DNA of 64,000 bases from a virus: the IMG/VR virus record IMGVR_UViG_3300023296_001674, one strand, 5' to 3'. Both the position numbers and the translations under genes were made by a program. Numbering within the stretch: the stretch's first letter is position 1; every line of letters begins with the position of its first letter. Of this stretch, positions 1 to 64,000 are shown one piece after another. Below the pieces are notes generated by a model. The model saw only the letters and a program-made list of their open reading frames with translations. It did not search any database and was not told the origin of the DNA.

Positions 1-917
1 TTCACTACTTCAGTGAATTTTTCAAAAAACTCACCCACGGTAATTGCTTCAATTTTAATCATAGAATCCAATCTTCTCGCGGAGTCTTCTAAACTAGCTT
101 CATTTTGAACTATGCATTCCAATGTATATTCCGTACCGCCTTTATTCATTTCAATATCAACTTTTGATGTGCGCAAACTCCAAGTTCGGGTTTGATTTTC
201 TAATGTTACTGTATCACCACCTTCATATGAAGTATCACCACCAGGATTATATCCCTTAAATCTTAAATCTAACCACAATGGAACGCGTTTATGATCAAAT
301 ACCCCAAGTTCTAGTGCAGATTCTCTCATAAAATCCAACATCGAAGAGCCGAATGGTTCAATTATTTTTATAGTAACACTAGTTGCAAAAGAATTTTTTG
401 TTTTCAATGATGGAGATATTATAGTATCTATCGACACGTCAGTTATATATAAACCTGTTGATCCAGTTTCAGCAAGAATTATTATATTTTCTTGCGGTAT
501 GGTTTCAATTGTGGCTCTTTCTGTTGTCATAAATAATCTGAAATTATATGTCATATTATCATATTCAGAAAGAACATTTGGTTTTATTTTCTCTGCCAAT
601 GGATATGGCTCAAATGGCATAGATGTGCCATTATTTAGAGCTTTAAAATTATCCACTGGTACCTTGTTAGTAAATCTAAAATCATCAACGGGCGCAGGTG
701 CTGCCCCTATAGAATTAAAACTATCCACTGGGGCAGATGCCGCACCAACAGAATTAAAGTTATCAACGGGTGCGGGTGCTGCTCCTATAGAATTAAAGTT
801 ATCAACGGGTGCGGGTGCTGCTCCTATAGAATTAAATTCATCAACAGGTGCAGATGCAGCACCAATAGAACTAAAATTTTCAACCGAGGCTGCGCCATTA
901 TCTGATGTATTACCCAT
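1..917 (-). CDS. Baseplate hub-like (gp27-type) structural protein, 3'-truncated by window start; N-terminal 13-aa repeats
   Basis: Not in ORF track (no stop in window). ATG at 917 right after the gp53-like stop; open frame MGNTSDNG...KPNVLSEYDNMTYNFRL...IIEPFGSSMLDF...LWLDLRFKGY...GTEYTLECI. Product call rests on baseplate context. Confidence 0.6.
   Translation of the reverse strand, partial: MGNTSDNGAASVENFSSIGAASAPVDEFNSIGAAPAPVDNFNSIGAAPAPVDNFNSVGAASAPVDSFNSIGAAPAPVDDFRFTNKVPVDNFKALNNGTSMPFEPYPLAEKIKPNVLSEYDNMTYNFRLFMTTERATIETIPQENIIILAETGSTGLYITDVSIDTIISPSLKTKNSFATSVTIKIIEPFGSSMLDFMRESALELGVFDHKRVPLWLDLRFKGYNPGGDTSYEGGDTVTLENQTRTWSLRTSKVDIEMNKGGTEYTLECIVQNEASLEDSARRLDSMIKIEAITVGEFFEKFTEVV
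679..897 (-). repeat. 39-bp coding tandem repeat, ~5.5 copies (VD(N/E/S)FNSIGAA(P/S)AP)
   Basis: Units such as aaagttatcaacgggtgcgggtgctgctcctatagaatt, two identical and adjacent; variation mostly synonymous in the minus-strand frame. Confidence 0.9.
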
Positions 918-918
918 A

Positions 919-1242
919 TTACATTCCTAATAAACTAAAAATACGCTGTTTTGATGGTACATATAAATTCAATCCTGCCACTAATCCATATATAGGATCA
1001 ATTAATTGGTCTGGGTTTCTTATTATAAATATCCACCATAAATCTGGTGTTCCATATAAATTATTGCTTAATAAATCAGGACGTTCGTGAAATTTTGTGC
1101 TTACTTCTATGCCTTCATCGCCATCATCCGCCGTAACATCACGAAATTCCATATATCTCATATACTGAACTAGATCATTTGCTTGTGGTGTTTTAAAATA
1201 CGGAGAAGAATTTTTATATATAGTTGTTGGCATTATATCCAC
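919..1242 (-). CDS. Baseplate wedge protein, T4 gp53-like
   Basis: ERPDLLSNNLYGTPDLWWIF...NP motif typical of gp53/LysM-like wedge proteins. Confidence 0.8.
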   Translation of the reverse strand: MDIMPTTIYKNSSPYFKTPQANDLVQYMRYMEFRDVTADDGDEGIEVSTKFHERPDLLSNNLYGTPDLWWIFIIRNPDQLIDPIYGLVAGLNLYVPSKQRIFSLLGM

Positions 1243-2000
1243 CCACCCTTTTTGATTAATTTACCAGTTCTAAAATCATTAAGATTGAAATTTCTTCTCC
1301 ATCTATTTGGTGAGTTTTGAACCGTCATATTAACAGTAATATTAAATTTGGTTGGTATCCAAGCATCATATGGTTGCGAACTTACCGTTCCGTTAAAACT
1401 ATCAACTTCTGTTGCTACATCGGTATTAACAATTGAACTGTTTATAGCCGATGATCCATTAACCTCAACATAATCAACATCTTGTGGCAGTTCTATCGAA
1501 TAACTAGTTACGATAACTGGAACATTATGAAACATTGCGGTACCATGTGCATTGAATAATAACACAGGTGGCGGTGTGCCGCGCAAATTTTTAGATTCTT
1601 GATCCAATCCACCAATTCCAAAAAACATTTTAGTAATAGTTCTCAAAAAATGTATAGCAGCTAAACAATATAATGCTTCATCTTGATTCATTGCAGTAAA
1701 CTGACCAGAACACATTATTTCTTTTGGTGCTACCGACTTGAATGCCATAAATGGCTGATTGCTATGAACAGGATCATATGAATCATATTGAACTGATGTC
1801 ACATCATTAATAATGGGTGTATAAGGCCACAACAATCCACCCGTTTGATATAATGGTCGCAATATGTTTTCATTATCGCTTAATGATCCATATATTTTAT
1901 CACGAACGCCGGGCTTTGCTGATAGCCTTGCGCGTTTATCACCAAATGATCCAGCACCAGATTGCTGTCCACCTATTGGGGTTTTTTGAATATCCACCAT
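1233..2000 (-). CDS. Baseplate/tail-tube initiator-like protein (gp48/gp54-type)
   Basis: PYTP, PPPVLLFN, NVPVIVTSYSIELPQDVDY pattern of tube-fold baseplate proteins; adjacent to gp53-like gene. Confidence 0.55.
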   Translation of the reverse strand: MVDIQKTPIGGQQSGAGSFGDKRARLSAKPGVRDKIYGSLSDNENILRPLYQTGGLLWPYTPIINDVTSVQYDSYDPVHSNQPFMAFKSVAPKEIMCSGQFTAMNQDEALYCLAAIHFLRTITKMFFGIGGLDQESKNLRGTPPPVLLFNAHGTAMFHNVPVIVTSYSIELPQDVDYVEVNGSSAINSSIVNTDVATEVDSFNGTVSSQPYDAWIPTKFNITVNMTVQNSPNRWRRNFNLNDFRTGKLIKKGGWI

Positions 2001-2069
2001 TGTATTGCTCCATTAATAATATAACAATTATATTTATTTTATAAAATAAAACCTATTATAATAAAACAC

Positions 2070-2134
2070 TTGACTTTTGCTGAAATGCTATTATAATAAA
2101 AGTATTTGACTTTTTTTCAACAAAATGATATAAT
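2070..2134 (+). promoter_or_regulatory. Tandem sigma70-type promoters for the late sigma gene
   Basis: TTGACT-16-TATAAT (2070-2097) and TTGACT-17-TATAAT (2106-2134). Confidence 0.75.
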
Positions 2135-2179
2135 GTTAATTAAATCAACTATTTACCTTTTATATAGGAATATATACCC

Positions 2180-3229
2180 ATGAAAAGAACCACAAATGTA
2201 TATCTAACAAATAAAGAATTATTATCTGAAATACATATATCGAAAATGACCTACACCACAATAGATGATCCAAAATATTACATGTATGATACAATCGTGT
2301 ATGATTTAGATGTATTTATGGATGACGAAGTATGCACATATCATTATGGAACATGGGAAGTGGTGTATATACCCAAACCTAAAACCAAAGATAAAAATAA
2401 AAAGGAAATAGTCGAAGAAGAAATACCAGAAATATTAACTGAAGAAAAATCAAATTTGTGGGCATTTATGAAACATAAAGACGCTCCACATAGAACAATT
2501 ATATCAACAAAACTTCTTAAACCAAAAACTTCCGAAGAATTTATATATGAAGTGAAGCAATCAAAGGCTAAAAAATATAACAAAAAAACTGGTATAATAC
2601 CCAAATTACACGCTGATGATATTTTAACCGGTGATTTGAATATACGATACATGACATATGAGCATATACCATTAGATGAAAATTGGGATGATGAAAAAAT
2701 AAAAAAGAAAGCATCTGATGGATATACAAAACTCAACTTTCCACCATTTAAACTTTATGTGCTTGAGAATGGTGTGCCTAGATGTGTTGGATTAAGTCAT
2801 CATATAGATGATAAGTTCAACCACGAAGACGGGAGAACAACTGAAATGTTAGGTCAAATGTATATGAAACTGGTTGAAAAAATAGGCAAAAAAGGTTCAT
2901 TTAGAAATTATACATACCTCGATGAAATGAAAGCATCAGCATTGGTGCAGTTATCACAAGTTGGATTACTATTCGATGAAGGTAGAAGCCAGAACCCAAA
3001 TCCATTCGCATTTTATACAACTGTTGTCACAAACGTATTCAAACGCATATTAAACAATGAAAAGAAAGTTCGAGATATACGCGATGATTTAATTGAGCAA
3101 GCAGGGCATACTCCTAGCCACTCGCGCCAATCTGAAACCGAATGGGAAAATTATAAAGAGCGATATAATGATAATGACTCAACTTTAATCAAGCAACGCC
3201 GTGAATCGAGAAATAAAAATTTGACATAA
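2180..3229 (+). CDS. Late-transcription sigma factor, T4 gp55-like
   Basis: N-terminal YLTNKELLSEI; FRNYTYLDEM...FDEGRSQNPNPFAFYT motifs of gp55 family; located just upstream of gp47/gp46 as in T4-like phages. Confidence 0.8.
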   Translation: MKRTTNVYLTNKELLSEIHISKMTYTTIDDPKYYMYDTIVYDLDVFMDDEVCTYHYGTWEVVYIPKPKTKDKNKKEIVEEEIPEILTEEKSNLWAFMKHKDAPHRTIISTKLLKPKTSEEFIYEVKQSKAKKYNKKTGIIPKLHADDILTGDLNIRYMTYEHIPLDENWDDEKIKKKASDGYTKLNFPPFKLYVLENGVPRCVGLSHHIDDKFNHEDGRTTEMLGQMYMKLVEKIGKKGSFRNYTYLDEMKASALVQLSQVGLLFDEGRSQNPNPFAFYTTVVTNVFKRILNNEKKVRDIRDDLIEQAGHTPSHSRQSETEWENYKERYNDNDSTLIKQRRESRNKNLT

Positions 3230-3249
3230 CGAACAGCATTTACTATAAT
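3221..3249 (+). promoter_or_regulatory. Sigma70-type promoter for gp47-gp46 operon
   Basis: TTGACA-17-TATAAT perfect consensus. Confidence 0.8.
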
Positions 3250-3278
3250 AAATGAAAATAATACTATAGGAATACTTA

Positions 3279-4307
3279 ATGACAGATCAACTCTTTAAAA
3301 AAGTTGCTTGTTTCACCGATATTCATCTAGGACTTAAAGGCGACTCTGATCAACATCTAGAGGATTGCGCCAATTTTATAACATGGTTCATAGATAAAGC
3401 AAAAGAAAATAATGCAGAAACTTGTATATTTCTTGGTGATTGGCATGACACACGGGCAAAAACAAGCAATAAAACAATGAATGCCAGTTTGAAGAATATC
3501 GAACGACTTGCGGCGGCATTTGATAATTTTTACTTTATAACTGGTAATCATGATTTATTTTATCGTGATAATCGTGAAATAAACTCAGTGGAATTTAGCA
3601 AACTAATCGACAATGTAACAATTATATCTGAACCATTTTTACAGGGTGATGTTTCTATAATGCCTTGGCTTAACGGCGAAGAATGGAAAGATGTTAAAAA
3701 AATAAAAAGCAAATATATGTTTGGGCATTTTGAATTACCTGGCTTTCTCATGAATGCGATGGTAAGAATGCCCGATTCCGGTAATATACATGGTGATCAT
3801 TTCAAACACCAAGATTATGTGTTTAGTGGTCATTTCCATAAAAGACAAAATCAAGGAAAGATTCATTATATAGGTAACACATTTCCACATAATTTTTCAG
3901 ATATAAATGATGACGAACGTGGTATGATGCTCCTCGAATGGGGCGGAAAACCAGAATTTTTAGAATGGTCAGAAGCACCTAATTATAGAAAACTCACATT
4001 AACGCAATTACTTGAAGAACCAGAAAAATGGATTGATAACCGTTCATATGTTAGGGTTGAAATGGATGTAACACCCACATTCGAAGAAATTGTGTACATT
4101 AAAGAAGAAATTAACAATGAATTTAATCCTCGTGAATTGAGTTTAATTTCATTAGCGAATGATGAAGTATTATTAGATTTCGATGGCGATATAAACTTTG
4201 AATCCGTTGATGCGGTTGTCCTTACGCATATTGATGCAATTGATAGTGTTAACATAGATTCTGATTTTCTTAAAACAATTTATATGGGTCTAAACGATGC
4301 AGAATAA
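3279..4307 (+). CDS. Recombination endonuclease subunit, gp47/Mre11/SbcD-like
   Basis: Metallophosphoesterase motifs DIHLG, LGDWHD, GNHD, GHF, SGHFH. Confidence 0.92.
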   Translation: MTDQLFKKVACFTDIHLGLKGDSDQHLEDCANFITWFIDKAKENNAETCIFLGDWHDTRAKTSNKTMNASLKNIERLAAAFDNFYFITGNHDLFYRDNREINSVEFSKLIDNVTIISEPFLQGDVSIMPWLNGEEWKDVKKIKSKYMFGHFELPGFLMNAMVRMPDSGNIHGDHFKHQDYVFSGHFHKRQNQGKIHYIGNTFPHNFSDINDDERGMMLLEWGGKPEFLEWSEAPNYRKLTLTQLLEEPEKWIDNRSYVRVEMDVTPTFEEIVYIKEEINNEFNPRELSLISLANDEVLLDFDGDINFESVDAVVLTHIDAIDSVNIDSDFLKTIYMGLNDAE

Positions 4308-4322
4308 AAAGGAGTATATAAT

Positions 4323-4832
4323 ATGAAAGTTATAAATTTATTCGGTGGGCCATGTACTGGAAAATCTACCATTGCAGCCGGTCTTTTTCATGAAATGAAA
4401 ATGAAAGGATATAATATTGAATTAGTAACAGAATATGCAAAGGATATGACGTGGGAAGAGCGTGGTAACATCCTTGCTGACCCGTTATATATTCTAGCAA
4501 AACAACATCGTAGAATATCAAGGCTGAAAGGCAAGGTTGATTATATTATAACCGATTCCCCATTGCTGTTAGGATTAGCATATATAAGTGATGATTATTA
4601 TAAAAATTGCAAGCCATTATTGCTTGAGATATTTTCATCATATGACAATTATAATTTCATGCTAACACGTCCTGAAACATATAGCGAAATAGGAAGAAAT
4701 CAAACGTTAGAAGAGGCAAAACTAATCGACGACGCTGTTACAAATGTATTAACCGACAACGACGTCGATTATAAACAACTTCCAGTTCCTATGAGTAAAA
4801 TATTGTCAATAGTATTAAGTGAGACAACATAA
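4323..4832 (+). CDS. P-loop NTPase/kinase (NadR/AAA_28-like)
   Basis: INLFGGPCTGKST Walker A; TEYAK and IITDSPL motifs. Confidence 0.75.
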   Translation: MKVINLFGGPCTGKSTIAAGLFHEMKMKGYNIELVTEYAKDMTWEERGNILADPLYILAKQHRRISRLKGKVDYIITDSPLLLGLAYISDDYYKNCKPLLLEIFSSYDNYNFMLTRPETYSEIGRNQTLEEAKLIDDAVTNVLTDNDVDYKQLPVPMSKILSIVLSETT

Positions 4833-6809
4833 ATGCTAAAAATTAAAAATATTACAATAAAAAACTTCATGTCGGTGGGTTCTGTTACTAAATCCATTAC
4901 ACTTGATGAAAATGATTTAACACTGATTTTAGGTGATAACATCGATCAAGGGTCAGATGGAAGTAGAAACGGTGTTGGAAAGTCTGTTATAGTGGATGCA
5001 TTATCGTATGCATTATATAATGCGCCAGTTCGTAGAATATCATTACCAAAACTTATTAACAAAATTAATGACAAAAATATGATTGTTACGGTTGATTTTG
5101 AAAGAGATGACCAACAATACAGAATAGAACGTGGTAAAAAACCAGAAATATTCAAATTTTTTGTTAATGGTATAGATATTGAAAAACCAATCGACAAAAA
5201 AGATAAAGCGGAAGGCGAGAAAAAGAATACACAAGTGGAAATAGTGAAAATCTTTGGTATGTCGCACTTATTATTCAAGCATATTCTTGCATTGTATAGC
5301 AAAACTATTCCATTCATAGATGAAGGATCAGCAGTTCAACGAACAATTATCGAAGAATTATTGGGTATAACGCAATTAAGTGAAAAAGCGGCTATTTTAA
5401 GTAGCAACATGAAAGATACAAAAACTGAAATAGACCGTGAAGAATTTAGACATAAACTTGTAAATGATTCAAATATACAAATACAACAAAACATCAATCA
5501 ATTTACAATCAAATCAACCGGATGGGATACTACCCATGCAGAAAGTTTAGCTAAATTTGAAAAAAATCTAGAAAAAATGCTTGAAATTGATATAGATGTA
5601 GAAATTCAAAAACATCTTGATAATGAAGAACGACAAAATAAAATCAAAACTATAACTGAATCCAATCGTGATAAACAATTGGTTATAGATGAACAAAATC
5701 GTGATATACAAAAAAAGCATGATGACAATAAACGCGAACAAACCGATCTACATAGCCAAATGACGCGTGACTATAACGAAGTTGTGGGTATATTATCAAC
5801 GACTGAAAAGACGCTTGTTGATATTACATCCTCTGAAAAAACACTTATATCTAATAATGAGCATCTTGTAAAACATGCATGTCCAGAATGTGGTCAAGAT
5901 ATACATGACGACAAACACGATGATATGGTTAAGAAAAACGAAAACGAAATCGAACTTATATCATCTAAAAAAGACGTATGTGTAAATGATATAACTGCGA
6001 TAAAATCGATTATAGTAGAAAAAGAAACATTAGTTCGAGAACAATTGGCATTAATTGATGGCATAACTGCGCCAGTTCTAATGGAAAACGACGAGATGGA
6101 ACCGGTGCCGGTATTAGAACGACCTAACTTAAATTATGATACAATACACGAAGCATATGAACATAAAACTAATTTTGATAATTTGGTGACCACATATGAA
6201 AAAGAAGTAACCAATGAAAATCCATATATTGAACAAATCCAAACTATAACTGATAGCATTAAAGAAATCGATTACGAAATGATTAATGAATTGGTTAATT
6301 TATATAATCATCAAGATTTTCTATTAAAATTGCTAACTCGCAAAGATTCTAATATAAGAATACAGATAATAGAACAAAATTTGACATTCTTGAATAGTCG
6401 GCTTGATCATTATTGCAAAGAACTTGGTTTACCACATCAAGTATATTTCGGCGGAGACTTGAATGTTGATATTATAAAAACTGGTAATTCATATGATGCT
6501 GGTAATTTATCTGGTGGTGAAGTAACCAGATTGGTGTTGGCTTTCAGTTTTGCGTTCAGAGATGTACACGAAGCTTTAAATTTTCCAGTAAATATTATGT
6601 TCGTGGATGAATTAATAGATTCTGGAATGGATTCAAAAGGTGCGGAACTGGCATTGCATATTTTAAAAAATATATCAAGAAATAATAATAAAAATATATA
6701 CTTGATAAGCCATCGTGAAGATTTTATACCACGTGTATCCAATGTTCTTATGGTTACTTTCAACAATAATTTCACTGATTATAATTACGAAATAGACGTT
6801 CAGCCTTAA
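4833..6809 (+). CDS. Recombination ATPase, gp46/Rad50/SbcC-like
   Basis: KNFMS, Walker A NGVGKS, coiled coil with CPEC zinc hook, LSGGE signature, Walker B FVDE, ISH. Confidence 0.93.
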   Translation: MLKIKNITIKNFMSVGSVTKSITLDENDLTLILGDNIDQGSDGSRNGVGKSVIVDALSYALYNAPVRRISLPKLINKINDKNMIVTVDFERDDQQYRIERGKKPEIFKFFVNGIDIEKPIDKKDKAEGEKKNTQVEIVKIFGMSHLLFKHILALYSKTIPFIDEGSAVQRTIIEELLGITQLSEKAAILSSNMKDTKTEIDREEFRHKLVNDSNIQIQQNINQFTIKSTGWDTTHAESLAKFEKNLEKMLEIDIDVEIQKHLDNEERQNKIKTITESNRDKQLVIDEQNRDIQKKHDDNKREQTDLHSQMTRDYNEVVGILSTTEKTLVDITSSEKTLISNNEHLVKHACPECGQDIHDDKHDDMVKKNENEIELISSKKDVCVNDITAIKSIIVEKETLVREQLALIDGITAPVLMENDEMEPVPVLERPNLNYDTIHEAYEHKTNFDNLVTTYEKEVTNENPYIEQIQTITDSIKEIDYEMINELVNLYNHQDFLLKLLTRKDSNIRIQIIEQNLTFLNSRLDHYCKELGLPHQVYFGGDLNVDIIKTGNSYDAGNLSGGEVTRLVLAFSFAFRDVHEALNFPVNIMFVDELIDSGMDSKGAELALHILKNISRNNNKNIYLISHREDFIPRVSNVLMVTFNNNFTDYNYEIDVQP

Positions 6810-6837
6810 TTAATAAAACAAATATATAGGATTAAAT

Positions 6838-7242
6838 ATGGTAAGTGGTAGAAAATCAACAAAAGAAGAAATTATAATTTTATTCGAAAGTATACATGGA
6901 AACAAATATGATTATTCAAAAATTGATTATATAGGATCACATAATAAAATAGAAATTATTTGTAAAAAACATGGTTCATTTTTACAAAGCCCTAATAATC
7001 ATTCACATGGTAGCGGATGTCCAACCTGTGGGGCGACTAAAACTTTTGATAATTTTTTAAAAGATGCTAGAAATAAACACGGTAATAAGTATGACTATTC
7101 TAAAGTTGTATATATCAATGCACACACAAAAGTGGAAATAATATGCCCAAAACATGGATCATTTTTTCAAATACCAAATAGTCATATAAGATATGATTGT
7201 ATCAAATGCGGTCATGATAAAAATAGAAAAAATGATAAATAG
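6838..7242 (+). CDS. Zn-binding repeat protein (HGxKYDYS/CxxHG repeats), probable truncated homing-endonuclease remnant
   Basis: Two HGNKYDYSK...IIC(K/P)KHGSFxQxPxxH...CxxC repeats; no nuclease domain follows. Confidence 0.65.
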   Translation: MVSGRKSTKEEIIILFESIHGNKYDYSKIDYIGSHNKIEIICKKHGSFLQSPNNHSHGSGCPTCGATKTFDNFLKDARNKHGNKYDYSKVVYINAHTKVEIICPKHGSFFQIPNSHIRYDCIKCGHDKNRKNDK

Positions 7243-7272
7243 ATATAGCAACTGCTTATAAGGATAATTATT

Positions 7273-8130
7273 ATGTCTGATAACATATATTATGTCTATG
7301 CATTAATAGACCCAAGAAACAATAAACCATTTTATATCGGTAAAGGGAAAGAAAAAAGATGTTTCACGCATCTATCTGAAAATAAAGAACGCACCGATAA
7401 TATATATAAATGGAACACTATTCAAAAAATATATAAATTGGGGTTAGAACCAACTATTAAATTTTTTGAACGTGATATAAGCGAAAATGATGCTTATGAT
7501 ATCGAGGAAGAATTAATTAAACATTATGGACGGAAAAGATTTGATAAAAATGGAATTTTAACAAATTTATGTTTGGGTGCTCGACCTCCAGTTAACAATA
7601 GAGGATGTGTGGCGATATCTGGTTTATCATTTGATGAATATTATGGAAAAGAAAAAGCAGATAAAATAAGAAAGAAAATGAGTGATAGCGTAAAAGGTGA
7701 GAAAAACAGATTTTATGGAAAAACACATACAATAACAAATAAATTAAAATTCGCAACGAATGCAAGCAAACAATGGAAAGGAGTGTCAAAAACAGAAAGT
7801 CATTTAAAAAATTTAAAAAAAACTTATACACCAAAACGCCGAGAAAAATTACGTCAAAATCGCATCATAATGAATAAAAAATTAAACACTCCTGAAATGA
7901 TAGATAAATTACGATTGCGCAATATTAACCATGGTCGTGAAAAAACCAAACAAACAATTATCAACAATTTAATATTTTATCAAAATACAATCAATGATTT
8001 AAATAATGGATTAACCCCGAAAGATATAAAACATAAAAATAATTTTTCACATTCTGTATATTCTAAAATCTGGATGATAAATAAAAATATAACCTATTAT
8101 AATGATTTAATAGATGAAATAAATGGATGA
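7273..8130 (+). CDS. GIY-YIG homing endonuclease with NUMOD3-like DNA-binding region
   Basis: YYVYALIDPRNNKPFYIGKG...R...E...LTN; KMSDSVKGEKNRFYGKTH. Confidence 0.85.
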   Translation: MSDNIYYVYALIDPRNNKPFYIGKGKEKRCFTHLSENKERTDNIYKWNTIQKIYKLGLEPTIKFFERDISENDAYDIEEELIKHYGRKRFDKNGILTNLCLGARPPVNNRGCVAISGLSFDEYYGKEKADKIRKKMSDSVKGEKNRFYGKTHTITNKLKFATNASKQWKGVSKTESHLKNLKKTYTPKRREKLRQNRIIMNKKLNTPEMIDKLRLRNINHGREKTKQTIINNLIFYQNTINDLNNGLTPKDIKHKNNFSHSVYSKIWMINKNITYYNDLIDEING

Positions 8131-8135
8131 AATAA

Positions 8136-8750
8136 ATGGCTGGAAGTAAATCTGCAAGATATGGAAAGAATTTTGAGTATGAGGTGCGTGATCTATTACG
8201 TGATGCAACCGGAATTACATCTTTTGAACGAACGCCACAATCGGGCGCATGGATTGGAAAATCCAATATATATAAAGCAAAAACTGCTCGTGCTGATATG
8301 GTTGACATAATGGCTGGCGATATTGTAACTCCTAAAGGATGGAGATGGGTGATAGAAAATAAAAATCATGAAGACATAAGTGTCCATCAACTATATTTCG
8401 GCGAAGAATGTAAACAAATAGACGAATTCTTAGGACAAATATGCGATGATGCCATAACTACCAATAAAGAACCGCTATTAATATTTAAATTAAGGAAGAA
8501 ACCATATTCATTTAAGAAAAAATTTACAGATTTATTAAAATCAGCAAAAATACCAACACCTAAAGTAAATTCAATAACAACTGGTATCATGGTAGCCGAA
8601 ATAGCCGAACATTGTGAGGATATATCAAAAATAAACCATATATTCTATACAAAAAAATTAGAAGATGGAACTGAACAATCATGGAGATTTTTCGATTTTG
8701 CTACATGGTTAACGGTAATAAAAGATAGACAATTCAAAGAACAAAAATAA
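8136..8750 (+). CDS. Holliday junction resolvase (PD-(D/E)XK, Hjc-like)
   Basis: GKNFEYEV, RTPQSGAW, GDIVTP...IENK motif. Confidence 0.75.
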   Translation: MAGSKSARYGKNFEYEVRDLLRDATGITSFERTPQSGAWIGKSNIYKAKTARADMVDIMAGDIVTPKGWRWVIENKNHEDISVHQLYFGEECKQIDEFLGQICDDAITTNKEPLLIFKLRKKPYSFKKKFTDLLKSAKIPTPKVNSITTGIMVAEIAEHCEDISKINHIFYTKKLEDGTEQSWRFFDFATWLTVIKDRQFKEQK

Positions 8751-8752
8751 TA

Positions 8753-8781
8753 TTGACAAGTATTACAATATTATATATTAT
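8753..8781 (+). promoter_or_regulatory. Sigma70-type promoter for the 8806 ORF and possibly the downstream non-coding element
   Basis: TTGACA-17-TATTAT. Confidence 0.7.
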
Positions 8782-8805
8782 AAACAAAATTAACAAGGTC
8801 ATTAA

Positions 8806-9666
8806 ATGTCACCACAACCAAAATATAATCACTTAAAAGAAATGTCAAGCCGTGGCATTGATAGAAAGCAACAAAAACAAAAAAACTATGCAAACCATAG
8901 AGATATTCTACCAACACCGCCGCAGAAAAATGCATTAAAAAGTTTATTTGTGGAAGAAATGAAATTTTATAACAATTTCATTAAATTAATGCAACCGAGA
9001 TTAAAGACATCACCATCATTTTATGAAAATATAGGTGAAAGACAAAAATTGTTATTTGTTAAATTGGCGCAGATTGGTTTTAATGTGCGAGATATAACAA
9101 ATAGAAAAAGCAAAAACGTTGTATTACCTAAATCATTAGAACAATATCGCGATATATTATTTGGTATAACCGGTGATAAAGAAGTGGGATTAAATGAAAC
9201 ACTTGCGGTATTCTACGAAATATGTAAACATCGGGCCATTGTGTTATCAGACACCCGAAAAAATATGGCATATGAATTTTTAAATTTTTATATCAAACAA
9301 ACTAGATCGCATGATAATATGTACACACTTGAAGAAGTTGATAAAATGCAAAAACGGCATATACAATTAGCTAAATCGCAAGTAACGATGTCATTGGTTC
9401 GTACCGCAACTGAATTCGGAGATGAAACTCACACTGAGATAAAAATCCCACAGTTGAAAACACCATTGATCATGGATGCAGATTATAATGACTTACAATC
9501 ATGGAATATCATGATTATACATAAAGACCCATCGCAACTCGATTTAGGAAATACAAACCTTAATTGGGAAGTTGATTTTAGACAAACAGAAGACAAATAC
9601 TTACTCAAATACGTAGAAACGCCTAACCCAATTGCTAAGATGAATAGCAGATTTATAAAGAAATAA
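8806..9666 (+). CDS. Putative TnpB-derived (WED/REC-only, RuvC-less) nucleic-acid-binding protein
   Basis: RDILPTPPQKNALKSLF...FYNNFI resembles the TnpB N-terminus; EIKIPQLK...WNIMIIHKD...WEVDF resembles TnpB WED strands; no RuvC DxG or Zn finger. By-eye match only. Confidence 0.5.
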   Translation: MSPQPKYNHLKEMSSRGIDRKQQKQKNYANHRDILPTPPQKNALKSLFVEEMKFYNNFIKLMQPRLKTSPSFYENIGERQKLLFVKLAQIGFNVRDITNRKSKNVVLPKSLEQYRDILFGITGDKEVGLNETLAVFYEICKHRAIVLSDTRKNMAYEFLNFYIKQTRSHDNMYTLEEVDKMQKRHIQLAKSQVTMSLVRTATEFGDETHTEIKIPQLKTPLIMDADYNDLQSWNIMIIHKDPSQLDLGNTNLNWEVDFRQTEDKYLLKYVETPNPIAKMNSRFIKK

Positions 9667-9764
9667 TTAACTAACACATATACAAATACATATACAAACA
9701 TCATAGATGAACAATAATCTAATACATATACTAACACAGAACCCTTACACATACATGCTATAAT

Positions 9765-10245
9765 AAACTACCGACGGGATATAGACCGTGGTTATGAATC
9801 CTGATGTATGAGGATGATCTGGAATAGAATGACTGATGGTGATGATAATCAAGACGCCATGATGTGTTATGAAGCAATGAAACGCACGCACTCTCCCAAT
9901 GGAGCAGCTACCAGCCAGAATAAACAAAGAGGGGCTTTGACTGATGGTTAAAGTAGAACAAGAAGGATGCGCTGTCTGAGCTATTGACATCATCCAGCTT
10001 ATATCAATACGTTCAGGTCATTTATCGGCGTGATATAAGTACCGAATCCAACAGGACTATGGGAACTAAAGATGGTAAAGGGATTCCGCCATGCGCTTTA
10101 TGCGTTTCCAGTGAATGACTAGAAGCTCACTTATACTATGTGCAAACAACTTATAAATGATTAGACTAAATCCTTCCATTATAACTCTTTTCTAAGTGTT
10201 ATAAAGGGGGGATAAAAGTCTAATTAACAGTGCAATATAAGAATT
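9765..10245 (+). ncRNA. Candidate large structured non-coding RNA (unassigned family; strand inferred)
   Basis: No credible ORF, higher GC than flanks; stems ggatg/catcc (9965-9995), gcttatatca/tgatataagt (9997-10040), gaatcc/ggattc (10044-10086), long hairpin 10160-10224; loop 10016-10024 complementary to 10112-10120. Confidence 0.5.
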
Positions 10246-10416
10246 GAACTACGTTCAACTAAGTGTAACATAGCTTATTATTGTAGACCTATCATAATAT
10301 ACCATAATAATGATAAGAACATAATGTTAAAGATGTAAAGGCTTTATGAATGAACGTAGTGAAATGAATAAAGACGAACATCAGAAAGACGTAGTCTTTC
10401 TCTAAACATAAGTAAA

Positions 10417-10635
10417 TTATATTATAGGAAGTCCTGTCTTTTCTGTTGTCTCAATATTACTTTTTATTTTCTTGGTAATTGTTTCTCTGTGTGATGCGGT
10501 AAGTCGCCATGCTTGATCCCATGATATCGATCCTCTCATGTACCAACATATGTCCGTCACTTCTTTTTCTAAGGCTCTTGCTTCAAATGAAAGATCGATC
10601 ATAAAATCGCGTATTTCATCTGGAGACGAATTCAA
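10417..10635 (-). CDS. Baseplate hub/tail assembly chaperone, gp51-like; probably the -1 frameshift extension of the upstream gene
   Basis: ICWYMRGSISWDQAW motif; TTG start without clear SD; in the -1 frame after T TTT TTC. Confidence 0.6.
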   Translation of the reverse strand: MNSSPDEIRDFMIDLSFEARALEKEVTDICWYMRGSISWDQAWRLTASHRETITKKIKSNIETTEKTGLPII

Positions 10636-11480
10636 GAGCTTTGTTCGAAAAAATGCGATGGATCGAAGTTAACTGATGTTTTCCATTCATGTTGACAATT
10701 ATCACAATCAATTTCCATTTCTTTTGGAATGCCTACTTCATTAAGTTTTTTGATGGCTTCTTCTATTTGTTTTGTATCGTTTCTACTTGTTTTACTTAAA
10801 AACTCGCTTATGAAATCTTGATTGTCTGTAACTAACTTGCCTTCTCTATGAACACTGGTAATACTCAATGATAGCAATTCCATTGTTAAATCTACTGCTT
10901 TTTTATAACTACCTGCTGCTTTTGCTGCTTTTTCTTCATCGGATAAATCTTCAGACATTAACATTTGTAAGAATTTTCCTTCATTAAATGCCAATAATGC
11001 AGCCTTAACAGATGATGTATAAGTATATGGTTTTATTTTTATAACTAAACCATTTTCTAATTTAACTTGTGCATTCGGTTCTAATTTGTCTGCATTAGAT
11101 AGCAACCATGAAATATCTAAACCGAATTCTTTTTCTGTTTGACATTCTGGACATTCTGATGAGTAATCAATTTGGATGCCATAAGTGGCTTGTCGTATAG
11201 CCAATAATAATACTTCAATGTCATTCATTGGTAAATCTCGAACATTTGTAATACCGGGTGCGCAACTTTGTATAACTCTTGCGACTGATTCACCGTTAAG
11301 TAATGCATCAGGGCTTTTAAATAATAATTCATCTGCCGTAGTCATTGGATATACTTCTATTTCGCCATCTACCGATGTGATGATATCACCCTTTTCGCTA
11401 TAAAAACCACATGATGGCAGGGGTACATATATAGGAGTTCCTCTAAAAAATTCAGATAGTGGATTTTGTTCATTAACCAT
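10632..11480 (-). CDS. Baseplate hub assembly protein, T4 gp26-like
   Basis: LPSCG, PMTTADE, DIEVLLLAIR..TYG, CPEC and CDNC Zn motifs, C-terminal DPSHFF. Confidence 0.8.
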   Translation of the reverse strand: MVNEQNPLSEFFRGTPIYVPLPSCGFYSEKGDIITSVDGEIEVYPMTTADELLFKSPDALLNGESVARVIQSCAPGITNVRDLPMNDIEVLLLAIRQATYGIQIDYSSECPECQTEKEFGLDISWLLSNADKLEPNAQVKLENGLVIKIKPYTYTSSVKAALLAFNEGKFLQMLMSEDLSDEEKAAKAAGSYKKAVDLTMELLSLSITSVHREGKLVTDNQDFISEFLSKTSRNDTKQIEEAIKKLNEVGIPKEMEIDCDNCQHEWKTSVNFDPSHFFEQSS

Positions 11481-11582
11481 GGATTTTATTCCTCAAATAA
11501 ATAATAATGTAATAGTTTTGGGATTTAGTCAAAATACTTAACCAAAACTATTTATATAACTATTTATAACAGGTTTTAACAC

Positions 11583-14117
11583 ATGGCAACAGATAATCCA
11601 TTATTAGGCGGCGGCGATGATTCTTTTAACGATTGGGCTTCAGAAACTACTCAAAAAGAATTAAAAAAAATTCTTGAAGGTAAACTTAAAAATTACGACG
11701 CTAAGAAAATTGAAGAGTTATTAAAGAAGATCGAACTGAATACTCGTGCACTTAAAGGTAAAGGCGCGAGTGGTACTGGTGGTGCTAGTGGAATTGATTT
11801 CACTAAGGTAGTTAAGAATATAAATTTATCAGGCGGTTCTAGTGCTTCGGGTGGTGCTGGTCCATCTATTGCTAAAATAGTAGAAGATGCTACCAATTCT
11901 CCTTCACGAACAGGTGGTGCTGGCGGTGGCGGTGGCCCAATTATAAACAATGATGAAATAAAAAACGCAAAAGAAGAAGAAACTGAAGCAGTTAAAAAAT
12001 CTACTGGAGGTTTTTGGGATTTATCCAAATCTGTAAGTGCGTCCACAATAGGATTGATTAGTTTTACTGCTGTAGCCGGTGCATTGGGTGCATATATAGG
12101 AAACTCAATTGATGGTTATAGAGAACTTATTAATGCAGGTAGCAATTTTAATAGTTCATTGTTAGAAATGAGAAAAGCATCAGCAGATGCTGGCATGGGG
12201 TTTGACACTTTTGTTAAGGTATTAACAAAAAACAGTCAAGTTGTTAAAATGGTTGGCACAGGAGAATTTTTATCATTACAAAAAAGAATTCGACGCGTGG
12301 GTGATGATTTTGGGCAGTTTGGATTAACAGTTGAAGGAACCAGTGATTTTCTATCTGATTACTTAGAAACAAATATTCGTTTGGGTAATAGGCAGAAAAT
12401 AGATGAGACGTCAAGGGCGATAGGGTTTAGATCATATATGAATGAATTGACATCATTATCGAAAGCTACTGGTATACAACGTGAAGAATTGGCTAAAAAT
12501 GCCAAAGGTGTTGCAGATAACTCTAATATTCGCACAGCGATGAATAGAATGTCTAAATCAGAACGTGAAGAATTTAGTAAGACAATGGAAACTATGGGTT
12601 TAAAAATGGCAGCATTTGGTGATCCTATGAAAGAATTGATGGCTGATGCAGTTGGATCATTTATGTCTACTGGTAATATAGGTTTATCAGATTTGGGTAA
12701 AATCGCGGCAGTTGCCAGCGGTGAAACCGCCAATGCGATGACGTCTATGGTGAAAAGAATACAAGGTGGCGGCGATGATGCAAATTTGGCATTAGCAGAC
12801 TTAGCGAAATTAATGAGAGGAACCGATTTTCTTAATGCAGTAGGTGCAATGGAAGTGGCTAATAATTCAGCGGCTCTAGCAGTTAGTGCAGCCGCAGGAA
12901 AATGGATGCATAGTTCAGACACACAAGCTTCCGCTATACTTGACGCAACGCGAATGACGAGAGAACAAACTGATGCGATAGCAAGAAAAGAAGCCATCGA
13001 GTCGGCTGGTTCAAAGGCGCTATTAAACGTTCAATCCAATATGGGTAAAGCGTTTGGAACAATGCAATTTGCTATATTAAATGGTCTCACGCCTGCTATA
13101 ACAGGCGCTGGTGTTATATTTTCTGATATGATGGATGTTATCATGGGCGCATTTACTAAAGATCGAATGGATAGTATTGTATCAACGTTGGGTGATGCGT
13201 TTAAAACAGTTCAGAGTTGGGGTGATAAATTCGCATTATGGATAGGTGAAGGTGGTATTGAACGTAGTATTAAAAATATAATAGGATTTACGCAGTCTTT
13301 GGGTGAATCGATGATGTTTTTGGCTGATAATATAGATGTTATAATTGCTGGTACAGCCACTCTTGCGGTGATATTTGCTGGATTAAAGATAATCGGTATA
13401 GCTCTTGCACTCGGCGGCGCGGCGATAGCAGGCCCAGTGGCGCTAGTTGTTGGTGGTGTTATCGCGTTGGGTGGTGCTATTGCATTAGTGGTTGCATATT
13501 CAGAAGAATTAGGTGGATTTATTTCAAGATTTGGTGAGAATATGTGGAATAGTGTTAGACTTGGACTAACAACGTGGCCGATTGGTAGTTTATTAATGGA
13601 TTCGATTAATAGCATGTTTGATACTAATTTTGATTTTGGTGGATATGTAGAAAGTGTATTATATAAATTAACGGGTGGCATTTTTGGTAAAGACGCACCT
13701 AAGCCAGGATTTTCATTTGGCGATGATGTTGGTAGTGTCGCCGTTGGTGTTAATGATAATAAATCACCTGAAGATATAAAGAAAGATCGCGTAACTATAG
13801 CAAGAGAACGATCATTTAAAGAGATAAAAGCTATTCCTGATTTAAACCATAATCAATTATCAAGAGCAAGGCGCGGAACGAATTTATCTACTGATGATTT
13901 GAAGGCTGATATGGCTGATGATGGAGTACTTACACCACAAAATAGAAAAATAATAGAAGAGAAAGCTAATAGTGGTGAAAAGTATGCCAAGTTGTTATTA
14001 GAGCAAATGACTAGAGCGAATGATTTAGCAGAGCAAGCGCAACAAGCACGCGAAGAACAAATAAAACAGACAAAAAAACGTCAACCTAGCTTTGGAATGG
14101 CTAGTTCTGGAACATAA
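11583..14117 (+). CDS. Tape-measure-like tail protein
   Basis: 844 aa, Ala/Gly-rich helical with hydrophobic segments; divergent from gp26/51-like chaperones and before the portal. Confidence 0.65.
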   Translation: MATDNPLLGGGDDSFNDWASETTQKELKKILEGKLKNYDAKKIEELLKKIELNTRALKGKGASGTGGASGIDFTKVVKNINLSGGSSASGGAGPSIAKIVEDATNSPSRTGGAGGGGGPIINNDEIKNAKEEETEAVKKSTGGFWDLSKSVSASTIGLISFTAVAGALGAYIGNSIDGYRELINAGSNFNSSLLEMRKASADAGMGFDTFVKVLTKNSQVVKMVGTGEFLSLQKRIRRVGDDFGQFGLTVEGTSDFLSDYLETNIRLGNRQKIDETSRAIGFRSYMNELTSLSKATGIQREELAKNAKGVADNSNIRTAMNRMSKSEREEFSKTMETMGLKMAAFGDPMKELMADAVGSFMSTGNIGLSDLGKIAAVASGETANAMTSMVKRIQGGGDDANLALADLAKLMRGTDFLNAVGAMEVANNSAALAVSAAAGKWMHSSDTQASAILDATRMTREQTDAIARKEAIESAGSKALLNVQSNMGKAFGTMQFAILNGLTPAITGAGVIFSDMMDVIMGAFTKDRMDSIVSTLGDAFKTVQSWGDKFALWIGEGGIERSIKNIIGFTQSLGESMMFLADNIDVIIAGTATLAVIFAGLKIIGIALALGGAAIAGPVALVVGGVIALGGAIALVVAYSEELGGFISRFGENMWNSVRLGLTTWPIGSLLMDSINSMFDTNFDFGGYVESVLYKLTGGIFGKDAPKPGFSFGDDVGSVAVGVNDNKSPEDIKKDRVTIARERSFKEIKAIPDLNHNQLSRARRGTNLSTDDLKADMADDGVLTPQNRKIIEEKANSGEKYAKLLLEQMTRANDLAEQAQQAREEQIKQTKKRQPSFGMASSGT

Positions 14118-14207
14118 CAAGACTAAATAGTATTGTTACTATGTTGGTTATATCACAAAGTATATACAGATCGTAATAAATAACTTAAATCATTATAAGG
14201 AATATCT

Positions 14208-15971
14208 ATGTCCTGGACAAAACATTTTCAGTCGTCGTCGACCCGAAATCGTCAAAAGTTGGCGTCTCGTTTTATTGACGACCCTATAACATCAGCAAGC
14301 CCTAATTCATTTTCAAACAGATTCACAAGTTGGCTACCAGAAGTATATTCTGGTCAACCTAACCGTATTGAGAGATATTCACAATATGATAACATGGATT
14401 TAGATACTGAAATAAACATGGCGCTTGATACTATTGCTGATTCCATGTCAGAAATTAACGAAGATACCAACACGCCATTTAAATTTACATGGAACGCAGG
14501 AATAACTGAAGAAGATACTGATATGCTTCAACAAATGTTGAGGCAGTGGACACAAGTTAACGATTTAGATAAACGTATGTGGAAGATGATTCGTAGTATT
14601 TTAAAATATGGCGATCAATTTTTCATTCGTGACCCTGATACATATAAATTGTATTGGGTTTCACCAGATAAAATAGACAGTGTTGTGGTTGACGAATCTA
14701 AAGGTAAGAAACCAGAACAATATATTATAAGAGACTTAGATGCTAACTTACAAACATTAGTAGCATCTGGAAATCAAAAGAAACCATCTGACCAACGTGG
14801 TTATAGTTCAGGCCCAATGGCTAGTGGACAGCAAGGTGGTGCTTTAAATACAGCAGGAAGACAACCCGGTGCTAGATTCCAACAGGGAACTGGTGGGGCA
14901 CAAACTGGTGCGGGTGCTGGATTGGCATATTATGTTGATGCAGATAATGTTATCCATATGTCATTATCAGAAGGAATGGATAATATCTGGCCTTTCGGTA
15001 TTTCTATATTAGAAAACGTATTTAAAGTATATAAACAAATGGAACTCATCGAAGACGCGGTTATTATATATCGTGTTCAACGTGCTCCAGAACGACGAGT
15101 ATTTTATGTTGATACAGGTAGACTTCCAAACCACAGGGCTATGGCATATCTTGAACGTATTAAAAACGAAATCCAGCAGAAAAGAATCCCTAGCAGAACC
15201 GGCGGTCAACAAAATGTGTTAGATGCCACGTATAACCCAATGTCTATGCTAGAAGATTACTTTTTCGCTCAAAACGCGGATGGTAAAGGTTCCAGAGTTG
15301 AAACTTTACCAGGAGGTGATCAACTAGGTCAGATTGATGATATGAAGTATTTCCATCATAAAATCCGTACCGGTCTTCGAGTTCCTCGTTCTTATATGCC
15401 AGATTTTGATGATGGTGGTGGCGCTATCTTTAATGATGGGCGAGTAGGAACGGCGTATATCGAAGAGTTACGATTCACCAAATATTGTGTAAGATTGCAA
15501 AACATGATGGCAACTCACTTTGATAGAGAGTTTAAATTGTTTTGTAAACAGCGCGGTATCAACATACATGCGAATCTATTTCAATTAACTTTGAATGAAC
15601 CACAGAACTTTAGTAAGTATCGCCAAACAGAAGTTGATGGTGCGGTATTAAGTGTTTACAGCCAAGTTGCTGATATTAAACATATATCGAAATCATATGG
15701 TTTGATTAAGTATGCTGGGTGGACAATGGAAGATGTTCTTGAGAATGAAAAATGGTGGGCTATTGAAAATGCTGACAAGATAGAAGCAGGTGAAGTTGCA
15801 GCCTCTGGTGATGAAGATATGTCATTCAGTGATACTGGTGCTACATCTGATGGTATGGATGCAGATGCAGGTGGCGAAATCGATTTAGATGGCGGTAATG
15901 ATGATGGTGATGGCTCTGCAAGTGCGATAAGTGGTGATGAAGGCGGTGATGGTGGCGATCTTGAGTTATAA
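14208..15971 (+). CDS. Portal protein, T4 gp20-like
   Basis: IEDAVIIYRVQRAPERRVFYVDTGRLP, MLEDYFF, ETLPGG, LRVPRS motifs. Confidence 0.95.
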   Translation: MSWTKHFQSSSTRNRQKLASRFIDDPITSASPNSFSNRFTSWLPEVYSGQPNRIERYSQYDNMDLDTEINMALDTIADSMSEINEDTNTPFKFTWNAGITEEDTDMLQQMLRQWTQVNDLDKRMWKMIRSILKYGDQFFIRDPDTYKLYWVSPDKIDSVVVDESKGKKPEQYIIRDLDANLQTLVASGNQKKPSDQRGYSSGPMASGQQGGALNTAGRQPGARFQQGTGGAQTGAGAGLAYYVDADNVIHMSLSEGMDNIWPFGISILENVFKVYKQMELIEDAVIIYRVQRAPERRVFYVDTGRLPNHRAMAYLERIKNEIQQKRIPSRTGGQQNVLDATYNPMSMLEDYFFAQNADGKGSRVETLPGGDQLGQIDDMKYFHHKIRTGLRVPRSYMPDFDDGGGAIFNDGRVGTAYIEELRFTKYCVRLQNMMATHFDREFKLFCKQRGINIHANLFQLTLNEPQNFSKYRQTEVDGAVLSVYSQVADIKHISKSYGLIKYAGWTMEDVLENEKWWAIENADKIEAGEVAASGDEDMSFSDTGATSDGMDADAGGEIDLDGGNDDGDGSASAISGDEGGDGGDLEL

Positions 15972-16000
15972 TATAAATAATAAGAAAGGGGATTGATGTT

Positions 16001-16273
16001 ATGAAATTATCTGAGTTTGTACCAAAAGAGATTATGTTAGAGTTTGAAGATTTTTCTGATCTTGCATCATTGACGTTGAATAATCCAGAACAAGATGATT
16101 TAAGTAAACAGAATAATAGCAATCGTTATGATAAATCAAGAAAACCTCTTATAAGTTTACGACATATACATAAATTAAAGTTAATACAAGCAGCCAAGCA
16201 AATAGAAATGGAAGAACGGAAGAAGTTGATGGGACTGATGTATTCAGTGCCAAATGATGAAGAATCTGTTTAA
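16001..16273 (+). CDS. Small head-module protein
   Basis: Between portal and scaffold genes; TATAAATA at 15972. Confidence 0.55.
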   Translation: MKLSEFVPKEIMLEFEDFSDLASLTLNNPEQDDLSKQNNSNRYDKSRKPLISLRHIHKLKLIQAAKQIEMEERKKLMGLMYSVPNDEESV

Positions 16274-16298
16274 AATCAATCAAAATATATAAAATGTT

Positions 16299-16328
16299 AA
16301 AAAAAGGGTGTTAAATCACTCTTTTTTT
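16299..16328. terminator. Probable intrinsic terminator
   Basis: aaaaaaagggtg-ttaaat-cactcttttttt. Confidence 0.6.
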
Positions 16329-16337
16329 ATTTGTCTG

Positions 16338-16345
16338 TATAAATA
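16338..16345 (+). promoter_or_regulatory. T4-type late promoter
   Basis: TATAAATA upstream of head operon. Same or (A/C)TAAATA variants at 11496, 14175, 15972, 20771, 27306, 31486, 34170, 36341, 40504, and on minus strand at 11549 and 11561. Confidence 0.75.
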
Positions 16346-16413
16346 ATTGTGATTAAAGGATTAATAGTTCTTACCTTTCTCGTTAGGCTGAGAAATCAAT
16401 GGAGATTATTCGA

Positions 16414-17544
16414 ATGACAAACAGAACACATTTAGAAGAAGCTTTAGAATTTTTGATTAATGAAGAAGGCGAGCAGGCAACTGCTAGTTTTCATAAATTC
16501 ATCATCGGAAGTGCTAAAACAATTCATGAATCTTTAATGGCAGAAGATGCTATTGATGATGATATCACTGAAGGCGACGAGAAAGTTGAAGAAACTAAAG
16601 ACGAAGAAGTAACCGAAGCTAAAGATGAAGAAGTTACTGAAGAAGCTGAAACTGATACCGACGACAAAGTTGAAGAAGGTATGAATGAATATTTCAGTGG
16701 TGGTGATTTAGGTGAAGCAGGCGACGAAGTTGCACCTGATATGGAACTTGATGCTGCTCCAGAAATGGACGAAACAGTAACTGTTCCTTTATCCGATCTT
16801 GAAGAATTAAAAGCAAAATTTGAAGAAATAACTGCTGCCGTTCCTGAATTGGCTGACGATGATCTTGGTGCTGAACTTGGTGCTGTTGATGACGTTGCTA
16901 CCGGTGACGAATTTGCCGCAGAATCTAACCCTTTTGCTGAAGGCGAAGAAAACAAAGAAGAAGCAGTTGAAGAAGCAGTATCGCATGGCGATGGTGTTCA
17001 AAGCACTGCTGGAACCGATGCTAACGGTGGTGGAACACATGGTAAAAATGCCAGTATTGCACACAATTCCGATGTTGGTAACAAAGATGATTCTAAATTA
17101 TCCGAAACAGCAGAATTCGACTTCGATTTAACTGAAGACGATTTTCTTGATCTTGAAGAAGGTTTAAAATCAGTAAGTGTTTCCATGGGTGGTGAACAAG
17201 GCGGCGTTAAGTATGCTGGCGAAGAAACCAACACGAAATCAACTGTTGCTGATAAAGACAAATCTGATGTAAAAGCTGATCCTAAAACAATGATATCAAA
17301 GCAAGATGAGCATGGCACATACAAACGTGAATCTGCACCTTCCAATGATAAACTTCCGCATAGTGGTGAAAACAATCACGATAAAGCCGAAGGAACACCG
17401 GGACGTAGTTCAGTTTCTGGACATGGTGGATTAGAAAGCAATAGTGGTAATGATGGTGGTGAACAGGGCGGCAAGAAGTTTGCTGGCAAAGAAACCAACA
17501 CAAAATCGATAATTGGTTCTGCTGGTAGCAGAAACGAAAAATAA
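16414..17544 (+). CDS. Acidic prohead core/scaffold-associated protein
   Basis: Very acidic; many (L/V)xE sites; duplicated GGEQGGxKxAGxETNTKS; start moved to 16414 (GGAG upstream); precedes protease. Confidence 0.6.
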   Translation: MTNRTHLEEALEFLINEEGEQATASFHKFIIGSAKTIHESLMAEDAIDDDITEGDEKVEETKDEEVTEAKDEEVTEEAETDTDDKVEEGMNEYFSGGDLGEAGDEVAPDMELDAAPEMDETVTVPLSDLEELKAKFEEITAAVPELADDDLGAELGAVDDVATGDEFAAESNPFAEGEENKEEAVEEAVSHGDGVQSTAGTDANGGGTHGKNASIAHNSDVGNKDDSKLSETAEFDFDLTEDDFLDLEEGLKSVSVSMGGEQGGVKYAGEETNTKSTVADKDKSDVKADPKTMISKQDEHGTYKRESAPSNDKLPHSGENNHDKAEGTPGRSSVSGHGGLESNSGNDGGEQGGKKFAGKETNTKSIIGSAGSRNEK

Positions 17545-17559
17545 GGAAGACAAGTTAAA

Positions 17560-18216
17560 ATGGGAATACTAACAGAACAGATGTCAGGTAAGCAAGCACA
17601 ATGGGTTGCTGAATCTGTCGACGGGAAGAATGGTAAGAAAAACTTGTTTTTAACTGGATGTTTTATTCAGGGTGATATCAGAAACCAAAATGGAAGAATT
17701 TATTCCAAAGGCGAGATTACTGGTGCGGTTGGTTCTATAACAGAACAAATACTTAGCGGTGAAAGCGTTATTGGTGAATGCGATCACCCCGAAGAACTAA
17801 CAGTAGGATTAGACCGAGTGAGTCATATGATCACCGAAATGAAAATGGATGGTGCAGATGGTATAGGCAAGTTGAAAATCTTATCTACCCCATGTGGAAA
17901 TATAGTTCAAACACTCATCGAAGAAGGTGTTCGACTTGGTGTATCTTCCCGAGGTTCGGGAAATGTTGATGATAATGGTTATGTTTCGGATTTTGAAATT
18001 GTGACTGTTGACATTGTAGCGAAACCGTCCGCTCCGGGCGCTTATCCTGAAGCAATGTACGAAGGCATGCAATATGCTGCCGTGTATGAAGCTTTAGGTT
18101 ATAAGGCAAGGGGAAACAACATAGCAGACTTAGCAGATGCGGTTAACCATGATCGTGCCGCCCAGAAATACCTTAAGGAAGGTGTTATGGACTGGTTTGG
18201 TAACTTAAAATCTTAA
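17560..18216 (+). CDS. Prohead protease, T4 gp21-like
   Basis: NQNGRIY, GECDHP, VSH, LGVSSRGSG, DIVAKPSAPGA. Confidence 0.95.
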   Translation: MGILTEQMSGKQAQWVAESVDGKNGKKNLFLTGCFIQGDIRNQNGRIYSKGEITGAVGSITEQILSGESVIGECDHPEELTVGLDRVSHMITEMKMDGADGIGKLKILSTPCGNIVQTLIEEGVRLGVSSRGSGNVDDNGYVSDFEIVTVDIVAKPSAPGAYPEAMYEGMQYAAVYEALGYKARGNNIADLADAVNHDRAAQKYLKEGVMDWFGNLKS

Positions 18217-18228
18217 GGAGATTAAACT

Positions 18229-19464
18229 ATGAAAGATGATGCTTTAAAACCTCTTCTTGAGAACGAACTTTTAGATGATGCTTCCAAGCAAGCGATAAGT
18301 GAAGCTTGGGAAATTAATCTTAAGGAAGCTCGCGAAGAGATTGAAACACAACTACGTGAAGAATATACTTCACGCTACGAGCACGATAAAGGTGTTTTAG
18401 TGGAAGCTGTTGAACGTATGGTCACAGACGGTATGTCAGTAGAAATCGCTGAATTTGTAGCAGATAGTAAAAGACTCACAGAGCAACAAGTTAAGCTTGC
18501 CGAAGAAATTCGTAAAGCAAGAATTGATGCTAAAGAAAAACTAGCAGAACAAATGCAAATGTTAGAAACATTCGTACTTGAAACGTTAGGAACCGAAATT
18601 GGGGCGTTTGAAGCAGACCGCCGCGAAATCAAAGAAGGTAAGCGTGCCGTTGCTAAGAAACTTCGCGAATGCAGAGTGGAATACAACGAAAAACTTGCCG
18701 AAAGTGTTGCTAAGATGGGCGATTTTGTAGTTAATCAGTTATCTACAGAAATGGGCGATTTCCATCAAGATAAAGTTGCACTTCGTAATCAGCGTGTGCG
18801 TATGATTGCAGAAGGGAAGAAAGCGATTGCTGAAACCCGTAAGCAAATTATTGCACGTAGCTCTAAACTAATCGAAAGCAGAATTCCGAAAATGCTTGAA
18901 GCAGAAATGACACAGTTTAAAGATGACATCATTGCTTCTAGACAGAAGAAATTTGGTTCCGAAATGTTTGAAGCATTTGTAGCTGAATACAAAACAACAT
19001 TCTTTAACGAATCTGTTGAAGTTAAAAAACTTAGTGATCAAATCGTTGAAAGCGATGAGAAACTTAAGAAAGCTTCCGCATTATTCGAATCAGCAACCAA
19101 AATGGTTAAAGATTCACAAAAGAAACAGGTACTTGCAGAAAGTAAGGCAACTCGTATTGTGGTTACAAATGAATTGCTATCTAAACTATCTGGAAGCCAA
19201 AAAGACGTTATGGCAGAATTACTTGAAGGTGTGAAAACGGAAAATCTTCGTGCACAGTTTAGAAAGTATATCCCTGCTGTTACTAGCGGTGCCGGTGCTA
19301 CCGCTTTGAGCCGTAAGACTTCCACTGTGAAGCCCTTACAAGAAGGCAAAAAAGAAATTACTGGAAACAAAGAAAACAACAAACTTACCGAGAGTGTTGA
19401 CTCCGAGGATGCCAGCGACGTTGCTGAACTCATCGAGATGAAAAGACTCGCAGGCATGAACTAA
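18229..19464 (+). CDS. Prohead scaffolding protein, T4 gp22-like
   Basis: Coiled-coil, FGSEMFEAF motif, between protease and MCP. Confidence 0.8.
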   Translation: MKDDALKPLLENELLDDASKQAISEAWEINLKEAREEIETQLREEYTSRYEHDKGVLVEAVERMVTDGMSVEIAEFVADSKRLTEQQVKLAEEIRKARIDAKEKLAEQMQMLETFVLETLGTEIGAFEADRREIKEGKRAVAKKLRECRVEYNEKLAESVAKMGDFVVNQLSTEMGDFHQDKVALRNQRVRMIAEGKKAIAETRKQIIARSSKLIESRIPKMLEAEMTQFKDDIIASRQKKFGSEMFEAFVAEYKTTFFNESVEVKKLSDQIVESDEKLKKASALFESATKMVKDSQKKQVLAESKATRIVVTNELLSKLSGSQKDVMAELLEGVKTENLRAQFRKYIPAVTSGAGATALSRKTSTVKPLQEGKKEITGNKENNKLTESVDSEDASDVAELIEMKRLAGMN

Positions 19465-19488
19465 GGAATCTAAAGGAGATTTATAAAA

Positions 19489-20679
19489 ATGAGTAAACTA
19501 TTTGAATCAAACTGGGATACCACAAGATCAGCACTTTGTGAAGGTTTGGAAGGAACTAAAAAACAAGTTATGGAAACAGTTCTTAACAACACCCGCGCAG
19601 AGTTAAAGCTTATGGAATCCGCAACAGCAGGTGCAACATCCGCTGGTAACGTAGCAACCTTGAACAAGGTTATCCTACCAGTTATCCGCCGTGTTATGCC
19701 AACTGTTATCGCTAACGAAATCATCGGCGTACAGCCAATGACCGGACCTGTTGGTCAAATTCACACATTGCGTGTGCGTTATGCTGACACATTTGGTACT
19801 GGAGCAGGTGCGCCTGTTACTGCTGGTACTGAAGCATTAGGCCCATTCGAAATTGCACGTTTCTATGCTGGTAACGGCGACGGAAACAACCCACGTGCTG
19901 CTTCTACAGCAGTATTGGAAGGTGTACCTGGTAATCGCTTGAACATCCAAGTATTGAAAGAAACCGTTGAGTCAAAGACACGTAGATTGTCTGCTCGTTG
20001 GACTTTCGAAGCTGCACAAGATGCACAAGCACAGCAAGGTATTGATATCGAAGCTGAAATTATGGCTGCGTTGGCTCAAGAAATCACTGCTGAAATCGAT
20101 CAGGAAATCTTGGTTTCCCTTCGTGCTCTTCCGGGTGCTCCAACAGCCATCTTCGATCAAGGTAACGTAAGTGGTACAGCTACTTATGTTGGTGATGAGC
20201 ATGCTGCACTTGCAGTTTTGATCAACCGCCAAAGTAACTTGATTGCTTCCAGAACACGTCGTGGTGCTGGTAACTGGTGTGTTATATCACCAACTGCTTT
20301 AACTGTTCTTCAAAGTGCTACAACGTCCGCGTTCGCACGTACTACTGAAGGTACATTCGAAGCTCCAACAAACACAAAGTTCGTTGGAACATTGAACAAC
20401 TCCATGAGAGTTTATGTTGATCAATATGCTGGTGATTCTACTCCAGTTCTTATTGGTTATAAAGGTCAAGGCGAAATTGATGCGGCTGCTTATTACTGCC
20501 CATACGTTCCGTTGACATCTTCAGGCGTTATAATTGATCCACAGACTTTCGAGCCTGTAGTTTCTTTCATGACGAGGTACGGATACATCGAGTTGACGAA
20601 CACGGCCAGTTCCCTTGGAAATGCTGCTGATTATGTTGGTTTGGTTGGTATCAATACAGCGAACTTGAAGTTCCTTTAA
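19489..20679 (+). CDS. Major capsid protein, T4 gp23-like
   Basis: IIGVQPMTGPVGQI, RRLSARWTFEAAQD, EITAEIDQEI, YCPYVPL, FMTRYG. Confidence 0.97.
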   Translation: MSKLFESNWDTTRSALCEGLEGTKKQVMETVLNNTRAELKLMESATAGATSAGNVATLNKVILPVIRRVMPTVIANEIIGVQPMTGPVGQIHTLRVRYADTFGTGAGAPVTAGTEALGPFEIARFYAGNGDGNNPRAASTAVLEGVPGNRLNIQVLKETVESKTRRLSARWTFEAAQDAQAQQGIDIEAEIMAALAQEITAEIDQEILVSLRALPGAPTAIFDQGNVSGTATYVGDEHAALAVLINRQSNLIASRTRRGAGNWCVISPTALTVLQSATTSAFARTTEGTFEAPTNTKFVGTLNNSMRVYVDQYAGDSTPVLIGYKGQGEIDAAAYYCPYVPLTSSGVIIDPQTFEPVVSFMTRYGYIELTNTASSLGNAADYVGLVGINTANLKFL

Positions 20680-20716
20680 GCCTTGTGCTTATAGGCTTTT
20701 CATTAAGCAAAAATTC

Positions 20717-20745
20717 AGGCAGGAACTTCGGTTCCTGCCTTTTTT
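20717..20745 (+). terminator. Rho-independent terminator after MCP
   Basis: aggcaggaac-TTCG-gttcctgcct-ttttt. Confidence 0.92.
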
Positions 20746-20783
20746 GTTGACTTTATTCATGTGTATATGATATAAATACTACT

Positions 20784-21572
20784 ATGAATAATAAATTTTA
20801 TGTATACATATATTATGACCCAAGAAATAATCAACCGTTTTATGTTGGTAAAGGAACTGGTGCGCGTTTATATGACCATCTAAAAGAATCTATAGAACGA
20901 ACAGCAAATAAACGCAAGCATTATAAAATACAATCTATCCGACGTGATGGGTTAGAGCCAGTAGTTGAAAAATATAAAGATAATCTTACTGAAAATGAAG
21001 CATATGATTTAGAAGATGAACTCATAATAAAATGGGGTAGAAAGGATTTTGATAAAAACGGCATTTTGTTTAATATAGCAGAAGCAGGCATTAGAGTTCC
21101 GGTGTATCGCGGCAAGGATCATTATAACTGGGGTAAAACTGGTGCCATGCTAGGAAAAAAATTAACACCGGAACAAAAAGAGCGCCAACGAATAGCACAA
21201 ACAGGCAGAACGCGAGAACCATTTAGTGATGAATGGTTAAAAAATATGGGTAAGAAAAAGAAAGGTGATAAAAATCCAATGTATGGTAAAAAACATTCAC
21301 TTGAAACTTTGGAAAAGATACGCATCAAAGCACAAGATAGAATTCATAGTCCAGAATCAAATGAAAAACGTTCTGAAACATTGAAAAAAACCGCCGCGAA
21401 AAAATACCAACGTATCATTCCTGAAATACTTACTATCCAGCAGGATGGTATAATCACATATCGAGGTATTGCACGCGAACTTAATAATCGTGGATTTAAG
21501 ACTGATCGTGGTTCTATATTCCGTGATGATATAGTGAAACGTATTTTGACTACAATGAACACCACAACATAA
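20784..21572 (+). CDS. GIY-YIG homing endonuclease with NUMOD3 and C-terminal recombinase-type HTH
   Basis: FYVYIYYDPRNNQPFYVGKG; KGDKNPMYGKKHS; YRGIARELNNRGFKTDRG. Confidence 0.85.
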   Translation: MNNKFYVYIYYDPRNNQPFYVGKGTGARLYDHLKESIERTANKRKHYKIQSIRRDGLEPVVEKYKDNLTENEAYDLEDELIIKWGRKDFDKNGILFNIAEAGIRVPVYRGKDHYNWGKTGAMLGKKLTPEQKERQRIAQTGRTREPFSDEWLKNMGKKKKGDKNPMYGKKHSLETLEKIRIKAQDRIHSPESNEKRSETLKKTAAKKYQRIIPEILTIQQDGIITYRGIARELNNRGFKTDRGSIFRDDIVKRILTTMNTTT

Positions 21573-21631
21573 TATAGACTCCCCGCCCACCCCTATGCTA
21601 TGCTACTGTTAAACATTATAGAGGCATCATT

Positions 21632-21709
21632 ATGAACACACTAGCAACATGGCACTGGCACATAGAAATTAGTTCTAAGTGTACACATAATACGGCACAA
21701 GAATGGTGA
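21632..21709 (+). pseudogene. 5' remnant of a radical SAM gene
   Basis: MNTLATWHWHIEISSKCTHNTAQEW*: IEISSKC fits the lead-in to a CxxxCxxC motif, broken after the first Cys; GAGG SD upstream. Confidence 0.45.
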
Positions 21710-21720
21710 TTTAAGTGTAT

Positions 21721-21972
21721 ATGCAAGTAAATTCAACTGAATATATGTTCACTTGTCATGAAGTAGCGTTGCCTACTAAATTGATTCAAGCCTATCATGT
21801 CGTTTCAGGTATGCCACATACTGCATATGTATTTGACGATCAGGCACCGATTCAATGGTTGATTGATAATGATATAGATTATAAGAATGAAAAAACAGAT
21901 CAATACACACGAAGGATATTAGTAATAAAATCGATAGAGAATTCAATGGCATTCAAGTTGAGGTGGATATGA
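21721..21972 (+). CDS. Array paralog 1 (WxxxN...MAFKLRW family)
   Basis: QWLIDND...ENSMAFKLRWI*; ATGA overlap with next gene. Confidence 0.75.
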   Translation: MQVNSTEYMFTCHEVALPTKLIQAYHVVSGMPHTAYVFDDQAPIQWLIDNDIDYKNEKTDQYTRRILVIKSIENSMAFKLRWI

Positions 21973-22214
21973 TATTAAAACAATTGCCACCAAATGATAG
22001 GCAAATATATTTCCATATGTTTGATGTAACATTAGAAAGTGGTGAATATAAAAGTCATATTACTAAATGGTTGAAGGAAAATATAGGTAGATATAAATTT
22101 ATGGAACGAGATAGAAAATGGATTGTTAATAATTATCGTGGTAAACATAATAGATTTTTCTATGGGTTTAGGTATAGCGAAGATGCGATGGCTTTTAAAT
22201 TGATGTGGATATGA
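21969..22214 (+). CDS. Array paralog 2
   Basis: KWLKENI...FRYSEDAMAFKLMWI*; ATGA overlaps at both ends. Confidence 0.75.
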   Translation: MILKQLPPNDRQIYFHMFDVTLESGEYKSHITKWLKENIGRYKFMERDRKWIVNNYRGKHNRFFYGFRYSEDAMAFKLMWI

Positions 22215-22504
22215 TTATATTTGATCAACGGTATCATGTTAGTGAGTTTTTATCTGTATATCAAAAATGGATAAAGGTGGGAGTGAGTAGAAGTCTTGCT
22301 ACAGGTATGTCAGATGAACATGATGTAACGTATTGTCGTGATGCTGATATTATATATGAAAAACTTGCAGAAAATATGATTGAAATATCTTTATGGATAT
22401 ATGAAAATATAAACTCTGAATATATTGCATTTAGTATGTATGAACATGCATTTTTTATAAAAAACGAATGTGATGCGATGGCGTTTAAATTGAGGTGGAT
22501 GTAA
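22211..22504 (+). CDS. Array paralog 3
   Basis: LWIYENI...ECDAMAFKLRWM*. Confidence 0.75.
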   Translation: MIIFDQRYHVSEFLSVYQKWIKVGVSRSLATGMSDEHDVTYCRDADIIYEKLAENMIEISLWIYENINSEYIAFSMYEHAFFIKNECDAMAFKLRWM

Positions 22505-22507
22505 ATT

Positions 22508-22729
22508 ATGAAATGTGAAAAGTGTTCAAAGGAAATAATAAACAAATGGAAAGTATACCCCGAAGAACCCGGTTATTCTATCATATCAAAGGATGGAAAA
22601 GATGGTCATCCTATGGGATTCAAACGATTTAAAACAAAATGGGCTTATTTAATTTGCTTCAGTGAAAATCATTTCTCTGAAAAATGGCAAAGAAAGATTC
22701 ATAAATGGTGGAGTTCGCAAAATGGTTAG
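22508..22729 (+). CDS. Small hypothetical protein within the array (non-family, CxxC)
   Basis: MKCEKC...; uses GAGGTGG of the preceding junction as SD. Confidence 0.6.
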   Translation: MKCEKCSKEIINKWKVYPEEPGYSIISKDGKDGHPMGFKRFKTKWAYLICFSENHFSEKWQRKIHKWWSSQNG

Positions 22730-23132
22730 ATGTATAAATTTTCCAAGTAGATACGATGAAGAATTGTATAATTTAACCAAACATGTTAATGATTATCAAG
22801 AAGAGGTAGATAAAATAGCACGACGAAGAGAAATGGCGAAACATTCTTCATATAACAGCGAAGAATTTGTAAAAAATCTAACAGAAGATGAACCGACAGC
22901 GATAACGTCATTAAGAAAAGCAAATATTAATCTTACATATTTTAATACATTCACTCGCGATGATTGGAAATTTAATTCTAAAATAATAAAAGGCAATAAT
23001 ACATTAATAAGAAAATGGTGTTTATCAGAATTAAAATATAAACCATATTCAAAATTGGCAGTTGGAGGAACATTGTATATATTTCGTGATGATACGGATG
23101 CAATGGCGGCATATTTAAGGTGGTCTACGTGA
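22722..23132 (+). CDS. Array paralog 4
   Basis: Start 22722 (GGTGGAG upstream); KWCLSEL...FRDDTDAMAAYLRWST*. Confidence 0.7.
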   Translation: MVRCINFPSRYDEELYNLTKHVNDYQEEVDKIARRREMAKHSSYNSEEFVKNLTEDEPTAITSLRKANINLTYFNTFTRDDWKFNSKIIKGNNTLIRKWCLSELKYKPYSKLAVGGTLYIFRDDTDAMAAYLRWST

Positions 23133-23404
23133 TTTATATTGACCTACCGTGGAATCTATATAATCATAATGAAACGATGCAAAGATTTTTTGATAATATA
23201 GATGATGATAACTTGTTTGATTTAAAATATTTAAAACCCAATGAAGATATGGTATCATGGTTGAACGAAAATGATATATCATATGAATTTGTTACCTCAA
23301 AACCAGTTAAAACAATGTGCGGCAAAGATGGTTTGTTGCATGATTATTTTATAAAACTCGACATTAAAGAGGACGCTATGGGGTTTATATTACGATGGAT
23401 ATAA
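23129..23404 (+). CDS. Array paralog 5
   Basis: GTGA overlap; SWLNEND...KEDAMGFILRWI*. Confidence 0.7.
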   Translation: MIYIDLPWNLYNHNETMQRFFDNIDDDNLFDLKYLKPNEDMVSWLNENDISYEFVTSKPVKTMCGKDGLLHDYFIKLDIKEDAMGFILRWI

Positions 23405-23637
23405 TGACTTATGTATTTGAAAATGATGAACATTTTGTAGAAATCGAGCCAAGTCTTGCGTTATTACCAAATGGTGAAAAAATAGTTTACAGTGGACTTG
23501 TGATACATAATGATGTAATTAAGTGGTGTGACGATAATTTTAATAACTGGAAATATTCATGGGATTCATATGATGCACCTAAAATACAATTTGAATGCAA
23601 GGAGGACGCTATGGGGTTTATACTACGATGGGTATGA
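23404..23637 (+). CDS. Array paralog 6
   Basis: TAATG overlap; KWCDDNF...FECKEDAMGFILRWV*. Confidence 0.75.
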   Translation: MTYVFENDEHFVEIEPSLALLPNGEKIVYSGLVIHNDVIKWCDDNFNNWKYSWDSYDAPKIQFECKEDAMGFILRWV

Positions 23638-23819
23638 AAAAAACAAAACGATCTGATATCAGACTTGTTTGTTCTATGAGAATTGATGATGAAAAATTGG
23701 ATTGGTTCAAAGATAATGATATACATAAATATTATTTGTTTAATAATGTAAACAGTGGTGCACATATATCGTTTAAATATGCAGAGGACGCGATGGCGTT
23801 TAAGTTGATGTGGTTATGA
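23634..23819 (+). CDS. Array paralog 7
   Basis: ATGA overlap; DWFKDND...FKYAEDAMAFKLMWL*. Confidence 0.75.
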   Translation: MKKTKRSDIRLVCSMRIDDEKLDWFKDNDIHKYYLFNNVNSGAHISFKYAEDAMAFKLMWL

Positions 23820-24043
23820 TTCAACTTGACGAACATGACCATTTTAATATAGAATACGAAGATTATAAGAACAATATGTATTTTGTTATGTTAAATGATG
23901 AAATAGAAGTATGGATTCGTGAAAATCTAAATAGTGATTATGATTTAGATTGTGAAGATTATTATTATTATAAAGATTCATCAATATATATCACATTTGC
24001 CAACGATGAAGATTCTGTCGCATTTATATTGAGGTGGATATGA
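23816..24043 (+). CDS. Array paralog 8
   Basis: ATGA overlap; VWIRENL...FANDEDSVAFILRWI*. Confidence 0.75.
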   Translation: MIQLDEHDHFNIEYEDYKNNMYFVMLNDEIEVWIRENLNSDYDLDCEDYYYYKDSSIYITFANDEDSVAFILRWI

Positions 24044-24336
24044 AACTAGTAAAATGTAGAAAGTATAAAAAAGGATCAACCGTTCCGTTAGAATACTTCA
24101 AATATGAATTACGTTTCGATAAAGAAACGGTTAATTTAATATGCAATAAACATAAAAATCCGATAGATGGTCTTACTGATTGGTGTGATGAAAATTATGG
24201 CCCTATGGTACCAAAAGATGGCGTTAAAGGATGGAATTGGGCGATGTGGGCTACACCACATTATAAAAATGTAGAGGCTATAGTATTTTTGCATTTAGTT
24301 GAGGACGCGATGGCTTTTAAATTACGATGGACATAA
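24040..24336 (+). CDS. Array paralog 9
   Basis: ATGA overlap; DWCDENYG...VEDAMAFKLRWT*. Confidence 0.75.
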   Translation: MKLVKCRKYKKGSTVPLEYFKYELRFDKETVNLICNKHKNPIDGLTDWCDENYGPMVPKDGVKGWNWAMWATPHYKNVEAIVFLHLVEDAMAFKLRWT

Positions 24337-24505
24337 ATAAAAAACCAAAACTTACAACTTTGTATTCATTGAGTTTATTGAGTAGTATAGAAATAGTATA
24401 TCCAAAAATTGAAGTGTTTATGGATTATAAAGCTAACGTAATATTAATTATTGACAACGTAGATGATATAACGCTTGGGCATCATGGGATGGATAAAAAT
24501 TTGAA

Positions 24506-24706
24506 ATGAATTATATAACGCGACAATCATCGGGGTGGTTTGCAATAACTAGTTATTGGTATCGAACAGATATTTATACATTATCACAACAACAACGAAA
24601 ATGGATTGAATGCAATATTCGTGGTAGATGGACGGAAAACGCGTTTGGATGTGTAATGTTTGAACACGAAGATGATTACATATTATATATGTTTGCTGGA
24701 TCATGA
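24506..24706 (+). CDS. Divergent array paralog
   Basis: KWIECNIRGRW...MFEHEDDYILYM; degenerate form of the family motif. Confidence 0.55.
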   Translation: MNYITRQSSGWFAITSYWYRTDIYTLSQQQRKWIECNIRGRWTENAFGCVMFEHEDDYILYMFAGS

Positions 24707-25050
24707 AAAAACTTAAACATATATTATCATGGGATATTTCAGATGATATCAAATCTAAATACAATGAAGATGTAGATATTCCATATGAGCATGATAAATT
24801 TACAGTAGAGTTTTATTTATGTGAAGACCTCTGTGATGATGAATGGGAATCATATCGAGTTAAATTTGTAGAACTTGATGATTATTATGATTTACGAATA
24901 GCAGTATATGCTATGGATATAAGCCGTGAAATAGAAAAACGTGATGGTGGCACAATTGTAGAGTTTATATACCATGTGTTGATGGATTTAATAAATGAAG
25001 AGGATAAAGAGATAGCCATGCGGGACTTTTTAGATGAAATAAGTGATTAA
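24703..25050 (+). CDS. Acidic hypothetical protein
   Basis: 115-aa ORF with ATGA overlap. Confidence 0.6.
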   Translation: MKKLKHILSWDISDDIKSKYNEDVDIPYEHDKFTVEFYLCEDLCDDEWESYRVKFVELDDYYDLRIAVYAMDISREIEKRDGGTIVEFIYHVLMDLINEEDKEIAMRDFLDEISD

Positions 25051-25052
25051 AT

Positions 25053-25280
25053 ATGTCAAAATATCTACGAAAACAAAAAAGAAAAACTAAATTATGTTTA
25101 AAGAAAACATATACATTAGAACGAACGTTATCTAAAGAAGCGCGAGAAGAAATAGAAGAATGGTGTGAAGAAAATCTCACAGGGAGTTGTATGTGGTTAA
25201 GAACTGGATGGAATGATTCAAATACTATGGGATTTCAAGATTTATATGATAAAATGGCATTTATTTTGCGTTGGGCGTGA
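25053..25280 (+). CDS. Array paralog 10
   Basis: EWCEENL...FQDLYDKMAFILRWA*. Confidence 0.7.
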   Translation: MSKYLRKQKRKTKLCLKKTYTLERTLSKEAREEIEEWCEENLTGSCMWLRTGWNDSNTMGFQDLYDKMAFILRWA

Positions 25281-25344
25281 AATATATTGACCTACCAGTA
25301 TGAAATAATATATTATAATACAATATTAATATGGAGTATATTAA

Positions 25345-25869
25345 ATGAGTGACAATACTTTTGCTGACATGACGTTGTCGGAGCAAATACAGGTAGTTAA
25401 TGATAGATTTATGGGTAATCACCCTGATAGAATAACACAACCAAGTGAATTATTTAATGTTTTGGGTGAAACTGTTTATATAGTTCTTTCGCCATTCGGT
25501 AAAGACCAAGATATAGGCAATGGTTATATTTTTGATATGAGTATTGATGAAATACGATCAAAAGATGGTGAAATATTGAATAATTATGACGTATTATCAA
25601 TAGATAGTTTAGAAAATCCCGTATGTATATGCAATGATGATGAATTTAAAGCATTATGTTTGCGAGATTTGAACATTATACCAAATATATATAATAATCA
25701 TGCTGCATTTACAACAAGAGATGGCGCTGAAGCATACGCCATGTTTAGAAAAATTCAATGGTTAGAAGAACAATCGTTAATAGATATGTCAAATGAATTT
25801 GATTTTTGGATGACGGACGAACAATATAATTCAGATAAGAAAATAATCGATAAAAATAAGGAAAAATAA
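25345..25869 (+). CDS. Hypothetical protein
   Basis: 174-aa ORF, GGAG SD, TTGACC-18-TATTAT promoter at 25287. Confidence 0.7.
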   Translation: MSDNTFADMTLSEQIQVVNDRFMGNHPDRITQPSELFNVLGETVYIVLSPFGKDQDIGNGYIFDMSIDEIRSKDGEILNNYDVLSIDSLENPVCICNDDEFKALCLRDLNIIPNIYNNHAAFTTRDGAEAYAMFRKIQWLEEQSLIDMSNEFDFWMTDEQYNSDKKIIDKNKEK

Positions 25870-25870
25870 T

Positions 25871-26551
25871 ATGTTAGTAGGTGTTGTTGGTTTTATTGGC
25901 TCCGGTAAGGGTGCTATAGGCGATTTATTAGTTAAAAATAATGGTTTCACGACAGATAGTTTTGCAAAATCAGTTAAAGATGTTGCTTCGGTGATATTTG
26001 GATGGGATCGCGAGATGCTTGAAGGAAAAACAGATGAATCAAGGCATTTTAGAGAACAGCCAGATAGATATTGGTCTAAGAAACTTGATATTAAGAATTT
26101 TACACCACGACAAGCACTGCAAATGGTTGGAACTGAAGCAGGGCGTAACATATTTGGTGAAGTAATATGGACTGCTGGTGTTGAAAGACGTTGGTTGGAC
26201 GCAAAAAAACCTAATACTGTTATCACTGATTGTAGATTTCCTAATGAAATAGATATGATACGCAAATTGGGTGGGCGCGTACTGCGCATTACACGCGGGG
26301 CAGACCCTGAATGGTATCAACAGATGCTATTTTTTAATAAAGGCATGTGTGATGAAGAAGACTTGCGCATGATACGCCAACGACGTGCTACAAAATCTAT
26401 ACCACATGAAAGCGAAACCGCATGGATTGGGTGTAATTTTGATGAAAATATATCAAATGATGGCACACTTAAAGATTTAGAAAAAACAATGGTTGAAATT
26501 TCTGATAAATTGCTTGAAGCTTCTGAAATCCAACTTGGATTAGATTTGTGA
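25871..26551 (+). CDS. Deoxynucleoside monophosphate kinase, T4 gp1-like
   Basis: GVVGFIGSGKG, FAKSVKD, TPRQALQMVGTE, VITDCRFPNE, HESE. Confidence 0.92.
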   Translation: MLVGVVGFIGSGKGAIGDLLVKNNGFTTDSFAKSVKDVASVIFGWDREMLEGKTDESRHFREQPDRYWSKKLDIKNFTPRQALQMVGTEAGRNIFGEVIWTAGVERRWLDAKKPNTVITDCRFPNEIDMIRKLGGRVLRITRGADPEWYQQMLFFNKGMCDEEDLRMIRQRRATKSIPHESETAWIGCNFDENISNDGTLKDLEKTMVEISDKLLEASEIQLGLDL

Positions 26552-27249
26552 CATCAATAACTCCATCAGATATACCATTTATTGGTAAAATAGCAGATGA
26601 TGTGTGCCTTAGTGGTGGGGCAGCAGGGGCTGATGTTGCGTGGGGTAATGCTGCCCTATCTGTTGGTCATCAGGTGGTTCATTGGTCGTTTAAAGGGCAT
26701 AAATCGCATGATAATGATAACACATATATTCTAAATGATGAAGATTTATCAAAATCTGACGAATATCTCGTAGAAGCTAATGCGACACTTAAAAGAAAAC
26801 TAAGTTTTAATAAGCCATATATCGTTAACCTTCTAAAACGGAGTTGGTATCAAGTTAAATATGCCGATTCGGTATATGTAGTTGGTTCGTTAAATGAAAA
26901 AGCAATCAAGTATGACCCAAACCAAGGATTTGATCGAAAATATCATTTGATAAATGATAGAAAGGATAGATTAGGAGTCAACGGTGGAACCGCATGGGCA
27001 ATGCAATTTTATTTAGATATGTATCGAAGGATGAATGGTGATATGGATTTTAATATGATATTATATGATCAACTTGAACGTGAATTATATAGTTATTCAC
27101 CGAAATATGGATGTTGGTTTACAATGGAGGAAAATATGGCATTTTCCAATAAAAAAGTAGGTAAACCAAATGGTATTTATGCAGCGATTGGCTCAAGAGA
27201 TTTAAATCAATCTGGAGAAACATATATCGAAGGCATATATAAAAAATAA
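26548..27249 (+). CDS. SLOG/DprA-like Rossmannoid nucleotide-binding protein
   Basis: LSGGAAGAD, GGTAWA and AAIGSR motifs. Confidence 0.6.
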   Translation: MTSITPSDIPFIGKIADDVCLSGGAAGADVAWGNAALSVGHQVVHWSFKGHKSHDNDNTYILNDEDLSKSDEYLVEANATLKRKLSFNKPYIVNLLKRSWYQVKYADSVYVVGSLNEKAIKYDPNQGFDRKYHLINDRKDRLGVNGGTAWAMQFYLDMYRRMNGDMDFNMILYDQLERELYSYSPKYGCWFTMEENMAFSNKKVGKPNGIYAAIGSRDLNQSGETYIEGIYKK

Positions 27250-27274
27250 AAAGATAAAAATATATGGTATATTA

Positions 27275-27304
27275 GGCGGTTAGTTGATTCTAACCGCCAT
27301 TTTT
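27275..27304 (+). terminator. Intrinsic terminator
   Basis: ggcggttag-ttgatt-ctaaccgcc-attttt. Confidence 0.75.
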
Positions 27305-27344
27305 ATATAAATACAATAGGTAATGTATATCTGGAGTCATTTAT

Positions 27345-28082
27345 ATGAGTGAAATTCGCAAAAATTTAGCTGATCGTATTATTTCACGTCTTGCGGGGCG
27401 AATAATCGACGTTGAGTTAGGTCCAGAAGATTTGGAAGAATGCATTCTAACAACTTTGGATAAATATAAGCAACGAAGTTCAAATTCCGTTGATGAAGGT
27501 TATTTTTTCCTTGAATTACAGGAAGATAAAACAGAATATTACTTACCAAAAGAAATAGTTGAAGTTCGCGAGATATTTAGACGCGGAATAGGCAGGACAC
27601 AAGGTGGTGTCACATTTGATCCATTTGGTGCTTCAGCAACCAACTTTTATTTACTTGAAGCTGGACGTCAAGGTGGCTTGGCTACTTATAGACTGTTTAC
27701 AGAATATCAAGAATTGATTGGAACGATGTTTGGCGAGCACGTTATGTTTACATGGCAACCAAGCAATCATAGATTAGAAATTGTAAGAAATATACGTGGA
27801 CCAGAATCGGTATTACTGTGGTGTTATTATAATAGAAACGATGATTCAATCATTGATGATATATATGCCAAGCCTTGGGTCGTAGATTACGCGGTTGCGC
27901 GTGCAAAAGTTATGTTAGGTGAAGGTCGTGGTAAATTTTCACAGATTATCGGTCCTCAAGGTGGAACAACCTTGAATGGTGATCAAATAAAAAACGAAGG
28001 TATATCAGATATAGATCGTTTAGAAACAGAAATATTAGAATTAGGTTCGGGTGAAATGCCACTTTCATTCATTATAGGGTAA
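27345..28082 (+). CDS. Neck protein, T4 gp13-like
   Basis: IDVELGPEDL, WVVDYAVARAKVMLGEGRGKF...GPQGGTTLNG; late promoter at 27306. Confidence 0.85.
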   Translation: MSEIRKNLADRIISRLAGRIIDVELGPEDLEECILTTLDKYKQRSSNSVDEGYFFLELQEDKTEYYLPKEIVEVREIFRRGIGRTQGGVTFDPFGASATNFYLLEAGRQGGLATYRLFTEYQELIGTMFGEHVMFTWQPSNHRLEIVRNIRGPESVLLWCYYNRNDDSIIDDIYAKPWVVDYAVARAKVMLGEGRGKFSQIIGPQGGTTLNGDQIKNEGISDIDRLETEILELGSGEMPLSFIIG

Positions 28083-28084
28083 TC

Positions 28085-28594
28085 ATGACAGATAGTAGTT
28101 GCGATGACATACAAGAGTACTTAAATATAGTACAAGGGAATTTTCCTATTAACGAAAGTCAAAATGATGACGATTCCGTTAGTTTTGGTGTGTCTACAGC
28201 AGGAGCTATTGCTGGTGATACATATATCTATGATAATGGATTAAGATGGGCACAATTAGTCGAAGAAGAAGAAAATCATTGGTTTATACGCAATGGATTT
28301 TTAGAATATAGTGCAGATACAGAAGAATATATATCAAAGCATGATATGACTTCTATGATTAGATCGGGTGATATGGTTTTATTTGAAGAAGATGCTAGTG
28401 ATGATGTTCTATTAGAGGAAACGTTGTCACTAGAAGACGGCAAATTTGACGATTTTATGAATAACGTTGAACGATACCTTTTAATAAATGAAGGACGTGA
28501 GACTTTTGATTTTGATTATGAATGGAGTGATGCATGGTTAGAAGGTAAAACCCCTTCTGAATCCGCCGATGAAGCAATTTTATTGGAAGGATAA
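28085..28594 (+). CDS. Acidic hypothetical protein (possible internal head protein)
   Basis: INES/INEG/LLEG-type sites; in late operon. Confidence 0.55.
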   Translation: MTDSSCDDIQEYLNIVQGNFPINESQNDDDSVSFGVSTAGAIAGDTYIYDNGLRWAQLVEEEENHWFIRNGFLEYSADTEEYISKHDMTSMIRSGDMVLFEEDASDDVLLEETLSLEDGKFDDFMNNVERYLLINEGRETFDFDYEWSDAWLEGKTPSESADEAILLEG

Positions 28595-28597
28595 ACT

Positions 28598-28945
28598 ATG
28601 ATACCAGAAATAACTTTAGGTGCTGATGCCATTTTATGGATTACCGCTTTAATATCTATCACCGTTGCATTAGTTGTTAAAGATTTTATAACAACATTTG
28701 TTGCTGGATTTTTCTTTTATATGAATCGTGATTTTTCTGAAGGACATCATGTTTTTATTGATGGTGAAGAAGCGGTTATTATAAAAGTTGGTTTAAGAAA
28801 TACCATATTTGAAATAAAAAATGGTCGCGGTGAGACATGGCGATATGTTCCCAATGATAGAATAAAAATGTTAAAACTTGAGAGAGTTATAACCCCAAAA
28901 CCAAAACCCCAAAATAGACGAAATGTAGACAAAAAGGATGTGTAA
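28598..28945 (+). CDS. Minimal MscS-family (mechanosensitive channel-like) membrane protein
   Basis: TM helix then KDFITTFVAG...FSEGHHVFIDGEEAVIIKVGLRNT...YVPN = MscS TM3 plus Sm-like beta domain. Confidence 0.75.
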   Translation: MIPEITLGADAILWITALISITVALVVKDFITTFVAGFFFYMNRDFSEGHHVFIDGEEAVIIKVGLRNTIFEIKNGRGETWRYVPNDRIKMLKLERVITPKPKPQNRRNVDKKDV

Positions 28946-30096
28946 TGTCAAAACTGCGCTTATGGAATCGAAAAAAAGGTAATGATTATAAGTTCTTCGA
29001 TAGAACTATAAGTGAAATGTTCAATGTGGGCGGCACGGAGTTTATGGTGCATAAATACGTTGGCACAGTTAATCAAGGTGGTGGCACCAATCCAACACAG
29101 CCTAGTTATCCGGGCGATGCCGCAACTAATATTCAAGACATGTTATTATTGGAAAATCGCGACAGAGTTTATGATAAAAATATATATTCATTAATGGGTT
29201 CGTATAATGTTCAAGATAATGATTTCGACTTAAGTCAATTTGGTTTATTTTTAAGCGGTGATACATTATTCATACAATTTCACCTTAATGACATGGTTGA
29301 TTTGGTTGGAAGAAAACTTATCGCTGGTGATGTATTAGAAGTTCCACATTTACGCGACGATTTAGTATTGGACGGCGAAGATGATGGAATAAGTGATACA
29401 TATGCTATACCAAAGTTATATAAAATTGAAGATGCAAGTAGATCATCTGAGGGATTTAGCCCCACGTGGTATCCGCATATATGGAGAGTTAAGATAAGTC
29501 CATTATCAGACAGCCAAGAATACAGAGATTTACTTGAACGTGATATTGGTAGTTTTAATGATGGATATCCATCATGTTTTGATGGCACTGATGCCGACGA
29601 TGATGGCAATTTGGGCGATACTGGTGTTTCGTTATCCGATTTAATAAGTACTGGCCCAATTGAAAAAGAAATAGCCGATGCGATTATAGCAGAAGCGGAA
29701 CGCGATGTCCCCAATCGCAATTTAGAACATTCACAATTATGGGTTTCAGAGCATAATGAACAAGGATTGCCACATTTATTCATGACCGACGGTGAAGCAC
29801 CAAATGGTGCAACATTATTAGGTTCCGGTTCAGAGTTTCCAGAACTCCCACCTGATGGATCATGGTTTTTACGAACAGATTATTCTCCTGATGTTTTATA
29901 TAAAAGAGAAGGATCATCATGGATTAGAACCGAAGTTGATTGGCGTGAAAAATGGACTACAGCAAATAGAACATTATTACAGTTCTTGAATAACAGAAAT
30001 ACAGTCGATACTGCCGACGGACCAATAGATTCAAAAGTTGCAGTAAGTAAAATTGTCCCACATAGAAACAAACCGGGACCAGACGAGGTAAGTTAA
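28945..30096 (+). CDS. Neck/head-closure protein, T4 gp14-like
   Basis: IQDMLLLENRDRVY, LSQFGLF, GDVLEVP; order gp13-gp14-gp15. Confidence 0.75.
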   Translation: MSKLRLWNRKKGNDYKFFDRTISEMFNVGGTEFMVHKYVGTVNQGGGTNPTQPSYPGDAATNIQDMLLLENRDRVYDKNIYSLMGSYNVQDNDFDLSQFGLFLSGDTLFIQFHLNDMVDLVGRKLIAGDVLEVPHLRDDLVLDGEDDGISDTYAIPKLYKIEDASRSSEGFSPTWYPHIWRVKISPLSDSQEYRDLLERDIGSFNDGYPSCFDGTDADDDGNLGDTGVSLSDLISTGPIEKEIADAIIAEAERDVPNRNLEHSQLWVSEHNEQGLPHLFMTDGEAPNGATLLGSGSEFPELPPDGSWFLRTDYSPDVLYKREGSSWIRTEVDWREKWTTANRTLLQFLNNRNTVDTADGPIDSKVAVSKIVPHRNKPGPDEVS

Positions 30097-31457
30097 TGGC
30101 AGATTATTTTTATGACCACCAAATAAGAAGATTAATAATTCAAGTATGTAGAATGCTTGGTGGATTTGTAGTGCATACTGGTGAAAATGCAGATGGTGTA
30201 GTGCAAGTAAGAGATGCACCATGTAGATGGGGTGAACCATCACGAATGGTTTCTCAGATAATGAGAAAAGGTTCAGAAAATACAATGCTTTATACACCAT
30301 TAATGAGTGTTCATATAGCAGGTATAAGTGCCGCACCGTCAAGGCGACAAAATCCCACACATGTTGAAACCGATCTTGTGGATGAACGTGAATTTGATAA
30401 TGATACTGGTTTGTATACAGAAAATTTAGGTGATAGATTTACCGTTAAGAGATATATGTCTGTTCCATATGATTTTACATTTCAATTGGATATATGGACA
30501 AGCAACCAAGATCAAAAAATGCAATTATTGGAACAATTAATGACATTATTTAATCCATCTGTCGATATTCAAACAGGTGATAATCCATTGGATTGGTCTG
30601 CTATTACATTTGCTACATTAGAAGATGATATAACATGGACGTCGAGATCAATACCAATGGGAACGGATGAACAGATTGATATCTCTACAATGAGATTTAA
30701 TATTCCTTATTGGATTAATCCACCAGCAGAACAATCACGCCGACGTGCGATTGAAACCATCGTTACTAATATGAGTACCGTGGATGAACTACCCGTCGAT
30801 GATTCAGATTTTTCGTGGAGTGAGGGTGATAATTTATATCAAAGTATTATTACTCCGGGCAATCATATAATAGATGTAACTGGTAATGAAATAAAATTGT
30901 TAGGTGATAATGGTTCAGATGTAGATTTGAATAATGAGATATATGATTGGAGTAAATTATTATATAAATATAGCAATTTCAGTGATAATAAAACAAATAA
31001 TTTAGAAATAAAAACAAAATTTGGCGATTCTGATGGTATACAGGGGAGTATTGCGTTCCATACAACAGAAAGTAATATATTATTATGGACTATTGATGAA
31101 GATACACTACCGCAAGATACACTTACACCAGTGGACGCCATTACTGACCCATCGGCTAAATTTCCTGGTGACGGTTTGCCTGCTGCTGCTTTGGGTCAGA
31201 GGTATTTGATCGCCGATAACATAACCGCAACTGGATCGATATGGGGAGATATAACTGCTGAAGTTAATAGCATTATAGAATACACCGGAACGGTGTGGAT
31301 TGTGTCGTTTGATAGCACCGCTGTAGTGGCAGACACCAAACAAGTTGTGCTTAATGTATTCACTAATAAACAATTGCGATGGAACCCAGAAAAAAAGGAT
31401 TGGGAGTTCGCAGTCGATGGGACATACAAACCAGGAACGTGGAAAATTATAACATAA
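30096..31457 (+). CDS. Tail terminator/sheath stabilizer, T4 gp15-like
   Basis: YFYDHQIRR, VPYDFTFQLDIWT, QLLEQLMTLFNP, WINPP. Confidence 0.85.
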   Translation: MADYFYDHQIRRLIIQVCRMLGGFVVHTGENADGVVQVRDAPCRWGEPSRMVSQIMRKGSENTMLYTPLMSVHIAGISAAPSRRQNPTHVETDLVDEREFDNDTGLYTENLGDRFTVKRYMSVPYDFTFQLDIWTSNQDQKMQLLEQLMTLFNPSVDIQTGDNPLDWSAITFATLEDDITWTSRSIPMGTDEQIDISTMRFNIPYWINPPAEQSRRRAIETIVTNMSTVDELPVDDSDFSWSEGDNLYQSIITPGNHIIDVTGNEIKLLGDNGSDVDLNNEIYDWSKLLYKYSNFSDNKTNNLEIKTKFGDSDGIQGSIAFHTTESNILLWTIDEDTLPQDTLTPVDAITDPSAKFPGDGLPAAALGQRYLIADNITATGSIWGDITAEVNSIIEYTGTVWIVSFDSTAVVADTKQVVLNVFTNKQLRWNPEKKDWEFAVDGTYKPGTWKIIT

Positions 31458-31533
31458 TATAAAACACAGACAAAACCAGATAAAAAATAAATACATATAG
31501 AATTTGGTTGGAAAATAAGAGGATAACAACGCT

Positions 31534-34074
31534 ATGCCACAATTAGTATCACCCGGTGCATCAATTACAATAACGGATGAGTCATTCTACCCTACTGCTG
31601 GGCAAGGAACCATACCACTTATTGTATTTGCTACTAGATCGAACAAGGCTAACCCAAACGATTCAGATTTTTCAGTTGAATCATCTCTTGCTCCAGGCAC
31701 AGTTCCTGACGTGGCAGGAAAATTGACTTTAGTGACAAGTCAACGTGAATTGATTCAAACATTTGGAGAGCCGGTCTTTGTTGAAGAAGCAGGAACGCCC
31801 AGCCATGGTAATGAACTTAATGAATATGGATTACATGCCGCAATGCAATATTTTGGAATAGCAGATCGTGCGTATGTAATACGTGCAGACATTCCAATGG
31901 AAGAATTAGAGCCACGCGATGTTCCCCCTGTTGGCCCTCCAGTAAATGGAACATATTGGTTTGACTTAACAACTACACAGTTTGGTGTATTTCAAGGCGA
32001 CTTAACACAATGGGTACATAATGTTCCATTGTTATTAGATTTAGATGTTCCAGCAATAGATAGTTCAATTGTAGATGCACAAGGTGATGATGGTAATTTT
32101 GCTATCGATATCGGCAATAGTGCTCTTGGATTATTAGAAAAAATCGCCGGAACGTGGTATCGTGTAGGCTCTGCTGATTGGATAACTGCTAAAGGTTCAA
32201 CCAGCCTTGTTGGCGGCGGCTCGGGTCCAGCAACCGTGACTTATACCCCACATACTGGTGGTGTTGGTAATATATTGCCAGTATTTAACGATCAGGCTGT
32301 ATGGGTTAAAACAACTACACCAAATTTGGGCGTTGATTATAAAGTTAAATTATATAATTCAACAACACAACTTTTTACTGAAATATTTGCACCATTATAT
32401 GCATCTGAAACAGATGCAGAAACATTCTATGGAACTAATTTAGTGGCTGGTAGTTTATTTGTAGACTATGATCCAACTAATTCAACACATGACATTAAAC
32501 GTTATGATGGAACCAATTGGGTTTCATTGGTATATGAAGCTAATTTAGTAGTTCCAACAACCGAAGCAGTAGAAGGTGTGCTATGGTATAATACAGAATT
32601 CCAAGTTGATATTATGACGAGTGATGGTAGCAATTGGTTGGGTTATGTTAATAGATATCCAAGTACCGATCCAAACGGTGTTATTCTTTCAGGAACTGCA
32701 CCAGTATTTCAATCCGATGGAACTGCGTTGGTTGATAATGATTTATGGATCGATACCACAGATGTAGAAGAATATCCAAAAATTTATCGTTGGTTTGTTT
32801 CTACATCAGAATGGGTATTGGTTGACAATGCGGATCAAACTACAGATCAAGGTATAATTTTTGGCGATGCAAGAGAAATTGGCGGTCCAGCAGGCACAGA
32901 CTCTGTTCCAGGTTTGTCTAGTAACTTAATTGACGGTGATGCACCAGAGCCATTGTTGTATCCAGCAGGAATGCTATTGTTCAATATGAGATTTAGTTCA
33001 TTGAATGTTAAAAAATGGGTTAACAATCACACAGATGATGCCGTGTTGGTTGGTGGTGCAGGAACAAGTAATACTGCAACTAGTGACAGATGGGTAACAG
33101 AAAGTGGTCTTAAGACTGACGGATCACCATATATGGGACGTAAAGCACAACGTGCAGTAATCGTTCAATCTATGCAATCTGTATTTGCTTCAAATGAAGA
33201 TATTCGTTCTGAATTTATATTCTTTAACTTAATGGCATGCCCTGCATATCCTGACGTTATTGATGAAATGATTACATTGAATGTCGATAACAAAGAAATC
33301 GCATTTATTGTTGGTGATACACCATCAAGACTTGCGCCGGATGGTAGTAGCATACAAAACTACGCAACTGGAGCATCTGGCAATCCAGTTAATGGTGAAG
33401 ATGGAAGAACTGCGGGTGTATCTAGTGCATATGTTGCACAATGGTATCCATGGGGCTTAAGCACCAATATAGATGGTTCTGAAGTTATGATTCCACCAAG
33501 CACAATGGCTCTTAGAACATTGGCTTTCAATGATCAGGTTGCTTTCCCATGGTTTGCACCAGCGGGTTATCAGCGCGGTTTGGTTTCTAATGCACAAAGT
33601 GTTGGATATTTGAATACTGAAGGTGAGTTCCAGCAGGTTATATTAAATCAAGGTCAGCGCGATGTTCTATATCTTAACAATATTAACCCTATTTCGGCTA
33701 GACCGAATCGTGGATTGGTTATGTTCGGACAAAAAACATTAAATCCATTGGATAGCGCATTAGATCGTATTAACGTAGCACGATTAATGAACTATGTTAG
33801 ATACAATCTTAACGAATTGGTTCAACCATACTTGTTTGAACCTAATGATCAACAAACACGTGATGCAGTTCGTATTACAGTTGAGCGTTTCTTAGGTGAT
33901 TTGATGGGCAAGCGTGCATTATTTGACTTTGGTGTAAGAGTTGATGAGACTAATAACACACCATTGCGTATTGATCGTAACGAATTATGGATTGATGTTG
34001 CACTTAAACCGATTAAAGCAATCGAATTTATATATATACCTATTCGTATATTGAATACAGGCGATGATATATAA
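31534..34074 (+). CDS. Contractile tail sheath protein, gp18-like
   Basis: LVSPGASI.ITDES, PWFAPAGYQRG, NNINPI, FGQKTL, DRINVARL, FEPND. Confidence 0.95.
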   Translation: MPQLVSPGASITITDESFYPTAGQGTIPLIVFATRSNKANPNDSDFSVESSLAPGTVPDVAGKLTLVTSQRELIQTFGEPVFVEEAGTPSHGNELNEYGLHAAMQYFGIADRAYVIRADIPMEELEPRDVPPVGPPVNGTYWFDLTTTQFGVFQGDLTQWVHNVPLLLDLDVPAIDSSIVDAQGDDGNFAIDIGNSALGLLEKIAGTWYRVGSADWITAKGSTSLVGGGSGPATVTYTPHTGGVGNILPVFNDQAVWVKTTTPNLGVDYKVKLYNSTTQLFTEIFAPLYASETDAETFYGTNLVAGSLFVDYDPTNSTHDIKRYDGTNWVSLVYEANLVVPTTEAVEGVLWYNTEFQVDIMTSDGSNWLGYVNRYPSTDPNGVILSGTAPVFQSDGTALVDNDLWIDTTDVEEYPKIYRWFVSTSEWVLVDNADQTTDQGIIFGDAREIGGPAGTDSVPGLSSNLIDGDAPEPLLYPAGMLLFNMRFSSLNVKKWVNNHTDDAVLVGGAGTSNTATSDRWVTESGLKTDGSPYMGRKAQRAVIVQSMQSVFASNEDIRSEFIFFNLMACPAYPDVIDEMITLNVDNKEIAFIVGDTPSRLAPDGSSIQNYATGASGNPVNGEDGRTAGVSSAYVAQWYPWGLSTNIDGSEVMIPPSTMALRTLAFNDQVAFPWFAPAGYQRGLVSNAQSVGYLNTEGEFQQVILNQGQRDVLYLNNINPISARPNRGLVMFGQKTLNPLDSALDRINVARLMNYVRYNLNELVQPYLFEPNDQQTRDAVRITVERFLGDLMGKRALFDFGVRVDETNNTPLRIDRNELWIDVALKPIKAIEFIYIPIRILNTGDDI

Positions 34075-34101
34075 TATATAATATATAATAAAATAACCAA
34101 T

Positions 34102-34137
34102 AAAAAACCCATTCCTTTTGTTAGGAATGGGTTTTTT
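34102..34137. terminator. Intrinsic terminator after sheath gene
   Basis: aaaaaacccattcct-tttgtt-aggaatgggtttttt. Confidence 0.85.
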
Positions 34138-34213
34138 ATATAGGGTGTTAACGGTTTTTTAAAAAAAACAATAAATATTAGTATAAAAACATTATATTTG
34201 AGGATAATATATT

Positions 34214-34831
34214 ATGGCTACTTTAGATAAATTTGGCGTTCCGCTACAAACAGGTGATAGCACCCGTGGTGGCATATTACAGCCTAAATTAAAATACCGA
34301 TTCCGTGTGTTGACCCAAAATTTCGGTCCAACCAATGAGCAATCGAATTTAACACGACAAGTTATGAATGTAACAAAGCCCAAAATCAGTTTTGAAGAAG
34401 TTATGCTTGATAGTTATATGTCAAAAGCGTGGGTTGCTGGTAAACATACGTGGGAAATGGTTACATTAGTTGTTCGTGATGATATTTCCAACAGTGTTAG
34501 TAAACTTGTTGGGCATCAAATGCAAAAACAAGTTAATCACTTCGAACAAACAGCCCCTGCTGCCGGTGTTAATTATAAATTCACTATGAATATTCAAACT
34601 CTTGACGGCGGAAATGATGTTGTTCAAGAAGATTGGACTTTGGAAGGATGTTGGTTACAAAACGTTGATTACGATTCGCTTGATTATGCTGCTGGTGCAG
34701 ACGTTCAAATGATCACAATGCAAGTTAGATTTGATAATGCTACAATGCTTGATGCATTTGTTGAAACTGGCATCAACTTCACATCTGGTGCTGCTGCTCC
34801 TGGCGCTGCTGCTGGAAATGGTTCGGGTTAA
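34214..34831 (+). CDS. Tail tube protein, gp19-like
   Basis: PKLKYRFRV, AGKHTW, WTLEGCWLQNVDYDSLDY, VRFDNA; follows sheath. Confidence 0.88.
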   Translation: MATLDKFGVPLQTGDSTRGGILQPKLKYRFRVLTQNFGPTNEQSNLTRQVMNVTKPKISFEEVMLDSYMSKAWVAGKHTWEMVTLVVRDDISNSVSKLVGHQMQKQVNHFEQTAPAAGVNYKFTMNIQTLDGGNDVVQEDWTLEGCWLQNVDYDSLDYAAGADVQMITMQVRFDNATMLDAFVETGINFTSGAAAPGAAAGNGSG

Positions 34832-34837
34832 TAGAAT

Positions 34838-35662
34838 ATGGCACGTGGTGGTGATTTAACAGACAAATTTGGAAGGCGGTTATTATTTAGAGAGAGCCAA
34901 TATGGTGCTCAAAACTTTAAAATATCTGATTCGAATGCTCCTGGATTCACCCGAACTGCATTAATACCAAAACCAAAATTTTTATTCTTTGCACGATTTA
35001 GGATATCAAAAACCGCACTTGATGCAGCCGCACAACTTGGCGACAAAAGTGCATTTGATAATATCAAAAATGATGTCATATTTCAAATTAAACAGATCGA
35101 TAAACCAAAGTTTAATATACAATCTGAAACGTTAAATCAATATAATAAGAAACGTGTAGTGCAGACGGGTATAGATTATAATCCGATGACTATTAATTTT
35201 CATGACGATGTTGGTGATAAAGTAATGAGATTTTGGAATGATTATTTTAAATACTATTATGGCGACGGTGGTAGAGAATCAACGTTAGATTGGCGCAATG
35301 ATATGGTCACCCGCGATTTTGTAAACGGACAACAGAATGAAAATGGATGGGGTTATCGTGGAAATTTTGCTGGTGGATCGGTTAATATGCATTTAATTGA
35401 ATCTATTGAGTTAATACAGTTTTACGGACAAGAATTTACATCTATGCAATTTGTTAGACCTATTATAACGATATTCGATCACGATAACAATGATTATGCT
35501 GAAGGTCGCGTAGGAACTGGTATTCGTATATCATTTGATTATGAGGGTGTTATATATAATTTAGACCCAACTAATGTAGAAGGACATGAAGATGAATTTG
35601 ACTTCCTTTCAGATTATTATGATCCACAAGGAAGAACAAGAATTGATGTTGGTGGTACGTAA
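34838..35662 (+). CDS. Tube-fold protein (second tube/gp54-like)
   Basis: PKPKFLF, DKPKF, NQYNKKR, YNPMTINFHDD, FDYE. Confidence 0.65.
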   Translation: MARGGDLTDKFGRRLLFRESQYGAQNFKISDSNAPGFTRTALIPKPKFLFFARFRISKTALDAAAQLGDKSAFDNIKNDVIFQIKQIDKPKFNIQSETLNQYNKKRVVQTGIDYNPMTINFHDDVGDKVMRFWNDYFKYYYGDGGRESTLDWRNDMVTRDFVNGQQNENGWGYRGNFAGGSVNMHLIESIELIQFYGQEFTSMQFVRPIITIFDHDNNDYAEGRVGTGIRISFDYEGVIYNLDPTNVEGHEDEFDFLSDYYDPQGRTRIDVGGT

Positions 35663-35664
35663 TT

Positions 35665-36330
35665 ATGGTAACATTTAAAGAACAAACAAAAGTGACAACT
35701 GGTGGTAAAGTTATTTCTGATAATATAGTGTTAGGAGTACAGTCTTCTACTGACGCTAGTAGTTTATCAAATTTAACTATTGCAAGCGGTAGCACTCCTT
35801 CTACTGACGCGATAGAAAAGGAAACTGGTGTTAAAAATACAATTAATAATTTTGGACGGCCTATAAGTCGAACAACATTTAGTGTATTAACAGGTGAAAC
35901 ATTACCGCGTAATACTGGTATAGATTCATTAAAAATAGATAGTGCAGCTTCGGTATTGAATACAAGCGTTGTTTCTACTGAACAAGTTGTATCACCGGGT
36001 GTAACTACTATAACCAATAGTAGCGCATCATCTGAATTCAGTCGATCATTGGGTTCTGCATCGGCACTAGCAATACGAGAAGGTTTTGTGGATGGTGTTG
36101 CGGTATTTGTTGATTCGATAGAAACTGATAGTATATATGCAAATACCATCGTTAATAAACTTCCTAACAGCACATATAGACTTACAGGAAAGGGCGCTAC
36201 CGTTATGAATTCAATGAGATCACCCAATAGTGCACTAGGTGTTCGAAATAATGTAAAGTTGCCATGGGAAAATCCTGAAACTTTAAACAATAATAAAAGA
36301 ATGTTAGACGCAGAAACTGGTTCATCGTAA
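35665..36330 (+). CDS. Ser/Thr-rich hypothetical virion protein
   Basis: In tail operon; low complexity. Confidence 0.55.
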   Translation: MVTFKEQTKVTTGGKVISDNIVLGVQSSTDASSLSNLTIASGSTPSTDAIEKETGVKNTINNFGRPISRTTFSVLTGETLPRNTGIDSLKIDSAASVLNTSVVSTEQVVSPGVTTITNSSASSEFSRSLGSASALAIREGFVDGVAVFVDSIETDSIYANTIVNKLPNSTYRLTGKGATVMNSMRSPNSALGVRNNVKLPWENPETLNNNKRMLDAETGSS

Positions 36331-36354
36331 TAATATCTATAATAAATAGTTATT

Positions 36355-36822
36355 ATGGCTAAACGTGATAAATGGGCTAAGGGGGAGTTTACCCCAAAAA
36401 ATCCTGAAAAATATATTGGCACCTATCCTATAATATACCGAAGCTCATGGGAAAATGTGCTAATGCAAAAGTGCGACACCCATCCAAACATCCAACAATG
36501 GGCAAGTGAAAGTATTAGAATACCATATTTCAATCCATTTTCACAAAAATCGACAATATATATACCTGATTTTTTATTAAATTATGTGGATAGAAATGGA
36601 AATACCATTGTAGAAATAATAGAAATAAAACCATTAAAACAATCTATTGATGAGAAAGCAACGTCGCGTGACAGTAAAGCGGCTCTAGCGTTAAATAAAA
36701 TAAAATGGCACGCCGCAATGGCATGGGCTAAAAAAAATGGCATGAGGTTTCGTGTAATGAACGAAACTGACATGTTTACACAAAAACCAGCCAGCAAACC
36801 AAGAAAAAGGAAAATTAAATGA
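36355..36822 (+). CDS. Head completion nuclease, T4 gp4-like (TnsA-like fold)
   Basis: PKNPEKYIG, YRSSWE, WASE.I.IPY, YIPDF, EIKP, KWHAA. Confidence 0.9.
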   Translation: MAKRDKWAKGEFTPKNPEKYIGTYPIIYRSSWENVLMQKCDTHPNIQQWASESIRIPYFNPFSQKSTIYIPDFLLNYVDRNGNTIVEIIEIKPLKQSIDEKATSRDSKAALALNKIKWHAAMAWAKKNGMRFRVMNETDMFTQKPASKPRKRKIK

Positions 36823-37271
36823 CAGAACATATAGATGATTTTTTGGATATACCGCATATAGATGAAATAAAAGAAGACGCACCAAAAGAAGTAACATTAC
36901 CGCAAAATAATACTTCTATTATGCATGTTGATAGCGAACATTCTAATGAAACCGAGGATATTAGAAAAAAAGCATTAGCATTACAAGAAGAAATAGCAGA
37001 TGTAGCACGTAATACAGAGCCTAGTAGAAGTGCGAGAATGTTTGAAGTATCAGGACAACACTTAACATTGGCACTTAAGGCATCTGATTCAAAAGAAAAA
37101 AGGAAATTAGAGGCAGCTAAACTTAAATTAGATGCAGCTAGATTGAAAGTGGATGACGATACCGTTAATAGTCTTAACAGCGGCGCTGAAGTTATCGCTG
37201 ATCGCAATGCATTGATAAAACAAATGATGTCAGAAGATGAAGTTGTAGATGTAGACTCAGTAGATGAATAA
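36819..37271 (+). CDS. Probable terminase small subunit (gp16-like)
   Basis: Helical; ARMFEVSGQHL and C-terminal IADRNAL; follows gp4. Confidence 0.55.
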   Translation: MTEHIDDFLDIPHIDEIKEDAPKEVTLPQNNTSIMHVDSEHSNETEDIRKKALALQEEIADVARNTEPSRSARMFEVSGQHLTLALKASDSKEKRKLEAAKLKLDAARLKVDDDTVNSLNSGAEVIADRNALIKQMMSEDEVVDVDSVDE

Positions 37272-37343
37272 TTATCAGTTTAAAAACATATATTAGTTTA
37301 GTTTTTAGTGTTGTATAATAGTCAATAAAAAGGAATTAATTTA

Positions 37344-39176
37344 ATGAATAATGTCGTAGAAATGGTAAAAATACCAAAAAAGAAAGATGACACGCCAAAA
37401 ACCGATATAGTATCATTGGTTGTTTGTCCATCATGGGGTGTTTATTTTCCTCCTTATAATATATCACGTATTTCTGCGGTGTTAAGACAGGATGGATATA
37501 ATGTATTTGTTCATGATGTTAATGTTGATACCCGTGAATATCTTATGTCTTGCACAGATGTAGATTATTGGTCGGGTGAAAAATATTTTCATTGGCATGT
37601 TCGTCATTTTAATGAAGTTATATTTCCATTAATACAAGATTTTATTGATGATAAAATTGAAGAAATATTAATTAATAAGCCCGACATAGTTGGTTTTAGT
37701 TTATATACAACTAATATTGCATGCAGTTTTTATATGATGAAAAAAATGAAGGAAATAAATCCAAACTTAACAATTGTATGTGGTGGTCCAGAGTGTTTTT
37801 TAGAATTTAAACCAGAGAAATTTATAGATTATGTAGTCGTCGGTGAAGGCGAAGATAAAATACTTGATATAATGGAATCGTATAAAAAAGAAGAAATACA
37901 TAAAACTGATGAGACAAAAATTGTTGGCAAATTGCGAACAAAATTAGATATAAACAGAATTCCATCACCAGATTATAGCGACTTCAATTTCGATTTATAT
38001 ACCGAACGTAACGGTGTGTCTATCGAGACTTCGCGTGGTTGTATAGCAAAATGCACATTTTGTACGGAAACGTGGTTTTGGAAATATAGATGGCGCTCCT
38101 CTGATTCAATTATTGCGGAAATGGAAGAACAAATAGAGAAGTATGGTATATCACATTTTTGGTTCATTGATAGTTTAATAAACGGCAATTTAAAAGAATT
38201 TGGATTATTAGTTGATGGTATCATATCTAATGAATTAAATATTGAATGGAATGGGTATGCGAGATGCGATGCACGAATGGACCTTGATTTTCTAAAAAAA
38301 GTAAGAAAGGCTGGATGCACTTGTTTATCATTTGGCATTGAAAGTGGGTCTATGAAAGTATTGGGTGATATGGAAAAAAAGATTAAATTGCCTGTAATTG
38401 AACAAAATTTAAAAGATGGGTATTTGGCGCGTATTGCAAATCATACTAATTGGGTTTTGGGCTTCCCAACAGAAGGAAAATTGGAATATTATCATACATT
38501 GGTGTTGGTATATAATTGTCGTGAGTGGATACATGCTATATCACCAGGAATGGGTTGTGGAATATCACCCAACACGCCATTATATGATAGAAGAGAAGAT
38601 TTTGGTATATTGCCAGAATATGATACATTTTTAGATTCGTGGTATACAAGTGAATACAAAAATACAAAATTACATAGATTTTTACGAGTTAGATTATTCC
38701 ATATATGGTTGATGATTATAGAGAATAACACAGATGCCTCGATGATAAATGGGCAACTACATCCTTATTTGGTAGATCAATTTAAAATTAACATTAAGAA
38801 TGAAAAAAGTGACGTTGAACGAATGGAACCATTGCCAGATATAGATTTATATCATATATCAGATGGTGATTCATTTTCAAGTGATGTAGCAAATGAATAT
38901 TTTCCATTTTTATGGTCTATATATAAAGCATTTGGTGCGTTTGATTTAGAATTAGCGTTTGATGCTGAAAAAGACAACGCAGAATTTGGTGATGTCATAG
39001 GATGTCAATATAATTCTACTTTATCATTTGCGGTTGATGATGACGGAAAATTTAAATATAATATAATTCATCGATTTAATCATATTCCAATACATGAAAT
39101 GATGATAGACGGTTTACAAAAAAATATGTCGTTTGATGCGTCATATAACGGTGAAGGCGATTTTAATGATTTCTAG
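37344..39176 (+). CDS. B12-binding radical SAM enzyme
   Basis: PDIVGFS, IVCGGP, VVGEGE, ETSRGCIAKCTFC (CxxxCxxC), FGIESGS, VLGFPTE. Confidence 0.9.
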   Translation: MNNVVEMVKIPKKKDDTPKTDIVSLVVCPSWGVYFPPYNISRISAVLRQDGYNVFVHDVNVDTREYLMSCTDVDYWSGEKYFHWHVRHFNEVIFPLIQDFIDDKIEEILINKPDIVGFSLYTTNIACSFYMMKKMKEINPNLTIVCGGPECFLEFKPEKFIDYVVVGEGEDKILDIMESYKKEEIHKTDETKIVGKLRTKLDINRIPSPDYSDFNFDLYTERNGVSIETSRGCIAKCTFCTETWFWKYRWRSSDSIIAEMEEQIEKYGISHFWFIDSLINGNLKEFGLLVDGIISNELNIEWNGYARCDARMDLDFLKKVRKAGCTCLSFGIESGSMKVLGDMEKKIKLPVIEQNLKDGYLARIANHTNWVLGFPTEGKLEYYHTLVLVYNCREWIHAISPGMGCGISPNTPLYDRREDFGILPEYDTFLDSWYTSEYKNTKLHRFLRVRLFHIWLMIIENNTDASMINGQLHPYLVDQFKINIKNEKSDVERMEPLPDIDLYHISDGDSFSSDVANEYFPFLWSIYKAFGAFDLELAFDAEKDNAEFGDVIGCQYNSTLSFAVDDDGKFKYNIIHRFNHIPIHEMMIDGLQKNMSFDASYNGEGDFNDF

Positions 39177-40479
39177 AAAATATATACCAAAAAATAAATC
39201 CATGTGTTTAGACCCTTTTACGTCATTATTTATGGGAGCAATGGGTGAAAATAGATTGTGTTGTGTTAGTTTAAATCCCATAACAGGTGATGAAAAAGGT
39301 CAACATCCACAAAAAATATATCCTAAAGATATTCATAATGATATTTGGACTAGTGATTATTTTAAAGATATTAGACAGAAAATGATTAATGGTGAAAAAA
39401 TAGAAGAATGTCAGAGATGTTACGATATAGAAGAAGCTGGTGGAAGTTCTAAGAGAATGTTTAGTAATGAATCTATTTGTACTTTAGATAAAGATTTTTC
39501 CATTAATGTTGATACAGGAAATAATAAACACACGCCGGTATTTTTGGATATTCGCCCATCTAATTTATGTAATTTAAAATGTAGAATGTGTTACAGTGAT
39601 TCTAGTTCATTGATTGGTAAAGAAATATCGAATAATGAAGAATTGACTGATATTATGCCATATTTGCAAGATTTTGGAACATCGAATTGGTTTGATAGTG
39701 ATATAATGCAAGAACAATTAAGACAAATTATGCCAAATATTAGAAGAATAAATTTACTTGGTGGCGAAACGTCTATTATTAAAAATGTTCATAAATTATT
39801 GAAGTGGTGCATTGATGAAGGATATAACGATCAGCTTATAATAGACATTGCTACTAATATGACTAACACCAATGATGATTTTTTCAATTTATTGAAGCAA
39901 TTTAAGTGTGTGAATCTTTATATAAGCATTGATGGCGTCGATGTTGTTACAGAATATATTAGATTTCCAAGTAAATGGAGTATAATAGAACGAAATATCA
40001 ATCGATGTTTAACTATGGATATCCCAGATGGAAATATATTGAATATACATACTTTATGTACTGCTAATATATATAATATTTTATATTTACATGATGTAAT
40101 ATCGTGGATTTATACTGTGCCTGATCCGTTGGATAGGTTTTGCGGTCTTGATCATAATGCGCGAATATTTTTTAACATTGTATATCATCCAGAACATCAA
40201 TGTATAAATTTATTACCGATAGAACGTCGTCAAGAAGTGATACAAAAACTATTGGAAATCGCCGAAGGTGTTGGTTTTGATGAACATTTAATCAAACGTT
40301 CAAGTTTATCAGTCGTTATTAATGAATTGAACGATCAGAATGTGGCAACTGATGAAAATCATGATCTTTTTATAAAAAGCACCAAAGTATATGATCGAAT
40401 TAGAAAACAGTCGATAGAAACCACCTTGCCGGAACTATATGATATATTTAAAGAAGATTTTGAAAAATCTGAAAAATAA
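39166..40479 (+). CDS. Radical SAM protein with N-terminal SPASM/twitch-like Cys cluster
   Basis: CLDPF...LCC...CQRCY; NLCNLKCRMC; LLGGE; SIDG...YIRFP..W. Confidence 0.88.
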   Translation: MISRKYIPKNKSMCLDPFTSLFMGAMGENRLCCVSLNPITGDEKGQHPQKIYPKDIHNDIWTSDYFKDIRQKMINGEKIEECQRCYDIEEAGGSSKRMFSNESICTLDKDFSINVDTGNNKHTPVFLDIRPSNLCNLKCRMCYSDSSSLIGKEISNNEELTDIMPYLQDFGTSNWFDSDIMQEQLRQIMPNIRRINLLGGETSIIKNVHKLLKWCIDEGYNDQLIIDIATNMTNTNDDFFNLLKQFKCVNLYISIDGVDVVTEYIRFPSKWSIIERNINRCLTMDIPDGNILNIHTLCTANIYNILYLHDVISWIYTVPDPLDRFCGLDHNARIFFNIVYHPEHQCINLLPIERRQEVIQKLLEIAEGVGFDEHLIKRSSLSVVINELNDQNVATDENHDLFIKSTKVYDRIRKQSIETTLPELYDIFKEDFEKSEK

Positions 40480-40548
40480 AAATGATATTAAACGGCGTTT
40501 TATTATAAATATAAATAGTATAACAACATAAATATATGGATTTAAAAT

Positions 40549-41391
40549 ATGGTCGTTCATAAAACATTTAGAGATTACGTACAAGAACAAGAGAACATTT
40601 ATAGCCTTCGTATTAAATCCGTCGTTCCAATGGGTTCCGATGAAGTTGAAATGATAGAGCGCGTTTTACAAAAATACGTATTATTGGATATAACTAATCC
40701 AACAAAAACAATCAGACAACGTCATCCCTTAGAGTTCCAAGATATCAATAATGCAGAGGTATGGATTATTGACATTCGTTGTGGGTTGCCTGTTAGTGCA
40801 TATGTATTAAGACAAGAACTTAAATTGGCTTTAAATATATCAGAGAATTTCATCGTTGTTCGTGGCGAGAATGATCCCCTTGAAATAGAAACACAGCGTC
40901 TTAACGCATTGAATGATATTGACGAAAAGGCTTTAGATAAGCAATTAAGTCCAGCAGCAAGATTAGGCACTAATAGTGAATACGATAAAGATGAGCGCGG
41001 TGATTTAGAAGAGCCTATGTATGGAAATGAATATAATAGCAATTTCTTAGAAACATTGGCTGACATTGCAGCAAAAAGAGAGCGTTATGGCATAGAACCA
41101 GCTTCTACGGAATTAGATGACGGCGATACTGTAATGGATGATGTAGCACCAGAAGATGGTAATGCATTTAATAAAGATATTGAGGATGCACCAAAGATAA
41201 AATCATTAAATTATGCAGAAACGTTGAAAAATATACGCAAAGCAGAAAATACCAATGATTCAAGATTAAGCACTAAAGGCAACTATGACAACGATGAAGT
41301 CAAACAATCAAAGAAATTTGATAAATATGGTAAGACTGATAAAGTTGCTACTGTGACTATAACCAACACCCGTAGCGGTATTCGTAAGTAA
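40549..41391 (+). CDS. Hypothetical late (probable virion) protein
   Basis: KTFRDYVQE N-terminus; double TATAAATA at 40504-40517. Confidence 0.65.
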   Translation: MVVHKTFRDYVQEQENIYSLRIKSVVPMGSDEVEMIERVLQKYVLLDITNPTKTIRQRHPLEFQDINNAEVWIIDIRCGLPVSAYVLRQELKLALNISENFIVVRGENDPLEIETQRLNALNDIDEKALDKQLSPAARLGTNSEYDKDERGDLEEPMYGNEYNSNFLETLADIAAKRERYGIEPASTELDDGDTVMDDVAPEDGNAFNKDIEDAPKIKSLNYAETLKNIRKAENTNDSRLSTKGNYDNDEVKQSKKFDKYGKTDKVATVTITNTRSGIRK

Positions 41392-41405
41392 AGGAACTAT
41401 ATAAT

Positions 41406-42650
41406 ATGAGTAATAGTAATGATATGAGAAATCTTATGAATGTGATATCGGAAGATGGTCCATTAGCTCCTGGCGCATTTACTGATCCAATGAACGCGAT
41501 GCCTGAACCAACTATGGATGATCCAATGGATGATATTGCATCCTCTGGTCCAGAAACAAAGATCGAAGTTACCATGAAAGATGGTGATGAAGTTGAAGTA
41601 GAAGTTTACGCTAAACAAGGCGAAGAACTAAGCCGCATTATGGATTTGGCTGGCATGCTTCACAAAGAAAAACAAACAGGCGCACTTGGTGCACCTGATA
41701 TGGGCATGGAACCTGATATGGCACCCGACATGGCTGTAGCGCCTGATATGGCACCTGATATGGGCATGGAACCTGATATGGCACCTGACGCGGCTGTAGC
41801 ACCTGATATGGCACCTGATATGAGTATGGAACCAGAAATGTCTCCTACTGATGACGATTTTGATATAAATTATGGCGACGGTGCATCAAATATGGATGGC
41901 GTTGATGATATTGGTGATATTTCACTTGGTATGGACGACTCACCAGAGATGGATTTTGATATTGCTGACGATGTTGGCCCTATTTCTGATCCAAATGATG
42001 ATATGTATGAAGACAATGTTAAAAAGCACGACTTTGGATATCCAAATCCAATGCAAGGTCAAGAAGAATATGAACTTACCGCGTTCAATCATGCTGGTGG
42101 CGCAACCAAACCGGTTCGAATCGTTCCTGCAAACAGTGGCGACAATGCATTAAGTGATACACCAAGAAAAGGTCTTGCTGAATACATCAATGATGTGGGT
42201 AGTTCTAAAAAAAAAGTCTTAGATGAGACATTTAACGACGATGACGTTGAAAATACAGTAGCTGGATTAACTTCTGGTGTTGATGTAGATGATAATACCA
42301 TCGATAAGTTAAAAAAAGTAGCAAAAGATACACAACAAGGAACATCACCAGATGAATTATCTTCTGAAAAAGAAGATGACGTTTTAGATGCCGCGAGTGC
42401 GCAAGGTGTTCAACTCAATCCAAATCAAAAAGCAAAATTACAAAAAAACGTTCAAGATCAACAAAAAGATGATTCTATAAGTGAAACCAACGATGATTTC
42501 AAGTTATCTATGGTTGATGAAGAAGAATTAGCAGAACGTAAAAGACGTTATTCGTTTAGCCATCAAGACTTTGGCAAAGGTATTGTTACAACACCTGATG
42601 CTAAACGTAAAAGATCAGCAAGACGTGGATTATCTATCTACAAAAAGTAA
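41406..42650 (+). CDS. Acidic low-complexity probable internal head protein
   Basis: MSNSNDMRNLMNVISE, SRIMDLAGM; APDM repeats. Confidence 0.6.
   Translation: MSNSNDMRNLMNVISEDGPLAPGAFTDPMNAMPEPTMDDPMDDIASSGPETKIEVTMKDGDEVEVEVYAKQGEELSRIMDLAGMLHKEKQTGALGAPDMGMEPDMAPDMAVAPDMAPDMGMEPDMAPDAAVAPDMAPDMSMEPEMSPTDDDFDINYGDGASNMDGVDDIGDISLGMDDSPEMDFDIADDVGPISDPNDDMYEDNVKKHDFGYPNPMQGQEEYELTAFNHAGGATKPVRIVPANSGDNALSDTPRKGLAEYINDVGSSKKKVLDETFNDDDVENTVAGLTSGVDVDDNTIDKLKKVAKDTQQGTSPDELSSEKEDDVLDAASAQGVQLNPNQKAKLQKNVQDQQKDDSISETNDDFKLSMVDEEELAERKRRYSFSHQDFGKGIVTTPDAKRKRSARRGLSIYKK
41691..41833 (+). repeat. 60-bp coding tandem repeat (~2.4 copies) built from 12/18-bp APDM units
   Basis: gcacctgatatgggcatggaacctgatatggcacc... 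at 41691, 41751, 41811. Confidence 0.85.
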
Positions 42651-42663
42651 AGGATTGAGTAAA

Positions 42664-42945
42664 TTGAATAGAATAAGTTCTTCCAAAGACTTCTTCACCA
42701 AATTAAACGACAACTTTCGACTGACAACAGTTGAAGTTATATACCGCATGCCAGATTATCAATCAATATTACAAGAATTTGTCTGGCAAACCTTAGATCG
42801 ACCACCTGAATATCCAAGAATATACAAATTTTTAGAATATTGGGAAATTAATATAGAAGCCCCGATATATAGCGTTAAAATCGCTGATAGACCCATGATA
42901 TCTATGCATGAGTTAAGGCCGGTTGATACTTATTACAAAATTTAG
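42664..42945 (+). CDS. usg: Usg-like protein
   Basis: LTTVEVIYRMPDYQSILQEFVWQ..D.PPEYP...KFLEYW...IEAPIYSV matches the alphaproteobacterial Usg family pattern; TTG start inferred. Confidence 0.75.
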   Translation: MNRISSSKDFFTKLNDNFRLTTVEVIYRMPDYQSILQEFVWQTLDRPPEYPRIYKFLEYWEINIEAPIYSVKIADRPMISMHELRPVDTYYKI

Positions 42946-42955
42946 AGGTAAATAA

Positions 42956-43657
42956 ATGAAAAAATCGAAATATAGTTCATTTGAAATAGATGAAATAAAA
43001 AAATGTATGGCTGATCCTATATATTTTATGACAACCTATGTTAAAATACAACATCCGGTTAAAGGACAAATAAATTTTAATGCAACGGAAGAACAATGTG
43101 AATATATAGATGCGTGCGATGATTATAGATTCGTTATAGCATCATTTGAACGACAAAAAGGTAAAACGACGGCGGGTGCGGCATATTTGTTGTGGAAAGT
43201 GTTGTTTCATCCAGATTTAACCATACTTGCTTGTGGGGCAAAGCATGAACATGCAAGGGAGATATTGTGGAGGATTCGGTATTCATATGAATGCTTGCCA
43301 GAATTTCTTCAACCGAGTACAACAACATGGAATAAAGGTTGTATAGAATTTGAAAACGGGTCGCGAATAATAGGTAATGGGATAACTGCGAACACTGCTA
43401 AAGGGCTTACTGTATCATTATTATATATTGACGAGTTCGCATTTGTAGAACCAAAATCAGCAAAAGAATTTTGGTCATCTATTGCACCAACGTTATCCAC
43501 TGGTGCAGATTGTATAATATCGTCAACCGGTAATGGCGAAAATGATAATATGTTTAAAAACATATGGATGGATTCTATAACCAATGAAGTAAATGGTATA
43601 GGCATAAATGGATTTAAATCGGTAGGTAAATATACAGTGTTGAATCGAAGATGGTAA
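42956..43657 (+). CDS. Terminase large subunit paralog, ATPase domain only
   Basis: CMADPIYF, ERQKGKTT (Walker A), LLYIDEFAF (Walker B), PTLSTG, IISST; ends where the nuclease domain would start. Confidence 0.85.
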   Translation: MKKSKYSSFEIDEIKKCMADPIYFMTTYVKIQHPVKGQINFNATEEQCEYIDACDDYRFVIASFERQKGKTTAGAAYLLWKVLFHPDLTILACGAKHEHAREILWRIRYSYECLPEFLQPSTTTWNKGCIEFENGSRIIGNGITANTAKGLTVSLLYIDEFAFVEPKSAKEFWSSIAPTLSTGADCIISSTGNGENDNMFKNIWMDSITNEVNGIGINGFKSVGKYTVLNRRW

Positions 43658-45231
43658 GCCATACAGTAGACGTATCGTTAGTTAAGCGCGGACATGCTAA
43701 AAACACTTATGATTTATATAAACTAAAAGAACTAAAACGATGTATTAAAGACCCTGTGTATTTCTTAGAGAATTATATGAAAATTCAGCATCCTACAAAG
43801 GGTGCTATGTCGTTTACTCCATATGATTTTCAACGTGAATTAATAGAAACATACGCTTTTCAACGATCTTCCATAGCAATGTTACCCCGCCAGTCTGGTA
43901 AAACCACATGTGCTGCTGGATTTTTATTATGGAAGGCAATGTTTACACCCGATTCGACTATTCTCGTTGCTGCTCACCAATATTCTGGTGCTTCAGAAAT
44001 TATGCAGCGTGTTAGATATGCGTATGAAGAATTTCCCGATTTTCTTCGTGCGGGTGTTATGGAATATAACAAAGGAACAATTACATTTGATAATGGTTCA
44101 CGTATTCTATCATCTGCAACAACTGAAAAAACTGGACGTGGTTTGGCTCTTTCATTAATATATCTCGATGAGTTCGCGTTCGTAGAACCTCGTATTGCAC
44201 AAGAATTTTGGACTGCGTTGGCACCGACATTGTCTACTGGTGGTGATTGTATCATTACTTCTACACCAAATACAGAATCTGATAAGTTTGCAGAGATTTG
44301 GTTCGATGCAAATAATGTTTATGATGAATTTGGTAATGTTAGAGAAAATGGCCTTGGTGTAAATGATTTTAAATCGTTTTCAATTGATTGGAAAGTTGTT
44401 CCTAGACCAGAAACAACTGAAGAATTTGAACGAAAGATGCGTGCACAGTTAGGTGATGATCGATGGTTACGAGAATTTGAATGTCAGTTTATATCATTCG
44501 AAGAAACATTAATAGCAGGAATGATATTAAAGGATTTGAGAGGCATTGAACCAAAATCTAAGGTTGGTCGTGTGCGATGGTATGCTGATATACTACCAAA
44601 CAGAATGTATATAGTAGGACTTGATCCAAGTATGGGAACTGGTGGTGATAATGCCGCTATAACTGTATGGCGAACACCAGATATGATGCAAGTAGCCGAA
44701 TGGACTCATAATAAATCCGATACTAAAGAACAAGTGCGCGTGTTGATTGATATTTTAGTTGAAATACATCGTGCGATGAAGAGTAATCCAGAACAGACCG
44801 GAAAACCGGAAATATATTGGTCGGTTGAGAATAATTCATTGGGTGAAGCAGCCCTTCAGATTATTGATGCAACTGGTGAAGATAAGTTTCCTGGTGAGTT
44901 TGTTCATGAACCAAAGAAAAAACGTAAAGGATTTACTACCACGCCTAAAAATAAGATCGAATCATGTGTTAGAATGAAACATTTGATCGAACATAAAAAA
45001 ATGATAGTTAATTCAATGCCTATGGTTTCTGAACTTAAATCGTTCGTTCGTGATAATCGATCCTTCAAGGCAAGGGTGGGTCAATCAGATGATACGGTGT
45101 TATCAGGATTATTATGTATGAGGATATTAACCGAAGTTCAAAATTGGGATTCTGATATATATAATGAATTGGCTGATATTATAGACATCGATGATGGAAC
45201 GGCTGATCCTATGCCTGGAATATTTGCATAA
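43651..45231 (+). CDS. Terminase large subunit, gp17-like
   Basis: PRQSGKTT, IYLDEFAF, TSTP, REFECQF, GLDPSMG, VENN, DDTV. Confidence 0.95.
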   Translation: MVSHTVDVSLVKRGHAKNTYDLYKLKELKRCIKDPVYFLENYMKIQHPTKGAMSFTPYDFQRELIETYAFQRSSIAMLPRQSGKTTCAAGFLLWKAMFTPDSTILVAAHQYSGASEIMQRVRYAYEEFPDFLRAGVMEYNKGTITFDNGSRILSSATTEKTGRGLALSLIYLDEFAFVEPRIAQEFWTALAPTLSTGGDCIITSTPNTESDKFAEIWFDANNVYDEFGNVRENGLGVNDFKSFSIDWKVVPRPETTEEFERKMRAQLGDDRWLREFECQFISFEETLIAGMILKDLRGIEPKSKVGRVRWYADILPNRMYIVGLDPSMGTGGDNAAITVWRTPDMMQVAEWTHNKSDTKEQVRVLIDILVEIHRAMKSNPEQTGKPEIYWSVENNSLGEAALQIIDATGEDKFPGEFVHEPKKKRKGFTTTPKNKIESCVRMKHLIEHKKMIVNSMPMVSELKSFVRDNRSFKARVGQSDDTVLSGLLCMRILTEVQNWDSDIYNELADIIDIDDGTADPMPGIFA

Positions 45232-45283
45232 TAAAAGTGTTTATACTAAATATAGATAGAATTTAAAGCAAAAGGTAAAGTTA

Positions 45284-47401
45284 ATGGAAGAGCAACAATT
45301 TTTAAAAACCGTTATGGATGAAGCGGAAAAATCGCTAAGTGCTGGCGGTTATAAAAATATAGAATATTTTGATGAAAATCTTGTTGCCATGAATGGAACA
45401 GGTGGTCAAAATATTGACGGCGAAGAAACTGTTGCAAAAATGTTAAAGCCTTCCGGTAATGACCTAATATTAACGTTAGCATATGTTGACGATAACAAAT
45501 ATTTAATAACTGTCACCATGGATAAATCAACGAATAGTGAAGTATATGATAAAACTTCTGGTGATATGCTAAAACGCTTGGCTGGAACATGGGGTTCTAA
45601 ACTTGGATATCGTTTAGATACATGGGGCGGCGAAATAAAATCAAAAGATGACCGTTCTGGCATAAAAGGACAAATACAGGGTGCAACTACTATGGATACA
45701 CAACTTGACGAAACAAAATCGAAAATGACTGGAACAACAAGGTCTAGTTATCAAAAGGTTGGTGAATGTAAAGTTATTATTCGCCATACTGCACGAGTAG
45801 ACGAAGATAAATTTGGCTCAAGAAGCCGAAATATCAATTCAATTTTCATTGAAACAAAAGGCGGAGAACGCTTTAAGATGTCTGAAAATAATTTACATGG
45901 CGCACGCGCTATGGCAAGACACTTAAGTAATAGCGGTTCGCCATTTGATACGGTTGGTGTTAAAATAACAACTATGATGGAAGAAATGAAACAACTTCGT
46001 GTTATGGTTACAGAATCAAAAACGTTTAGTAGAGCAACCACAATAACTGAAGAACAAAGTGATTTGTTTTCAAATATTAAAGGTCAATATATCACATTAC
46101 GAGAAACATTAAAAAAGATGTCCGGTAAAATGGGCTATATGAATCATACTGCTATATTAGACGAAGAGAATTTACTAGAACAGGAAACTGGAAAAATGGA
46201 TGTAGATACAGTGAGCAAAGCAGCGAAAAATAAAGAAAATGAAGACACTGTTTTAAACGACCAAGTGCCAGAATATGATAGACCTGATGACGATAAGAAA
46301 AATCTTATTCGTGATGCAGATGATTTATTTTCTGTTAATGAAAACAAATATGGTGTTTCACCAGAAGAAGTTGTATTAGAAGCATGGTTTAATGATGTTG
46401 ATAGTATTGAATTTTTCAATGAAGAAGATTTGTCAATAGATGATTCAGCACCAACGATAAAAAAAACTCTTCCTGAAAATGCGTTAAGTATGCTAAACCT
46501 ATATTCTAATCATCCATTATTTGATCATTATTTGGGTTTATATGAAGAGCAAGAAATACTTGATGAAGTGTTATCACTAATTGAAGAAGATTCTACATTG
46601 TGGAATAGAGTTTCTGAAAATCGTGGAATGCTCAATGAATTTAATTCCGATATCACAGAAGCAAATTTTGAAGAATCATTAGGAAAAATTAAAAAATTAA
46701 CAGCGGATCGCCGAATGAATATGGAAAACGCGATCAATCAGGTATCTAAAGAAATAATGGGCGATAACCAAGATGCTGAAATGTTAACAAAAGTTATAGA
46801 AAAATTAACCACGTTGGCTACCGAATCTGGTTTAATGCCAAATGATTTTGGAACAACATTTACTGATCAAGTTCTAGCACCCAATGAAACAATCGAAGCA
46901 CATACTGCTGAAATAGAAGCAGAAGAATATTACGGCGATGCAAAATTTTCCGAAAGCGTTGATGAAGATACGTTTGAAGAAATGAACCAAATACGCAAGA
47001 ATGCTGGCATGGAAGCACTTGTTAGTGAAGATACTGTTGAAGAAGGTGATCCTTTTGCACGCCAGAGTAAACGAAACCTTGCTAATCCAAAAGCGCGTAT
47101 GTCTTTAATAAATCCTGAAGATAAAATAGGTTCTTCGACGTTGGGCGTGAAGGAAGGCACCGAAGGAACAGATGATGCACCAAGCTGTGCAGATTGTGGA
47201 GCAACTAAAACCCTTAATTCGCGCCATGGGTATGAATGTAAAGAATGTGATAAAGATACACCGAATATGAAAGAAGGAACTGAAAAATATGTGGAAGTTG
47301 AAATGCCACATCATCTTCCACAAGTAAAAGAAAATACTGATAAGCCAGAAATATCTGGAGATTTTTCAAGAATGATTGAATTAGCACGATATAGAAACTA
47401 A
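45284..47401 (+). CDS. Large acidic hypothetical (probable virion) protein
   Basis: GTTRSSYQ...SRNINSIFIET..GERFK...LHGARAMARH core; many xxE(G/S) sites; CTAAATA upstream. Confidence 0.65.
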   Translation: MEEQQFLKTVMDEAEKSLSAGGYKNIEYFDENLVAMNGTGGQNIDGEETVAKMLKPSGNDLILTLAYVDDNKYLITVTMDKSTNSEVYDKTSGDMLKRLAGTWGSKLGYRLDTWGGEIKSKDDRSGIKGQIQGATTMDTQLDETKSKMTGTTRSSYQKVGECKVIIRHTARVDEDKFGSRSRNINSIFIETKGGERFKMSENNLHGARAMARHLSNSGSPFDTVGVKITTMMEEMKQLRVMVTESKTFSRATTITEEQSDLFSNIKGQYITLRETLKKMSGKMGYMNHTAILDEENLLEQETGKMDVDTVSKAAKNKENEDTVLNDQVPEYDRPDDDKKNLIRDADDLFSVNENKYGVSPEEVVLEAWFNDVDSIEFFNEEDLSIDDSAPTIKKTLPENALSMLNLYSNHPLFDHYLGLYEEQEILDEVLSLIEEDSTLWNRVSENRGMLNEFNSDITEANFEESLGKIKKLTADRRMNMENAINQVSKEIMGDNQDAEMLTKVIEKLTTLATESGLMPNDFGTTFTDQVLAPNETIEAHTAEIEAEEYYGDAKFSESVDEDTFEEMNQIRKNAGMEALVSEDTVEEGDPFARQSKRNLANPKARMSLINPEDKIGSSTLGVKEGTEGTDDAPSCADCGATKTLNSRHGYECKECDKDTPNMKEGTEKYVEVEMPHHLPQVKENTDKPEISGDFSRMIELARYRN

Positions 47402-47424
47402 CCCCCAAAATATAATAAAAAACT

Positions 47425-47452
47425 AAAAACGTCACTTCGGTGGCGTTTTTTT
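47425..47452 (+). terminator. Intrinsic terminator
   Basis: aaaaacgtcac-TTCG-gtggcgttttt. Confidence 0.85.
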
Positions 47453-47453
47453 A

Positions 47454-47547
47454 TTGACTAAGTATTCGCAAGTATATATTATGTATTCGTAGCCAAAATA
47501 TAGGGTTAATTATAATATTGACAAAGTAAATGATAAATAGGTATACT
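47454..47547 (+). promoter_or_regulatory. Tandem sigma70 promoters plus embedded late motif for ssb
   Basis: TTGACT-17-TATTAT (47454) and TTGACA-18-TATACT (47518), ATAAATA inside the second. Confidence 0.65.
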
Positions 47548-47702
47548 ACAAAATATGATACACCATAATATTGGTAAGTTGAATATTTTTATATGCAAAC
47601 TAAATTATAAGTTTGAGTGTGGCTAACGGCCCTCTTATACAAATAGAAAACTAACATATGGCTAATAAAAGCAAATATAATACAAATACGGAGAAATACT
47701 AA

Positions 47703-48791
47703 ATGTCAAACAAACTACAAGAATTGCGTAAAAAACTACAAGAAAAAGAAAATAACCAAAATAATTTTTCAGGCGACAACGCACTATATCCTTTTTGGAA
47801 TATCCCATACAGCACAGATACCGAAATAACACCTGCATCGATTCGATTCTTACCGGATGGAAATGAGGATAATGATTACTTTTGGGTTGAAGTTCAAAAA
47901 ATCAAATTAACTTTCGCTGGCATCAAAGACGGTGACGAAAACAAAGAAGTTTTTGTTCAAGTTCCTTGTGTTGAGATGTGGGACGAAACATGTCCTATTC
48001 TTACTGCCATTAGACCGTTATTTAAAGGCGATAAAGAATCAGAAAAAACTGCTAGAAAATATTGGAAAAAGCGTTCTTATATTTTTCAAGGATTTGTTCG
48101 TGATAATCCATTAGAAGAAACCGATTCACCAGAAAATCCAATCCGTCGTTTTGCGATCAACACCAAGTTGTTTGGAAAAATAAAGGCTGGATTGATGGAT
48201 GCAGATATGGAAGAAATGCCAGATGATTATATCGCTGGTAATGATTTCAAGATTGTCAGAACTAAGCAAACAACTGAAATCGGAACATTTGCCAACTATG
48301 ATACTTCTTTCTATGCTAAAAGACCAAGTAGCCTAACGCCCGATGAAGCAGAAGCAATCGAAACTCATAAATTGAGTAATCTTACCGATTTCATGCCAAA
48401 GAAGCCAGACGCAGAAACCATGTCCGCTATTGAAGAAATGTTTTCTGCATCAATGGATGGTGAATTATATGACGCTGAACGTTGGGGTAAATTTTATCGC
48501 CCAGCCGGAGTAAAATATGAAAAACCTGCGGACGGAACTGTTGCAACTGAAAATTCAGAAACAACTGGTAAACTTGAAACTCCTAAAATTCCAGTAGAAG
48601 AGACTCCTGTATCGACACCTACTGAAACCGTGGCTGAAACACCAATAGTTGAAACACCAACTGTTGTTGCCGAAGACACGCCTTCTGCGCCTGTTGTAGA
48701 AGAACCTGCCTCTGAAGAATCAGAAGCTAAGAAGCCGCCAAGAGATGTTTTGGCTGAAATCAAAGCTAGAGCAGAAGCACAAAAAGTCTAA
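47703..48791 (+). CDS. Single-stranded DNA-binding protein, gp32-like
   Basis: IRFLPDG, CPIL, YWKKRSY, GNDFKI, ANYDTSFY; acidic tail. Confidence 0.88.
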   Translation: MSNKLQELRKKLQEKENNQNNFSGDNALYPFWNIPYSTDTEITPASIRFLPDGNEDNDYFWVEVQKIKLTFAGIKDGDENKEVFVQVPCVEMWDETCPILTAIRPLFKGDKESEKTARKYWKKRSYIFQGFVRDNPLEETDSPENPIRRFAINTKLFGKIKAGLMDADMEEMPDDYIAGNDFKIVRTKQTTEIGTFANYDTSFYAKRPSSLTPDEAEAIETHKLSNLTDFMPKKPDAETMSAIEEMFSASMDGELYDAERWGKFYRPAGVKYEKPADGTVATENSETTGKLETPKIPVEETPVSTPTETVAETPIVETPTVVAEDTPSAPVVEEPASEESEAKKPPRDVLAEIKARAEAQKV

Positions 48792-48802
48792 ATTTGTTGT
48801 TT

Positions 48803-48836
48803 TATGGTATGACGGAGAAATCCGTCATACCATTTT
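48803..48836 (+). terminator. Intrinsic terminator after ssb
   Basis: atggtatgacgga-gaaa-tccgtcataccat-tttt. Confidence 0.85.
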
Positions 48837-48861
48837 TCATTAAAATCAAAGGAGTTACAAT

Positions 48862-49959
48862 ATGACATTCGATCCTACCTCATTAATAAAAGGTATAACA
48901 AAAACACTAAACATTCCTGTTGGCTTTTCCGATCCAAAAATTTGGATTGATACAGGAAACTATGCATTAAATCGATTAATAAGTGGTGATTATTTTAAAG
49001 GTGTTCCACTTAGTAAAGTGACAATGCTTGCTGGTGAACAAAGCGCTGGTAAATCATTGATTGCTGCTAGTGTTATGAAAACAGCACAGAAACAACATGA
49101 CGCATTCGTTATATTGTTAGATTCAGAAGGTGCGGGTGATGAACAATGGTTAATTAATGCCGGTGTTGATACCGATCCTAATAAATTTATTCGCGTTCCG
49201 GTATTCACTGTTACAACATGTACTGAAACGGTTGCTATGACAATTAAAGAATTATTAACTAGATATCCAGAAAAAGCAGTATTGATTGTTCTCGATTCGG
49301 TTGGTATGCTAGAAACTGAATCTGGTCAAGAAAAATTCTTGGCGGGTAAAACACCCGGCGACCAAGGTCAATTAGCTAAACAATTGAAAAAATTCATTAA
49401 AGGTTGCATTTTTGCAGCAGAACAAAAGAATATTGGATTTTTATGCACCAATCACACTTATGATTCTATGGATATGTTTAATCCAGATGCTAAAATAACA
49501 GGTGGTAATGGTGTGATATATGCTAGTTCTATTGTTATTGCATTAAAGAAAAAGAAACTCAAAGATACAAAAACCGAAAAAGTGTTAGAAAAATATAGAA
49601 CTGAGACTATTACAGGTGTTCATGGTATTAATACAGAAGCATTGGTATATAAGTCAAGATTTAGTAAACCATTTGAAAAAACCACTATCACTATTCCTTG
49701 GACTACCGGCATTGATCCATATAGTGGATTGTTGCAGTTGTTTGAACAGGATGGATTAATCAAACAACCAGGAACAAAAATGGTTTATACTGATAAAAAA
49801 GGCGTTGAGCATAAATACTTCCGAAAAGATATGCCAAATGAACTTCTTGATCAAATTATGAACGAAAATCCGGTTGTAATGTCTAAAGATGAAGAAATTG
49901 AAGCAGCGAGAAGAGAGTTGGCATTAGAACAAGAAGCTTTAAATGACGAGGATGATTAA
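48862..49959 (+). CDS. uvsX: RecA-like recombinase UvsX
   Basis: IDTGNYALN, AGEQSAGKS, LDSE, VLDSVG, TNHTY, GGNG, KSRF. Confidence 0.9.
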   Translation: MTFDPTSLIKGITKTLNIPVGFSDPKIWIDTGNYALNRLISGDYFKGVPLSKVTMLAGEQSAGKSLIAASVMKTAQKQHDAFVILLDSEGAGDEQWLINAGVDTDPNKFIRVPVFTVTTCTETVAMTIKELLTRYPEKAVLIVLDSVGMLETESGQEKFLAGKTPGDQGQLAKQLKKFIKGCIFAAEQKNIGFLCTNHTYDSMDMFNPDAKITGGNGVIYASSIVIALKKKKLKDTKTEKVLEKYRTETITGVHGINTEALVYKSRFSKPFEKTTITIPWTTGIDPYSGLLQLFEQDGLIKQPGTKMVYTDKKGVEHKYFRKDMPNELLDQIMNENPVVMSKDEEIEAARRELALEQEALNDEDD

Positions 49960-50201
49960 TGTCAAAAGTTGATTTAGAAGAAGTATTTTTTGATTTTTTT
50001 GATGCAGCGAAATCACACATATCAGACGCAGATCAATTATCATTATGTATAGATATGATAAGAAATCTCGAAGATGGTGGGCACGAATTAGGTGTATTAA
50101 AAGGTCATGATGATATAGTAGATGAAGCACTTAGTGAAGTATTTCCAGATTTATATGATGATGATGAAGAAGTTAATGTCGATGACGAGGGTGAATATTA
50201 A
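49959..50201 (+). CDS. Small acidic hypothetical protein
   Basis: TAATG overlaps in uvsX-uvsY operon. Confidence 0.65.
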   Translation: MSKVDLEEVFFDFFDAAKSHISDADQLSLCIDMIRNLEDGGHELGVLKGHDDIVDEALSEVFPDLYDDDEEVNVDDEGEY

Positions 50202-50668
50202 TGAATAAATGGTTTACTTCCATTGTGATAAATGAGGACGTTTCTAAAGTATCAGATGCAGTTCAATATTTTGAGCAAGAAATGGTGGAAGCTAAAGCAG
50301 AATGTGATATATCAGGAAGTCTAGAGCAAGCATCTGCTAGACTTCCTGGTTATTTTCAATATAGATATAGCCAACTCCAAGAACTTGAAGGGATATTGGA
50401 ATATCTCAATATAGAACTAAAAAAACTGCGTTCTATAAGTTTTAGAGAATATAAAGAAAAGTATGATACTAGTTTGACTGCCTCTGCGATTGAAAAATAT
50501 ATCGATGGTGAGCCAGATGTTGTCGCATGGTCGAAAGAAATAAATAAAGTTGCACTGATTAGAAATCAATATATTGGTGTTACTAAAAGTATGGATATGA
50601 AAAACTTTCAAATCGGTCACGTAACTAAACTAAGGGCAATGGGTATAGAAGACGCGTTTTTACAATAA
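50201..50668 (+). CDS. uvsY: Recombination mediator UvsY-like
   Basis: AIEKYIDGE...RNQYIGVTKSMDMKNFQIGHVTKLR; synteny. Confidence 0.75.
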   Translation: MNKWFTSIVINEDVSKVSDAVQYFEQEMVEAKAECDISGSLEQASARLPGYFQYRYSQLQELEGILEYLNIELKKLRSISFREYKEKYDTSLTASAIEKYIDGEPDVVAWSKEINKVALIRNQYIGVTKSMDMKNFQIGHVTKLRAMGIEDAFLQ

Positions 50669-50696
50669 ATACTTATAGTAAGATCGAGGATTTAAA

Positions 50697-51059
50697 ATGC
50701 AAGTTACTATAAAATCTCTGGGTGTCATATTTGGCACCATTGTTGCAGCCGCAGGTGTAATAACTGCCGCATATAATTTTGTTATATGGGTTGATGATAT
50801 ATATGTAGACAACCACGAGTTGGAGATCATGATAGATGGTCAAACTGACATTCTTAATATAATGAATGATAATATCATTAATGTAGGGTCGGCTATATAT
50901 GATAGGAAGATCGATGAAATAGACCAGTGGATTAAAGATTTGTCCACACGTGAGAATATGAACAATGCCGAAAGTGCGTTCTTGATTACATTAAAAGAAC
51001 AGCGCATTGACGTTCTAGCCAAAAAGGCACAATTGAGTAAAATACAAGTGGGTTTTTGA
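50697..51059 (+). CDS. Membrane-anchored coiled-coil protein
   Basis: N-terminal hydrophobic helix; ATAAATA upstream. Confidence 0.55.
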   Translation: MQVTIKSLGVIFGTIVAAAGVITAAYNFVIWVDDIYVDNHELEIMIDGQTDILNIMNDNIINVGSAIYDRKIDEIDQWIKDLSTRENMNNAESAFLITLKEQRIDVLAKKAQLSKIQVGF

Positions 51060-51060
51060 T

Positions 51061-51366
51061 ATGATTAAAAATATTTTATTTTGGGTAATTTTAAGTTCAT
51101 TTATAACTGTTGGAACTGTGCATGCAGAAAAATCCAACACTACCGATATTGAAAAATGTTTATCCGAAAATGATGCAGAACGCGAAAAATTAAAATGTGT
51201 GAGCAAAGTAATAAGCAAACAACTGAAAAAAATACCAAAAATTGATGTTACCAGAAAACTAAAAGATGCGGTTAGAAATCTTGGTGATACATTGAATAAG
51301 CCTATTCAAGTTCCGATGGGTGTTAGAAAAAGCCAAGATGTAAGACAACAACAGTATATAAAATAA
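51061..51366 (+). CDS. Secreted small protein (signal peptide)
   Basis: MIKNILFWVILSSFITVGTVHA signal-like; Cys pair. Confidence 0.55.
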   Translation: MIKNILFWVILSSFITVGTVHAEKSNTTDIEKCLSENDAEREKLKCVSKVISKQLKKIPKIDVTRKLKDAVRNLGDTLNKPIQVPMGVRKSQDVRQQQYIK

Positions 51367-51370
51367 CAAA

Positions 51371-51400
51371 TTGACTTTATACTGTGTTTTTTAGTATAAT
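51371..51400 (+). promoter_or_regulatory. Sigma70-type promoter for uvsW
   Basis: TTGACT-18-TATAAT. Confidence 0.7.
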
Positions 51401-51429
51401 AACACTATAAAAACAATATTGGTAAAGTA

Positions 51430-52899
51430 ATGAGTAAACCCTGTACATTAAAAATACTTGATGAAGTAAATATAAAATTTGACGGATTGACTGGACCCGA
51501 AGGGGCTACTGTTCGTCGTAAAATGGTGAATGCACTTAAGTTTGAAGTTCCTGGCGCAAGATTCATGCCAGCGGTTAAACTTGGTAGGTGGGACGGTAAA
51601 GAAAGTTTTTGCACCGTTGGTGGCTCAAGTTTCATAAATGCATTAGAAATATTAATTCCTATCGTTGAAGGTGCGGGATATGATATCGCGTTAGAGGATT
51701 ATAGATCAGCAACAACATATGAATTTGATCCAATTGATGAGAATATGTTCAGTCATGTGAAATGGCCCGAAGGGCATCCGGCTGAAGGCACACCCATCGT
51801 GTTGCGTGATTATCAAGTAAATTGTATCAATGAATATTTAGATAATACACAATGCATTCAAGAAATATCAACCGCTGCTGGTAAAACAATTATAACGGCG
51901 GGTTTGAGCCATATTGTCGAACGTGAAACCGGTGGAAGAACTGTTATTATCGTTCCAAATAAATCACTAGTGGGTCAAACCGAAGAAGATTATTTAAACG
52001 TGGGTTTAGATGTTGGTGTATATTTCGGTGATCGTAAAGATATAGGTAAACAGCACACTATTTGCACATGGCAAAGTTTGGAAGTATTAGCAAAGAAGGG
52101 TTCGATAGATGGTTTAAATCTTATTGAAGCATTTTTGGATAATGTCAAGTGTGTCATAGTTGACGAGTGTCATGCAGCAAAAGCAAAAGTTTTAAAGAAA
52201 CTTCTAACTGAATCATTTAATCATGTTCCTATTCGATGGGGACTAACTGGAACCATACCAGAAGAAGAGCACCAACAACTCATTTTGACTTTTTGTATTG
52301 GTGATATGATAAATCAATTAACGGCAAAAGAACTTCAAGATATAGGCGCATTATCTATGTGTCACATCAATATTGTCCAAACACAAGACAGTGGTGAATA
52401 TAAAACATATCCAGAGGAATTAAAGTATTTGGTATCTGAACCAGCAAGGATGAAATTCATTGCTGGCTCAATCACACGTATTATAGAAACAGGTAATACG
52501 TTGATATTGGTTGACCGATTAAAGGCTGGTGAATTATTAGAAGAATTTATCGATGATTCAGTGTTTTTAAGTGGCGCTGACAAGACTGCTGTTAGAAAAG
52601 AAGAATTTGATAAAATAAATAAAGCAGATAATGGTGTAGTTATTGCTACTTATGGTATTGCATCTACGGGTATTAACATACCAAGAATATTTAACTTGGT
52701 TATGATTGAACCTGGAAAAAGTTATATTCGCGTGATACAATCCATTGGTAGAGGTATTCGTACAGCCAAAGATAAAGATTTTGTAGATGTTTGGGATTTT
52801 ACAAGTTCATTGAAATTTTCTAAACGCCATCTTACAAAAAGAAAATCATATTATAAAAAAGTTAATTATCCATTCACAGTAACAAAGGTAAAATATTAA
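51430..52899 (+). CDS. uvsW: SF2 helicase UvsW-like
   Basis: LRDYQ, TAAGKT, VDECH, GLTGT, STGINIP, QSIGRGIR. Confidence 0.92.
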   Translation: MSKPCTLKILDEVNIKFDGLTGPEGATVRRKMVNALKFEVPGARFMPAVKLGRWDGKESFCTVGGSSFINALEILIPIVEGAGYDIALEDYRSATTYEFDPIDENMFSHVKWPEGHPAEGTPIVLRDYQVNCINEYLDNTQCIQEISTAAGKTIITAGLSHIVERETGGRTVIIVPNKSLVGQTEEDYLNVGLDVGVYFGDRKDIGKQHTICTWQSLEVLAKKGSIDGLNLIEAFLDNVKCVIVDECHAAKAKVLKKLLTESFNHVPIRWGLTGTIPEEEHQQLILTFCIGDMINQLTAKELQDIGALSMCHINIVQTQDSGEYKTYPEELKYLVSEPARMKFIAGSITRIIETGNTLILVDRLKAGELLEEFIDDSVFLSGADKTAVRKEEFDKINKADNGVVIATYGIASTGINIPRIFNLVMIEPGKSYIRVIQSIGRGIRTAKDKDFVDVWDFTSSLKFSKRHLTKRKSYYKKVNYPFTVTKVKY

Positions 52900-53408
52900 T
52901 GTTCGTTTTAACGCCAGAAAATACCAGTTTAGAAACATCGCTGATGCCAAATAAACTCAATAAAGATGTGGATATGCGATATTGTGTCCTTGATTACACT
53001 GAACCTGAGTTTATTGATTATAGATTTCCGATTGTAGCGTGGTTGGATGAATATGGCAAATCATCTATCGAACTACAAATAGGTGGATATACTATACAAG
53101 CGCCCACTAATTGGTCTATTTTAATAGGCGATGAAGACAGCGAGAATATGGAATTATTACCAGTTCTCGGTTTTCATGGACGTGATTTTAAAGCATTTAC
53201 GTTTAATCCATGCGCGGGTTATATGATTAAATTTATGCCTATTGAAGAAATGAATATATATGAAAAAATAACATGGAACATACCAAATTTGCATCCGACT
53301 TATATGATAGCAATACCATTGCATGGTGGTGAAAATCCACCGTGTGTATTTTTTGCTGAAACTAAAAATAAACTACCAGAGTTGATAGATATATCTGATG
53401 TGATGTAA
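52899..53408 (+). CDS. Hypothetical protein downstream of uvsW
   Basis: 169-aa ORF, TAATG overlap. Confidence 0.7.
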   Translation: MFVLTPENTSLETSLMPNKLNKDVDMRYCVLDYTEPEFIDYRFPIVAWLDEYGKSSIELQIGGYTIQAPTNWSILIGDEDSENMELLPVLGFHGRDFKAFTFNPCAGYMIKFMPIEEMNIYEKITWNIPNLHPTYMIAIPLHGGENPPCVFFAETKNKLPELIDISDVM

Positions 53409-53436
53409 AAAAAGGGAGGCAAAAGCCTCCCTTTTT
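53407..53436. terminator. Bidirectional terminator between convergent genes
   Basis: aaaaaaagggaggc-aaaa-gcctcccttttt. Confidence 0.88.
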
Positions 53437-53455
53437 ACGTTTATTGTAATAACAA

Positions 53456-54571
53456 TTAGGCAGATTGTAGATCAGCTTCGCCTGTTACGGCTGCGGCTAC
53501 ATCTAATTTCCACGAATATGTATTACCTTCCCATGTTTTAACAACATGTTGTAATATAGTTTTTGCATGTTCTGTTCCAACACCTTCAATAGTGATCTGA
53601 TCATCAATAGCATGACCAGTACCAGCAGTATCAATAGTCATGCCAGTAATGTCACCAGTACCACCAACCGAAGCAACAGATAATGTACCATTTCCTCCAG
53701 TTACAGATACAACAGCACCAGTAGTATAACCAGTACCAGCAGTATCAATAGTAAGAGCATTAATACCCCAAGATACAGTTAATGTTGCACCAGAACCACC
53801 ACCTGCGGTTGAAGTAGCGGATGGGTTTATAGGAAGAACGGTATATACTCCAGCAGCACCGTCAGCTACATCAAAAATACCTTGAGTAGCAGTTTCCATT
53901 GTCATATCAAACAGAATGTTGTCACCTGTTCCACTTAACTGTGAAGCGAATGAAACAACTTGGGTGTCACCAACAATACCAGATGTAGATGCTGTCAATA
54001 CTGTAAATTCAGTTACATCACCGTTGCCATCAATTGCGTCAACACGAACAGTTGAACCATCATCCATTGTATATACATCGAGTACTACAGAAGCTGTTCC
54101 GCCACCTGCATCACCACCAGTAAATACACTGAAATCAGCTTCAGTTTGTCCAGCAACAGTGGAAATATCATTAACAGTCCATCCCGCTGCAACTGAAAAT
54201 GTACCGCCTGCATTTGTATCTATTGCATCGCCTACATTATATCCTGATCCGGTTGTTGTAACAACAGCGGATGCAGCACTCAAATTAAGAATGCTAACTT
54301 CCGCAGTACCATCACCAGCAGATACGCCGAATACGGATACGTCCAGTTGTGCTTCTCCAACTGCTGAAGGATCAGCTAATTGTAGTTTTGCTCTACCAGT
54401 TCTAGTTGGCGTTGAACCACCAACCACACTAGCTAGAGTATAAGTTCTACTGCCCGGTTGGTCCATGATCCAACATAGTTCTGTACCCGCGCCGATATCA
54501 GCTAGCACTTGAAGCTGATTATTAGATTGGCTAGTATTGCCAAAATTTTGTTTTCTTAAAGGTCTTCCCAT
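53456..54571 (-). CDS. Gly/Thr-rich virion structural/appendage protein
   Basis: MGRPL N-terminus; repeated TIDTAGTG(Y/H) beta motifs; AGGAG SD; minus-strand ATAAATA at ~54632. Confidence 0.7.
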   Translation of the reverse strand: MGRPLRKQNFGNTSQSNNQLQVLADIGAGTELCWIMDQPGSRTYTLASVVGGSTPTRTGRAKLQLADPSAVGEAQLDVSVFGVSAGDGTAEVSILNLSAASAVVTTTGSGYNVGDAIDTNAGGTFSVAAGWTVNDISTVAGQTEADFSVFTGGDAGGGTASVVLDVYTMDDGSTVRVDAIDGNGDVTEFTVLTASTSGIVGDTQVVSFASQLSGTGDNILFDMTMETATQGIFDVADGAAGVYTVLPINPSATSTAGGGSGATLTVSWGINALTIDTAGTGYTTGAVVSVTGGNGTLSVASVGGTGDITGMTIDTAGTGHAIDDQITIEGVGTEHAKTILQHVVKTWEGNTYSWKLDVAAAVTGEADLQSA

Positions 54572-54696
54572 AATATATCTCTCCTATAATTCGTCCGGTA
54601 TTTAACTCCTAGACTTCGATTATGTTATAGTTATTTATTGAATATCATCTCGATTTGCTATACAATGCTATGATAATAAGTATAAATGGATGAAAA

Positions 54697-55203
54697 ATGG
54701 CAGAAAAGAAAAAATATAAACTAGATTTGTATAATAAATTTTTACCCGCTATAATGCGACGTGATGTTAATATATACAGTAAACTCAGCGACGAAGAACG
54801 TAAAGGATTTGCAGATATTGTTGCATTGCGCACGATGAGCAGTGCAAAAACGAATGACGTGGATATATTAACATATTTAATACTAACTGCCAATAGCGTT
54901 AATAAACATATGTGGAACTCCGCCTTTAAGGGTCATGATGAATTAAAAATGATGACATTTGCGGCTGCTGGCCCTGTCGTTCCTGTAGAATTCGAATACA
55001 TCGCAGCAAAAAGAAAAAAAACGATAAGTCCTAAAGTATTAGACGTTCTTAAGAGATATTATCCAACCGCAAGTGAAAGTGAGTTGAAAATGTTTATAGA
55101 CATCAATGATGCTGCTGATTTAATAGAAATAGGTTTAATGCTTGGTATGCAGAAAGATAAAATGACAGTTTACAAAAAAGAGGTTAAAAAGTTAAAGAAA
55201 TAA
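54697..55203 (+). CDS. Probable clamp-loader small subunit (gp62-like)
   Basis: Helical; FEYIAAK...VLKRYYP.AS.SE pattern. Confidence 0.45.
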   Translation: MAEKKKYKLDLYNKFLPAIMRRDVNIYSKLSDEERKGFADIVALRTMSSAKTNDVDILTYLILTANSVNKHMWNSAFKGHDELKMMTFAAAGPVVPVEFEYIAAKRKKTISPKVLDVLKRYYPTASESELKMFIDINDAADLIEIGLMLGMQKDKMTVYKKEVKKLKK

Positions 55204-55212
55204 CTGATTATT

Positions 55213-55926
55213 ATGGCTAAAGAAGGATTTATAATGACAAATGTTGATAAATATAAGTGTAATTTTTGCGACAGAGAATTTGTTCGCGAAAGAACGCTTA
55301 TTAGTCATATGTGCGAAACCAAACGCCGACATTTTAATAAAAGTGAACGATATGCGCAAATAGGGCTTGAAGCATGGAAGACATTTTACCGATTGACTGG
55401 TTCTGATGGTGGTAAAGATAAAACTTATAGTGATTTTATGAAATCACGTTATTATATAGCATTTATCAAGTTCGGCAAGCACGTTTTGGCAACCAATATG
55501 GTAAATCAATCACAATTTATACCATTTGTTATTAAAAATCATATAAAACTCGATGATTGGTGCAAAGATTCAATATATGAAGAATATACAAGAACGGTAT
55601 GTCGTCGTGAAGATGTTTATACCGCGATGGAACGTCAAGTAAAGATAATGACCGATTGGGCAGATGAAAATGGTGAAGAATGGTTTGATTATTTCAAAAA
55701 AATACCACCCGGAACTGCATATAAGATGATTACATCGGGTAGACTAAGTCCGTGGTTGTTATTAAACAGTAATTTAGTAGAAACAGAGTTATTTCCCCGA
55801 TTATCAGATGAACAATTTGTTCATATCGCAGATTTTATAAATTTTGACTACTGGCGTATTAAAATGAAGAATGAAGAAGAAGATTTAGCGTTTGTAACAG
55901 AATTTATAAAGGAATGTGAACTATGA
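55213..55926 (+). CDS. C2H2/C2HC zinc-finger-containing protein
   Basis: YKCNFCDREFVRERTLISHMCE; GRLSPW. Confidence 0.65.
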   Translation: MAKEGFIMTNVDKYKCNFCDREFVRERTLISHMCETKRRHFNKSERYAQIGLEAWKTFYRLTGSDGGKDKTYSDFMKSRYYIAFIKFGKHVLATNMVNQSQFIPFVIKNHIKLDDWCKDSIYEEYTRTVCRREDVYTAMERQVKIMTDWADENGEEWFDYFKKIPPGTAYKMITSGRLSPWLLLNSNLVETELFPRLSDEQFVHIADFINFDYWRIKMKNEEEDLAFVTEFIKECEL

Positions 55927-56258
55927 TATCAGAAAAACAGATGAAAGCGGTTAGAAAAATAATGTATAGAGATGACGATGATGATAAATCAAAATCATCT
56001 AAAAAAAAGATAAATGAAATAAAAATAACAGGCTCATCAAGGGCTGTCATGATAGAAAGTGGTGGTGTTAAGCATCAATTACCTACAATGGCTTCTGTAT
56101 CACAGTTAATTGAGCAATGTAGAACACAAAAAAATGCATTAACTGACGCACAATCAAATATTAAGAAATTAACTGAAACTATTAAGAAAATGGATTCGGC
56201 ATTAAAAGAAGTTGAACGTGAATTGACCACAAAAGCGGATATGTATGATTCGAAATGA
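55923..56258 (+). CDS. Hypothetical coiled-coil protein
   Basis: ATGA overlaps at both ends. Confidence 0.6.
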   Translation: MISEKQMKAVRKIMYRDDDDDKSKSSKKKINEIKITGSSRAVMIESGGVKHQLPTMASVSQLIEQCRTQKNALTDAQSNIKKLTETIKKMDSALKEVERELTTKADMYDSK

Positions 56259-56869
56259 AAATAAGAAATGCTGATACTGACATTGACATTGATTTTCAAG
56301 ACCCTACAAAGGCGCTTGAAGGATTAAGCCACATTCGTGCTATATTAACGGATGATGATGGCAATGTTAGACCGCATGTATCTGGTGTGTATTTTCAAGA
56401 GGTGCCATATGATCCAATAACGGGTTTATGTAGTTTAGAATCAAAAGATGCAGAAGCGCGTGGATATTTTAAGTTAGATTTTCTTCATGTTCATCAATAT
56501 GATGGAATAAAAAGCGAAGAGCATCTAACATCGTTGATGCATGCTGAACCAATTTGGGAAATGCTCGAAGATGAATTTTTTGTAAAGCAGTTATCACAAA
56601 TACATAGGCATTTTGAAATAATTTCGTCGTATGCACCAAGAACGATAATGCAGTTGGCTATGGTGTTAGGGATGATACGTCCAGCAAAGAGACATTTGTT
56701 GGGTGAAGAATTTGATATAGTTGAAAAGACGATATGGGATAAGCCAGAAGAAGGCGACGAAGGTTATGAATTCAGAAAAAGTTTTTTTAAGAAACCTCAC
56801 TCCGTCAGTTATGCATACGGAATTGTAGTTCAAATGAATTTATTAGTGGAGAATGGTGATATAAATTAA
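56255..56869 (+). CDS. Minimal DnaE (Pol III alpha)-like protein, palm core only
   Basis: DTDIDIDF, HVSGVY, GYFKLDFL, LGMIRP, FKKPHSVSYA in 204 aa. Confidence 0.8.
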   Translation: MKIRNADTDIDIDFQDPTKALEGLSHIRAILTDDDGNVRPHVSGVYFQEVPYDPITGLCSLESKDAEARGYFKLDFLHVHQYDGIKSEEHLTSLMHAEPIWEMLEDEFFVKQLSQIHRHFEIISSYAPRTIMQLAMVLGMIRPAKRHLLGEEFDIVEKTIWDKPEEGDEGYEFRKSFFKKPHSVSYAYGIVVQMNLLVENGDIN

Positions 56870-57243
56870 TCCATTGGTCGAATAAGTTGTATTTTTTTTC
56901 TTTTTATTCGTTTCTGGAAATTCTCTTCAAGATTGATGAGTGGCCCCATGATATCCGTAACATCTTTCATTGGTAGACACTTTAATGTGCTTTTATATGG
57001 CTTCATTTCAATTCTTAGGAATATGTTAATAGGTATAAGGTGATTGCTTTCTTCCCACCATAGTTTACCAAGTTCTAAAAAGTGTTTTTTATCTTTTTCT
57101 TCTTTTAATTTGTTATAAGTGTAAAGACTGATTAACTTATTATCAGAATTTATTATAATACCAATCAAATCTTCTTCTGCGAACGTCAAACATGTTAAAT
57201 ATGGATGTTTGTTGTTAAGTTTTTCAAATTCTTCTGGTGTCAT
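56866..57243 (-). CDS. Hypothetical protein
   Basis: FLELGKLWWEESNHLIPINIFL; AGGA SD; CTAAATA upstream on minus strand. Confidence 0.7.
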   Translation of the reverse strand: MTPEEFEKLNNKHPYLTCLTFAEEDLIGIIINSDNKLISLYTYNKLKEEKDKKHFLELGKLWWEESNHLIPINIFLRIEMKPYKSTLKCLPMKDVTDIMGPLINLEENFQKRIKRKKIQLIRPMD

Positions 57244-57374
57244 ATATAAGTCCTGTGGTATAATATATAGTTAACGCTATGGTTTTATTTAGTAAATTAA
57301 AAATAGGTGTTTATAAATGATATTTTTATTACTAACCGACGTGAATTAATTATGAAGAAAAAGGACGAATATTA

Positions 57375-58475
57375 ATGAAAGTACCATTTATTGATTTAGG
57401 TAGAGCATTTAAAAAACATCGCAAAGAATATATGGATATTGCCGAATCTGCATGGGAAAACGGAATGATAGTTGGTGGTAAATATGTAGAAGAATTTGAG
57501 AATAATATATCTTCTATGTGTATGCGGAAATATGGTATAGCGGTTGCATCTTGCACTGATGCATTATATTTTTCATTATTAGCCAACAATATCGGTGTGG
57601 GCGATGAAGTAATAGTGACCTCACATTCATTTGTGGCATCTGCGTCGTGTATATTGAAAGTAGGGGCAACACCAGTGTTTATGGATATTGAATTGGATAC
57701 ATTTATGATTGATCCAGATAACATCAAAGAATATATAACTGATCACACAAAGGCAATAATTGCTGTTCATTTGTATGGTCAGTCATTGCCTATACAAAAA
57801 ATAGAAAACATTGCTGCTGCCCATTCATTAATTTTAATAGAAGATGCCGCCCAATCGTTGGGAGCAATGTATGATAATCGTCCAGTTGGTAGCATGGGTG
57901 ATATTAGTTGCATTAGTTTTGATTCATTAAAGACGTTGGGATCGTTTGGTAACGGCGGAATGTTATTAACTGATGATGATACCAGTGTTGATATATTAAA
58001 ATCATTAGGAAATCATGGTAAAATACCTAATAATAACAACGAGAAACATCATTATGTTGGCGGAAGAAGTGTAATGACGAGCGCAGAAGCAGGTATGTTA
58101 AATCGCCGTTTGGTTGATTTCGGTTCAGATGTTATCGATAGAACCAGAATTGCGAACATATATAATGATGGATTAAGCAATATAAAATCTATAATAACCC
58201 CGCAAAGTAATAAAGGATCACACACGTGGCACAAATATGTGATTATGGTTGAAGAATTGGAAGAACTTAATTCATTTTTATTATTGAATGATATAGGAAC
58301 TAGAACATGGCATACACCTTTATATAGAGAACCAATATTTGATCGTTTTATAAAATCAGTATGTCCAAATGCAGAGTTAATATCGACTCGAATATTGGGA
58401 TTACCTATATTTGCGGAAATGACAAAAAACGAAGCCGAATATGTCGTTGAAATTATTTCCGAATTTTATCATTAA
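57375..58475 (+). CDS. DegT/DnrJ/EryC1/StrS PLP-dependent sugar aminotransferase
   Basis: VGDEVIV, VHLYGQ, IEDAAQSLGA, SFDSLKTLG..GNGG (catalytic Lys). Confidence 0.92.
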   Translation: MKVPFIDLGRAFKKHRKEYMDIAESAWENGMIVGGKYVEEFENNISSMCMRKYGIAVASCTDALYFSLLANNIGVGDEVIVTSHSFVASASCILKVGATPVFMDIELDTFMIDPDNIKEYITDHTKAIIAVHLYGQSLPIQKIENIAAAHSLILIEDAAQSLGAMYDNRPVGSMGDISCISFDSLKTLGSFGNGGMLLTDDDTSVDILKSLGNHGKIPNNNNEKHHYVGGRSVMTSAEAGMLNRRLVDFGSDVIDRTRIANIYNDGLSNIKSIITPQSNKGSHTWHKYVIMVEELEELNSFLLLNDIGTRTWHTPLYREPIFDRFIKSVCPNAELISTRILGLPIFAEMTKNEAEYVVEIISEFYH

Positions 58476-59331
58476 GGCGACTTATTACATCATAATTGAT
58501 GCTATTCCATGTTTGTTTTAGTGATTTGCTTTGCGATTCGGTAAAATCTTCTACGATTAATCCGTATTGTTCTAGTTGATTTTCTACTTCTATTTTTATA
58601 TTATTATTGACGAATTGGCTTTCTAAATATGAATAATCAGAAATATCAGACAATCGCGTTGGATTGTTTTTATTATTAAATCCATGCAATGCTCCAGCGC
58701 GTGCACCGGATATACTGTATTCACCATATGTTTCATCCATGCCTATGCTGCACCATATGAATAGTCTACTATGTGTAACGGGTTCACTCGCAGCCCAATC
58801 TTTATTGGTTTGTATATACATGTTGGTTCCGCTAGCTAATTTTGATGCTTCGCGAAATGCTGATCTCCATGTTAATTTTGGTGATCTATTAAAGTTAGAT
58901 GTTGTTGCACACTCTTCTTGTATTACCACACCTTCTGTTCCTGCATTTAATGTAAAATCGACAACATTGGTATTTGTAAATTTTTGAACTAATGCTTTTG
59001 GAAACATATGTATTGATCCATATCCATATATTAATCCATTAACTGGATTCAATGATCTCCATACGTGTACACGTTGGTCGCCGTTATAAAAATCTACGGC
59101 TTCAAATGAGAAATTCGGATTCAACACCGCGTCAGCATCCATTGTTATAAAATAATCAGTTTCGCATATATCAGCGGCTTTCTTCCAAGCGTTGGCTATT
59201 CCATCGACACCATGTACCCGTTTTGCGTTTGGTACTATTTTTGTTAATTTGTTAAATCCTTCATCGGCATATTCTTCATCGTATGACATGTATATGAAGT
59301 CGACAGGTATATTATTATTGATTTTTACCAT
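58453..59331 (-). CDS. Glycosyltransferase-like (GT-A) protein
   Basis: MSYDE, RVHGVDG, MDADA (DxD), NPVNGLIYGYG, WRSAFRE; own sigma70 promoter at 59387-59358. Confidence 0.7.
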   Translation of the reverse strand: MVKINNNIPVDFIYMSYDEEYADEGFNKLTKIVPNAKRVHGVDGIANAWKKAADICETDYFITMDADAVLNPNFSFEAVDFYNGDQRVHVWRSLNPVNGLIYGYGSIHMFPKALVQKFTNTNVVDFTLNAGTEGVVIQEECATTSNFNRSPKLTWRSAFREASKLASGTNMYIQTNKDWAASEPVTHSRLFIWCSIGMDETYGEYSISGARAGALHGFNNKNNPTRLSDISDYSYLESQFVNNNIKIEVENQLEQYGLIVEDFTESQSKSLKQTWNSINYDVISRLNDKIRK

Positions 59332-59454
59332 GATAATCCTTATAATGAATAATCTATATTATAACATAAATATTAATATCAAGTCAATAAGGATATTGAT
59401 TAGAATAGTATCAGTTATGCTAAATAGTAGTAGAAATATTATGGAATAAGTGAA

Positions 59455-60297
59455 ATGACAGCAATAAAAATCTATAAGATTCCGATTGTGGTTGATTTGA
59501 CTGTATTGGATCATGGAGTAAAAAATAATAACATGTCTTTTAGGGATAGCGATTTTACCGTTTATAAAAATGCTTACAATCCAATCGAGTTTATCGTTAG
59601 GGATAGTGATAGACGTCCGGTTGATGTAACAAATAAAGATTTAACGATGACTATTGTTGATTTTTATTCGGGGTTAGTTGTGATACAAAAGTCTGTTGAA
59701 ATTCTTGACGCAGCAAAAGGGCGTATTAGATTTTCCATTGATCCATTGGATACGCCACAATGGAATGTTGGAACATATAAGTATTCTATATTGATAACAA
59801 ATGAAGACACAACCATGAATTTATTGGGTGTCGATCAAAACAACCAAGCGATAGGATATTTTGAATTTGTAGACGGTATCCTACCAGAACCATCCGACAG
59901 TCAAAGCATATTAGGCGAGCAGTTCACTCCTGTTAATGTGGTACCACCAACCCTTGAACCAACTATTTACGTTACTGGGGCGTTTCCTGGCGATGCTACG
60001 TTGGGTGATAATGATGGGTTACACACAGTTGTGGTATACTTAACTGATTATGCTGGAAAGTTTTGGATAGAGGCTAGTTTAGAGGATGATCCAACATCAT
60101 TAGATAAGGATTGGTTCATTGTTAATTTGAGTTCGTTCAATGCATATCACGAATTTGGTAACACTCCCAACCCAACAGATATATTCACTGGATTGGAAGC
60201 ATTTAATTTCACCGGAAATATACAATGGGTGAGATTCAAACATCAACCCGATGATGACAATATTGGAACATTGGATAAGGTATTGTTTAGAAACTAA
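59455..60297 (+). CDS. Probable virion structural protein (BppU-like N-terminal domain)
   Basis: NPIEFIVRDSDRRPVDVT...KGRIRF...GTYKYSI; CTAAATA upstream. Confidence 0.55.
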   Translation: MTAIKIYKIPIVVDLTVLDHGVKNNNMSFRDSDFTVYKNAYNPIEFIVRDSDRRPVDVTNKDLTMTIVDFYSGLVVIQKSVEILDAAKGRIRFSIDPLDTPQWNVGTYKYSILITNEDTTMNLLGVDQNNQAIGYFEFVDGILPEPSDSQSILGEQFTPVNVVPPTLEPTIYVTGAFPGDATLGDNDGLHTVVVYLTDYAGKFWIEASLEDDPTSLDKDWFIVNLSSFNAYHEFGNTPNPTDIFTGLEAFNFTGNIQWVRFKHQPDDDNIGTLDKVLFRN

Positions 60298-60355
60298 TAT
60301 TGAATCATTGATTAATATCTGATATAATAATTGAAATATTATATTAGGTACATCC

Positions 60356-62161
60356 ATGACGCAGACATTATACGCATATTATTCACCATTAAATATAAAA
60401 ACTACCCACGTGCAATATAGTGATGAATTTATCACAATTGGATGTGATGATTCTATGATATATACATCAGATACTTATGTATTAGCAATGATTGGCGAGT
60501 TTTTTAACTCAGATGAAATCGCAATAGAAATAGGCGTTGAATTGGAAGCGCATAGCGACGTAGAATTACTTTCAAAATTAATACATATTAAAGGCATCGA
60601 TGATGCTATAACTTTTCTTATAGGATGTTATTCTATAATTTATTATAATAAGCATTATAAATCGTGGTTATTGATAACCGATAAATTAGGCAGTCTATAT
60701 CCGTATTATTACTGTAATTTAGATGATTTTATGATTTCAATTGATCACCATTTATTTAAAAATATAAATTTGAATGTTAATATAAATTGGCTCAATAGAT
60801 ATATAAAAGGTGTATTCAAGCCCACAGTAGAAACTTTTATAAGTGGAGTATATAAACTTTTTGGCGGCATGATGTATTCATACCCAACTAACGAAAAGAT
60901 ACAATATTATGATTTATATGCTGATTTGGATGACGCGTTTTGTAACACAAATCATGATATATCGTCATCGTGCGCCGTTGACTATACTCATAATATTATA
61001 AAAAATACAATAATCAATACTAGTAGAAATTCTGATGCGCCCATATATGGTGTAGAAAATTCATATGGTGTTGATGGTTTAACTATCGTTGCTATATTGA
61101 ATGACTTAAAGATAAAACCCAACACTTATACATCGTTTTTTCCACCACAAATAACAAAACCAAATTTCAATGAAGAAAAAAACGCAGAAATTGTAGAATT
61201 TCGTATGGATATAATCAATAAAGCAAGAAATACATTTAATGCATATAACTATTTTGATGAAATTGTTTATGATGATGTTAATTCGTATATTGATCCGTTA
61301 TGCTTTAAACACTGTTTGGGTATACATTGGGGAGGAAACGTGTTTTTTAAGGACCGGTTGGCTACACAGGCAAAGATAGATGGCGTTACGCATATGTATG
61401 AGGGTGGATATGGTGATGCTGTATTTTTACATAGAACTAGATATATGATTGCTTATATGCTACATCAATATAGTGATCGTTATATTAATATAAAAAAATA
61501 TTTTACACCTGAAGGAACCGAGGCACAACGCATGGCTTCTATTCGGATAATAAGTGAAGATTTTTCTGATATATTAAACAAATATGATGTTTACAGTTAT
61601 GAAGGATTTGATATAACGAGCAATTTTTTATATAAATTTTTTAACGAGTGTGATGGCGATTATATTAAGTATATCATAGCTTCATCATTTATAGAAAATA
61701 CAAATGCAACACCCGATAGATATGGTAGAATGTTGAGTGACATACCAAATATTGATGTGTTTAAGGATATAAGACTATGGAAATACATGCTTCAACTTCC
61801 TGAATATTTAATGTTTGATACTATGAAAAAATCACAAATACAATATGATTTGATAAAAAAATGTGTTGGTGATGGTGATTATGGCATTACGAAAACAGAT
61901 GGATTTGGTTATGAAAAAATGACTTCTGGTTATGATCCAGCACATAAAGACAATTTTTATCGTGCGTCTATTCTTTATAAACATTCAGATAAAACCCGCA
62001 ACGATTTTGATGCTGGATTGATTTTGATGAAAGATTTGGGAATAGATCAAGGATTGATTGAATACTTTACAAAATTAGATGAAGAAAGTAAAGATTGTAT
62101 GCATCATGAGCTATATCGTGTATTGATGTTATATTATTGGCACAACGAGTGGAAACAATGA
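60356..62161 (+). CDS. Divergent asparagine-synthetase-like (Ntn + adenylation) protein
   Basis: GCYSII...TDKLGSLYPYY, SYGVDG (degenerate PP-loop), EGGYGDAVF; no N-terminal catalytic Cys. Confidence 0.6.
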   Translation: MTQTLYAYYSPLNIKTTHVQYSDEFITIGCDDSMIYTSDTYVLAMIGEFFNSDEIAIEIGVELEAHSDVELLSKLIHIKGIDDAITFLIGCYSIIYYNKHYKSWLLITDKLGSLYPYYYCNLDDFMISIDHHLFKNINLNVNINWLNRYIKGVFKPTVETFISGVYKLFGGMMYSYPTNEKIQYYDLYADLDDAFCNTNHDISSSCAVDYTHNIIKNTIINTSRNSDAPIYGVENSYGVDGLTIVAILNDLKIKPNTYTSFFPPQITKPNFNEEKNAEIVEFRMDIINKARNTFNAYNYFDEIVYDDVNSYIDPLCFKHCLGIHWGGNVFFKDRLATQAKIDGVTHMYEGGYGDAVFLHRTRYMIAYMLHQYSDRYINIKKYFTPEGTEAQRMASIRIISEDFSDILNKYDVYSYEGFDITSNFLYKFFNECDGDYIKYIIASSFIENTNATPDRYGRMLSDIPNIDVFKDIRLWKYMLQLPEYLMFDTMKKSQIQYDLIKKCVGDGDYGITKTDGFGYEKMTSGYDPAHKDNFYRASILYKHSDKTRNDFDAGLILMKDLGIDQGLIEYFTKLDEESKDCMHHELYRVLMLYYWHNEWKQ

Positions 62162-62217
62162 TGACATAAGTGTAACTTAATGATAAATAACTATATAATT
62201 GATATAGGAGATTTATC

Positions 62218-63150
62218 ATGTTCATTTATAAAATAACTAATAAAATAACCGGAAAGATGTATATTGGACTGGATTCTAACATCAATAAAACTAGTCGATG
62301 GTCGGCTCATAAAACTACTACTCGTAAATATATAAAAAATAGTGAAACCCCCAAGGGGTATTTGTATCGTGCTATGGTAAAATATGGAATAGATTGTTTT
62401 GATTATGAAATAATAGAAAATAATATCAATTCTAGAGTGACACTTGCAGAACGAGAAATATTCTATATTCAAAAATATGATACATATAACGGCGATCACT
62501 ATAATATGACCATTGGCGGTGATGGCGTAAGTGGGCATACACATGATGTTTCAGATGAGACAAAAATGAAACTAGCGCAAATAGTAAAAGATGAATGGAA
62601 CAAATACACTAATGATGAATATAAAGAACGCTGTAATAATATTCAAAAAGGGATAACACAATATTTAGATTCTATGACGCCCGAACAATATGATGAATAT
62701 ATCGATAAGTGCTCAAGAGCCGGTAAAATATCAAACAGCAAAAGGACATTACAAGAAAAACAAGAATATGCTAAACCACTACGTAAATGGGTCGATTCGT
62801 TATCACCAAATGAACGTAAAATATTAAATGATAAAATATCAGAAGGGCATATCACAAGGTTGGATAATATGACTGATAAAGAAAAAATAGAAGATTCTAA
62901 ACGTCGCTCAAGTAATGCCACAATATGGTGGGATGAAATGTCAGAAGGATATAGTAAAACCATAAGAAAAAAAATGAGCGATAAGAAGAAAAAGAAGTAT
63001 ATCATTACATCGCCAGATGGTATTATTTATGAGTTGACTGGTATATTTGATTTTTGTAAGAAGAACAAGTTGCATCACGGTGCCATGTATGCTATATCTA
63101 ATGGCAAGGCTAAAACATATAAGGGGTGGCATTGTAAAAAGGCTACATAA
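62218..63150 (+). CDS. GIY-YIG (Seg-like) homing endonuclease
   Basis: FIYKITNKITGKMYIG, YLYRAMVKYG, YNMTIGGDG, C-terminal FCKKNKL...YKGW. Confidence 0.88.
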   Translation: MFIYKITNKITGKMYIGLDSNINKTSRWSAHKTTTRKYIKNSETPKGYLYRAMVKYGIDCFDYEIIENNINSRVTLAEREIFYIQKYDTYNGDHYNMTIGGDGVSGHTHDVSDETKMKLAQIVKDEWNKYTNDEYKERCNNIQKGITQYLDSMTPEQYDEYIDKCSRAGKISNSKRTLQEKQEYAKPLRKWVDSLSPNERKILNDKISEGHITRLDNMTDKEKIEDSKRRSSNATIWWDEMSEGYSKTIRKKMSDKKKKKYIITSPDGIIYELTGIFDFCKKNKLHHGAMYAISNGKAKTYKGWHCKKAT

Positions 63151-63153
63151 AAA

Positions 63154-64000
63154 ATGGCTATCGATTTAACACAGATTGTTCTACAATATTTACCAACAGA
63201 CAGAAAGACCAATGCAACTGGATTTTATGTTTGTTGTCCCATGTGTATGTCTATGGGTGAATCAAGACCGGATACAAAATATAGAGGAGGATTTACGATA
63301 GCGCCGGATGGGGGCTGGTTGTTTCATTGTTATAACTGTCATCATAAAAATCGATGGATATACAATGGCAGAGTAGGTAAAAATTTGATGTATTTTTTAA
63401 CATCAATTGGTATACCTTCAAAAATGATTCCTGTGCGTTTGCGGTTATTGCGCAACGATGAAACATTATCAGTAAAAATACACATCGAAGAAGAGGAAGT
63501 TCCAGATATTGCGATAAACTTTGATGAAGTTAAATTGCCATCTGGTTGTTCGTCATTTGATAGTTGGGTTGAAGATGATGAGCCGCCTTCGATGTTCATT
63601 GATGCATTCAGTTATATGGCATCACGCGGTGAAGCAGTGTTTAATGGGTCCACTTATTATTGGACGGGTGATTCGAACTATGCAATCAATCAGCGTGTTA
63701 TCATACCATTCTATCATCATGGTAAAGTAGTTGGATATACAGGCAGAGTATTCACTGGTAATAAAAAATTACGAAAATATTACAGCGAGCAACAGTCGGA
63801 TTATATGTATAATCAAGATTTGCTTGAAGGTGATGCCGAGATTATATTTTTGGTTGAAGGAATACTGGATGCAATATCTATTGGTGGCATCGGCGTGTTA
63901 GGAAATCATTTGACTGAAAAACAGGTTAATTTGTTAAAATGGTCCGGTAAGCGCATTATTTTAATACCGGATAGAAATGATGCTGGGGGTAAATTATTCG
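63154..64000 (+). CDS. DNA primase, gp61/DnaG-like, truncated by window end
   Basis: Not in ORF track. MAIDLTQ...CCPMC...FHCYNC zinc finger; RVIIPF..GKVVGYTGR; TOPRIM VEGILDA...IPDRNDAG. Confidence 0.88.
   Translation, partial: MAIDLTQIVLQYLPTDRKTNATGFYVCCPMCMSMGESRPDTKYRGGFTIAPDGGWLFHCYNCHHKNRWIYNGRVGKNLMYFLTSIGIPSKMIPVRLRLLRNDETLSVKIHIEEEEVPDIAINFDEVKLPSGCSSFDSWVEDDEPPSMFIDAFSYMASRGEAVFNGSTYYWTGDSNYAINQRVIIPFYHHGKVVGYTGRVFTGNKKLRKYYSEQQSDYMYNQDLLEGDAEIIFLVEGILDAISIGGIGVLGNHLTEKQVNLLKWSGKRIILIPDRNDAGGKLF

Follow-up and report, generated by a model that had tools for sequence, protein, structure and literature searches.

What does a TnpB-like protein do once its entire nuclease half is gone, and does it act together with the large structured RNA encoded beside it? 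The question is raised by a locus in the window, meaning the whole 64,000-nucleotide stretch of viral DNA analysed here, which belongs to a 194-kb record covering roughly half the genome of a giant T4-like phage of lytic type. The 286-aa protein, here termed half-TnpB, is encoded in a block with gp47, gp46 and a Holliday-junction resolvase, and the preliminary description of this DNA, which placed the gene as a fixture between the resolvase and baseplate genes, holds for all relatives seen, where the flanking genes are the resolvase and a gp26-type baseplate gene. In the closest relative, P0002 (66% identity), the gene is followed by a gap of 703 bp that resembles the 750 bases without a conserved ORF at 9667-10416. 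The same description was right that no transposase or insertion-sequence ends are visible: the gene is single-copy in the 194-kb record, which yielded no transposase, no second gene copy and no relic of a RuvC or TNB domain, and a repeat search of 8000-11600 found neither repeat ends around the gene nor array-like direct repeats of the CRISPR kind. The promoter that it assigned to the ORF is present, is the best-scoring site of 8600-10800 and is the putative promoter of the half-TnpB gene, and a terminator scan across the same interval found none, again as described. Features of the locus are collected in Table 1.

Table 1. Predicted and conserved features of the half-TnpB locus
Feature	Position	Strand	Basis or remark
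Sigma-70-type promoter TTGACA-17-TATTAT of half-TnpB gene (predicted)	8753..8781	+	11/12 consensus positions
RuvC-less TnpB-like protein gene, 286 aa	8806..9666	+	ORF and predicted fold
Protein layout (model): basic N-terminal tail 1-30; WED strand 31-34; REC helices 38-167			
Protein layout (model), C-terminal half: WED strands 185-259; helix 275-283			
A/C-rich spacer, three copies of ACATATAC-type word	9666..9765	+	repeat family D1
Possible extended -10 promoter TGCTATAAT for RNA	9756-9764	+	read from sequence; putative role
RNA 5' domain, seven helices	9766..9966	+	alignment A4, RNAalifold, covariation
RNA central domain, long-range helix GGUCAUUUAU / GUGAAUGACU	9967..10140	+	shared with L015, L016
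RNA 3' region, variable around conserved GGGGGGAUAAAAGUCUAAUUAAC	10141..10341	+	string common to L015, L016
Conserved terminal hairpin	10342..10373	+	alignment A6, 6 loci, pairs change on both sides
11-nt linker ACGAACAUCAG, varies among lineages	10374..10384	+	sole guide-like candidate
Terminator-like hairpin AAAGAC-GUA-GUCUUU	10385..10399	+	covaries in 6/6 aligned loci

The predicted fold and the lost nuclease half

Modelling by AF2 gave a confident structure for the 286-aa protein (pLDDT 90.6, pTM 0.84), in which a WED strand, REC helices and further WED strands follow one another in the order seen in TnpB. The top 32 matches to the model found by VIA-align are all TnpB, Cas12 or Fanzor proteins (Z 10.3 to 3.9, rmsd 3.1-3.8 A over 149-162 residues), the next match falling at 3.5, and Foldseek assigns probabilities of 0.91-0.99, the highest to 8ex9_A. 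An earlier AF2 model built from 9 sequences (pLDDT 69) returned the same match list more weakly, and the ESM Atlas model of the protein was poor and gave no lead. The extent of the structural match is exactly WED+REC of TnpB (residues 6-174); the alignments go no further than residue 174 of TnpB and residue 208 of Cas12f, and the protein itself terminates, in the model, 25 residues past the last WED strand. The predicted fold is thus that of the WED+REC lobe of TnpB and Cas12f, ending where RuvC would begin. Much of this had been read from the letters beforehand: the motif likened to the start of TnpB falls on the predicted first WED strand and first REC helix (31-68), the second block taken for WED strands falls on strands 185-259 of the model, the stop ahead of RuvC-I agrees with the end of the structural alignments, and the proposed AlphaFold and Foldseek comparison with TnpB and Cas12f returned a match over WED+REC.

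The nuclease is absent from the protein. There is no RuvC domain with its D-E-D triad and no zinc-finger/TNB domain, the basic protein (pI 9.45) having a single cysteine, and neither PF01385 (RuvC, E <= 1) nor PF07282 (zinc-finger/TNB), a model that does match control genomes, has a match in six frames of the 194-kb record. The relatives of half-TnpB form a family known from metagenomes, with at least 163 clusters (E <= 0.001) and a typical length of ~220-345 aa; none of the 150 members listed of these clusters has room for RuvC, their lengths being 64-345 aa. Searches of Pfam, PHROGs and NCBIfam gave no match for the protein or 80 relatives, and comparisons with 50,697 GenBank phages gave none for three family members (tblastn) or for the locus (blastn). 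The gene is under purifying selection (dN/dS 0.11-0.15).

At the level of sequence, the sole match of the family profile is to Fanzor1 (E 4.3e-4), at the N-terminal strand-helix motif. The likeness of fold might be put down to convergence, in a family not descended from TnpB, as could fit an identity to the solved structures of only 5-13%, Foldseek E-values of ~1e-2, and the failure of the Pfam TnpB N-terminal model (PF12323) to match the protein, 80 family members or six frames of the record. Against such an origin, the match spans a discontinuous two-domain topology in which REC is inserted between WED strands, matches 1-32 all come from one superfamily with a cliff beneath them, and the independent profile match to Fanzor1 sits on the equivalent N-terminal motif; we regard convergence as very remote. 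Half-TnpB is a new derivative of TnpB that has no RuvC, and it is probably paired with a large RNA.

A large RNA 3' of the gene

Starting 100 nt 3' of the half-TnpB gene, on the + strand, is a conserved folded RNA of ~640 nt (9766-10402). The preliminary description had pointed to ~750 bp of structured non-coding sequence, and of this the non-coding part stands, as stop-free stretches in the homologous regions vary in length and frame and the gaps in the RNA alignment are not multiples of three. The structured part stands on other grounds than folding energy, since the MFE z-score of the region is ~0 on both strands and gives no sign of structure; the RNA is called structured because it covaries among relatives. 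The interval described there ended at 10245, and the RNA runs on to ~10402. The G+C content is 42-48% at 9750-10150 against ~28% around it, and A/C-rich words like those of the spacer come after the stop codon in relatives too. In L022 an ORF was called on the minus strand of the RNA region; it is not conserved and was rejected.

The RNA is real and lies on the + strand. In alignment A4 (7 loci) 94.6% of cells are paired against 34-44% for slid partners, 12 pairs are changed on both sides against 0-3, and ~28 G-U cells occur on the + strand against ~4 A-C cells; covariance model (CM) R1 scores 129 bits at 9766..9966. This 5' domain includes a long-range helix, ACUGG/CCAGU, and a hairpin whose invariant loop CUGAUGG comes after UAUAAACAAAGAGGGGC. 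In the central domain, RNAalifold on 3 sequences shows both partners changed in 11 of 64 pairs, among them two compensatory pairs of the long-range helix, and the 3' region differs in length among lineages. Two tandem-G.A motifs occur in the RNA, and the terminal hairpin combines a GUA/GNRA loop and a 2-bp stem with neighbouring tandem G.A pairs, an arrangement that, judged by its sequence, may be kink-turn-like. The hairpin that follows the linker is likely the 3' end of the RNA; it is G+C-richer in relatives and here too weak for the terminator scan.

No family in Rfam 15, which covers group I/II introns, RNase P, tmRNA, HEARO, GOLLD, ROOL, OLE and others, matched the region at E <= 1 or the RNA of five relatives at E <= 5, and ARAGORN found no tRNA or tmRNA. 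Resemblances noticed by eye to strings of hammerhead, group I, RNase P and tmRNA molecules were set aside, since relatives do not conserve them.

A variable 3' guide matching phage or host DNA had been suggested as something to look for, and no guide-like match was found in the phage record. Neither the 194-kb record nor the loci of relatives yielded a guide target at better than chance, the 11-nt linker has no significant match in either, and complementarity of the RNA elsewhere in the record amounts to 14 nt or less, no more than chance.

Distribution of the protein and the RNA

The RNA is found 3' of the gene in the window and in L015, L016/17, L006, L009, L011, L022 and L023, and is probably present in L043-45. 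For L043 and L046, homology is probable, being drawn from short collinear matches (E 0.04-0.3 each) and a by-eye reading of the sequence, and nhmmer did not reach either locus. The RNA is kept beside the gene, on the same strand and in the same order, across proteins that are 38-44% identical, and the lower limit of identity would be ~27% should the diverged element of L043 be this RNA as well. In the protein phylogeny, loci with the RNA cover the crown together with L043, an RNA-less clade is nested among them, and two changes suffice for the pattern of presence and absence. The adjacency of gene and RNA is ancient.

The linkage expected between gene and element thus holds in most lineages and fails in some, since the protein occurs without the RNA at the site in seven closely related L001-type loci, which form the nested clade, and in two deep branches, L018-20 and L048. 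Selection on the protein in the L001-type clade is unchanged (dN/dS 0.11-0.14), so that no adjacent RNA copy is needed for the protein to work, unless the RNA has been relocated elsewhere in these genomes, an alternative that their short contigs have no power to show. Because RNA-less loci carry cassettes of small ORFs or other genes at the same site, the position 3' of the half-TnpB gene behaves as a hotspot; in L048 a type-1 RNase H gene follows directly. Clade B has a strong terminator between gene and RNA. In L016 the 5' domain of the RNA has been replaced and the protein still falls in the same group; entire domains of the RNA can be swapped from lineage to lineage.

No instance of the RNA away from the gene was found by the narrow searches made. 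CM R1 matched solely the seven loci used to build it (the L043 hairpin reached E 2.8, the L004 record nothing), and a motif search with three conserved strings of the RNA across IMG/VR and GTDB genomes gave chance matches or none.

A proposed non-cutting RNA-protein particle and its alternatives

The reading that we prefer, at a probability of about one half, is that the gene derives from a TnpB/Cas12f-type ancestor, has been domesticated and is immobile; its product would retain the recognition lobe (WED + REC) alone, the entire half with the RuvC nuclease and zinc finger having been lost, and the gene lies next to a same-strand gene for the ~640-nt structured RNA with its own terminator-like 3' hairpin. 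In the model that we infer, together with the pairing of protein and RNA, any guide function and the biological role, the basic protein would bind this RNA as the WED/REC lobe of TnpB holds omega-RNA, and the pair, which probably forms an RNA-protein particle, would bind nucleic acid without cutting it and serve the replication/recombination block (gp47, gp46, Holliday-junction resolvase, and RNase H in one relative). Counter to this model, the RNA is some 4 times the length of an omega-RNA and lies clear of the gene's 3' end, and the two may be adjacent simply through synteny inherited at the boundary of a module.

Cas12 descends from TnpB, and to our knowledge the known domesticated forms of TnpB (Cas12k, Cas12m, TldR, dCas12f-sigmaE) all retain the RuvC lobe, even dead. 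The TnpB and TldR systems known so far encode their partner RNA beside the protein gene (PMC10097598; bioRxiv 10.1101/2023.11.30.569447). The ISDra2 TnpB (PDB 8H1J, 8EXA, 8EX9; PMC10097598) shares with half-TnpB the discontinuous arrangement of its WED and REC domains (Z 9.6 over 160 residues, TnpB 6-174), and 8EX9, in which only the WED+REC lobe is resolved, is the structure that reaches a Foldseek probability of 0.99 with the half-TnpB model. In IS200/IS605 elements, as here, the RNA gene adjoins the protein gene on the same strand. TnpB differs in having RuvC and the zinc finger (TNB), both missing from half-TnpB, and the IS200/IS605 protein is mobile, whereas half-TnpB has no transposase, no element ends, a single copy and fixed synteny; omega-RNA measures 150-250 nt as compared with ~640 nt here, where there is no gene overlap and no recognisable guide.

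The TldR proteins (bioRxiv 10.1101/2023.11.30.569447; 10.64898/2026.09.22.753285) are likewise immobile, nuclease-less derivatives of TnpB, some of them phage-borne, and have an adjoining guide RNA; many are truncated C-terminally, with part of RuvC and the zinc finger gone, and the guides of some are as short as 9-11 nt. They nevertheless preserve the remaining TnpB fold together with the interface that binds RNA, whereas half-TnpB has lost the entire nuclease lobe, and they are encoded next to fliC in prophages or within opp loci, unlike half-TnpB in its lytic-type giant T4-like phage, whose RNA is far larger and for which no promoter target was found within the 194-kb record. The best structural matches are Cas12f and dCas12f-sigmaE (PDB 8DZJ, 9N9C; bioRxiv 10.1101/2025.06.10.658880), which reach Z 10.3 and 10.0 across the WED/REC lobe, and the sgRNA of Cas12f is also large relative to the size of its protein; unlike these systems, half-TnpB lacks a RuvC lobe, a linked sigma factor and any nearby CRISPR array or repeat. 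Among the Fanzors of eukaryotes and giant viruses (PDB 9CF0, 9B0L; PMC10432273, PMC11832414), Fanzor2 gives Z 9.7 and Fanzor1 is the protein matched by the family profile, but Fanzors are active RuvC nucleases carried in transposons and half-TnpB has no RuvC.

The two genes may instead be independent neighbours, the protein a stand-alone DNA- or RNA-binding factor for replication/recombination or early transcription and the RNA an unrelated non-coding RNA (a regulator, a decoy against host defence, or a scaffold) in the same convergent intergenic hotspot. Persistence of the protein without the RNA in the L001-type loci, L018-20 and L048, under the same purifying selection in the first of these, points that way, as do the other cassettes occupying the site, the clade B terminator, and the 5' domain swap in L016 that left the protein group unchanged. 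What makes separate neighbours a rather unlikely account is the strand and order kept at such low protein identity, whichever status is given to L043, an RNA not encountered apart from the gene in the narrow searches made, and the sole known role of a WED/REC lobe, which is to hold guide RNA and target.

The RNA might also be the active partner, as a ribozyme or an architectural molecule, with the protein a folding or stabilising cofactor that has no guide function. Protein cofactors of catalytic RNAs are familiar from the RNase P protein and intron maturases. The size of the RNA, its several domains and long-range helices, the two tandem-G.A motifs, the invariant single strands UAUAAACAAAGAGGGGC and loop CUGAUGG, which suggest tertiary or catalytic roles, and the negative guide search are all consistent with such a machine; it is improbable given that the RNA resembles no ribozyme or large-RNA family in Rfam 15 and that whole domains swap between lineages, which would be unusual in a catalytic core. 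T4 primes leading-strand synthesis from R-loops at oriF and oriG, and a particle that opens DNA at a phage origin, where the RNA or an RNA-DNA hybrid would prime the leading strand, would suit the neighbouring gp47/gp46 and junction resolvase genes and the RNase H gene of L048, and also the REC lobe of TnpB, which holds an RNA-DNA duplex (PMC10097598). Yet the locus has no origin mark and the complementarity of its RNA to the record is at chance level, and an origin module is decidedly improbable.

If the particle of the preferred reading exists, it has no described counterpart in the literature searched. A natural family reduced to WED+REC, under selection in a core block of giant phages beside a large RNA, would set a new lower limit to the architecture of these proteins and would suggest that most of the work falls to the RNA; were it RNA-guided, it would be a programmable binder of 286 residues, and failing that, the large structured ~640-nt RNA of these phages is in itself new and has no known relative. 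Most large RNAs of this kind have proved to be ribozymes or RNP scaffolds. Tentatively, one may go further and see in the pair a new class of RNA-protein machine, core to giant T4-like phages, in which a bare recognition lobe is joined to a modular 640-nt RNA that replaces the lost nuclease lobe and directs the particle to nucleic-acid targets, its exchangeable domains being the programmable part. Half-TnpB would then be the smallest natural TnpB derivative, and its tasks might include opening DNA for replication or recombination and silencing host or phage genes.

The recognition lobe and the missing nuclease half

The half-TnpB gene, present as a single copy, encodes a basic protein of 286 residues (P0001; pI 9.45) with a disordered, lysine/arginine-rich N-terminus and one cysteine. 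The gene lies downstream of a promoter-like site, has no detected terminator behind it and is followed by a non-coding stretch, all as in the preliminary description; the site ranks first among the promoter-like sites of the region. Searches of Pfam, PHROGs and NCBIfam returned no match for the protein, and no relatives are detectable in GenBank phages. There are ten close metagenomic relatives (35-66% identity), of which eight have lengths of 276-293 aa and one is a fragment of 225 aa. A profile search recovered 163 cluster representatives at E <= 0.001, and the apparently full-length ones are all 220-345 aa, a size at which a RuvC domain would not fit in any family member. Positions that are invariant, or nearly so, include E51, N56, Q165, K183, H185, Q187, W233, W254 and Y265, and pairwise dN/dS values of 0.11-0.15 in two clades indicate that the gene is under purifying selection.

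An AlphaFold2 model built from an 80-sequence alignment (mean pLDDT 90.6, pTM 0.84) predicts a strand at residues 31-34, helices at 38-167, strands at 185-259 and a final helix at 275-283. When this model was compared exhaustively with 48,161 PDB representatives, matches 1 to 32 were all TnpB, Cas12 or Fanzor chains, with Z falling from 10.3 to 3.9, and the first unrelated match came directly afterwards at Z 3.5. Among these matches are AsCas12f (8DZJ, Z 10.3, target residues 3-208), dCas12f (9N9C, Z 10.0, residues 9-212), Fanzor2 (9B0L, Z 9.7, residues 134-307) and ISDra2 TnpB (8H1J, Z 9.6, residues 6-174); the aligned target portion is always the N-terminal WED+REC recognition lobe, and residues 28-262 of the model are covered. 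Foldseek likewise placed TnpB, Cas12 and Fanzor at the top; for 8EX9, an ISDra2 TnpB structure in which only the WED+REC lobe is resolved, the probability was 0.99 and the target-normalised TM-score 0.56.

Independently of structure, the family profile matches a PDB sequence, that of Parasitella Fanzor1 (E 4.3e-4), on the N-terminal strand-helix motif that had been picked out by eye. The family escapes Pfam's model of the TnpB N-terminus, so the sequence link to TnpB exists but is thin. The protein has no nuclease half, and the downstream DNA holds no decayed remnant of one: neither PF01385 nor PF07282 matches any of the six frames across the record, whereas both match control genomes. We estimate at roughly 90% the probability that half-TnpB descends from the TnpB/Cas12f lineage and has lost RuvC. 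The earlier reading of a TnpB-like WED/REC protein that lacks RuvC is thus supported by the model, the PDB and Foldseek comparisons and the Fanzor1 match.

Extent and strand of the large RNA

Between 9750 and 10150 the G+C content rises from about 28% to 42-48%, and no conserved reading frame is found in 9667-10416. The gap after the half-TnpB gene measures 700-940 bp in several lineages, and the window sequence 9766-10402 can be aligned to the gaps of L015, L016/L017, L006, L009, L011, L022 and L023 (the last ending at a contig end), although protein identity to the window is only 44% for L015, 39% for L016/L017 and 38% for L023. The structured non-coding element proposed to follow the gene is therefore present, but the end originally placed at 10245 was too short, the real one lying at about 10402.

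In the 5' domain (9766-9966), RNAalifold predicts seven helices from seven loci. Of the alignment cells, 94.6% are paired, a share that drops to 34-44% on sliding the partners by 1-3 columns, and twelve pairs have changed on both sides, as against 0-3 in the slid controls; none of 500 shuffles reached either observed value. The central domain (9967-10140) contains a long-range helix common to L015 and L016, with two compensatory pairs. A protein-coding origin of the conservation at 9766-10402 is ruled out, since gaps in the alignment span 1, 2 and 5 columns and no stop-free frame is conserved. Moreover, the 5' domain has about 28 G-U cells that would read as A-C mismatches on the opposite strand, with only about four of the reverse kind, an asymmetry which indicates that the selected molecule is a plus-strand RNA rather than a DNA hairpin or a minus-strand transcript.

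Folding energy is uninformative here: the MFE z-score is close to 0 on both strands, including at 9740-10160 where covariation supports structure, and MFE screening would have missed the RNA, whose structure shows in the comparison with relatives. Rfam 15 gave no family match for the window or five relatives, and ARAGORN found nothing at the locus. The string TGCTATAAT at 9756-9764, just ahead of the first helix, is a possible extended -10 element, to judge by its sequence. Directly after the stop codon (9666-9736) the A/C-rich word ACATATACAAAYA occurs in three copies, and at the same site relatives have short A/C-rich repeats of other kinds (ACTAATA, TCAAACAC).

Positions of features in the window and in two RNA-less relatives
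Feature	Position	Strand	Remarks
gp46-like ATPase	4833-6809
Likely homing-endonuclease gene	6838-7242		134 aa, two treble-clef zinc repeats
Likely homing-endonuclease gene	7273-8130		285 aa, GIY-YIG + NUMOD3
PDDEXK_15/RusA-like junction resolvase	8136-8750
Promoter-like TTGACA-17-TATTAT	8753-8781		ahead of half-TnpB ORF
Half-TnpB ORF	8806-9666	+
Conserved hairpin, tandem G.A pairs	10342-10373		3' end of RNA
11-nt linker, differing between lineages	10374-10384		3' end of RNA
Covarying terminator-like hairpin	10385-10399		3' end of RNA
72-aa gene	10417-10635	-	directly upstream of gp26-type gene; kept in all relatives, 64-75 aa
gp26-type baseplate protein	10632-11480	-
Long glycine/alanine-rich gene			after gp26-type gene
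RNA-less clade downstream cassette	L001:4594-4870; L002:2102-2380		same place in L004, L007, L008, L010, L012

Linkage of protein and RNA

The partner RNA of TnpB and TldR proteins is encoded next to the protein gene (PMC10097598; bioRxiv 10.1101/2023.11.30.569447). The strand and order of gene and RNA are identical in all eight to nine RNA-bearing lineages, and narrow motif scans found no copies of the RNA away from the gene. On a maximum-likelihood tree of 20 proteins, RNA-bearing loci comprise the deep branch L043 and the whole crown, with an RNA-less group of seven close relatives nested inside, and two state changes suffice, as against about six with shuffled labels; the homology of the L043 element is based on three short collinear matches, and that of L046 on a reading of the sequence only. 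The expected co-occurrence holds in most lineages but is incomplete, because the nested clade (L001, L002, L004, L007, L008, L010 and L012), L018-20 and L048 keep the gene and lack the RNA at this site. Constraint on the protein is unchanged in the nested clade, and in clade B a strong terminator separates gene and RNA. Taken together, a functional pairing of the protein with the large RNA is slightly favoured.

The RNA appears to be built of exchangeable modules: the 5' domain of L016/L017 (L016:5040-5210) is unrelated to window 9766-9966, the central domain is shared, and the latter differs between clades, which points to a modular, fast-changing molecule. Downstream of the half-TnpB gene, the RNA-less clade has a terminator and a conserved hairpin, then a consensus promoter and, ahead of a 97-aa ORF, a leader some 115 nt long with eight CCAG words. 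CCAGCCAG also occurs in the best-conserved string of the large RNA, and CCAG is a candidate binding word for the half-TnpB protein.

The suggestion of a variable 3' guide matching phage DNA found no support in the 194-kb record, about half of the genome: the longest match of RNA segments to the rest of the record was 14 nt, which is chance level, and the 11-nt linker had no significant match there or in the relatives' loci. This is a weak negative, since the searched data covered about half of the phage genome and none of the host's; in some TldRs the guide is only 9-11 nt long (bioRxiv 10.1101/2023.11.30.569447), and the search could not recognise targets that short.

Genome setting and comparison with known systems

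The 194-kb IMG/VR record, estimated to be about half complete, carries T4-type core genes. An identical protein to P0001 is listed in a protein collection on a contig of 570,750 bases, and the phage may therefore be far larger than the record. Upstream of the half-TnpB gene, every relative with enough flanking DNA has gp47/gp46 and a junction resolvase, of the PDDEXK_15 type in most and Endonuclease VII in L043, and downstream there is always a convergent small gene and the gp26-type baseplate gene; in relatives the portal gene follows the long glycine/alanine-rich gene. No transposase, element ends or CRISPR-like repeats were found near the gene, and with a single copy and fixed synteny the claimed lack of transposase and IS ends holds. 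The half-TnpB element is immobile and old. Both likely homing-endonuclease genes fall between the gp46-like gene and the resolvase, and the pair looks like a recent insertion, because in the closest relative the resolvase directly follows gp46. At two relatives' loci, a type-1 RNase H gene (PF00075; L048:2253-2651) overlaps the half-TnpB stop codon in L048, a distant relative without the RNA gap, and L016 has, upstream of its resolvase gene (L016:2338-2422, -), a weak tRNA-Sec-like match of 34 bits (E 0.003), below the gathering score of 47.

All exapted TnpB/Cas12 forms in the literature searched, among them Cas12k, Cas12m, sigma-associated dCas12f and TldR, keep the RuvC lobe at least partly (PMC10691335; 10.1101/2023.11.30.569447; 10.1101/2025.06.10.658880). 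In TldR the C-terminal RuvC/zinc-finger segment can go while the rest of the fold and the RNA interface stay, whereas in half-TnpB the whole RuvC lobe is absent. The full-text literature searched describes neither a WED+REC-only protein nor this large RNA. Because the family lacks the nuclease, the zinc finger and the mobility of TnpB, it is a derivative of TnpB rather than a member. In its replication/recombination block, this uncultured giant T4-like phage carries a TnpB-lineage variant that has no nuclease and, next to it, a large structured RNA, both of them new.

Follow-up and report, generated by a model that had tools for sequence, protein, structure and literature searches.

The internal-protein (IP) loci of T-even phages are polymorphic. 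Their products share a capsid-targeting sequence, an N-terminal signal that the prohead protease cleaves. Large DNA viruses are known to expand multigene families, as so-called 'genomic accordions'. T4-type phages carry PeSL (promoter-early stem-loop) cassettes (Arbiol et al. 2010, PMC2839356; Comeau et al. 2014, PMC4122927). And the tandem strings of immunity genes known as esaG and tipC recombine between blocks conserved among the paralogs, so that their copy number and content vary among strains (Garrett et al. 2022, PMC9484751).

Here we describe a row of small genes in a giant, T4-related (T4-core) phage, within a stretch of 64,000 nucleotides, 'the window'. The row comprises ten canonical members of one family and a divergent eleventh, together with three small ORFs unrelated to them. 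It has the major capsid gene on one side and the g100/dNMP-kinase genes on the other; the head-gene block (portal, prohead protease, major capsid protein) lies directly before it, and the same sequence occurs on a contig of ~570 kb. The initial annotation read the row as a cassette system akin to an integron. In our view it resembles an ordinary gene family with high turnover rather than a novel machine of the integron kind. Probably, it is a tandem multigene family that occupies a hyperplastic region of this T4-core giant phage, evolving by birth and death with no dedicated recombination machinery.

The array and its members

All of the genes lie on the + strand. Ten ORFs in the window do end, variants included, in (E/D)DAM(A/G)F(K/I)L(R/M)W-x-stop, and in each the stop codon ends at the second coordinate given here. 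Member 1 (21721..21972; 83 aa; tail ENSMAFKLRWI) has an alternative start, GTG, at 21715; the proteins of member 1 and its ortholog (P0022/L003) are 60–61% identical, with a dN/dS of 0.12. Member 2 (21969..22214; 81 aa; tail EDAMAFKLMWI) has a start that overlaps the stop of member 1 (ATGA). Member 3 (22211..22504; 97 aa; tail CDAMAFKLRWM) occurs in a population variant, L021, with a 45-bp in-frame microhomology deletion that removes the conserved W-x-x-E-N helix. Next come an unrelated ORF of 73 aa with an N-terminal CxxC (22508..22729), and members 4 (22722..23132; 136 aa; tail DAMAAYLRWST), 5 (23129..23404; 91 aa; tail KEDAMGFILRWI), 6 (P0062; 23404..23637; 77 aa; tail KEDAMGFILRWV), 7 (23634..23819; 61 aa from the ATG at 23634, or 63 aa from 23628; tail AEDAMAFKLMWL), 8 (23816..24043; 75 aa; tail DEDSVAFILRWI) and 9 (24040..24336; 98 aa; tail VEDAMAFKLRWT). 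A second unrelated ORF (24327..24509; 60 aa) precedes the divergent, weak eleventh member (24506..24706; 66 aa), which matches the family profile in hhalign with a probability of 44% (E = 2.4e-4), and retains W-x-x-x-N and F-E-H-E-D-D; its tail is degenerate (YILYMFAGS). A third unrelated ORF, acidic and 115 aa long (24703..25050), is followed by the last member (25053..25280; 75 aa; tail YDKMAFILRWA). The likely ortholog of the latter, P0086 in a 247,777-bp relative, occupies the same last position, just before g100.

The bodies of the members have in common only a W-x-x-(E/D)-N helix, as had been noted, and pairwise alignments of them score the same as shuffled controls. The ORFs at 22508 and 24703, which had been described as interleaved strangers, are indeed outside the family (hhalign probabilities 0.6% and 1.8%), and so is that at 24327 (0.1%). 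None of the three matches Pfam or PHROGs.

A predicted C-terminal helix

The AlphaFold2 model of member 6 (pLDDT 87.5) consists of four strands, a helix, two strands and then a C-terminal helix (residues 66–76). This model makes the shared 'junction' primarily a protein feature, namely the helix EDAMAFKLRW with which a small alpha/beta domain ends at its C-terminus. If the row is a tandem gene family, each member would be one such domain, with variable N-terminal strands for its 'body' and two conserved helices, W-x-x-E-N and EDAMAFKLRW, and the 36-bp junction would be conserved mainly because it encodes the last helix.

The family is large. An 18-member profile finds 1,980 metagenomic protein clusters (50% identity) at E ≤ 1e-3; nearly all are 50–170 aa long, with the domain C-terminal. 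Arrays of the same family occur in four other phage sequences (L001, L006, L012 and L015) and in Sinorhizobium phage Phosso, which is GC-richer in composition and yet keeps the motif at the protein level. Among 185,579 cellular genomes scanned for the motif pattern, none had a copy. The window members have no match above the gathering score in Pfam and none in PHROGs; 122 homologs gave only single, scattered, weak matches to Pfam, and 10 homologs gave two weak, non-significant matches to PHROGs (E = 0.0055 and 0.045). Foldseek found nothing in the PDB at E ≤ 1e-3. In comparison with ferredoxin-like/ACT/RRM-like folds the best Z is 5.7 (rmsd 2.8 Å over 66 residues), a range common for unrelated small folds. 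The nearest neighbors, by sequence and by structure, are uncharacterized viral proteins. The effector or anti-defence role proposed for these genes thus far finds no support. We infer that the products are accessory proteins acting on host or other phage proteins.

An extremely conserved motif set against hypervariable bodies might also signify a shared signal, or partner-binding peptide. The array products would then be cargo or adaptors, all docking with a single conserved target, through capsid targeting as in the T4 internal proteins, for example, or by binding one conserved phage or host protein. The position of the array directly after the portal, protease and capsid genes accords with this, as do the two-domain fusions that occur naturally in the family. 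We regard it as distinctly improbable, however. The tail is an integral helix of the fold in the model, with high confidence; the motif is internal in homologs of ~210 aa and in the leading halves of the fusions; and arrays in other phages are not beside head genes. Cleavage of the T4 prohead-protease type has the consensus L/I-x-E, and inspection of the array translations by eye reveals no consistent site of this kind before the tail. Conservation of the ten-residue motif over ~2,000 clusters, amid hypervariable protein, is nevertheless more than a fold core usually needs, and this counts against the gene-family explanation; the analysis turned up no partner.

That the ORFs are not genes, but a decaying repeat or chance open frames, is extremely improbable, and already close to refuted. 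They are very short and without annotated homologs, the tail at 24506 is degenerate and L021 has lost part of member 3. Against this, orthologous members have dN/dS values of 0.12–0.46, indicating purifying selection; there are the many homologous clusters and the confident fold prediction; and stop/start coupling is consistent along the whole array. The dN/dS values of flanking genes are mostly 0.08–0.15, with 0.28 for one flank of 105 aa.

Overlapping genes and translation

The array genes are packed stop-on-start (ATGA or TAATG), and because of this packing the last codons of one gene double as the region where translation of the next is initiated. About half of the tails contain TTG/TTA-AGG-TGG, a strong Shine–Dalgarno (SD) site 5 nt before the following start. 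The energy of the SD:anti-SD duplex is −7.8 to −8.4 kcal/mol for tails with AGG, compared with an average of −4.75 for other genes in the window and −2.1 for random positions; tails with CGA or ATG at the Arg/Met position have little or no SD. The unrelated ORF at 22508 is served by the SD site in the tail of member 3 (−7.8 kcal/mol). We infer that the array is a single, coupled polycistronic message in translation.

G/C-ending codons are enriched in the tails, in agreement with the initial annotation: G occupies the third position at a frequency of 0.32, versus 0.08 in the bodies (p = 5e-9), and the excess recurs in the unrelated array L001 (0.26 versus 0.09). Part of it arises because TTG-AGG-TGG forms the SD site before the overlapping next start. 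In four window tails, the codons GAG-GAC-GCG stand 25–30 nt before the following start, a distance for which a Shine–Dalgarno role cannot account, and this too weighs against the gene-family explanation.

Junction DNA

The junctions had also been thought to be conserved at synonymous sites. This proved not to be so. Same-residue codon identity among the ten tails is 0.46, versus 0.48–0.52 expected from genome or body codon usage; it is 0.446 within the window versus 0.438 between unrelated lineages, and similarity of tails within a genome is only marginally above that between lineages (P = 0.07). Between orthologs, the tails vary freely at their synonymous positions, with the exception of TTG-AGG-TGG. 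The quoted matches are correct: 33/36 between 23369–23404 and 23602–23637, the tails of members 5 and 6, and 27/29 nt between the junctions at 22214 and 22504. So too are the three short strings in the junction at 24336 on which a mosaic structure was proposed, but independent assortment of columns accounts for the pattern (the best pair of tails, at 33/36, has P = 0.048; the variance, P = 0.11). Judged from sequence comparison, the window junctions are no more alike than the protein motif and a tail-specific codon preference predict.

Some tail-specific homogenization is nonetheless suggested by near-identical, adjacent tails beside unalignable bodies. The 33/36 pair in the window is one instance, and a nearly identical trio in L015, with a codon identity of 0.92, is another.

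Cassette turnover between relatives

Comparison of order and content between relatives bore out the expectation of whole-cassette differences: turnover is high, and most breakpoints are at tails. L001 and L015 have only three orthologous members in common (dS about 0.5, range 0.4–0.9), and most of their breakpoints fall exactly at tail stop codons. In one place three genes replace four (L001 3897–4582/L015 6797–7922), the left boundary being a tail stop codon and the right a tail remnant. A two-cassette indel (L001 1657–2219) has its right end at a tail, and one indel boundary consists of TAATGG microhomology only, with no tail. For L003, the one relative whose breakpoints can be compared with the window array, homology to the window runs out at the member 1 stop codon. 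The members that follow P0068, the member 8 homolog in L006, differ from those in the window, and L012 has three tandem members, each of 85 aa, with 72–78% DNA identity. Because the genes overlap, viable gene-sized indels must break at junctions, and breakpoint position alone is therefore no proof of junction-driven recombination.

Could the 3' tail be kept, in part, as a portable recombination site? In such a coding-junction system, the phage's UvsX and gp46/47 would recombine tails within the genome, or between co-infecting phages, and thereby gain, lose and swap whole genes, each cassette bringing with it the translation start signals for the gene that follows. The tail would be to coding DNA what the PeSL elements of T4-type phages are to intergenic DNA. 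The boundaries of the three-for-four replacement and the two-cassette indel, the end of the L003 homology and the altered neighbors of the member 8 homolog in L006 all favor this. So does the greater codon identity of adjacent tails compared with non-adjacent ones (0.553 versus 0.450), and the unrelated ORFs directly behind tails, using the tail SD. Non-orthologous tails in L015 and L016 have 39–57 nt in common at 82–94% identity (94% over 47 nt), the recombination genes are present in the phage, and shuffling of genes by way of PeSLs has precedent in the literature (PMC2839356, PMC4122927). We consider it unlikely, all the same, that tails are maintained for this purpose. Those of the window show no excess of synonymous identity, their mosaic fits chance, and the margin of within-genome over between-lineage similarity is small. 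The block common to the window paralogs is 44–52 nt long and 62–81% identical, with a longest perfect match between two tails of ~22 nt at most (a hand count from the listing, not a computed value), whereas efficient recombination in T4 needs about 50 bp. At one of the indel boundaries there is microhomology in place of a tail; selection alone would place viable breakpoints at junctions where genes overlap; and differential loss from a larger ancestral array would give the same patterns.

A related and likewise doubtful idea is that the EDAMAFKLRW-coding tail (~36 bp) is a selected, portable, 'self-chaining' junction throughout the family of ~2,000 clusters. It may have three jobs: to close the fold, to carry the RBS and start context of whichever gene stands behind it, and, through shared sequence, to permit co-infecting giant phages in-register swaps, gains and losses of whole genes.

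Under the gene-family explanation, the array would grow by tandem duplication, of which the L012 trio would be a recent example. Bodies would diverge fast, under purifying but relaxed selection, and whole genes would be inserted, deleted and replaced. These rearrangements would use whatever short homology is available, the tail or microhomology of 6–9 nt, and would survive only if stop/start coupling remained intact. From the sequences, recombination at tails is plausible. Of the original proposal that homologous recombination at junctions shuffles the genes, the turnover and the tail breakpoints stand, but a dedicated system finds no support.

Recombination functions and flanking elements

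T4-type recombination genes are encoded by the phage, as had been stated: gp46-like, gp47-like and UvsX-like genes in the window, and gp32 as well. The reported absence of integrase and reverse transcriptase extends to the 194-kb record. A search of it with PF00589 found no tyrosine integrase (14/14 control genomes matched), and one with PF00078 no reverse transcriptase. The array has no long, near-identical pair of repeats of the template/variable type that marks a diversity-generating retroelement. Folding of the ten junctions into attC-like hairpins does not exceed that of shuffled controls (z −0.96 to +0.81), and no terminator-like, PeSL-like or other stem-loop was found at them. Promoter-like matches in 20600–26000 number 50, versus 38.5 ± 6.4 in shuffles, and no sigma-70-like match recurs at the junctions. 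The description 'integron-like' thus fails in each defining part tested, IntI and attC hairpins.

The array's neighbors are a GIY-YIG endonuclease, a g100-like gene and a dNMP kinase. The first of these, a GIY-YIG/NUMOD3 homing-endonuclease gene (20784..21572, +; Pfam PF22945, PF07460), lies between the capsid-gene terminator (20717–20740) and the array, and has a late-promoter-like box, TATAAATA, at 20771. It is absent from L003 and from the 247,777-bp contig, and might introduce double-strand breaks nearby.

A 21-bp direct repeat, CGTGA-ww-TATATTGACCTACC, occurs in two copies on the + strand. Copy 1 (23128..23148) spans the stop codon of member 4 and codes for the N-terminus of member 5. Copy 2 (25276..25296) lies across the last member's stop codon and is non-coding; its TTGACC serves as the −35 box of a sigma-70-like promoter (25287–25316) for the g100-like gene, and copy 2 alone carries a TTGACC-N16–18-TATATT site. 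The 14-nt core of the repeat occurs exactly twice in the 64 kb, where 0.48 matches with ≤2 mismatches are expected.

Comparison with known systems

This analysis delineates a large, phage-only family of small proteins, missing from Pfam and PHROGs, with a confident fold model and a short motif whose conservation is among the strongest observed in the hypervariable accessory genes of phages. One short stretch serves both protein structure and translational coupling, and codon-level oddities at gene ends are easily misread as recombination sites. With their high cassette turnover, the arrays are a good natural system for studying gene birth and death in giant phages, and their proteins are candidates for host-takeover and counter-defence screens.

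Like integron cassettes, the array is a one-directional row of small, unrelated-looking genes with a recurring short element and occasional foreign ORFs. Unlike them, it has neither IntI nor attC hairpins, the element is coding, and most of the 'cassettes' are paralogs of one family. With the IP loci it shares a variable set of small proteins, one short, conserved terminal peptide along with its coding DNA, and content that differs between related phages; the array motif, however, is a predicted structural helix at the C-terminus. In genomic accordions, too, accessory genes of very large viral genomes are duplicated in tandem and then diverge and are lost, but those viruses are eukaryotic, and their genes are much larger and without stop/start translational coupling.

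The esaG and tipC strings, too, are non-identical tandem paralogs with short blocks of high similarity, some of them 3'-terminal, and the array's tail block is, like theirs, a homology block conserved in all paralogs. They are bacterial, function in toxin immunity and include clear recombinants, whereas the array is phage-borne and the signs of recombinant tails in the window fall short of significance. PeSL elements differ from the array in being non-coding and intergenic, with a sigma-70-like promoter and a terminator stem-loop; the array repeat is a coding 3' end with an embedded RBS and start, and its junctions lack promoter and stem-loop. In both, small, non-essential genes that lie in hyperplastic regions of T4-related phages have short repeats at their flanks; gene-sized indels and replacements between close relatives (here, L001 and L015) end at the repeats; and the phage's own homologous recombination is invoked, with no dedicated recombinase. 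The arrays are suited, then, to asking whether coding repeats can play the role of PeSLs in T4. If the tail is indeed a self-chaining junction, it would be the coding counterpart of these elements.

Array content and genomic setting

Fourteen small plus-strand genes occupy 21721-25280, nearly all of them overlapping stop-on-start. Ten of the 14, as the initial annotation held, end in a common C-terminal motif (EDAMAFKLRW or a variant of it), encoded by a ~36-bp junction that we call the ‘tail’; the variable remainder of each gene is its ‘body’. A further ORF, 24506-24706, has a degenerate tail and counts only weakly as an eleventh member. ORFs 22508, 24327 and 24703 lie outside the family, the first and last of these having been singled out earlier as unrelated, interleaved genes. 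The bodies were described as hypervariable, and they are saturated: pairwise body alignments score the same as codon-shuffled controls. In the whole 194-kb IMG/VR record from which the window derives, the family profile finds no match outside the array. A 21-bp direct repeat (19/21 identical) has one copy at 23128-23148, across the stop codon of member 4, and the other at 25276-25296, across that of the last member (25053-25280); its 14-nt core, TATATTGACCTACC, is present at these two sites only in 64 kb. The first copy codes for the N-terminus of member 5; the second contributes a -35 box to a promoter-like site of the g100-like gene. The 2.15 kb (nine genes) between the copies may have been inserted or duplicated at this place.

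Over the 2 kb compared, the array region matches at 100% identity an ENA contig that is 570,549 bp long (L004; ERZ27315719, contig k141_202852), and another contig measures 570,750 bp. Should these ~570-kb contigs represent complete genomes, the T4-core phage would rank with the largest phages known. The 194-kb record is itself labelled ‘provirus’, at 51% completeness, by IMG/VR. The T4-type core comprises the portal, the prohead protease, the major capsid protein (19489-20679), gp13/gp15-type neck genes and a tail sheath gene; the capsid protein shares 79.5% identity with its counterpart in Sinorhizobium phage Phosso and ~66% with the proteins of Atu_ph07, PA5oct and GAP32. Recombination genes are also encoded (gp46-like, gp47-like, gp32 and UvsX-like). 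The Pfam model for UvsY has no match here or in the control genomes, so that neither presence nor absence of UvsY can be read from it.

The gene order is capsid gene, strong terminator (20717-20740, 3' of the capsid gene), GIY-YIG/NUMOD3 homing-endonuclease gene (20784-21572), array, g100-like gene and dNMP kinase gene. The endonuclease lies behind a TATAAATA box of its own, in the interval 20746-21720 between the capsid-gene terminator and the array. Relatives lack it, and have ~50 nt from terminator to member 1 instead (L003, a small contig, positions 254-300). The homing-endonuclease gene is a mobile insertion, one that could promote local gene conversion.

The protein family

A profile built from 18 members of two phages matches, at E <= 1e-3, 1,980 clusters, each represented at 50% identity. 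Almost all of them are 50-170 aa long, with the match reaching the last residue, and a few are two-domain fusions; when longer fusion partners were sought, the only hits were proteins of ~200 aa with a domain of unknown function and no Pfam domain. Homologs of ~210 aa hold the domain internally. Among these, P0141 and P0207-P0209 form a conserved group in which ...DAMAFKLRF is followed by a 40-aa extension; P0207 (216 aa) is encoded on the ~570-kb contig that contains the array, in a part not covered by the 194-kb record. This group may represent the family's stable ancestral or core form. Further arrays of family members are found on the comparison loci L001 (eight canonical members and one divergent), L015/L016, L012-L014 and L006, and the cultured phage Phosso has four members with DAMLFKLAFT-like tails. 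Scanning 185,579 cellular genomes for the motif pattern returned zero copies. Pfam and PHROGs lack a model of the family, and neither members nor homologs have a significant match there. A megablast search of 50,697 phage records with the array gave no match, nor did tblastn with member 6.

Member 6 (23404-23637; 77 aa) was modelled with AlphaFold2 together with 122 homologs (pLDDT 87.5). The predicted fold consists of four short strands, a W-x-x-E-N helix, two further strands and, last, the EDAMGFILRW helix. Structure searches (Foldseek against PDB and BFVD, a wide VIA-align search and the ESM Atlas) returned just generic small two-layer alpha/beta folds, with a best Z of 5.7, or uncharacterised proteins of uncultured phages. 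The homodimer prediction for member 6 (score 0.01) gives no verdict either way on binding. Cleavage by the prohead protease ahead of the tail was considered and rejected, there being no consistent L/I-x-E in the translations when inspected by eye. From their small size, their turnover and their position in a hyperplastic region, the members may be accessory host-interaction or counter-defence proteins.

Turnover between relatives

Comparing cassette order and content between close relatives had been suggested as a check, and related arrays do differ by whole cassettes. L001 and L015 have flanking DNA that is 85-87% identical (dS ~0.4-0.6), yet only three members are orthologous between them. 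L001 has an insertion of 563 bp, made up of exactly two members, that ends at a tail stop codon; it is flanked only by TAATGG microhomology. L001 also has a small membrane-protein ORF that L015 lacks, and three of its members are replaced in L015 by three other members and a 55-aa ORF; on the left the replacement begins directly behind a tail stop codon, and on the right it ends within a tail remnant. At L015 7880-7937, this 55-aa ORF at the array end is followed by the remnant, which is frame-shifted (...ILRWI, stop) and retains GGTGGATATAA ahead of the next start; it is a decaying cassette that has kept its coupling signal. An almost identical 33-nt tail is common to three consecutive, otherwise dissimilar members of L015, and L012 contains three recent tandem duplicates (72-78% identical in DNA).

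Other relatives were compared as well. In one, on a contig of 247,777 bp (ENA ERZ24794644), the first gene, P0022, is the ortholog of window member 1, and P0086, directly before g100, is the likely ortholog of the last member; the interior is different (it includes 301-aa and TctA-like genes), the homing endonuclease is missing, and a search for an ortholog of member 3 gave none. Homology between L003 and the window ends at the member 1 stop codon, and in L006 the members that follow a homolog of member 8 are not those of the window. With the g100-like gene as anchor, scans of IMG/VR and JGI recovered relatives at 38-42% identity only. Within the same phage, a 566-bp variant (L021; ENA ERZ27315625) departs from window 22009-22619 by one difference only, a 45-bp in-frame deletion in member 3 (22211-22504) that, judging by the window sequence, appears to lie between ATATGAAAA direct repeats. 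Because the deletion removes the conserved W-x-x-E-N helix, member 3 is probably dispensable. The dN/dS ratios of orthologous members are 0.12-0.46, those of flanking genes mostly 0.08-0.15 (0.28 for one 105-aa flank). Judged from sequence comparison, the members encode genuine proteins, and their evolution is faster than that of core genes.

The junction as DNA and as protein

The junction is primarily a protein motif. Conservation at synonymous sites, which had been proposed for it, is not borne out: where two tails have the same residue, the codon is also the same in 110 of 239 cases (0.46), against expectations of 0.48 from genome usage and 0.52 from body usage. Same-residue codon identity is equal among the tails of the window (0.446) and between phage lineages that are unrelated (0.438), and the within-genome excess, pooled over five arrays, is marginal (0.479, P = 0.07). 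Between relatives (window member 1 versus L003, and L001 versus L015) orthologous tails vary freely at synonymous sites, except at TTG-AGG-TGG. The 24336 junction, earlier read as a mosaic of other tails, is what independent columns would yield, since shuffling codons within alignment columns produces a best pair of at least 33/36 in 4.8% of trials and the spread of pairwise tail identities is unremarkable (P = 0.11). Folding analysis detected no RNA structure in the junctions.

The tails do have a codon bias. The GC-ending codons remarked on in the initial annotation are real: third-position G is 0.32 in tails versus 0.08 in bodies (p = 5e-9), a shift that is repeated in L001 (0.26 versus 0.09) and is weaker in L006. 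The string TTG/TTA-AGG-TGG-ATA-TGA places GAGGTGG or AAGGTGG five bases upstream of the stop-overlapping ATG. The predicted energy of the Shine-Dalgarno (SD):anti-SD duplex at such tails is -7.8 to -8.4 kcal/mol, compared with a mean of -4.75 for other window genes and -2.1 at random positions; the unrelated ORF 22508, too, is predicted to be served by a tail SD. Tails with CGA or ATG at the Arg/Met position have a weak SD or none, and must therefore rely on termination-reinitiation.

Four of these weak or SD-less tails have GAG-GAC-GCN further upstream. These rare codons occur at the tails ending 23404, 23637, 23819 and 24336, only where the AGG SD codon is missing (0/4 AGG tails versus 4/6 others for GAG-GAC; one-sided Fisher p ~0.07, by hand). 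GAGGAC-N5-ATG resembles a ribosome-binding site before an in-frame Met, a pattern absent from L001. An internal mini-ORF starting at the Met of DAM was dropped, because just 4/10 window tails have the arrangement and because, in L001, the sole GAG-GAC tail has no ATG there and the Met tails have no GAG-GAC.

Interpretation and comparison with known systems

The simplest account that fits all of the data is a birth-and-death multigene family, in which the 3' ends of members would be constrained by protein structure and partly by translation initiation at the gene that follows. The array had been proposed to be a system in which homologous recombination at the junction adds, deletes and reorders genes. 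Given the breakpoints at tails, the occasional homogenised tails and the phage recombination enzymes, tail recombination very likely has a share in the duplication, loss and swapping of genes. That the junction is maintained for recombination is not shown by the data: perfect identity between window tails reaches at most ~22 nt (hand count), one clear indel used 6-nt microhomology and no tail, and, in overlapping genes, selection alone would leave breakpoints only at gene ends.

The likeness to integrons that was also suggested does not hold, none of their defining parts having been found; nor were those of retroelement diversifiers found at the array. The nearest published parallels are of two kinds. 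One is the shuffling mediated by promoter-early stem-loop (PeSL) cassettes in T4-type phages (PMC2839356, PMC4122927), which the array resembles in gene shuffling and from which it differs in lacking the defining PeSL parts. The other is the tandem immunity paralogs that recombine via conserved blocks (PMC9484751).
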